A program made the position numbers and the translations under genes. DNA of 28,394 nt from a virus (lineage: Duplodnaviria > Caudoviricetes): IMG/VR virus record IMGVR_UViG_3300021968_000007, positions 1-28,394 of that record; one strand, written 5' to 3'. Positions 1-28,394 of the stretch are shown in pieces. The notes under the pieces were generated by a model. It saw nothing but the letters and a program-made list of their open reading frames with translations, did not search any database and was not told where the DNA came from. Every line of letters starts with the position of its first letter. The first letter of the stretch is position 1.

Positions 1-193
1 CTGGGCCGTCAATACCTTGTGGGCCTTGCAATCCGATTGCGCCTTGTGGGCCAATCGCACCATTTTGCCCAGCTTGACCTTGTAAACCTGGGTTTCCTGG
101 TACGCCTTGTAAACCTTGTGGGCCTTGTGGGCCTTGATTACCCATTGGGCCTGGGCAACATTTGTTGCAGTTACAATCACCGTGATCTTTCAT
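1..193 (-). CDS. Collagen-like (Gly-X-Y repeat) protein, N-terminal part; runs off window start
   Basis: Not in ORF track. Reverse strand reads [64 protein letters not shown], an uninterrupted G-X-Y run; ATG at 193 with GGAG RBS 6 nt upstream. Confidence 0.9.
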
Positions 194-282
194 TTAGAGC
201 TCCGTAAAACTAATTAATTAATTAAGGATTGCTCGAATATGTTCCTGTTCAATCTAAAAAACAAGAGGTGATATGTAGATTT

Positions 283-376
283 TTGTACACAGCCTGTAAG
301 CCACTAACCATCGCTATTGTGAGCTTTTACTCACAGGGTTATCCACAGAATCTGTGCATAAGATTGATCTATTATT
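283..376. promoter_or_regulatory. Cluster of DnaA-box-like 9-mers with adjacent oriC 13-mer-like motif
   Basis: Perfect TTATCCACA 339-347; inverted TTATGCACA 353-361; degenerate TTGTACACA 283-291 and TTACTCACA 327-335; GATCTATTATT 366-376. Confidence 0.55.
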
Positions 377-414
377 CAGTAGCTTGAGTAAAAGTGAGGG
401 AGTATGATCGCTCC

Positions 415-500
415 ACGGGGAGTTACTAGCTCCCCGTAGAATTAATATCCGTTATAATAATTATAATGCTATTCCCGTCCAGGAAGCATTATAGCGGATA
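415..500 (+). promoter_or_regulatory. Two stem-loops in the leader of the replication gene
   Basis: ACGGGGAG(415-422)/CTCCCCGT(430-437); TATAATGCT(462-470)/AGCATTATA(485-493), with alternative pairing TATCCGTTATAAT(446-458)/ATTATAGCGGATA(488-500). Confidence 0.5.
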
Positions 501-538
501 CAGCGACGGTATCAACTATTTGCTTAAGGATTTTGTGA

Positions 539-1195
539 ATGAGTATAGAAAAACTGGACTTCCAGAAAGTCACGAAAGAAAATCTTCCTTACACATTAAT
601 ACTCACTAAAGTAATTCAAAATATAAAACATAAAGATGCTTTAGCGATATGGGTATATTTATCAAGCTTGCCACCTGATTGGAAAATTAATAAAGAACAT
701 TTAAAGCTTCATTTTCACGTAGGTGATAGAACTTTACAGGCAATTTTTTCCTATCTTAATCGGTCTAATTTAATCACATACAAAAGAGAGCGTTTTGAAG
801 ATGGAACATTAGGAATTGTTATAGTTCATGTTCTATGCGGAGATGAGTTTAAGTTTGATGAACCATACGTTTTAACCACTCCGCAAAAAACACACGTAGT
901 GGTAGATTTAACCACTCCGCAAAAAACCACACGTGTGGCTAACCACACCAGTGGTTCTGAGGCACTACAAAAGAAACAAGATAACAAAAGAAAAAGAACA
1001 GCTTTTACAAATAAAACAAAAAGCTCTTATGAAAATGCCAAAAAGCATGCTTTCGCAGAAAGCATGGATCAAATGGCAACTGAGTCTAAGCACATCAAAG
1101 AACATGAAGCACGAAAAGCTATCGAAAAAGGAAATGACAAAAGAACTGGAATGCCTCAAGAAATAAAATCTTTGTTAGGAATTAAACCCAAATGA
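539..1195 (+). CDS. Phage replication initiator-like protein (N-terminal helix-turn-helix, lambda O-like organisation)
   Basis: ALAIWVYLSSLPPDWKINKEHLKLHFHVGDRTLQAIFSYL resembles the winged-HTH N-terminus of phage initiators; internal DNA iterons followed by an A-rich tract; directly upstream of RusA. Confidence 0.7.
   Translation: MSIEKLDFQKVTKENLPYTLILTKVIQNIKHKDALAIWVYLSSLPPDWKINKEHLKLHFHVGDRTLQAIFSYLNRSNLITYKRERFEDGTLGIVIVHVLCGDEFKFDEPYVLTTPQKTHVVVDLTTPQKTTRVANHTSGSEALQKKQDNKRKRTAFTNKTKSSYENAKKHAFAESMDQMATESKHIKEHEARKAIEKGNDKRTGMPQEIKSLLGIKPK
871..1023 (+). repeat. Iteron-like repeats and A-rich tract inside the initiator gene (putative origin)
   Basis: TTTAACCACTCCGCAAAAAAC at 871 and 907 (36-bp period); palindromic AACCACACGTGTGG (925-938) and AACCACACCAGTGGTT (941-956); A-rich strand about 968-1023. 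Confidence 0.65.
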
Positions 1196-1581
1196 TTGAA
1201 CTCACATTGCCGTATCCGCCCTCAGTTAATCACTACAAAACCATTGGACGCATTCAGCGTACAACAACGGGAAAGCTTTACCAGACCAGGATCAATTCAA
1301 ATGAGACTAAACGGTATTATTTTGAAGTTTGGTTCCTAGTGCAGCATTTAAAAGCCAAGGAAGGCCTCATATCTTTCGATAGCGCGACGATCTCGGTTGA
1401 GGTAGACGTTTACCCCCCTGACGGTCGAAAAAGGGATTTAGACGGTTGTTTGAAGGTTTTGCTAGATTCTATGCAAAGAGCGGGGTTATATAACGACGAT
1501 TATCAAATCGCTAGACTCCTCGTTCAACGCAAGTGTATCATCAAGGGAGGCCAAATTATTGTCAGGATATCAAAGTTATGA
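1192..1581 (+). CDS. rusA: RusA-family Holliday junction resolvase
   Basis: IELTLPYPPSVNHY N-terminus and YPPDGRKRDLDGCLKVLLDSMQRAGLYNDDYQI catalytic motif; ATGA overlap with the upstream gene. Confidence 0.92.
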   Translation: MIELTLPYPPSVNHYKTIGRIQRTTTGKLYQTRINSNETKRYYFEVWFLVQHLKAKEGLISFDSATISVEVDVYPPDGRKRDLDGCLKVLLDSMQRAGLYNDDYQIARLLVQRKCIIKGGQIIVRISKL

Positions 1582-1742
1582 GCCCAGAACAGCAAAGGCA
1601 GAAATCCATCGCGCGTGAAGAAGCGCTTGATCATCTTCAATATGCCAATGTCATGAATTGTAGATCTGGCGTAGCCCACGAAGATCACAAAGATCAAGAT
1701 ATGGCAAAACACAGTCACCTAGTGAGAGGATACGGAAAATGA
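1578..1742 (+). CDS. Hypothetical protein (54 aa)
   Basis: MSPEQQRQKS...; ATG at 1578 forms an ATGA overlap with the rusA stop, and its own stop overlaps the next ATG. Confidence 0.6.
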   Translation: MSPEQQRQKSIAREEALDHLQYANVMNCRSGVAHEDHKDQDMAKHSHLVRGYGK

Positions 1743-2044
1743 AAGATTTACCAAGCAATCACATGGACAATCGAGCATATAATGCAGGCGTTGGTATGCA
1801 TGATAGCGATAATTCAATCCGTAGAGCTGGTGGTGAGTTAGGTAATGATCCACGCAGAGTTAGCGCTAAAATCATCATCGACCGTATTGTGAGTAATCAT
1901 GACATGTCTGGTTACAACCATAATGCAACTGGCGTACAACCTGCTAATGGTGGTCATGAAAACGAAATCAAATTCGCTAATATGCAGAACAAGAAAGCGC
2001 ACAACATGGGAACTCCAAACCCAGATGGTACTTACAAATATTAA
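1739..2044 (+). CDS. Hypothetical protein (Asn/His/Gly-rich, probably disordered)
   Basis: 101-aa ORF with GAGGA RBS and ATGA coupling. Confidence 0.7.
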   Translation: MKDLPSNHMDNRAYNAGVGMHDSDNSIRRAGGELGNDPRRVSAKIIIDRIVSNHDMSGYNHNATGVQPANGGHENEIKFANMQNKKAHNMGTPNPDGTYKY

Positions 2045-2055
2045 TTTTGAATGCC

Positions 2056-2283
2056 CTACTCAGTAGGGCTTTTAAATTCTTCCATCACGACTGATGGTTT
2101 TATTTGATCGCAAGGTTTTTTAATTATCCATTCATGGTCTCTATCGCTTATGAAGCATGAAGTTAACGCATGGCCACCTATTGGATTTTCAATTCGAGTA
2201 TAAACAATCCATCCACCTATTACAGCCACTCGCCAGCTATAGTTATCTAAATATTCTTCTTCCCACGCAATCTTAGTTCTCAT
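2056..2283 (-). CDS. Hypothetical phage protein with WE...R.xV.GGW motif
   Basis: ORF track; last gene of leftward operon; motif shared with 2715..3200. Confidence 0.7.
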   Translation of the reverse strand: MRTKIAWEEEYLDNYSWRVAVIGGWIVYTRIENPIGGHALTSCFISDRDHEWIIKKPCDQIKPSVVMEEFKSPTE

Positions 2284-2510
2284 TACAACAAAACCTTAAT
2301 CAAATTAATAATACTTGGGTGCGTTCCCTCTAGATCCTGTTTAAGCTTCAATACAAGCTTCGTGGCGAACTTTAGGTCTGCCAGGAGCACTTCTGGGCTC
2401 GGATCTTGGTACGTCTCTCTAATGTGATCTATGGCCTCTATAATAGGGCTATTCGCTATCTCATCTTTAATGTCGGACATATAATATATTCCCAAGGTTA
2501 GTTCTTCCAT
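2283..2510 (-). CDS. Hypothetical protein (alternative start ATG at 2480)
   Basis: ORF track; TAATG overlap with the downstream gene. Confidence 0.65.
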   Translation of the reverse strand: MEELTLGIYYMSDIKDEIANSPIIEAIDHIRETYQDPSPEVLLADLKFATKLVLKLKQDLEGTHPSIINLIKVLL

Positions 2511-2511
2511 T

Positions 2512-2712
2512 TCAGTTTAATTCTTCTTTATACCGCGCCTCAACCATCCTTCTAGCTTCCCAAATATCGGCGGCATAAAAAGGATCGAAAATACCAGTCA
2601 CAAACGGTAAACGTTCATAATTAGCAATCTGGCGGTCATTCACGTACTTCTTCACTTCGATCTGACCTTCGTTGTCTAAATACCCCCAAAATAGTGAACC
2701 TTTAGTTTTCAT
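2512..2712 (-). CDS. Hypothetical phage protein
   Basis: 66-aa ORF tightly packed in the operon (FWGYLD...GQIEVKKY...PFVTGIFDPFYA). Confidence 0.7.
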   Translation of the reverse strand: MKTKGSLFWGYLDNEGQIEVKKYVNDRQIANYERLPFVTGIFDPFYAADIWEARRMVEARYKEELN

Positions 2713-2714
2713 AT

Positions 2715-3200
2715 TTAATTGTCATCGAGTGAGTTTGAAAGGATGTCTTTTTTCTTAATATCACAAATCGAGCAATGAGTTACCAAGCCATGAATACAAG
2801 AAGGCAATTGCTGAGGTGGAAAAGTTGGTATACACATTGCTTCTAATGCTTCCTTCACTTCTTTAGCTATTTCAGCTTCATTGGCTTTTTTAATGTGTTC
2901 ACCAAAAGCAATGTCTCTTTCTGCAAGATCTGTAGTTGTGAATTGCCTAGAATCAGATGAATCCATAAAATAAGCTTTATCTGGCATTTCTTTTTTTGCT
3001 GCTTGATAGCCTTGATTATAAGCATCTTTAATGTGGTGTGCGAAGACTTCTAATGAATTATCAGGTACGAAAACAATATGTGTATTTCTTCTCGGATGTA
3101 TATCTACATAATATAACCATCCGCCAGATACTTTTAATCGTTCAGTAGTCGCAGACGGAGTTTCATTTACTTTTTCCCATTGTTCGGTATTTTCACTCAT
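2715..3200 (-). CDS. Hypothetical protein; N-terminal GGW-motif domain, C-terminal CxH-x5-CxxC motif
   Basis: WEKVNETPSATTERLKVSGGWLYY...IVFVPD and SCIHGLVTHCSICD. Confidence 0.7.
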   Translation of the reverse strand: MSENTEQWEKVNETPSATTERLKVSGGWLYYVDIHPRRNTHIVFVPDNSLEVFAHHIKDAYNQGYQAAKKEMPDKAYFMDSSDSRQFTTTDLAERDIAFGEHIKKANEAEIAKEVKEALEAMCIPTFPPQQLPSCIHGLVTHCSICDIKKKDILSNSLDDN

Positions 3201-3453
3201 GAGTTTCTATAATCCTTATTGCTTCTGAGATAATTCGTCTACGCTTCTTTTGAATGATTAATGGTTTATGAGAAATTCCTTTTTTTTTAGCTTCAGCTTT
3301 ATCTCTTTCTCTTAATTCGGATCTCAAAACTTTAACATCTTTTGGAGCGATAATGCCTATTTTCACTTGATCCCCGCTAATCCTACCTACTACTATTTCG
3401 ATAGTATCACCTATACGAATCCGTTTTTGAGGTGTCCGTGTCAACCACAACAT
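3193..3453 (-). CDS. csrA: CsrA/RsmA-family carbon storage regulator (RNA-binding translational regulator)
   Basis: MLWLTR...IRIGDTIEIVVGRISGDQVKIGIIAPKDVKVLRSEL aligns with the CsrA signature (MLILTR..GE.I.IGD...V....G.QV.IGI.APK.V.V.REE). Confidence 0.92.
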   Translation of the reverse strand: MLWLTRTPQKRIRIGDTIEIVVGRISGDQVKIGIIAPKDVKVLRSELRERDKAEAKKKGISHKPLIIQKKRRRIISEAIRIIETHE

Positions 3454-3465
3454 CCTTTCCCTTCC

Positions 3466-3588
3466 TTATTTCGCATGCATCCAAAAATTAATGATTAAAA
3501 GTAATATAAATCCCACAACACTAACAACAATACCTAACGCCAATACCCAGCTTAATAATTCTAGCAAGATATGATTTATTTTTCTCAT
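3466..3588 (-). CDS. Small single-pass membrane protein (40 aa)
   Basis: Below ORF-track cutoff: MRKINHILLELLSWVLALGIVVSVVGFILLLIINFWMHAK; ATGA overlap with the upstream gene. Confidence 0.6.
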   Translation of the reverse strand: MRKINHILLELLSWVLALGIVVSVVGFILLLIINFWMHAK

Positions 3589-3737
3589 TTACATAAGTCT
3601 TTATACATGCTTTCAATTTCCTTTAATCGTTGGTAACAGTCATCATGCAACAATGCAGGATCTTTTCCACCAACATAAAAAATCTCTATTCCTACAGCCG
3701 TAGACTTCTTGCACTCAGGACATAGATTCCCCAGCAT
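3585..3737 (-). CDS. Putative zinc-binding microprotein (CxxC...HxxC, 50 aa)
   Basis: MLGNLCPECKKSTAVGIEIFYVGGKDPALLHDDCYQRLKEIESMYKDLCK; AAGGA RBS. Confidence 0.65.
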   Translation of the reverse strand: MLGNLCPECKKSTAVGIEIFYVGGKDPALLHDDCYQRLKEIESMYKDLCK

Positions 3738-3864
3738 TTTCCTTTAACCTCTCATAGCAACTAGAATGTAAAATCGTTGGCAATTCTATACCTAATGTAA
3801 ACCAAATCTTACTTATTCCCCATATCTCTTTGTTACATTCTTTGCATAATGGTTTTTCAATCAT
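3715..3864 (-). CDS. Putative zinc-binding microprotein (CxxC...HxxC, 49 aa), paralogue of 3585..3737
   Basis: MIEKPLCKECNKEIWGISKIWFTLGIELPTILHSSCYERLKENAGESMS; ATGA overlap with the upstream gene. Confidence 0.6.
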   Translation of the reverse strand: MIEKPLCKECNKEIWGISKIWFTLGIELPTILHSSCYERLKENAGESMS

Positions 3865-4043
3865 TTAAAAATGATCCTTTCTTTTTTACAATGCCTACAC
3901 ACCCACATATATGTTTTATAAGGAGGTAATTTTATATTATTTAATTTTGGAAATCTTGAAATAATAGCGGGTTGCACTGTAACAGCAACTAATTCCTCTT
4001 CATGATATCTTAACTTACATAGGATTTTACGAAACAATTTCAT
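3861..4043 (-). CDS. DUF1660-like prophage protein
   Basis: ILCKLRYH...WVCRHCKKE pattern (LCxxxxH...CxxC). Confidence 0.6.
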   Translation of the reverse strand: MKLFRKILCKLRYHEEELVAVTVQPAIISRFPKLNNIKLPPYKTYMWVCRHCKKERIIFK

Positions 4044-4459
4044 TTAAGCGTAACTTTAATAGAATATGGACTTATGATTTTTTTAGGTTCATAACCTATT
4101 ACCTCAGTTTCGACTATAAATCCGTATGAATTTGCAAAATCAAACCTAGGTTCGGAATAGGTATTAAAGTTATTATGCCAAACTGTATTAGGACGCACAT
4201 TAATTGTACCGGTTTTGTGATCGCAATCTGTACGGTTACCTAGCCGCGTAACGCACATTAAATAACTATACTTATAAGCATGTGGTTTATTTGTATTGTT
4301 TTTAATTTGTATACGATGATAGCCCTTGATAGGACATCTATGGTTAACATAACACCCTGATGTAACATTATTACTTGTTGCAGATAAAATAATATTATCG
4401 GCATAAACATTCATCGCTACAAATAATGATAAGCTAACTATAGTTTTTTTTATTAACAT
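4040..4459 (-). CDS. Putative exported protein with signal peptide
   Basis: MLIKKTIVSLSLFVAMNVYA-D signal-peptide pattern; four Cys in the mature region; beta-rich. Confidence 0.7.
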   Translation of the reverse strand: MLIKKTIVSLSLFVAMNVYADNIILSATSNNVTSGCYVNHRCPIKGYHRIQIKNNTNKPHAYKYSYLMCVTRLGNRTDCDHKTGTINVRPNTVWHNNFNTYSEPRFDFANSYGFIVETEVIGYEPKKIISPYSIKVTLK

Positions 4460-4460
4460 T

Positions 4461-4616
4461 TTATTTCCTTTCCATCTCTTTAATTAAATCTTGTGCATCA
4501 CATGCAAGACATTCATCTTTACATAAACAACAACTTTCTTTAGCTACTCGTTCAACAATAGAAAATAATTTAGGAAGTAATTCCATGAATTTATCGAATG
4601 GCATGCTTACATTCAT
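4461..4616 (-). CDS. Cys-rich microprotein (51 aa)
   Basis: MNVSMPFDKFMELLPKLFSIVERVAKESCCLCKDECLACDAQDLIKEMERK; ATGA coupling. Confidence 0.6.
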   Translation of the reverse strand: MNVSMPFDKFMELLPKLFSIVERVAKESCCLCKDECLACDAQDLIKEMERK

Positions 4617-4763
4617 TTAGCAGTCAACTCTTTATTGTCAATTATCTTTGATTCTTCTATCCATATATGTTCATAAATACAGGATGTTCCATTGCATCGT
4701 TCTGCTTCTTTTGGTCTTATGCAATACATTGTGTGAGTCGTTTCTTTCATTTAGCAGTCAACT
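4612..4763. repeat. 18-bp direct repeat at consecutive gene junctions
   Basis: TTCATTTAGCAGTCAACT at 4612-4629 and 4746-4763. Confidence 0.85.
4613..4750 (-). CDS. Hypothetical microprotein (45 aa)
   Basis: MKETTHTMYCIRPKEAERCNGTSCIYEHIWIEESKIIDNKELTAK; ATGA coupling at both ends. Confidence 0.55.
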   Translation of the reverse strand: MKETTHTMYCIRPKEAERCNGTSCIYEHIWIEESKIIDNKELTAK

Positions 4764-4911
4764 TTCTAAGGGCTAGCCTGAGGTCGTCTATATTACAAAT
4801 ATTAGATGTTCTTGCATCTCTATATTCTGTATTCTTGATTATAATTTTAATTTCTTTATTATTGTAAGATTCAATTGAAACCGTATCATTCAGCTCTATT
4901 ATCACTTTCAT
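4747..4911 (-). CDS. Hypothetical microprotein (54 aa)
   Basis: MKVIIELNDTVSIESYNNKEIKIIIKNTEYRDARTSNICNIDDLRLALRKLTAK; AAGGA RBS. Confidence 0.6.
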   Translation of the reverse strand: MKVIIELNDTVSIESYNNKEIKIIIKNTEYRDARTSNICNIDDLRLALRKLTAK

Positions 4912-4920
4912 TGGTTTCCT

Positions 4921-5142
4921 TTATAATTTCCAGTATCCATTTTCATCTTTACATCCGCACTTCTTTAAATCATCTTTTAATGTAGTTAAATCAAATCCTG
5001 AAAGTCTTTTCATATGTCTCTCGAGTACAGCTCGAAATGAATAGATGACGGATTTTTGTCTATCAATTGTATCAACCATAGAACTTAGTGTTTCTCCAAA
5101 TATTTTCATATCTTCTAAATCTATTTCTTGGTTACTCATCAT
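4921..5142 (-). CDS. Hypothetical protein
   Basis: ORF track; GGAAGG RBS; co-oriented with the operon. Confidence 0.65.
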   Translation of the reverse strand: MMSNQEIDLEDMKIFGETLSSMVDTIDRQKSVIYSFRAVLERHMKRLSGFDLTTLKDDLKKCGCKDENGYWKL

Positions 5143-5177
5143 TTACCTTCCGACTATTTTATCGCTACTCGCTAATT

Positions 5178-5261
5178 TGGTGGCAATAGACTGGCTTATC
5201 CAATCGGCTTCGAGTCGACTCTCGTTAACTCCTCACACGCGTATAGTGAGACGCTATTGCC
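5178..5261 (-). ncRNA. tRNA-like cloverleaf RNA with encoded 3' CCA (non-canonical, no standard anticodon or T loop)
   Basis: GGCAATA GCGT CTCAC TATACGCGT GTGAG GAGTTAAC GAGA GTCGACTC GAAGCC GATTGG ATAAG CCAGTC TATTGCC A CCA: 7-bp acceptor stem, three arms, discriminator and CCA; fills the only large gap in the operon. Confidence 0.6.
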
Positions 5262-5267
5262 CCACAC

Positions 5268-5483
5268 TTATTTCTCTACAAATTTAAACTCTAAAGCTTC
5301 TTTCATATTTCTAATTTGCTCAATCACAAATTCCCGTGCATGATTCTCGAATGGTTCCCATATGTCAACATCAGGACTATTATTCTCAATCATCATTAAT
5401 ACTTCTTCATAGCTAGTATCTTCTGGCCATGCAGTCAAAAAGCTCGCTAACGCAAAGTTTTCATAAACAGTTACTAATTTCAT
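5268..5483 (-). CDS. Hypothetical acidic protein
   Basis: ORF track; GGGGAG RBS; ATGA coupling. Confidence 0.7.
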   Translation of the reverse strand: MKLVTVYENFALASFLTAWPEDTSYEEVLMMIENNSPDVDIWEPFENHAREFVIEQIRNMKEALEFKFVEK

Positions 5484-5680
5484 CCTTGCATCTCCCCTGC
5501 CACGGCTCTCGATAGCTCATCCCACTGCGCCTCACTAAACACATAGTCAACCTCAAGTATCTCTCGGAAATTCTCACGATGACGTAACGCATACAAAGCT
5601 TCATCATTAAACACCAACAACTTAAGCTCACCTTCCGTATAACGCCTTATATCTATCAACCCTACATTTAATGAGATCAT
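5480..5680 (-). CDS. Hypothetical phage protein
   Basis: ORF track; GGAG RBS; ELKLLVFNDEALY motif. Confidence 0.7.
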   Translation of the reverse strand: MISLNVGLIDIRRYTEGELKLLVFNDEALYALRHRENFREILEVDYVFSEAQWDELSRAVAGEMQG

Positions 5681-5862
5681 GCGCGCTCTCCTGCAAATGC
5701 CAATGTGCTGCGCGAATGCTCATATAAATACTGCGCCTCACTCAACGTCGCAGCTCGATACAGCCTATGCAAAAATCCTATCCGAGCCTTGAATGCTTTC
5801 CACTCTCCTTTACTCTTAATTAATTCTTCTAACTCAACTTGTCTCTCTAACGTTATCCGCAT
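5677..5862 (-). CDS. Hypothetical protein, first gene of the leftward operon
   Basis: ORF track; CAGGAGA RBS at 5871-5877. Confidence 0.7.
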   Translation of the reverse strand: MRITLERQVELEELIKSKGEWKAFKARIGFLHRLYRAATLSEAQYLYEHSRSTLAFAGERA

Positions 5863-5891
5863 ACTCTCGATCTCCTGTTAATTCAGGCACA

Positions 5892-5920
5892 ACTATAACC
5901 GCACACAATACTATTGTCAA
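5892..5920 (-). promoter_or_regulatory. Strong sigma70-type promoter of the leftward (early) operon
   Basis: Minus strand TTGACA (5920-5915), 17-nt spacer, TATAGT (5897-5892). Confidence 0.85.
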
Positions 5921-5999
5921 TACCGCAGCCAATAATAATTAACACCACACACGATACTAGGTATTAACCGCTCCCATATTCTTTTTGGATAACCGCTCC
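5896..5999. repeat. Operator-like direct repeats (T)AACCGC
   Basis: TAACCGC 5896, TACCGC 5921, TAACCGCTCC 5965 and 5990. Confidence 0.5.
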
Positions 6000-6199
6000 T
6001 TTCTTTTTTATAAAAAAAAGTCTGAGAATGGTCAAAAAAATCATCGTTTCGGAGATCCCTTAAAAGGGGGGCATGGGGTCATTTGTGGATTCCGGTACCC
6101 CACAACTGTGTGAGTTATGTTTTCAGTTCTAGGGTAAAAGGCGTAAAGCGTCGTCCAAAGCGTTGGTGCGACCTGTGCAATCATGTCTTGTTGGTGCGA

Positions 6200-6367
6200 T
6201 TAGAGATTCGTGCCGTAGCTTCTTGGGGATTGCTGGATATCGTAGAGCCTTCGGTAGTTAACGGCGAGGTACCTGAAGGCATCGGCGATGTGGACTGCCC
6301 AGTTGTCGAGTGGCTTCTTGGAGAAAGCAGCCCTTTCCTCGTCGTAGGATCGCTGGTACTCTCTCAA
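6200..6367 (-). pseudogene. 3' end (55 codons plus stop) of the terminase large subunit gene, inverted relative to terL
   Basis: Reads LREYQRSYDEERAAFSKKPLDNWAVHIADAFRYLAVNYRRLYDIQQSPRSYGTNL*; its first part is identical to the terL sequence at the window end; includes the HxADAFRY nuclease-domain motif. Confidence 0.9.
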
Positions 6368-6369
6368 CG
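6294..6369 (-). repeat. Exact 76-bp inverted repeat of 28319..28394
   Basis: Reverse complement is CGTTGAGAGAGTACCAGCGATCC...GACAACTGGGCAGT, identical to the last 76 nt of the window. Confidence 0.97.
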
Positions 6370-6387
6370 TAAATTTAAGGTGAAATT

Positions 6388-6537
6388 ATGCGAAAAAAAC
6401 AAACTGATTTCGTAAAGAAGATGAATAAGCTTAAGGCTTTATTGCAGCCTAAATTATTATGGATATCCAAACATCCTAAGACGGGTGAAGGATTAACGTA
6501 CGTGCGCAAAGTACATGGGGAATTAAGACATGTCTGA
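6388..6537 (+). CDS. Small basic hypothetical protein (49 aa)
   Basis: MRKKQTDFVKKMNKLKALLQPKLLWISKHPKTGEGLTYVRKVHGELRHV; AAGGTG RBS at 6377-6382; overlaps the next gene. Confidence 0.55.
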   Translation: MRKKQTDFVKKMNKLKALLQPKLLWISKHPKTGEGLTYVRKVHGELRHV

Positions 6538-6748
6538 AACAAGAGTCATCATGACACAGCAAGAATTAGATAGAAGAATCGATGCGATTAAGGTGTGCGG
6601 GACTAATCGAGGCCCTCATGATTACATACCGATCTCATGGTTTAGCGATGCTAAAACTGAGAAGGTAGACTTTCTCATGTGTCGAGTATGCCTTAATCGA
6701 GTGAGCATGAAAACGATATATGATCATTTCGGCGAAGTTAAAGTCTAA
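6530..6748 (+). CDS. Hypothetical protein, possible Zn-binding (C...H...CxxC)
   Basis: ORF track; GGGGA RBS. Confidence 0.65.
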   Translation: MSETRVIMTQQELDRRIDAIKVCGTNRGPHDYIPISWFSDAKTEKVDFLMCRVCLNRVSMKTIYDHFGEVKV

Positions 6749-7221
6749 GGGATATTACTCTTAAACCTATGGTAATTACCTATTGCATTATTCCAATCAG
6801 CCTTTCCAGCTAGGGTATTGTAGTATGTTTTATAGTATTTCCATATAGCATCGGTATCAGTATACTTGGGTAATGGCTCAGGAATACGAGCATAGAAGAC
6901 TCTAGTCATAGCTGTGGCAAATCTTAAATCATAGACTAGACGATCTTCATTAGGCATATAAGAAGCATCAAAGTTCTGAATAAACTTTAAATAAAGAGAA
7001 CCTTTTTTAGCAATATAATTCTGCCAGAGATCGTTATACGTTTTCGGTTCCATTTGATAGATACCTAAAGCTGGGCCTTGAATTTGATGTAGATAGGTGC
7101 CACCTAGTGATTCATTAGCACAAGTGAATACCATTAACTCAACTGCATCATCCGATAGTAACTGCAAATCATATAGAGCACGCTTTATAATAAACTCAGT
7201 TAACTGACCACAATTCAGCAT
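6745..7221 (-). CDS. Lysozyme-fold / lytic transglycosylase-like protein (putative endolysin)
   Basis: TCANESLGG (catalytic ES), GPALGIYQMEPKTY, and YYKTYYNT motifs typical of a phage lysozyme-like family. Confidence 0.7.
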   Translation of the reverse strand: MLNCGQLTEFIIKRALYDLQLLSDDAVELMVFTCANESLGGTYLHQIQGPALGIYQMEPKTYNDLWQNYIAKKGSLYLKFIQNFDASYMPNEDRLVYDLRFATAMTRVFYARIPEPLPKYTDTDAIWKYYKTYYNTLAGKADWNNAIGNYHRFKSNIP

Positions 7222-7283
7222 GTCTTTTTATTCCCCATGAAATAGACTACAATTAGATCAATTTTATCAGGATAGATAACCTT

Positions 7284-7892
7284 ATGAAAGTTGATGCGAA
7301 AGCTTTATACGAGAAATTGAAAGCTGGCGGCACAAAATATGATGAAGAAATACATTGCGAATTGCTATTAAAGATAATGGCAGATGTCGAGAAAAGCAGA
7401 TTAAGTGCTTTTTGTGTAGAAGTAGGAATTGGTGAAAGTACATTTTATGATTGGGTCAAAAGATATCCTATATTTGCTTTGTCTTATGCATTAGGTAAAG
7501 CTTTATCCCGTGAGAATTGGGAAGAAGAAGGTAGAAGACTTAAAGATAAAATCATGATGCCTGGAACAACTGGATATTCATTTGAATATTGGCGTATGGT
7601 TGGATGGTCAAGATTTGGCATTGGTAAGACTTGTAAAATCAAATTAGATTTAGACCCACAAGGCAAACCAACAGATCATTACTCTCAATTAATCAAACAA
7701 GCTAATAATGGTGAATTCACTGCTAGTGAAATTAAGCAGCTGATGGAAGCACTAAGTCTTGGTTTGAAAACACAGCAAACAGTCGATATGCAAAAAGAAA
7801 TTGATGATCTAAAAGCCGATCTAATTACAATGGCTGAGAATAGCAATGGCAACAATAGTTTCGCAGATAAAAGAGCTAAGAAAAAAGATTAG
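7284..7892 (+). CDS. Putative terminase small subunit (HTH DNA-packaging protein)
   Basis: TKYDEEIHCELL...SAFCVEVGIGESTFYDWVKRYPIFA...WEEEG resembles the TerS N-terminal HTH; lies upstream of the portal. Confidence 0.65.
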   Translation: MKVDAKALYEKLKAGGTKYDEEIHCELLLKIMADVEKSRLSAFCVEVGIGESTFYDWVKRYPIFALSYALGKALSRENWEEEGRRLKDKIMMPGTTGYSFEYWRMVGWSRFGIGKTCKIKLDLDPQGKPTDHYSQLIKQANNGEFTASEIKQLMEALSLGLKTQQTVDMQKEIDDLKADLITMAENSNGNNSFADKRAKKKD

Positions 7893-7980
7893 AATTCCCT
7901 GGCGTATCGTTTATGTTGATAGGAAAATAGAGTCAGATGAATTCGCTGAAAAAACCATTTATGTTCATATATGGATTTAA
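7846..7980 (+). CDS. Hypothetical microprotein (44 aa)
   Basis: MATIVSQIKELRKKIRIPWRIVYVDRKIESDEFAEKTIYVHIWI; fills the gap between terS and 7993. Confidence 0.5.
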   Translation: MATIVSQIKELRKKIRIPWRIVYVDRKIESDEFAEKTIYVHIWI

Positions 7981-7992
7981 GGAGTAAAGAGT

Positions 7993-8244
7993 ATGGGAAA
8001 AACTATGCTGGATGATCTTATTCAAGGAGCTGTGGGTGAAGCAGCTAAAATTATAGAAATAAATGCAGAGAAACAAAAGATTATTGATGCGGAAAAAGTT
8101 CAGAAAAAACGTATTCAACAAAAACAAATACGTGCATTAAGAAATAACTATAGACCAGCCGGTGGTTTTCTTAGTCAAGGTACTGGACGTGGTGTAACTT
8201 TAGGAGAATCTTCAGGATTACCAAATAAATTAGGAACTGCATAA
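7993..8244 (+). CDS. Small virion-associated protein preceding the portal
   Basis: AAGGAG RBS; basic middle and ...KLG C-terminus typical of pre-portal proteins of podoviruses; TAATG coupling. Confidence 0.7.
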   Translation: MGKTMLDDLIQGAVGEAAKIIEINAEKQKIIDAEKVQKKRIQQKQIRALRNNYRPAGGFLSQGTGRGVTLGESSGLPNKLGTA

Positions 8245-9884
8245 TGGATACATCGCAAGGACTTGGAAGACCTGGTACTGGTGATTCTTTAATAGAAGTG
8301 CTGAGAAAAAGGTACAACTCTGCAAAGTATGTGGCAGATCTTTGGATTCCTGCGATGCAAGCTTCATTCTTTTATGCAATCCCATTTAGAAATAGATTCT
8401 ATCTGCCTGGTAAAGAATTTCAGGGCACCATGCAGAATACCCGAGTCTATGATACGACCGCCGTAGAAGGGGTTAAAACATTTGTGTCTAAGATTCACGA
8501 CACAATGACACCCCCACAAACTCAATGGGGTTTCCTAGAAATTGACCGAGATATGGTTGATGATGAAGAAGAGAGAATAGATGAATTAAATACTGCGCAA
8601 TTGATTTTGAATAAGTATATGAGACAGTTATTTGGCTACATTCATAAATCTAATTTCGATACGGTAATTAATGAATGTTACTATGATCTTTCCGTTGGTA
8701 CGTCTGCATTAGTTATTAATTTCTATACTGACGATGAACCATTTCTATGTACTAGTATTCCATGTGATAAATTAGCAATTACAGAGGCAGTTAATGGAAA
8801 GATTGAATCTTGGTTTCGTACTTGGCAAAACTTAAGAATCGCTGAACTTAATACTCGATGGCCCAATATAATTCTCACACCTGATTTATTAGCTATGATG
8901 ATGAGTGATGCTGATGCGAAGGTTGCAAATATTTATGAAGGCGTAGCTTATTTTCCCAATGAACCAAAGATATATTGCTATGCAGTCTGGTATGATAATT
9001 CTATTCTATATCACGAATGGTTAGATTCAAGCCCAGGTATTGTATGGCGATGGCAAAAAACGAATAATGAGACATGGGGTCGGGGCCCTGTAATGGAAGC
9101 ATTGCCTTCTATTATCACGTTAAATGAATTAGCACGTGTAGAACTTGCTTCAGCAAACTTAAATGTATTTAGACCATTTATGGGTTTTAGCGATGCAGTA
9201 TTTAACCCGCATACGTTCAGACTTGAACCATTTACAATTATACCTATTGCACCTATTGGTGTGGGTGGTCAGCCACCGTTGTTACCATTACCTAATACGG
9301 CTGATCCTAACTTCGCTCAATTAACAATGACTGATTTAAGGTTACAGATTAAATCGTTATTATTTGCTGAATCACCACAAGATGCGCCAGGTATTCAACC
9401 TCAGACAGCATATGAATTATCTTTGAAACAACAAAATCTAGCACAGAAAATTGGCCCGTTATTCTCACGCTTACAATATGAGTTCTTATGGCCTGTTATA
9501 CAAAGATTTGCCTATATTTTAGAAAAAATGGGTAAATTACCTTATCCCAAGCTAGAAGGAATACCGATTAAATTTAAATATACCTCACCACTTGCATTAG
9601 TACGAGGTCAATCAGATAACGCTCGCTTTGTTCAATTAGTTCAAACAATGCAAGGCGTGATGGGTGCAGATGCAACACAACTTTATATTAATCCTAAAAC
9701 AACTCCTTATCTACTTGCACAGAATCTACAAATCGATAGTCGGTTCTTTAATACTCCTGAACAAGTTCAAGACATTTTACAACAAGCTCAGAATATGCAA
9801 AATATGCAGCAACTCGCTAATGCAGATGCTATGACACCTGAACAACCTGAAAATCCCTCACAACAAATTGTATCCAATGAATAA
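8244..9884 (+). CDS. Head-to-tail connector (portal protein), T7 gp8-like
   Basis: 546 aa; YDTTA, SNFDTVINECYYDLSVGTSAL, RWQKTNNETWGRGPVMEALP, TAYEL, YTSPLA motifs. Confidence 0.93.
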   Translation: MDTSQGLGRPGTGDSLIEVLRKRYNSAKYVADLWIPAMQASFFYAIPFRNRFYLPGKEFQGTMQNTRVYDTTAVEGVKTFVSKIHDTMTPPQTQWGFLEIDRDMVDDEEERIDELNTAQLILNKYMRQLFGYIHKSNFDTVINECYYDLSVGTSALVINFYTDDEPFLCTSIPCDKLAITEAVNGKIESWFRTWQNLRIAELNTRWPNIILTPDLLAMMMSDADAKVANIYEGVAYFPNEPKIYCYAVWYDNSILYHEWLDSSPGIVWRWQKTNNETWGRGPVMEALPSIITLNELARVELASANLNVFRPFMGFSDAVFNPHTFRLEPFTIIPIAPIGVGGQPPLLPLPNTADPNFAQLTMTDLRLQIKSLLFAESPQDAPGIQPQTAYELSLKQQNLAQKIGPLFSRLQYEFLWPVIQRFAYILEKMGKLPYPKLEGIPIKFKYTSPLALVRGQSDNARFVQLVQTMQGVMGADATQLYINPKTTPYLLAQNLQIDSRFFNTPEQVQDILQQAQNMQNMQQLANADAMTPEQPENPSQQIVSNE

Positions 9885-9893
9885 GGTTAATGC

Positions 9894-10211
9894 ATGGAAT
9901 TAGAAAACAATCCGTTTTTAAAACAAGAAAATTTTTATGAAGGTTATCAACAAAGTATTGAAGAATTAAAAAACCATCCTGAATTAATCATGTTTGATAA
10001 GTTAACATACGAAACATTTAATACAGATGTAGGAAAGAAATGGTTTGAGATGGTGGTTGAAAGATTTCTAATACCGAGTCTCGTTAATCGTGAAGCTCCG
10101 AATTATCCTGATTTAGTGATCTGGGCTGATGGATTTAAAGATTTCCCTCGAATGATTAAACAAAATATTCTTTCTCATGAACAAAGGATCCAAGCGGGGA
10201 AAAATAAATGA
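9894..10211 (+). CDS. Hypothetical protein between portal and scaffold (Bbp19-like position)
   Basis: TFNTDVGKKWFE motif and conserved gene position. Confidence 0.65.
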   Translation: MELENNPFLKQENFYEGYQQSIEELKNHPELIMFDKLTYETFNTDVGKKWFEMVVERFLIPSLVNREAPNYPDLVIWADGFKDFPRMIKQNILSHEQRIQAGKNK

Positions 10212-10882
10212 GTGATAATTTAATGCATGCTGTTGTAGGTGAATCCTCTTCAGAAGAAACTCAAATTTCGAATGATCGTCCTACTTGGTTACCTGAAAAG
10301 TTTAAATCAGGCGAAGACCTTGCTAAAAGTTATAGTGAATTAGAAAAGAAGATTGGAATTATTCCTGATGAATATGATCTCTCAAATTCTATGTTCCTTG
10401 ATGCTGAACGTGAACCGATTAAAGATTTCTTAAGTGTTGCAAAAGAGAAACGTGTTCCAAAAGAAGTGGTAGATAAACTCGTTGAATCAATGGATAAGTA
10501 CCTAGGCGAATTTGATGTTGATATGAATGTCGAAGTCGCGAAGTTAGGTGATAATGCAAAATCACGACTCACTACATTAGACAATTGGGCTAAGGCTAAT
10601 CTTTCAGCTGGTTCATATAAAGCATTAATTAATAATTTACAATCAGCCGATGCGATCCATGCGTTGGAAGAACTAAGGGGTAAGATGATGAGTGGGCAAA
10701 CTATGATTCCAGGTGGTAATGACAGTGCAAGTTCAAGTATTGAAACTATTCAACAAATCAAACAAGAGATTGTAGATAATTATGCCAAATATAAAACTGA
10801 TGAAAAATATCGCAAAGAAGTTGAAGGTCGTTTAACACTTGTTGCAAAAGCATCAGGAATGATTGACAAAGTCGGCTCATAA
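10208..10882 (+). CDS. Capsid assembly scaffolding protein
   Basis: RPTWLPEKFKSGEDLAKSYSELEKKIG and Y..DEKYRKEVE motifs of T7 gp9-like scaffolds. Confidence 0.85.
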   Translation: MSDNLMHAVVGESSSEETQISNDRPTWLPEKFKSGEDLAKSYSELEKKIGIIPDEYDLSNSMFLDAEREPIKDFLSVAKEKRVPKEVVDKLVESMDKYLGEFDVDMNVEVAKLGDNAKSRLTTLDNWAKANLSAGSYKALINNLQSADAIHALEELRGKMMSGQTMIPGGNDSASSSIETIQQIKQEIVDNYAKYKTDEKYRKEVEGRLTLVAKASGMIDKVGS

Positions 10883-10893
10883 TCTGTTATAAT
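10863..10893 (+). promoter_or_regulatory. Putative promoter for the capsid/tail operon
   Basis: TTGACA 10863-10868 and extended -10 TGnTATAAT 10885-10893 (19-nt spacer). Confidence 0.5.
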
Positions 10894-11043
10894 TTTATCC
10901 AAGTCTGGTTGAATATGACTATTCAGCCAGGTTTAGGACAACTTAACACCCAGACCTCTTTTGAGATAATCTCTAAAGTGGAAAGCCCTAAATAATTTTT
11001 AGTCAAAGTGTCTTACTTGATTAATTTTAGAAGGGGCATAGCC

Positions 11044-11874
11044 ATGTCAGCAAGTTTAACAGCGGTACAACAGATAGAATTTGATGCACTCGTCAAAGCT
11101 GAATATCAATCTTTGGGCTTTTTATTGCGTGATACTGTTCGTGTACGTCGCGATGTTATTGGCGCTACTGTATCATTTCGCAAAGTAGGCCAAGTACAAG
11201 CCGTTCCAACCGGTTATTTACAAACCGTAGTAATTCAAGATCCAAATTACACCCAAGTCCAAGCGATTATGCAGAAATATACTGCACCAACCGCTGTGGA
11301 TACCGTTCAAGAATTGACAGTTAATTTTGATGCTAAGATGGAAAATGCCATGTTAGTAGCAAATGCGTTAGGCCGTCGTTCAGATCAAATCATTATTAAC
11401 TCATTAGATGTATCGCCAGGCCAAACCATTGTTAATGGTGGCACCAACTTCACTTATGCAAAATACACACAAGTGATCGAATTTTTTGATGAAAATGCAG
11501 TTCCATTACCCGAAAGATTTGTAGCAATGTCAGGTAGTAACTTCAGATCATTACTTTCAGCCGATCAATTCATTTCAACCTTTTATACTCAAAATAGAGT
11601 ATTAGACAAAGGGTTTATTCGTGAATTCTTAGGCATTAACTTAATTATTATTCCAAACATGGTAGAAGGCGGCTTACCTTTAGCAGGTAATATCCGTACA
11701 GCATTTGCATGGCATAAGCAATCTACTGGTATGGGTATTGGGCATGATTTCAGAACTGAAATTAACTATTTGCCACGTGAAACTTCATGGTTAGTAAATG
11801 GTATCTTCTCAGCTGGTGCAATCACAATTGATAACTTAGGTGTTATCGCAATTGATTCTGATGAAAGTGTATAA
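11044..11874 (+). CDS. Major capsid protein
   Basis: ATG 11044 with AGGGG RBS; EFDALVKAEYQ...LRDTVRVR, ANALGRRSDQIII, AFAWHKQSTGMG, TEINYLPRETSWLVN...AGAITIDNLGV; follows the scaffold. Confidence 0.92.
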   Translation: MSASLTAVQQIEFDALVKAEYQSLGFLLRDTVRVRRDVIGATVSFRKVGQVQAVPTGYLQTVVIQDPNYTQVQAIMQKYTAPTAVDTVQELTVNFDAKMENAMLVANALGRRSDQIIINSLDVSPGQTIVNGGTNFTYAKYTQVIEFFDENAVPLPERFVAMSGSNFRSLLSADQFISTFYTQNRVLDKGFIREFLGINLIIIPNMVEGGLPLAGNIRTAFAWHKQSTGMGIGHDFRTEINYLPRETSWLVNGIFSAGAITIDNLGVIAIDSDESV

Positions 11875-11905
11875 TTAATCTAACTAAATATTGGAGTTTA
11901 CGACT

Positions 11906-12781
11906 ATGGCTTTTACAGATATTAATTTCACTTGCATATCTTCATCTTTGAATGAAGGTCAACTAACTATCACACCTTTCGGTGGCTCACCTACTTTATA
12001 TAATGCGCCAAATGTTTTTATGTATGGTACTGGGACTGATGCTGTTGCAACAATTGCAGCTGCTGACTATTTCTTATCAAAGAACTCAGTTTTAAAAGTT
12101 GGTGATTGGATTTTTGGTAATGGTAGTGATGCTAGTTTTGCGTTTGTTGTTACAGCGGTCAGTGCTGTCACAGTAACTGTAGCTGCAACTGGTTTAACAG
12201 GAACTGTCAATACAGCTGACATTGCTAATAATGCAGTTACCTTTGCGAAGATGCAGGAAATTGCAACTCATACTATATTAGCTAATCCAACTGGTGGAAC
12301 CACTGAAGTATCTGAAGTTACTTTAGGTAATGGCTTAGCATTCAGCGGAACCACATTAACAGTACCAATAACCAATTTACAGTATGCAGCTGTTGCGATT
12401 ACTGCTGCTCAGTTCAACGGTATGTATGCTGCACCTAAATTATTAGTAGCTAATGCTGGTGCTAATACATTACTGGTACTCGACAAAGTAGACTTACTGA
12501 TGACATTTGTATCTGCTGCTTATGCTGCGGGTGGTGTCGCTGCTGTTCAGTATGATTCAACTGCAAACGGTGCCGGTGTAATTGCTTCCACTACCTTATC
12601 AGCTGCGACTTTCCAAGCTGGTGTGAGCACAGGGTTTATGTTTAATACTGGTGTGGTTCCTCAGACCTTCTCTACTTGTGTTAATAAAGGTCTGTACTTG
12701 TCGAACATCACAGGTGCGTTCACAACTGGGGACAGCACATTTGTGGCTCATGTTTGGTATAAGACTATACCAACCGTTTAA
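11906..12781 (+). CDS. Virion structural protein (capsid decoration/fibre candidate)
   Basis: ATG 11906 with GGAG RBS; immediately after MCP; TDAVATIAAADYF...LKVGDWI N-domain, TADIANNAVTFAKM fibre-like repeat, beta-rich C-domain. Confidence 0.7.
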   Translation: MAFTDINFTCISSSLNEGQLTITPFGGSPTLYNAPNVFMYGTGTDAVATIAAADYFLSKNSVLKVGDWIFGNGSDASFAFVVTAVSAVTVTVAATGLTGTVNTADIANNAVTFAKMQEIATHTILANPTGGTTEVSEVTLGNGLAFSGTTLTVPITNLQYAAVAITAAQFNGMYAAPKLLVANAGANTLLVLDKVDLLMTFVSAAYAAGGVAAVQYDSTANGAGVIASTTLSAATFQAGVSTGFMFNTGVVPQTFSTCVNKGLYLSNITGAFTTGDSTFVAHVWYKTIPTV

Positions 12782-12803
12782 TGGAATAGATGAGGTAATT
12801 TAA

Positions 12804-13409
12804 ATGGCTGTGACTAAGACCGAGATTGTCTCCTTAGCAGTAATGTTGCTTGGTCACAAACCTATTATTACTCTCGACAACGCCGATGACCTGGTTATTT
12901 CTGCTTCACAGATGTTTGATGTTCTTTTGCCAAGCGTATTAAGCACAGGTAATTGGCGTTTTTCCATGCAAATTTCACAATTAAGTTTGTCTCCTATTGT
13001 TCCACCGACTCAAACAGGTTGGACGAGTGTTTATTATCTTCCATCAGGGTTTCTTAAAAATATCAGAATCATTCCACAGAATTATGTTTATGAAATCTAT
13101 CAAGGTAATTTGATCTATACTAATTGGGGAACACAATCGCCTATCTATATGGAATATGCATTTTTACCCGATGTAAGCTTTTTACCAGGATATTTCATTA
13201 ATTATTTCATTTATGAAATTGCAGCAACACTTGCATTATCTAACGCTCAAAAACCAGATTACTACAATGTGCTTGAAGCAAAGCGTATTACTCAGTTAGC
13301 AATAGCTGCCGCCACTGATGCACAGAATAGACCGCAATTTAGTCAAGTTAATATTCCAATGCTATCAAGACGTAATATCACCGGTATCATCGGCCCACAA
13401 ATAGGTTAA
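12804..13409 (+). CDS. Tail tubular protein A (adaptor, T7 gp11-like)
   Basis: EIVSLAVMLLGHKPIITL...WRFS...YYLPSGFLK...YEI pattern; GAGGT RBS; gene order. Confidence 0.85.
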   Translation: MAVTKTEIVSLAVMLLGHKPIITLDNADDLVISASQMFDVLLPSVLSTGNWRFSMQISQLSLSPIVPPTQTGWTSVYYLPSGFLKNIRIIPQNYVYEIYQGNLIYTNWGTQSPIYMEYAFLPDVSFLPGYFINYFIYEIAATLALSNAQKPDYYNVLEAKRITQLAIAAATDAQNRPQFSQVNIPMLSRRNITGIIGPQIG

Positions 13410-13413
13410 TGAA

Positions 13414-15969
13414 ATGCCTTATCAATTATGGTCGCAAGATAATTTCAGCAAGGGTGAGTTATCGCCTTATATGTATGCGCGTGCTCAAGTTGCACAATAT
13501 TATGATGGTCTGAAAACTGCTCAAAATGTTTTAACTTATCCTACGGGTGCTGCTGGTACTAGATTTGGAACCTTATATCAATCTACGCTTAATGCTGCCA
13601 TAACTTCCTTTAATCAGATTTTCTTTCAAACATTCCAATGGCTAGATAATGCAGTGTATCAACTTGTCTTTAGGCCATTAGCGATTGATATTTATTTGGA
13701 AGGATTACTAGAAGCAACAGTTGTCACAACACTAGATGCTGTGGATGTATACAATCTTGATTACACAGTATTAGTTCAAGCGTTCAGAGTAGCAGGTCAA
13801 GGTATCGGTAAACCTAAAGATTTAAAGGTTGCTGCCGGTGCAGGTAATGTGATTTTAACAGTTGGAACGGATTCATTTACGCTGACAAATCCTGTGGATA
13901 CAGCTTTGATATTTCCAGTTTCATTTACAAAAACACTAACATTTCCAACAACCAATCCACAGATTAAACCTGGAATTGTTTATTTTGCTCGACGTATTGG
14001 AGCTAGCCAAGTTGAATTATATGACACGGCTTATGATGCGAAGTTTCAATTAAACAAATTTACAATTACAGCTGCTACTGGTACTGGTGTTAATACTATG
14101 TACACCTTCAATACGTGGACATTTACTAATGCCGTTTTTCAGAATCTACCGATCTACGATTTTGATGGTGGATATGACAATATTACTTTTACTCCAGGCG
14201 CTCTTACAGGATCAGGAGTAACAATTACTTTATCTGGAATTTTAACAGCTCCGGCTACTTTAGATTCTAAATATATAGGTGGTGCATTTTTCGGAGGTGG
14301 TGGTACAGCTAGAATAACCGCAGTTACTGACACAACCCATTTTGTAGTATCAATTCAAGATCCTTTTGATGCTCTCACTCCAATTCAAGGTAGTCTATCA
14401 TTATTGGCAGAGCCAGCGTGGAGTGATGTTCGAGGATGGCCACAGAAATGTTCTAGTTATCAGAACCGCGCCTTGTTTGCTAATACAGCTTCGTTACCAA
14501 ATGGCTTTTGGGCAAGTGTTGTAAATGATTATGCTGATTTTGGTGATCTGACTGGTGATGATGATGATGCTATTTTCTGGCTTCCTTCATCTAATGATAT
14601 TAACTTCATAAGATTCATCGTTCCATTTAGAAGTATAACTATTCACACCAATTCAGGTATTTATTCAAGCCCATTATCTGAAATAGCTGCGATTACTCCT
14701 TCGACATTTACTTTACAGTTACAAGATTCAACACCGGCTGATGTTTTACAGCCACAAGCAATTGATAACCAGATTATCGTTATATCAGGAAACGATGTTC
14801 ATACGATGGTATGGGATGGTATTAACAATGCATATACATCGAATATTGTTAGTATAGCGAGCGAGCAAACCATTAGAGATCCTGTAGATGAAGCAGCATT
14901 TGCTGATTTATCACGTGCTGGTAGTCGTTATGTAATGATAATCAATGCTAATGGCACATTGGCCGTTTATCAGACTTTGATAGCTGAAAATGTATCTGGT
15001 TTTACGCCGCACATTCTTGAGCAATCATATGGATCTGCTCAGTTTAGACAAGTTGCTAGTAACTTCGATGGTAGATGTTGGTTTGTGAATCAAAGACAAA
15101 TTGCATCAGCCTTAGCGGCTGTAAATATATCATTTTCATTACCGTTACCAAGTAATCAGATAACAGCAACAGCTACTAATTTTAGTACGACTATACCTAC
15201 TGCGATTACGTTTACGACTACAGGTACGTTACCGATTACAACACCGCCATTAGCTGTACTTACTTACTATTGGGCTATTGGAATTGATCCTAATACGTTT
15301 AGAGTTTATTTATCACAAGAAGATGCTCTAGCAGATGTTGCTGATAGTGCTGATTCTTTAGCGCTTGTCTTTTCGGCCGCCGGATCAAATAGTAAAGTTG
15401 TAGCATGGCCTTTAGCAACAATCTTCACCTTAGAAGAATTAACACAAGATGTTCACCTAGATTGTGCTTTTTATTATAAAACCGTACCACCGGTTGCAAC
15501 AGATACGGTCACCACAGGCGCATTGTTTAATGCACAAGCAGTCAAGATGGTAGGTGATGGTTTTGGTTTTGATGCTATTGGTGTGAATAATACAGTTACA
15601 TTTGAAGCTCACGGTGATCCAGTTCAAGTGACCGAAGCTTATATTGGTTTTCCGATTAATATGCTCATGGAAGCAATGCCCATATCACCACCCCCAAACC
15701 AATTAACTTCGCTCACGAAGCCAACGCATATACGTACAGTTCGCTTTATGTTTAATAATACAATTGGTGGAACGATTAATGGTGTGCCGATTGCATTAAG
15801 GCCGTTTGATGAAGTTGATATTGGTGAACCACCGCTTCCTAAGAAAGGCGTCTTTGAAATGAGCATCATGAAAGGTTGGGATGATTTTAATAATCCAACG
15901 TTTACGATAGAACACAATGATCCATTTGATTTACAGTTAATCGGTATATTCTATTCAGTAGATGTTTAA
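13414..15969 (+). CDS. Tail tubular protein B (nozzle, T7 gp12 / P22 gp10-like)
   Basis: 851 aa; NFSKGELSP...GAAGTRFGT, WSDVRGWPQKCSSYQNRALFA, DDDAI, HLDCA, AYIGFP motifs. Confidence 0.88.
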   Translation: MPYQLWSQDNFSKGELSPYMYARAQVAQYYDGLKTAQNVLTYPTGAAGTRFGTLYQSTLNAAITSFNQIFFQTFQWLDNAVYQLVFRPLAIDIYLEGLLEATVVTTLDAVDVYNLDYTVLVQAFRVAGQGIGKPKDLKVAAGAGNVILTVGTDSFTLTNPVDTALIFPVSFTKTLTFPTTNPQIKPGIVYFARRIGASQVELYDTAYDAKFQLNKFTITAATGTGVNTMYTFNTWTFTNAVFQNLPIYDFDGGYDNITFTPGALTGSGVTITLSGILTAPATLDSKYIGGAFFGGGGTARITAVTDTTHFVVSIQDPFDALTPIQGSLSLLAEPAWSDVRGWPQKCSSYQNRALFANTASLPNGFWASVVNDYADFGDLTGDDDDAIFWLPSSNDINFIRFIVPFRSITIHTNSGIYSSPLSEIAAITPSTFTLQLQDSTPADVLQPQAIDNQIIVISGNDVHTMVWDGINNAYTSNIVSIASEQTIRDPVDEAAFADLSRAGSRYVMIINANGTLAVYQTLIAENVSGFTPHILEQSYGSAQFRQVASNFDGRCWFVNQRQIASALAAVNISFSLPLPSNQITATATNFSTTIPTAITFTTTGTLPITTPPLAVLTYYWAIGIDPNTFRVYLSQEDALADVADSADSLALVFSAAGSNSKVVAWPLATIFTLEELTQDVHLDCAFYYKTVPPVATDTVTTGALFNAQAVKMVGDGFGFDAIGVNNTVTFEAHGDPVQVTEAYIGFPINMLMEAMPISPPPNQLTSLTKPTHIRTVRFMFNNTIGGTINGVPIALRPFDEVDIGEPPLPKKGVFEMSIMKGWDDFNNPTFTIEHNDPFDLQLIGIFYSVDV

Positions 15970-15985
15970 TTTAAGGGTTTAACTT

Positions 15986-16504
15986 ATGCCAATACCATTA
16001 GCATTCATGTTTGCTGCACAAGCCGCAGGTATGGTAATTGATTATCTTGGACGTGCGAAATCACAACAGCTTTCAGAAGAAGGTCTGGCTAAACAGCATA
16101 ATGCTATTCAAAGGGTTATTGCATATACTCAAGTACAAACAGAAGATGAAAGTTTAAGAGCAATGATCGCATTAAGAAAAAATCTTGGAACTCAAGCGGC
16201 TATGTTTGCTGCACGTGGTGTGAGATCTGGAACATCAACAACTGCATTATTTTCTAATGAATCGGTTAGTTCTTTCAACACCGATGAACGTATGAGACGT
16301 CTTAATCAAGCGATGAATGAATCTAGATTAGAAGCGGGCCTTGATGTTGCTAATATACGTCAAAAACAATTCGAGAATGAAAATTGGAATGCCTTTTCAA
16401 AAAGTATTATTAATAAAATACCTACAGATCCTAAAGCATATGAAGGTTTAGCTGAAAGTTTTGGTTTTAAAAAAGCGCAAACACCTACTAAAGGCTATAA
16501 ATAA
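15986..16504 (+). CDS. Internal virion (ejection) protein, gp14-like
   Basis: Hydrophobic Ala/Gly N-terminus; LGTQAAMFAARGVRSGT motif; follows the tail tube. Confidence 0.7.
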   Translation: MPIPLAFMFAAQAAGMVIDYLGRAKSQQLSEEGLAKQHNAIQRVIAYTQVQTEDESLRAMIALRKNLGTQAAMFAARGVRSGTSTTALFSNESVSSFNTDERMRRLNQAMNESRLEAGLDVANIRQKQFENENWNAFSKSIINKIPTDPKAYEGLAESFGFKKAQTPTKGYK

Positions 16505-18900
16505 TGGCTAATGAAAAAGATGCACCTCAACAAGCAAGACCAACTGGTCAGCCAATACCGACTTTGGAAAGAAAAGTAGCGCTTCAAGAACCGAGCGTTC
16601 CTGATTATCAATCTGCTTATTTAGCATTAGCTAAATCAGATACGCTTGTGAGTGATATAGGTGCAAGTGTTGCGCAGACCGCTAGTCATGCAATGGCAGA
16701 GCAATTAGGTTACACCGCGGGTCTAAATCCAAAAGGAAATCTTTTACCTTCTTTTACAGAATTCGATCAACACTTTGCTCAAACATATAATACTCAGGCG
16801 GCTGCTACGTTAGGTTTGCAAGCACAACAATTATTTGATACAGCTCATGTTGAGATGAGCAAAGCAACACGTCTAACACCTGAATTAATTGAAAGCACGT
16901 CACAGCAATTATTAGAGGGTTTGAACAAGATTACAGCTAATGCTCCAACGACTGTAGCAAGTCAATTACAGCTTAAATATAGAGCTCAATTAAGTAATCA
17001 AGATTCTCAATATAAACAAAAAATGATTTCACAACAACGAGATGAGCAAAAGGATAATCTTGTTAGTCTTATAGATACGAATAGTAAATCTATTTATGAA
17101 ACTGCAAAAAATGGTGATTTTGAAACTGCTGAAAGACAATTAAGAGTTAATCAAGAAAATATCGATAATGGAGTTGATAATAAGTTTTGGTCTAAAGCAG
17201 AAGGTCAAAAACTCAAAGATCAAGCTCGCCAAGATCTTATTAATGCTGAAGCTAATTATGGAGCTATTGCTGCTCATAAAGCAGGTAAATCTGGAGAATT
17301 TTTAAAAACCTTAGTTGATCATAAACCAAAGAATTTAACTGATGAACAATACGAAGGAATGCTGGGATCGGTATTAAAAGAAATCCAGTTCTTAGATTCA
17401 TTAGTTGCTCAAGACCAGAATTTAAAATCTCAACAAATGTTGAATCAAATTGCTTCAGCTCCAGGTGCTATTACACAAGTTCAATGGGATACATTTGCAA
17501 ATAGCGTATCGCCTCTTAAAGCTGAACAAGTTAAATTTAGTTACATACAAGCATTAAAGAAAGGTGAGTCTGACACAAGCTCTAGAGATCATTTAATTCA
17601 GAATTATGATAATGCAGAAATTCAAGCGATTGCGGAACCAAAAGTTAAAGATGCTGCATTCTTAAAGCAAGTTCAAGATGCTATGCAAAATAGTCATCAA
17701 ACAAATATTCCAATGAAATCTCCAGAACCTTTATCGCAAGATGCAGCTGAAGTTCAGGTAGCTACAAATGCAGGTGCAGAAATACCCGTATTCACAAAAA
17801 TATTAAAAAATAAATTAGGTAGCTCTAATCCTTCCGTAAGTGAATCTGGTGCACAACAAATTCATGCGTTATTGCAGAATGGTAATGGTCAAGCTCTGAA
17901 AGGTTTAAATGATCAAGATTGGTCTATGTATAGCGCTATACAATCATTACGTGATTCTCCCGATCCACTTAAAGCAAATCAAGATGCGCATAATAGAATT
18001 TACAACCAAGATCCTGAAGTTGAAAAATTAAATAAAACAAAATTTTCTAATTTATTAACAAAAGCAAATTCTGCTGGCGTATCTAATGATAATTTCGCTT
18101 TAAAAACATTCGGAATGTCTAAATCAGATTTCCTTAATCCATCTATTGCTAGTGCTTATGGAACAAACATCTTAAGCAAACTTTCTAATTTCTATGCAAT
18201 CTCAGGTGATTTTGATGAAGCCAAAAGAACCACGCAACATTGGGTAGATCAAAATTATGGTGACACATTCATTAATGGGGATAAGCATAAAACTTTACAT
18301 CCTATTGAAAAGGAAGTTGGATTTAATGGACGCGATGGAGTTCCTTACATTCAGCAAGATGTTATAAATCAATTCAATGAAAAGTTAGCGCCTATAAAGA
18401 AACAATATCAAGATAAAAAAGTGAATGAATATTGGGAACCAATTGCAGTTAATATTAAACAAGAAGAAAAACCGATCGATATATTAAAAAGACGCGCACT
18501 ACACAATTATGTTCCACAATTCGAAATGCCTGAAGGTGAAGTTGGTCATATTGAATTTAAAACCGAAGATGTTTTATTCCAAGCAATGAGTGGGAAACAT
18601 ACACTTAAAGAACATGGCGGACATAAACAACCTTCCTCTGAAGCGAGTCAAGAACACGGTATTTTCTTTAAGACATATGATCCAATAAAGATTAAGCGTC
18701 ATATGAGAACAGCTAGTGGTGAAAAGACCGAAGTTTTCAATGTGATATTAGTTGGTAATTCATTTGGCAAATATGATATTGCGATTGAAACTGAATATGG
18801 CATGCGCAATTTATATAAAGAAGCACCTCATTTAGGAATCAGTGATTATGTTCCGAATAAACAAGCAATCTTAGATTCTTATAATAAAGATCATAAATAG
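16504..18900 (+). CDS. Internal virion (ejection) protein, gp15-like
   Basis: 798 aa, helical, Gln/Ala-rich; position in the podovirus core-protein cluster. Confidence 0.65.
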   Translation: MANEKDAPQQARPTGQPIPTLERKVALQEPSVPDYQSAYLALAKSDTLVSDIGASVAQTASHAMAEQLGYTAGLNPKGNLLPSFTEFDQHFAQTYNTQAAATLGLQAQQLFDTAHVEMSKATRLTPELIESTSQQLLEGLNKITANAPTTVASQLQLKYRAQLSNQDSQYKQKMISQQRDEQKDNLVSLIDTNSKSIYETAKNGDFETAERQLRVNQENIDNGVDNKFWSKAEGQKLKDQARQDLINAEANYGAIAAHKAGKSGEFLKTLVDHKPKNLTDEQYEGMLGSVLKEIQFLDSLVAQDQNLKSQQMLNQIASAPGAITQVQWDTFANSVSPLKAEQVKFSYIQALKKGESDTSSRDHLIQNYDNAEIQAIAEPKVKDAAFLKQVQDAMQNSHQTNIPMKSPEPLSQDAAEVQVATNAGAEIPVFTKILKNKLGSSNPSVSESGAQQIHALLQNGNGQALKGLNDQDWSMYSAIQSLRDSPDPLKANQDAHNRIYNQDPEVEKLNKTKFSNLLTKANSAGVSNDNFALKTFGMSKSDFLNPSIASAYGTNILSKLSNFYAISGDFDEAKRTTQHWVDQNYGDTFINGDKHKTLHPIEKEVGFNGRDGVPYIQQDVINQFNEKLAPIKKQYQDKKVNEYWEPIAVNIKQEEKPIDILKRRALHNYVPQFEMPEGEVGHIEFKTEDVLFQAMSGKHTLKEHGGHKQPSSEASQEHGIFFKTYDPIKIKRHMRTASGEKTEVFNVILVGNSFGKYDIAIETEYGMRNLYKEAPHLGISDYVPNKQAILDSYNKDHK

Positions 18901-18905
18901 GTATC

Positions 18906-21900
18906 GTGATGGCTATAAATGACTTAGACAACAATGAACATACCTATAATCCTGGACATGGATTAACAAATCTTAATCCTGATGCACCTGATTTCGCTAA
19001 AGACATAATGATTAAAGATAAAAACTTTCCATTAGATGTCAGTGTCAATTATACTCCACATAATCCTTATGATGTAGTCTTGCCTGGTGGTTTCTTTAGT
19101 TCTGAAAGTTTGAAAGGGGTTCAAGAGAAACCATCTTTTTTTGAATCTGCTAAAGCTCAAGCCTATAAAATGAATGCAACACTTCAAGGCGCAAATGCAC
19201 TTGATTCAATGGCTGAGCAAACAGATCCAACTTTTTATGAAACTCCAGATGGTTGGACTTCAAAGACAGATGTAGACAAATTTGTAAATGTTAGATCTCA
19301 ATACCTGAAAGCATTATTCGATGCTAAAAGTCCAAAACATCAAGATCAAATCCTTCAGAAAATATATGAAGAACAGCAAAGAGATGATGATATTGCAAAT
19401 GGTTCTTGGTTGGCTTGGTTAGTTGGGGGTGCTGCTGGTATTGCTACAGATCCCATGACTTACATACCGATTGCTGGCTGGGTTAAATACGGCAAGATTT
19501 CATCTTCATTAGTAATGAGTGCCGCTAAAGCTATTCCAGGCGCAACAACATATGGTGTTTTATCAAGTGCCGCAGAACAAATGGATAAAGTGAATGGCAA
19601 CATGCATGACTTTGTCGTCGATTCATTCGTTAAAACAGCATTCGCCGCAGCCTTATTCGGTGGTATTGGTGCAGCTGCATCTTTATCAGAAAAAATGGCT
19701 TTATGGGATTTAAAGGGATTAGCGAAAGCTCATATTGATGGTATGGATTTTAAATTCACGACCGATGAAGCCGGCAAGATTACGGGTTATAAAGCAGTTG
19801 ATACAACGGGTGGTTTGAGCGCTGAAAAAGTGAGTTTCTATCAAGATATGGCTGATTCAACATTCTATAAGAGTGGTGTATTCAAGATTCCTTATGTAGG
19901 TGCAGGAATCATTAAAATGGCTGGAATGCCAGTATTTGGTTCTCCATTAATTAATCTCATTAACTCCAGTTCTACTGTTATGCGTTCATTCATTGATAGA
20001 GTTGCAGATCATAATTTTATTACCAAAGGCGTCGCCGAAGGTGCAGTCGCGCCAAAGAAATTCTCATCATTAATGAATCAAGAATATTCTAAATTACGCG
20101 CGATGTCTGTTCAATATAATGCATTGCATCTAGAACGAAATGGCTTCGATATTAAAAATAGAATTGCAGGAAATGCGATTGATACTGCATTAAATTTACA
20201 TGATCGAAGTTTAAAATTACTTGGAAAAGATTTAGAGAAATCCGGTTATGTATCTCGAGAAGCGTTTAATGATGAAGTTCAGCAAGCGCTACATTCAAAT
20301 GAACCTAGTCAACATGCTTCAGTGAATGAAGCGGCAAGTCTATCTAGAAAACAAATGGATAATACTTATAAAGCTTATCGAGAAGCTTATGGGCTTCCTA
20401 AAGATTGGCTCCCACCGAAAACTGCCGAAGCCTTTTTAACTCGTGTTTATGATACTCCTTACATGAATGCGAACAAAGGCAAGTGGGTTTCTTCAGTATC
20501 CAATTGGTTGAAAGAAGCTGACGAAGTAATTTCAGCTAGAATGGAACCAATTAGAGATATTGAGAATAAAATTGCCGATCATAAAGAAGCTCATAATGCA
20601 TTAATCGAAAGACCTAATGTAACTGATGCACAAGTTAAAAAATCATCTCAAGAGTTCATAGCATTAAGAGCGCGTAAGAAAGCACTAGAAGATAGATTGC
20701 ATAATGATTTAAGAAATGATCCTGATTTACAACTTCATGTCGATGACTGGAATGCTTTATCAGCTGATGAAGCCAAAGAAATTAAAGATTTAACTAAGCG
20801 TCGTGATATCGCTCAGAAAGAAGTTAATGAACGAAAAGAAATTGTTGCTGAGATAAAAAAAGAACTTCAAAAAAATGAAGCTGGAAAGTTAAAAGCGAAA
20901 ACTGCTAAGACTGGAAAGAAAGGTCAAACCAAAGAAGTCTTAGGCGCTGAAATCTTAAAGACAGAAGAAGCTAAGCTTGCTGAAGTGGTAAACGAATTAC
21001 AGGAAGAAGAAGAAAAACTTCAACAGATGATGCATGAGGGTCAAATTAATTCTCGTTTATTTAGAAAGAATAAAGATAGTTTTGTTTATGAATTAAAAGA
21101 TCCAAATGAGCGTCTTAAATTTAGGGACACATATGGAACACATGCCGAAAGAGAAGAGCATGCGAAAGCTTATTACAATACAATATTAAACCAAACACCT
21201 GAAGATACCATCAATCAAGTGATGGGACGATTCACTGGTAATTCTAGAGAGAATCCAATTAAATCTCGAACATTGCTTTTACCAGATCAAGTTCTCTATG
21301 ACGGTAAATTTTTAACAAATGATTTGATGTCTAAAATCTCTAATTATTCTACGTATCTATCTCGGCGTACTCATTTAAAATCTGTATTTAAGGACGTATC
21401 AATCGATGGTGGAATTGAGCCTGTTATTGTTGAATTAGGTGCAGAGCATGAGAGATTTCATACGTCATTGTCTAATAGAAAAACTGAGTTAGAAGCTAAG
21501 TTAGAAAATAAAGAATTAGATGCGAAAGAAAGAGCTAACGTTGACAAACAAATTCGTAAACTTGACAAAGAACTCGCTAAATCCAGAAAGGATTTCGATA
21601 AGAATAAAGAAATAATGAATCACATCTATGACAAGATGATGGGTATTCAAAAAACAAGTCGACGCGCTATGCAGGTCAAAAGCGCCATTATGTCGATTAC
21701 AGCTTGGGCAAATTTGCCCTTTGTCCCATTGACGCAGATTAATGATCTTTCTGCTATAGCCTTGCAGCACGGTTTTATACCCTTCATTCGTGATGGATTA
21801 GCACCTGTAATTGAAAACCTTATAACTTTAGGTAAAGGAAAAGATGCTGAAGCATTTCGTAAAACAGCACCTTCTATTCACTTAGGTTTGCAAGATGTGC

Positions 21901-22922
21901 AGATGGGTTATGCAGATCGTAATTGGTCATCACAAACTAATCCCTATCTCAATCTAGGTCGATTCGTAAATACATTAGAAAAAGTTGCTCATTTATCTTC
22001 GAATTTTACAGGCACAAACTACATAGATAATTTCCTACAAAGAATGACCGGCTCAGTTGTTCAATCTGAATTAATGCGAATATTGCATTCATGGAAAGCA
22101 GGAAGTTTATCTAAACGTGATGGACTCTATATTCGTAAATATGGTATCGATGTCGATAAGTATGGCGATAGAATGCTATCTGCATTTGAAACTCATGGTG
22201 GCGGTAAAACTAAACTGGGTGGATATCAAAGTCATTTCTGGCAATGGCAAGATGTAGAAGCCTCGAATGTATTCGGTGATGCAATATTTAGATCCATCAA
22301 AGATACGCAGATTTCAGCGGGTTTAATTGATGCTCCTTTGTTACTAGACGATAATGGCCCGATTGGAATTATGGGTTCATTTATTCGTGGATTTCAAGGA
22401 TGGGCATTTGCATCCGTCAATCGTTATGTCATTCCTTCCTTACAACAAGCTGATGCTGAAAAACTAATCGGCGTCATGATGATGTTAGGAACTGGTTATC
22501 TAGTTGACCCAATGCGTCGTGTCGTTCGCGGTGAAGAAATGTTCCCAGAAAATCTATCTGCCAAACAAATTGGATGGGCTACGATTAATAATTCAGGCTA
22601 TTTTAGTTACTTCGCCAATATTCTCTCGGATGCAAATTTAATATCTGGCGATAGTCTGATGGGAAATCTTCGAAGTGATAAATATAAGGATAGAAGTAGG
22701 TCTGGTTTCTTAGGCCCCGCGTGGGGGACAGCCAATAGAATGGCTGATATAATTAGTGCATTAGGTAGCAATGAAATGAATGAAGCAGATGCTAAGAAAA
22801 TGGCTAGAATGATTCCATTTGCTAATGCTAGCTGGACAGCATTGATGAGTAAATATTTAGTTGAGAGTTTAGGACTGCCGAAAACTCGGCGTGAAGCGCG
22901 CGCTCTAAAGGAGATTAGTTAA
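18906..22922 (+). CDS. Large internal virion (ejection) protein, gp16-like
   Basis: 1338 aa; GIATDPMTYIP, coiled-coil inserts, C-terminal FQGWAFAS...GFLGPA...RMIPFAN pattern. Confidence 0.72.
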   Translation: MMAINDLDNNEHTYNPGHGLTNLNPDAPDFAKDIMIKDKNFPLDVSVNYTPHNPYDVVLPGGFFSSESLKGVQEKPSFFESAKAQAYKMNATLQGANALDSMAEQTDPTFYETPDGWTSKTDVDKFVNVRSQYLKALFDAKSPKHQDQILQKIYEEQQRDDDIANGSWLAWLVGGAAGIATDPMTYIPIAGWVKYGKISSSLVMSAAKAIPGATTYGVLSSAAEQMDKVNGNMHDFVVDSFVKTAFAAALFGGIGAAASLSEKMALWDLKGLAKAHIDGMDFKFTTDEAGKITGYKAVDTTGGLSAEKVSFYQDMADSTFYKSGVFKIPYVGAGIIKMAGMPVFGSPLINLINSSSTVMRSFIDRVADHNFITKGVAEGAVAPKKFSSLMNQEYSKLRAMSVQYNALHLERNGFDIKNRIAGNAIDTALNLHDRSLKLLGKDLEKSGYVSREAFNDEVQQALHSNEPSQHASVNEAASLSRKQMDNTYKAYREAYGLPKDWLPPKTAEAFLTRVYDTPYMNANKGKWVSSVSNWLKEADEVISARMEPIRDIENKIADHKEAHNALIERPNVTDAQVKKSSQEFIALRARKKALEDRLHNDLRNDPDLQLHVDDWNALSADEAKEIKDLTKRRDIAQKEVNERKEIVAEIKKELQKNEAGKLKAKTAKTGKKGQTKEVLGAEILKTEEAKLAEVVNELQEEEEKLQQMMHEGQINSRLFRKNKDSFVYELKDPNERLKFRDTYGTHAEREEHAKAYYNTILNQTPEDTINQVMGRFTGNSRENPIKSRTLLLPDQVLYDGKFLTNDLMSKISNYSTYLSRRTHLKSVFKDVSIDGGIEPVIVELGAEHERFHTSLSNRKTELEAKLENKELDAKERANVDKQIRKLDKELAKSRKDFDKNKEIMNHIYDKMMGIQKTSRRAMQVKSAIMSITAWANLPFVPLTQINDLSAIALQHGFIPFIRDGLAPVIENLITLGKGKDAEAFRKTAPSIHLGLQDVQMGYADRNWSSQTNPYLNLGRFVNTLEKVAHLSSNFTGTNYIDNFLQRMTGSVVQSELMRILHSWKAGSLSKRDGLYIRKYGIDVDKYGDRMLSAFETHGGGKTKLGGYQSHFWQWQDVEASNVFGDAIFRSIKDTQISAGLIDAPLLLDDNGPIGIMGSFIRGFQGWAFASVNRYVIPSLQQADAEKLIGVMMMLGTGYLVDPMRRVVRGEEMFPENLSAKQIGWATINNSGYFSYFANILSDANLISGDSLMGNLRSDKYKDRSRSGFLGPAWGTANRMADIISALGSNEMNEADAKKMARMIPFANASWTALMSKYLVESLGLPKTRREARALKEIS

Positions 22923-25900
22923 TGACAAATGTTATTATCAACGATATTTTACCGTTAACCCAAGCAATAGCTACTGGTGGCCAAACAGTTTATAGCACGA
23001 ATTGGACAGCAGATGCTGCAAGCGATGTCGTTGTATATTCACGTGCTAGTAATATCCCAGCTGATGATGTTACTCAGATTTTGCCGACGAGCGCATATAC
23101 TGTAGCTTTTATTGGAGCTAGTCGTATTGTTCAAGTAACACTTCTCACACCATCCACTTTAAGTGATGTAGTAACGATTACGCGTCAAACTCCAGCTGAT
23201 AGAGTAAATATTTACAACAATACAAATTTCACTCCATCAATGCTTAATAATGACTTTGGTATTTTGACTTTAGTCGATCAACAATCTCAATTAGTTAATC
23301 AACAATTAGCTCCACGATATAATTATTCTGAGTTATTAAATCTTCCTGAAGATATTATTTTACCTGCTTTAGGAGCAAGTCAATTTTGGGCTAAAAATTC
23401 TTCTAATTCAGGCTTCGAGGCATTAGATGTTACTTCGGGTGGCGGCGGCTCAGTTACTCAAATTGATACGGGTACTGGCTTAACTGGTGGCCCTATTACA
23501 AGTTTTGGAACTATTTCTTTTGCACCGATCGCAGCCAATTCATTTTGGGCAAATAATACTGGTGGTGTAGCAGTTCCTAGTGTCATTCCATTAACCACAT
23601 TTTTAGTGGCTGCTAATAATCTTTCTGATCTGACAAATAAACCATTAGCTAGAACCAATTTAGGCGTTGCTATAGGCACAGATGTCGAAGCGTGGAGCCC
23701 TGCTTTAGATAGCATTGCTGCTTTAGTTACATCAGCTAATCAGTTATTAAGAACTACAGGATCTAATACGTATGCGACTATAGCTGCTGCTGCTAGTGCT
23801 GTATTAGTCACAAGTGCTGGTTCAGTTCCATCCTTAAGTCAAACTTTACCGACTGCGGTTCAAAGCAATATCACGCAATTGGGCGCTCAATCTCAAAATC
23901 TTGATATGAATAGTAATAAGATCGTTAATTTGACTGATCCTACAGCTCCTCAAGATGCAGCAACGCGTGCTTATGTTTTATCGCAGACTACTGGAGCATT
24001 CTTACCTCTTAGTGGTGGCACGATGTCTGGTGCTATTAATATGGGTAATAATCAGATTAATGCAATGGCTGATCCATCGTCTTCGCAAGATGCTGTCACA
24101 TTAAGTTATTTGAATACTCAGTTAGGACTTAAATTATCATTATCTGGTGGCACGATGACTGGTGCTATCAATATGGGTTCTCATTTCATTACGAATCTAC
24201 TTGATCCGGTCAATCCACAAGACGCAGCAACCAGAAATTATGTAGATTTAGTAGCAACGGGACTTACAGTACAGCCTGCTGTTTTTGCAGCTTCTACAGG
24301 TGCATTGACAGCAACGTATAATAATGGTGCATCAGGAATTGGAGCTACATTAACGAATGCTGGAGCATTTGCCGTCTTTGCATTAGATAGCACTAATCCA
24401 ACAGCTACCAATAGAGTATTAATTAAGAATCAGGCTTCAACTTTTCAAAACGGAATCTATACAGTCACGAATGTTGGAGATGCGATTTCTGTCAATTGGG
24501 TTTTAACAAGAGCGACCGATTATGATCAACCTGCTGAAATTCAACCTGGTGATTTGATCATTGTTAATAATGGTACGGTTAATGCCGGTACTTCTTTTAT
24601 TGAAACAGCATCAGTTAGTGTTATTGGTACTGATCCGATTCTCTTCAGTCAATTCACTTTTTCTGCTACTGCGGTTTTACTCAAAGCAAATAATCTTTCT
24701 GATGTCGCAAATATTACTACAGCATTCAACAATATTTCACCTTTAACAACTAAAGGTGATTTGATTGGTTTTTCCACGCAAAACATTCGTGTTGCAGTAG
24801 GTGGAACTAATACACAAGTCTTACAAGTTGATTCGTCTGCGGCTGCGGGTATTTCTTGGTCGACTGCTACTTATCCTAAAACAACGACTGTTAATCAAAT
24901 TCTTTATTCTAGTGCTACTAATACGGTTGTAGGATTAGCAACAAGCGCTGGAGCGGTATTAGTAACTGATGCTATCGGTGTCCCAAGTTTATTAGCTAAC
25001 CCTTCTGCAACAGGCAAAGTTTTACAATCAGTAAGCGGTGCAATTCCTGCATGGTCTACACCTACTTATCCAAGTGTGAGTGGAACCTCAGGAAAACATT
25101 TGGTCAGTGATGGAACCAATGTTATTTATTCAACTCCAACATTCCCAATTGTTGCTGGCGCAGCTGGAAATGTATTTATATCAGATGGAACAAATTATGT
25201 AGCCTCGACCTCTCTTTGGCCTAATACGGTTGGCACAAGCGGTAAGGTTGTTATCTCAAATGGAACGAGTAATGTTTACTCTACTCCTACTTTCCCAAAT
25301 GCATCCGCTACTACAAGAAAGATTATAGTATCAGATGGCACTAATTGGGTGGCATCAACTGAAACATATGCGGTTCCTGGTACAAGTGGTAATGTTCTAA
25401 CATCAGATGGTACGAATTGGCTTAGTTCAACGCCAGCTAGTACGGTATTATTAACTACTAAAGGTGATCTATTCGGATTTTCAACAGTTGATGCACGAGT
25501 TCCAGTTGCATCAGGAAATGGAAAAATCTTACAAGTAGATTCGACTGCTTCAGTAGGTTTGTCTTATTCAACTGCTACGTATCCGGTTACAGCTGGAACT
25601 AGCGGAAATGTATTAACTTCTGACGGTACAAATTGGGTCTCAAGTGCGCCAACAGGTGGCGGAACAGTTAATAGTTCTACACAAAATAACCTAGCATATT
25701 ACGCAGCTAATGGTACGGCAGTTAGTGGATTAGCTACGGCAAATTCAGGTTTCCTCGTTACGGATGGAAGTGGTGTACCAAGTATTAGCTCTACCGTCCC
25801 AGCATTCACAACTTCAAGTATTACATTCAGTCCTACGACTAACGGTATCGTTGGCACAACCACAAATGATAATGCTGCCGCTGGTAAAGTTGGTGAATTT

Positions 25901-26257
25901 CTTAGCACTACTAGTGGTAATACTGCCGTGTCAACAGGTACAGCTGTAAATATCAGTTCAGTATCTCTCACTGCGGGTGATTGTGCGATTAGCGTTCCAG
26001 CATCAGGCACAGTAACATCTCGATGGATTGTGGCCATTAGCACCACTAGCGCAACCATTCCAGCGAACACACCCACTTCTGCGGTGTCTGGATATTCATC
26101 TAATGCAAGCGCTGCAAATGCTGTTATTCAACAAAATACAGGGGTTTGTCGCATTTCACTAGCAAGCACAACAACTGTTTATTTAGTTGTGGTTGACACA
26201 CATTCAGTTAGTACCATGCAGGGAAATGGATGGATAGCGGCACGAAGAAGAAGATAA
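22922..26257 (+). CDS. Tail fibre protein
   Basis: N-terminal T7 gp17-like anchor (VTITRQTP...FTPSMLNNDF..LTL..QQ); Thr/Ser/Gly-rich repeats; C-terminal TTVYLV...ARR tip domain. Confidence 0.9.
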   Translation: MTNVIINDILPLTQAIATGGQTVYSTNWTADAASDVVVYSRASNIPADDVTQILPTSAYTVAFIGASRIVQVTLLTPSTLSDVVTITRQTPADRVNIYNNTNFTPSMLNNDFGILTLVDQQSQLVNQQLAPRYNYSELLNLPEDIILPALGASQFWAKNSSNSGFEALDVTSGGGGSVTQIDTGTGLTGGPITSFGTISFAPIAANSFWANNTGGVAVPSVIPLTTFLVAANNLSDLTNKPLARTNLGVAIGTDVEAWSPALDSIAALVTSANQLLRTTGSNTYATIAAAASAVLVTSAGSVPSLSQTLPTAVQSNITQLGAQSQNLDMNSNKIVNLTDPTAPQDAATRAYVLSQTTGAFLPLSGGTMSGAINMGNNQINAMADPSSSQDAVTLSYLNTQLGLKLSLSGGTMTGAINMGSHFITNLLDPVNPQDAATRNYVDLVATGLTVQPAVFAASTGALTATYNNGASGIGATLTNAGAFAVFALDSTNPTATNRVLIKNQASTFQNGIYTVTNVGDAISVNWVLTRATDYDQPAEIQPGDLIIVNNGTVNAGTSFIETASVSVIGTDPILFSQFTFSATAVLLKANNLSDVANITTAFNNISPLTTKGDLIGFSTQNIRVAVGGTNTQVLQVDSSAAAGISWSTATYPKTTTVNQILYSSATNTVVGLATSAGAVLVTDAIGVPSLLANPSATGKVLQSVSGAIPAWSTPTYPSVSGTSGKHLVSDGTNVIYSTPTFPIVAGAAGNVFISDGTNYVASTSLWPNTVGTSGKVVISNGTSNVYSTPTFPNASATTRKIIVSDGTNWVASTETYAVPGTSGNVLTSDGTNWLSSTPASTVLLTTKGDLFGFSTVDARVPVASGNGKILQVDSTASVGLSYSTATYPVTAGTSGNVLTSDGTNWVSSAPTGGGTVNSSTQNNLAYYAANGTAVSGLATANSGFLVTDGSGVPSISSTVPAFTTSSITFSPTTNGIVGTTTNDNAAAGKVGEFLSTTSGNTAVSTGTAVNISSVSLTAGDCAISVPASGTVTSRWIVAISTTSATIPANTPTSAVSGYSSNASAANAVIQQNTGVCRISLASTTTVYLVVVDTHSVSTMQGNGWIAARRRR

Positions 26258-26458
26258 TTAAGCGATAAGAACGCATTGAGCGAAGACATAAATTCGTTTG
26301 TGAGATTTCATTTCGATGAAGGACACATAATCATCATTGTATTCTACATCTCTAATAAAACCATGATATATGCGCGTTTTCCCCGAGAAACAGGAAATTT
26401 CGGATGCATGGGATAGAATCGGTATGCATAAGAGAAAACACGCTAATATCTTTTTCAT
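26258..26458 (-). CDS. Small exported protein on the opposite strand (moron-like)
   Basis: MKKILACFLLCIPILSHA-S signal peptide; GGTGA RBS; stop abuts the tail-fibre stop. Confidence 0.65.
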   Translation of the reverse strand: MKKILACFLLCIPILSHASEISCFSGKTRIYHGFIRDVEYNDDYVSFIEMKSHKRIYVFAQCVLIA

Positions 26459-26556
26459 AACTCATCACCAATAGAATTACGCGTAACTATTAAACGATGA
26501 TTCTTTCTTAAAAGCAATACGCAGTGTTAAACTATTATCAATTGGAGGGAATTACT

Positions 26557-26754
26557 ATGTATAGCCGAGATACCATTCATACAGATGGAAATTTAGATTT
26601 TATGAAAGATGAACTTAAGGGTATTGATACCATCAATCATGGTATTTATTTCAATACTCAAGAGAAAATTGATCATTATGACAAAGGTTATAAGTCCATT
26701 CCATGCGATCAACTTATTCAAATTCAAACTAACAAATATCAGGGAAACAAATAA
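26557..26754 (+). CDS. Hypothetical protein
   Basis: ATG 26557 with GGAGG RBS (preferred over GTG 26524); TAATG coupling downstream. Confidence 0.6.
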   Translation: MYSRDTIHTDGNLDFMKDELKGIDTINHGIYFNTQEKIDHYDKGYKSIPCDQLIQIQTNKYQGNK

Positions 26755-27035
26755 TGTCCGAACAATTAGAAGCGCAAGTTAAAGGTTTAAATGCTCAGTT
26801 AGATGCGACTAAACAAATGTTAAATGAATCCCTAGCTGCTCAACTTCAACTGAGATCGAGTCTGGTTATATTTCAACAAACGATTCAAGAACACATGGGC
26901 ACTATTACTAATTTAAAAAATGATATCGCTAAATTGAATGAAGAAAATGCCGCTCATTTAGCACGAATCACTGAACTCGATGCAAAGTGTAGCTTTACGG
27001 GAGAACCAAAAAATGCCATTGATAAAGTCGCCTAG
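26754..27035 (+). CDS. Coiled-coil hypothetical protein
   Basis: Heptad-like Leu periodicity over about 75 aa. Confidence 0.7.
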   Translation: MSEQLEAQVKGLNAQLDATKQMLNESLAAQLQLRSSLVIFQQTIQEHMGTITNLKNDIAKLNEENAAHLARITELDAKCSFTGEPKNAIDKVA

Positions 27036-27177
27036 TAAAGAAGCTAGACAAGAAAATATTAAAGCTGAAATTGATGCTGGTCGCCCAATTAAGCAGGCGG
27101 TGGCAATCGGATATTCAGTCCAACGTGCTGCTAGCCATGAAAGAATTGAACACGAAAAGAATAAATACGGGCGATAA
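27013..27177 (+). CDS. Small basic phage protein (DUF6496-like)
   Basis: MPLIKSPSKEARQENIKAEIDAGRPIKQAVAIGYS motif; GGGAG RBS before ATG 27013. Confidence 0.75.
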   Translation: MPLIKSPSKEARQENIKAEIDAGRPIKQAVAIGYSVQRAASHERIEHEKNKYGR

Positions 27178-27228
27178 TTTATTTATATAAGAATCCCCAG
27201 CATAAATCCTTATGACTTTCAGACGAGG

Positions 27229-28394
27229 ATGTTTAAGGCGCTTATGCTGGGAAAAAACATTTGCGCTGTTATTCATCGGCGCGCTGGTAAAGATATATTC
27301 TGCTTAGAAGCGTGGAATCTTAGAGGGTTACAAAGAATAGGAACCCACGTTTATTTATTCCCTCTCTACTCTCAAGCAAGAAACGTAATTTGGAAGGGTA
27401 TGGATTACGATGGTAAGCCTTTTCTGTCTGCTATTCCTGACGCTCTTATCGATAAAAAAAATGAAGCTAGAATGGAAATTACTATGTTTAATGGTTCTCG
27501 TCTCATTCTTGCTGGTTCTAATTCTTATGATTCATTAATGGGAACAAACCCCGTAACAATTATTTATTCTGAATTTGCTTTGCATAATCCATTAGCTCGG
27601 CAATATCTCAATCCTATTCTTTTACAGAATAAGGGAGTCGAGATCATCAATTCAACTCCTCGAGGAATGAATCATTTATATGATGTCTATAACGTTGTTA
27701 AAGATAATCCAAAATATCATTGTGAACATTTATCTATAGAGCAAACTCAAAAGCATGATGGTTCTAGAATCTTTACTGAAGAAGATTTACGCCAAGCTAA
27801 AGCTATGGGTATGTCTGAGGAAATGATACGTCAGGAATTGTATTGCGATTTCGAAGTAGGAAACCTAGGCGCATATTATACCCGTGAAATGGGTGATATG
27901 GAACGCGAAGGACGCATCATGACGCTTCGCGCTGATACATCACTACCTTTGCATTCTGTATGGGATTTAGGTGGCACAGATGCAACCGCAGGTCTTCTAT
28001 TTCAGGTTGTTGGTCGATACATACATGTGCTTCATGTGTTGCATGATACAGGGCGTGGACTTCGATATTATCTCGATCAAGCAGAACAAATACGGCAATC
28101 TGTTATGTGTGTCTGGGGTCAACATTGGATGCCGCATGACGTAAATCAACAACATCAAGGTTGGGAGCATACCGAATCACGAATTATGCAAGCTCGCAAA
28201 CACGGGTGGCATTTACAAGTTGTTCCTAAAGTAAATTTCGAAGATGGTATCGAAGCTGTGCGCTACATGCTACCACGCACACGTATATGCAATCTTAACG
28301 CCTCGATAGGAATAAGGGCGTTGAGAGAGTACCAGCGATCCTACGACGAGGAAAGGGCTGCTTTCTCCAAGAAGCCACTCGACAACTGGGCAGT
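27229..28394 (+). CDS. terL: Terminase large subunit (3' truncated; frame is open from 27178, start uncertain)
   Basis: Not in ORF track. Walker A-region IHRRAGKD, Walker B IIYSEFA, NSTPRGMNH, RQELYCDF, WDLGGTDATA, MPHD. Confidence 0.95.
   Translation, partial: MFKALMLGKNICAVIHRRAGKDIFCLEAWNLRGLQRIGTHVYLFPLYSQARNVIWKGMDYDGKPFLSAIPDALIDKKNEARMEITMFNGSRLILAGSNSYDSLMGTNPVTIIYSEFALHNPLARQYLNPILLQNKGVEIINSTPRGMNHLYDVYNVVKDNPKYHCEHLSIEQTQKHDGSRIFTEEDLRQAKAMGMSEEMIRQELYCDFEVGNLGAYYTREMGDMEREGRIMTLRADTSLPLHSVWDLGGTDATAGLLFQVVGRYIHVLHVLHDTGRGLRYYLDQAEQIRQSVMCVWGQHWMPHDVNQQHQGWEHTESRIMQARKHGWHLQVVPKVNFEDGIEAVRYMLPRTRICNLNASIGIRALREYQRSYDEERAAFSKKPLDNWA
28319..28394 (+). repeat. Exact 76-bp inverted repeat of 6294..6369
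   Basis: Base-for-base reverse complement of 6294-6369. Confidence 0.97.

Follow-up and report, generated by a model that had tools for sequence, protein, structure and literature searches.

An 84-nt element in the early operon of an uncultured soil phage is supported as a real structured RNA that lies outside all Rfam families, with a tRNA-like top half and without an anticodon. That it is a functional structured RNA we regard as nearly certain. The window (the whole stretch of DNA analysed, 28,394 nt) comes from a podophage. The record is linear and about 85% complete, and it encodes RusA, CsrA, a major head protein and a head-tail connector of the T7 type. The RNA gene, which we call family B, reads along the minus strand from 5261 (the 5′ G) to 5178 (the final A of ACCA). 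Its parts and surroundings are as follows:

5178..5261, minus: RNA gene of family B, called from its fold, homologues L119:1001-1087 (minus) and L122:1442-1527 (minus), and covariation
5254..5261, minus: closing (acceptor-like) stem, 5′ strand, 7 or 8 bp; 8/8 pairs kept in three sequences, 3 of them compensatory
5251..5254, minus: GCGU linker, invariant in 3/3; can pair with the arm 1 loop (pseudoknot or alternative hairpin)
5232..5250, minus: arm 1 (D-arm position), 5-bp stem with 9-nt loop; 3/5 pairs compensatory
5237-5245, minus: 9-nt loop of arm 1, containing a 6-nt palindrome; identical in 3/3
5212..5231, minus: arm 2 (anticodon-arm position), variable hairpin; pair probability about 0.48; outside the consensus structure
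5190..5204, minus: 3′ arm (T-arm position), 5-bp stem, 5-nt loop closed by G-C, no TTC; 4/5 pairs compensatory
5182..5189, minus: closing stem, 3′ strand; same pair alignment as the 5′ strand
5178..5181, minus: discriminator A and encoded CCA; ACCA in L119, GCCC in L122
5262..5267, minus: 6-nt leader after the upstream stop codon; G at -1 and -2, predicted pairing with CCA
5268..5483, minus: upstream early ORF, 71 aa, no family; 42% homologue in L002
4921..5142, minus: downstream early ORF, 73 aa, no family; Shine-Dalgarno (SD) sequence within the 35 nt behind CCA
5892..5920, minus: likely early promoter of the RNA-bearing operon; consensus match only, 11/12

The gene occupies a 125-nt gap (5143-5267) separating two early ORFs in a leftward run of small ORFs. 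It is sense to this operon, beginning 6 nt after the upstream stop and ending 35 nt ahead of the downstream start. The remaining junctions within 2056-5862 measure at most 12 nt or overlap, so that the element does fill the only large gap of the operon, in the sense direction, as an initial annotation of the sequence had proposed. The CsrA gene of the window (3193-3453, minus; PF02599, E 8e-19) belongs to the same operon, and CsrA also occurs in L003 and L013. Protein searches with both flanking ORFs and CsrA returned the window's own proteins only, and searches of the loci with CsrA and the downstream ORF gave zero relatives. An 80-aa plus-strand ORF over the element was rejected as a gene: its likeness in L119 amounts to 18 residues of shared DNA, and there is none in L122.

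Contigs of soil DNA runs confirm the letters of the window. One, from run X1, spans 4796-5515 with zero differences, and the DNA of the element is therefore not an assembly error.

The minus strand of 5261-5178 folds into a cloverleaf of -28.0 kcal/mol (z -2.87, equalled by 1 of 200 shuffles); folding of the plus strand is ordinary (z -0.80). The 7-bp acceptor with A-CCA, the 5-bp arm with a 9-nt loop and the other helices that had been listed for this stretch are all present, and they belong to the minus strand, which the listing had not specified. A descriptor of seven Watson-Crick pairs, a 5-bp arm, a 7-nt loop and NCCA was run on 1500 shuffled windows and matched 26 times by chance, with a cloverleaf fold as well in five of those. 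Such a match by itself is suggestive, not decisive, being too frequent in shuffles to survive a scan of many windows. We accept the element as real despite this chance rate because its homologues settle the question.

ARAGORN found no tRNA or tmRNA match for the element. Rfam has no family over the window, nor over the 171 bases around the element at E 10, and a direct search with the RF00005 (tRNA) model at E 10 left it unmatched. A hit to a known tRNA or Rfam family would have removed the novelty of the RNA.

Homologues, covariation and anatomy

Two pattern searches of viral contigs were made. A pattern for the two acceptor strands gave 14 matches: L119, which shares the entire 5′ half of the element; five members of a sister family; and eight that were dropped for having no fold or lying inside ORFs. 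Five came from a second pattern, which covered only the linker and loop: the record of L119, L122 and three that were dropped. A covariance model built from the window copy alone scored L119 at 64.4 bits (E 2e-16) and L122 at 48.2 bits (E 1e-11); its best score on 15 dropped pattern loci was 10.2 bits (E 2.3).

In the three-way alignment all 18 pairs (eight in the acceptor, five in arm 1, five in the 3′ arm) are standard in all three sequences, and 10 of the 18 are compensatory, changed on both sides, with G-U pairs among them. None of 500 shuffles equalled this conservation, a count that with only three sequences is not a probability, and slid controls were 31-45% paired. Pattern searching fixed the acceptor in L119; it put no constraint on the outer pairs of arm 1 or, in L122, on the acceptor and 3′ arm. 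The check for homologues and covariation proposed with the initial annotation thus came out in favour of the RNA.

We considered whether the element might instead be a chance fold or a site acting at the DNA level (promoter, operator or hairpin). The shuffled windows with CCA cloverleaves point that way, as does the resemblance of the loop, on the opposite strand, to a -10 hexamer. Covariation that includes G-U pairs and the location of one member in a tRNA cluster argue against this, no promoter-like site was called at the element, and the idea is scarcely credible.

Wider searches added no members. The family B model found only the known member G006 over 50 related records (0 of the 49 others) and nothing on MAGs (0/3). 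A metagenome pattern search gave five matches, one being the window's own record and four being dropped. By blastn the element matched nothing in annotated phages and had one 26-nt chance match in plasmids. All ten exact matches to a 16-base 3′ pattern in viral contigs were rejected as homologues, being chance matches without the fold. Family B is rare, with three members in total among the records searched. A literature search, with most subscription papers outside its reach, returned no paper on family B or on CCA-ended RNA arrays; the family is apparently undescribed and is probably a variant of the RNase P-matured phage RNAs.

The alignment changes the picture of the RNA in two respects. 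The GNRA-capped arm, which had been taken as a defining part, is not supported as one: the GAGA tetraloop of arm 2 occurs in the window copy only, and the arm is missing from both homologues. The 3′ arm does stack on the acceptor as described; the helix so formed is not the 12-bp acceptor plus T helix that was supposed, but has 13 bp (8+5 or 7+6) and is closed by a 5-nt loop in 3/3 members. The two registers fit equally, and the pairs that would decide between them never vary.

Short invariant patches follow the arm 1 loop in all three members, and an invariant stretch of 13 nt stands at a distance from the presumed cut sites. In 3/3 members the linker can pair with four bases of the arm 1 loop; these pairs never vary, so they have no covariation support. 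In folding calculations the linker-loop hairpin is preferred for the two homologues (0.90-0.96) and arm 1 for the window copy (0.87). Because arm 1 covaries, the RNA probably uses both pairings, in a small pseudoknot or as alternatives. The invariance of the loop can be explained through internal pairing alone. A kissing dimer through the loop palindrome, calculated at -7.9 kcal/mol loop-loop, exists on paper only and has no independent support. A computed test of D-loop/T-loop pairing yielded no stable duplex.

Against the features of a tRNA, the family has a 7-bp acceptor and an NCCA end (GCCC in L122). It has no 7-nt UUCRA-type T-loop, no 12-bp branch and no anticodon stem with a 7-nt loop and U33; the absence of TTC and of a 7-nt anticodon loop had been noted before and is confirmed, the latter in 3/3 members. 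A charged or decoding tRNA of non-canonical, allo-tRNA-like form would account for an 8-bp acceptor reading, the NCCA end and a place in a tRNA cluster, and 8/4 tRNAs exist in phages according to the available text of PMC5389517. Such a tRNA is nonetheless highly improbable here: besides the missing anticodon loop, family B has no long V-arm, its 13-bp branch carries a 5-nt loop, the discriminator is A or G, pair 2 differs between members, and RF00005 does not match at E 10. The same differences in pair 2 and discriminator make mimicry for synthetases, one of the roles suggested earlier, doubtful.

The text of Mukai et al. (PMC5389517) describes allo-tRNAs of the 8/4 and 9/3 types and irregular tRNAs in polycistrons, every one with an anticodon arm, as well as clustered irregular tRNA-like genes, some of them unused in translation. 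In its 8+5 register family B would share a longer acceptor with allo-tRNAs, (8/4) tRNA-Ser/His and tRNA-Sec; tRNA-Sec also has a 13-bp branch. From the text descriptions there, the anticodon arm and T-loop are retained in allo-tRNAs, most of which also have a long V-arm, on a branch of 12 bp; family B has none of these. The anticodon arm, the long V-arm and the D-stem with a tetraloop, features of allo-tRNAs and tRNA-Sec, are absent from family B. The tRNA-like domain of tmRNA is similar in its acceptor, T-position arm, CCA and lack of an anticodon; unlike tmRNA, family B has no G3-U70 and no tag ORF. The bacterial Y RNA YrlA, in the available text of PMC4201824, has a tRNA-like domain, is cleavable by RNase P, takes CCA and occurs in phages. 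Family B differs in having no Ro60/TROVE gene in the window record (by a criterion of about 4 kb), no Rfam match and no canonical T-arm.

Settings of the homologues and arrays of CCA-ended RNAs

Both homologues lie in complete genomes, L119 in G001 and L122 in G006, whose head genes are unmatched to those of the window; what they have in common with it is limited to the replication initiator, parts of the tail fibre and a single small protein. The G001 copy closes its operon, behind a Gam-like gene. In G006 the order is tRNA-Met, -Gln, -Pro and -Asn, then the RNA at 8 nt, then terL. Within 5 nt behind the CCA of L119, and not behind the other two members, stands a 9-mer which we take to be similar to a DnaA box, followed by a long AT-rich gap.

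Phages related to the window by portal protein carry further RNAs with such ends. We scanned 17 portal-related records or loci by hand, many of them partial, and found NCCA-type cassettes in seven. G008, G013 and G037 have three cassettes in a row, and G020 has two behind tRNA-Gln. Spacers within the arrays are AU-rich and 5-7 nt long, with no ORF between cassettes. Gene-free arrays of two or three NCCA-ended RNAs are at:

L095:3399-3633
L045:5713-6099, minus
L096, about 2980-3229
L019:103-473
G015, 1597-1762, minus
G007, 7206-7376, minus

The hand-made list has CCA encoded in 18 of 24 cassettes and U at -1 in 21 of the 23 with a readable leader. Part of this list was found via the spacer, so the fair leader count is that of the 11 elements found independently of it: U at -1 in 11/11 and AU at -2/-1 in 10/11. 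The window copy, with G at both positions, is the exception.

The sister family, family A, has nine members of 109-219 nt, with an 8-bp acceptor, a 5-bp T-stem, a 7-nt T-loop and a variable middle:

L035:3191-3299, minus
L019:180-398
L045:5836-5956, minus
L093:1-131
L095:3519-3633
L109, L113, L114 and L115

Covariation is seen at 11 of 18 pairs in five members. Family A has no Rfam match, and blastn against phages gave chance-level matches only. Its model R3 aligns with the window over the acceptor and linker only (15.5 bits) and in a wide search did not match it. The family has its own D-position loop body as well as the 7-nt T-loop; the window RNA has neither. By eye, the D-position loop and the T-loop of family A seem to change jointly.

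At least three further unnamed RNA types occur in the arrays, one of them combining a constant 3′ strand with bodies that range from 59-137 nt. One acceptor sequence type is found in both families, A and B, and also on a 49-nt hairpin RNA (G013) and a 76-nt RNA (G015), making at least four bodies. These phages may hold an exchangeable repertoire of small RNAs on a shared tRNA-like handle (8-bp stem plus NCCA), arranged in the style of a tRNA operon and traded across head-gene types, with family B as one cassette serving as an anti-defence decoy against tRNA-attacking enzymes; we consider this combined scheme somewhat unlikely. The early regions of two relatives also contain degenerate tRNA-like genes with canonical T-arms and odd anticodon arms (L058:1069-1138 and L070:1237-1316).

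In the early operons of L002 and L003 and at 4613-4911 of the window, short repeated start/stop modules flank small early genes. Neighbouring genes there vary between close relatives, as in cassette exchange.

Probable maturation and proposed function

The available text of PMC11143913 gives the determinants of RNase P as residue -1, an RCCA end and the acceptor plus T helix. It also reports that 8-bp acceptors are tolerated, as shown by tRNA-Sec and tRNA-His, and that replacing the T-loop of model substrates lowers and shifts cleavage. Seen with these determinants, the spacers, the leaders and the place in a tRNA cluster make it likely that the family B RNA is matured like a tRNA. The absence of a canonical T-loop and of a D/T elbow speaks against tRNA-type processing. 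For the window copy, G at -1 and -2 and a leader that pairs with CCA could hinder RNase P; when the element is folded with its flanks, the leader is predicted to pair with CCA and the CC has an unpaired probability of 0.0-0.01.

This atypical leader raises another reading, in which the family functions elsewhere and the window copy is a decaying passenger. The RNA is missing from the two closest relatives of the window (85% portal identity), and L002 shows a plain hairpin at the matching place. Decay is very unlikely, however, for a copy with its 18 core pairs and invariant loop intact and CCA encoded, and its joint-model score of 94.5 bits compares with 98.5 and 95.5 for the other members, all three being the training set.

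The proposed course of events is as follows. The early operon would be transcribed from the promoter-like site at 5920-5892, RNase P would make the 5′ cut at 5261, and 3′ release would be followed by trimming to CCA. Pairing of the invariant linker with the invariant loop would give a compact core. Once excised, the RNA would most likely work in trans by binding a host protein that recognises tRNA, as a mimic or decoy of tRNA. A protein such as a tRNA-attacking defence enzyme is our guess for the partner. Whatever the role of the RNA, its excision would leave the early mRNA split in the interval from 5268 to 5142.

That split could itself be the function. In such a scheme the element would act in cis, as a signal for cutting or for stabilisation: its tRNA-like top half would direct RNase P and 3′ nucleases to divide the early mRNA at the junction of genes 3 and 4, leaving an inert RNA. 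A role as a processing signal had been among the initial suggestions; the sense position between two ORFs and the necessary cut of the mRNA agree with it. As a pure signal it is weakened by the homologues, which stand behind a tRNA in G006 and at the operon end in G001. The window has a single copy among about 17 gene junctions, the 13-nt invariant stretch is remote from the cut sites, and other RNAs of this type lie back to back without genes. Behind tRNA-Asn, which would already provide a cut, a cutting signal would be superfluous, and in arrays without genes it would have no purpose; we therefore take the RNA itself to be the product. Punctuation of the mRNA is the weaker reading here, and an inert product is unlikely.

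Free phage RNAs of comparable make-up include antisense regulators. P4 CI RNA is presumably to be grouped with the C4 RNA of P1 as an RNase P-matured antisense RNA from an early transcript. RNase P excises C4 from a longer early transcript, and the loops of C4 pair with target mRNAs (PMC5320573). Like the C4 of P1 and P7, family B is small, phage-encoded and built of a closing stem plus several arms; as a phage RNA that is probably matured by RNase P it also resembles CI and T4 RNA C and D, and it belongs to none of the families tested. An antisense RNA of this kind, with the invariant loop as seed against a host or rival-phage RNA, would fit the length of 84 nt, close to the roughly 77 nt of C4, the RNase P-type closing stem and the exposed conserved loop. 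Family B differs in having no Rfam match, to C4 included, in lacking a target in its own genome, and in occurring in a tRNA cluster as well. No second exact site of at least 8 nt complementary to the loop exists in the window (about 85% complete) or in G001 and G006 (both complete), and the C4/CI-type role inside the phage that had been proposed is not supported. The specificity loop of C4 varies between phages (PMC5320573, in the text available), whereas the family B loop is invariant. We judge an antisense role distinctly unlikely.

T4 RNA C and RNA D lie in a tRNA cluster and have tRNA-like ends. The available text of PMC9697503 describes them as phage small RNAs of unknown function. Family B is unlike them in size, fold and phage group, and it had no blastn match in the phage collection. 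A sponge for CsrA, of the CsrB/RsmY type, was rejected: no loop GGA is conserved, and G001 and G006 have no CsrA gene.

With no decoding, no antisense target in the three genomes and no support for CsrA binding, what is left is a protein ligand with a tRNA-like top half, and a decoy for defence enzymes that recognise tRNA is its most plausible form. For the trans-acting protein ligand or tRNA decoy, taken as a whole chain of steps, we see slightly less than an even chance, and the decoy step in it is a guess. A family of only three members, absent from the two closest relatives, counts against it. In the available text of PMC12673091, retron-Eco7 and PARIS are neutralised by phage tRNAs, which are working tRNAs, not decoys. 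Phage tRNAs blunt tRNA-cleaving defences by replacing tRNA; an RNA such as that of family B, without an anticodon, conserved through covariation, spread across phage types and present inside a tRNA cluster, would be a non-translating counterpart.

Its three natural variants differ by compensatory changes and share an invariant loop, and one of them has an atypical leader, which makes the family a small and inexpensive object for experiment. Judging from the arrays around it, this uncultured phage group seems to have several other RNA families that are undescribed and missing from Rfam.

Genome layout of the window phage

The best portal match in the plasmid collection, a 30-kb Legionella element, has only 26.5% identity. 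The portal also occurs in three GTDB contigs, all short pieces in unrelated MAGs. The final 76 bases of the window (28319-28394) are the reverse complement of 6294-6369, and a minus-strand ORF at 6200-6367 extends the terminase-like frame found at the window end. At 5666 a loose end begins, with higher depth, in three runs. Inverted matches at contig ends are likewise present in 7 of 9 longer portal-related records, and the early segment occurs in either orientation. This suggests a circular genome in which two unique segments lie between copies of a 0.7-1.2-kb inverted repeat and form flip-flop isomers; the repeat would hold the 3′ end of terL and the early promoter. At 2053-2069, between convergent early operons, a perfect hairpin followed by a T run is a likely terminator.
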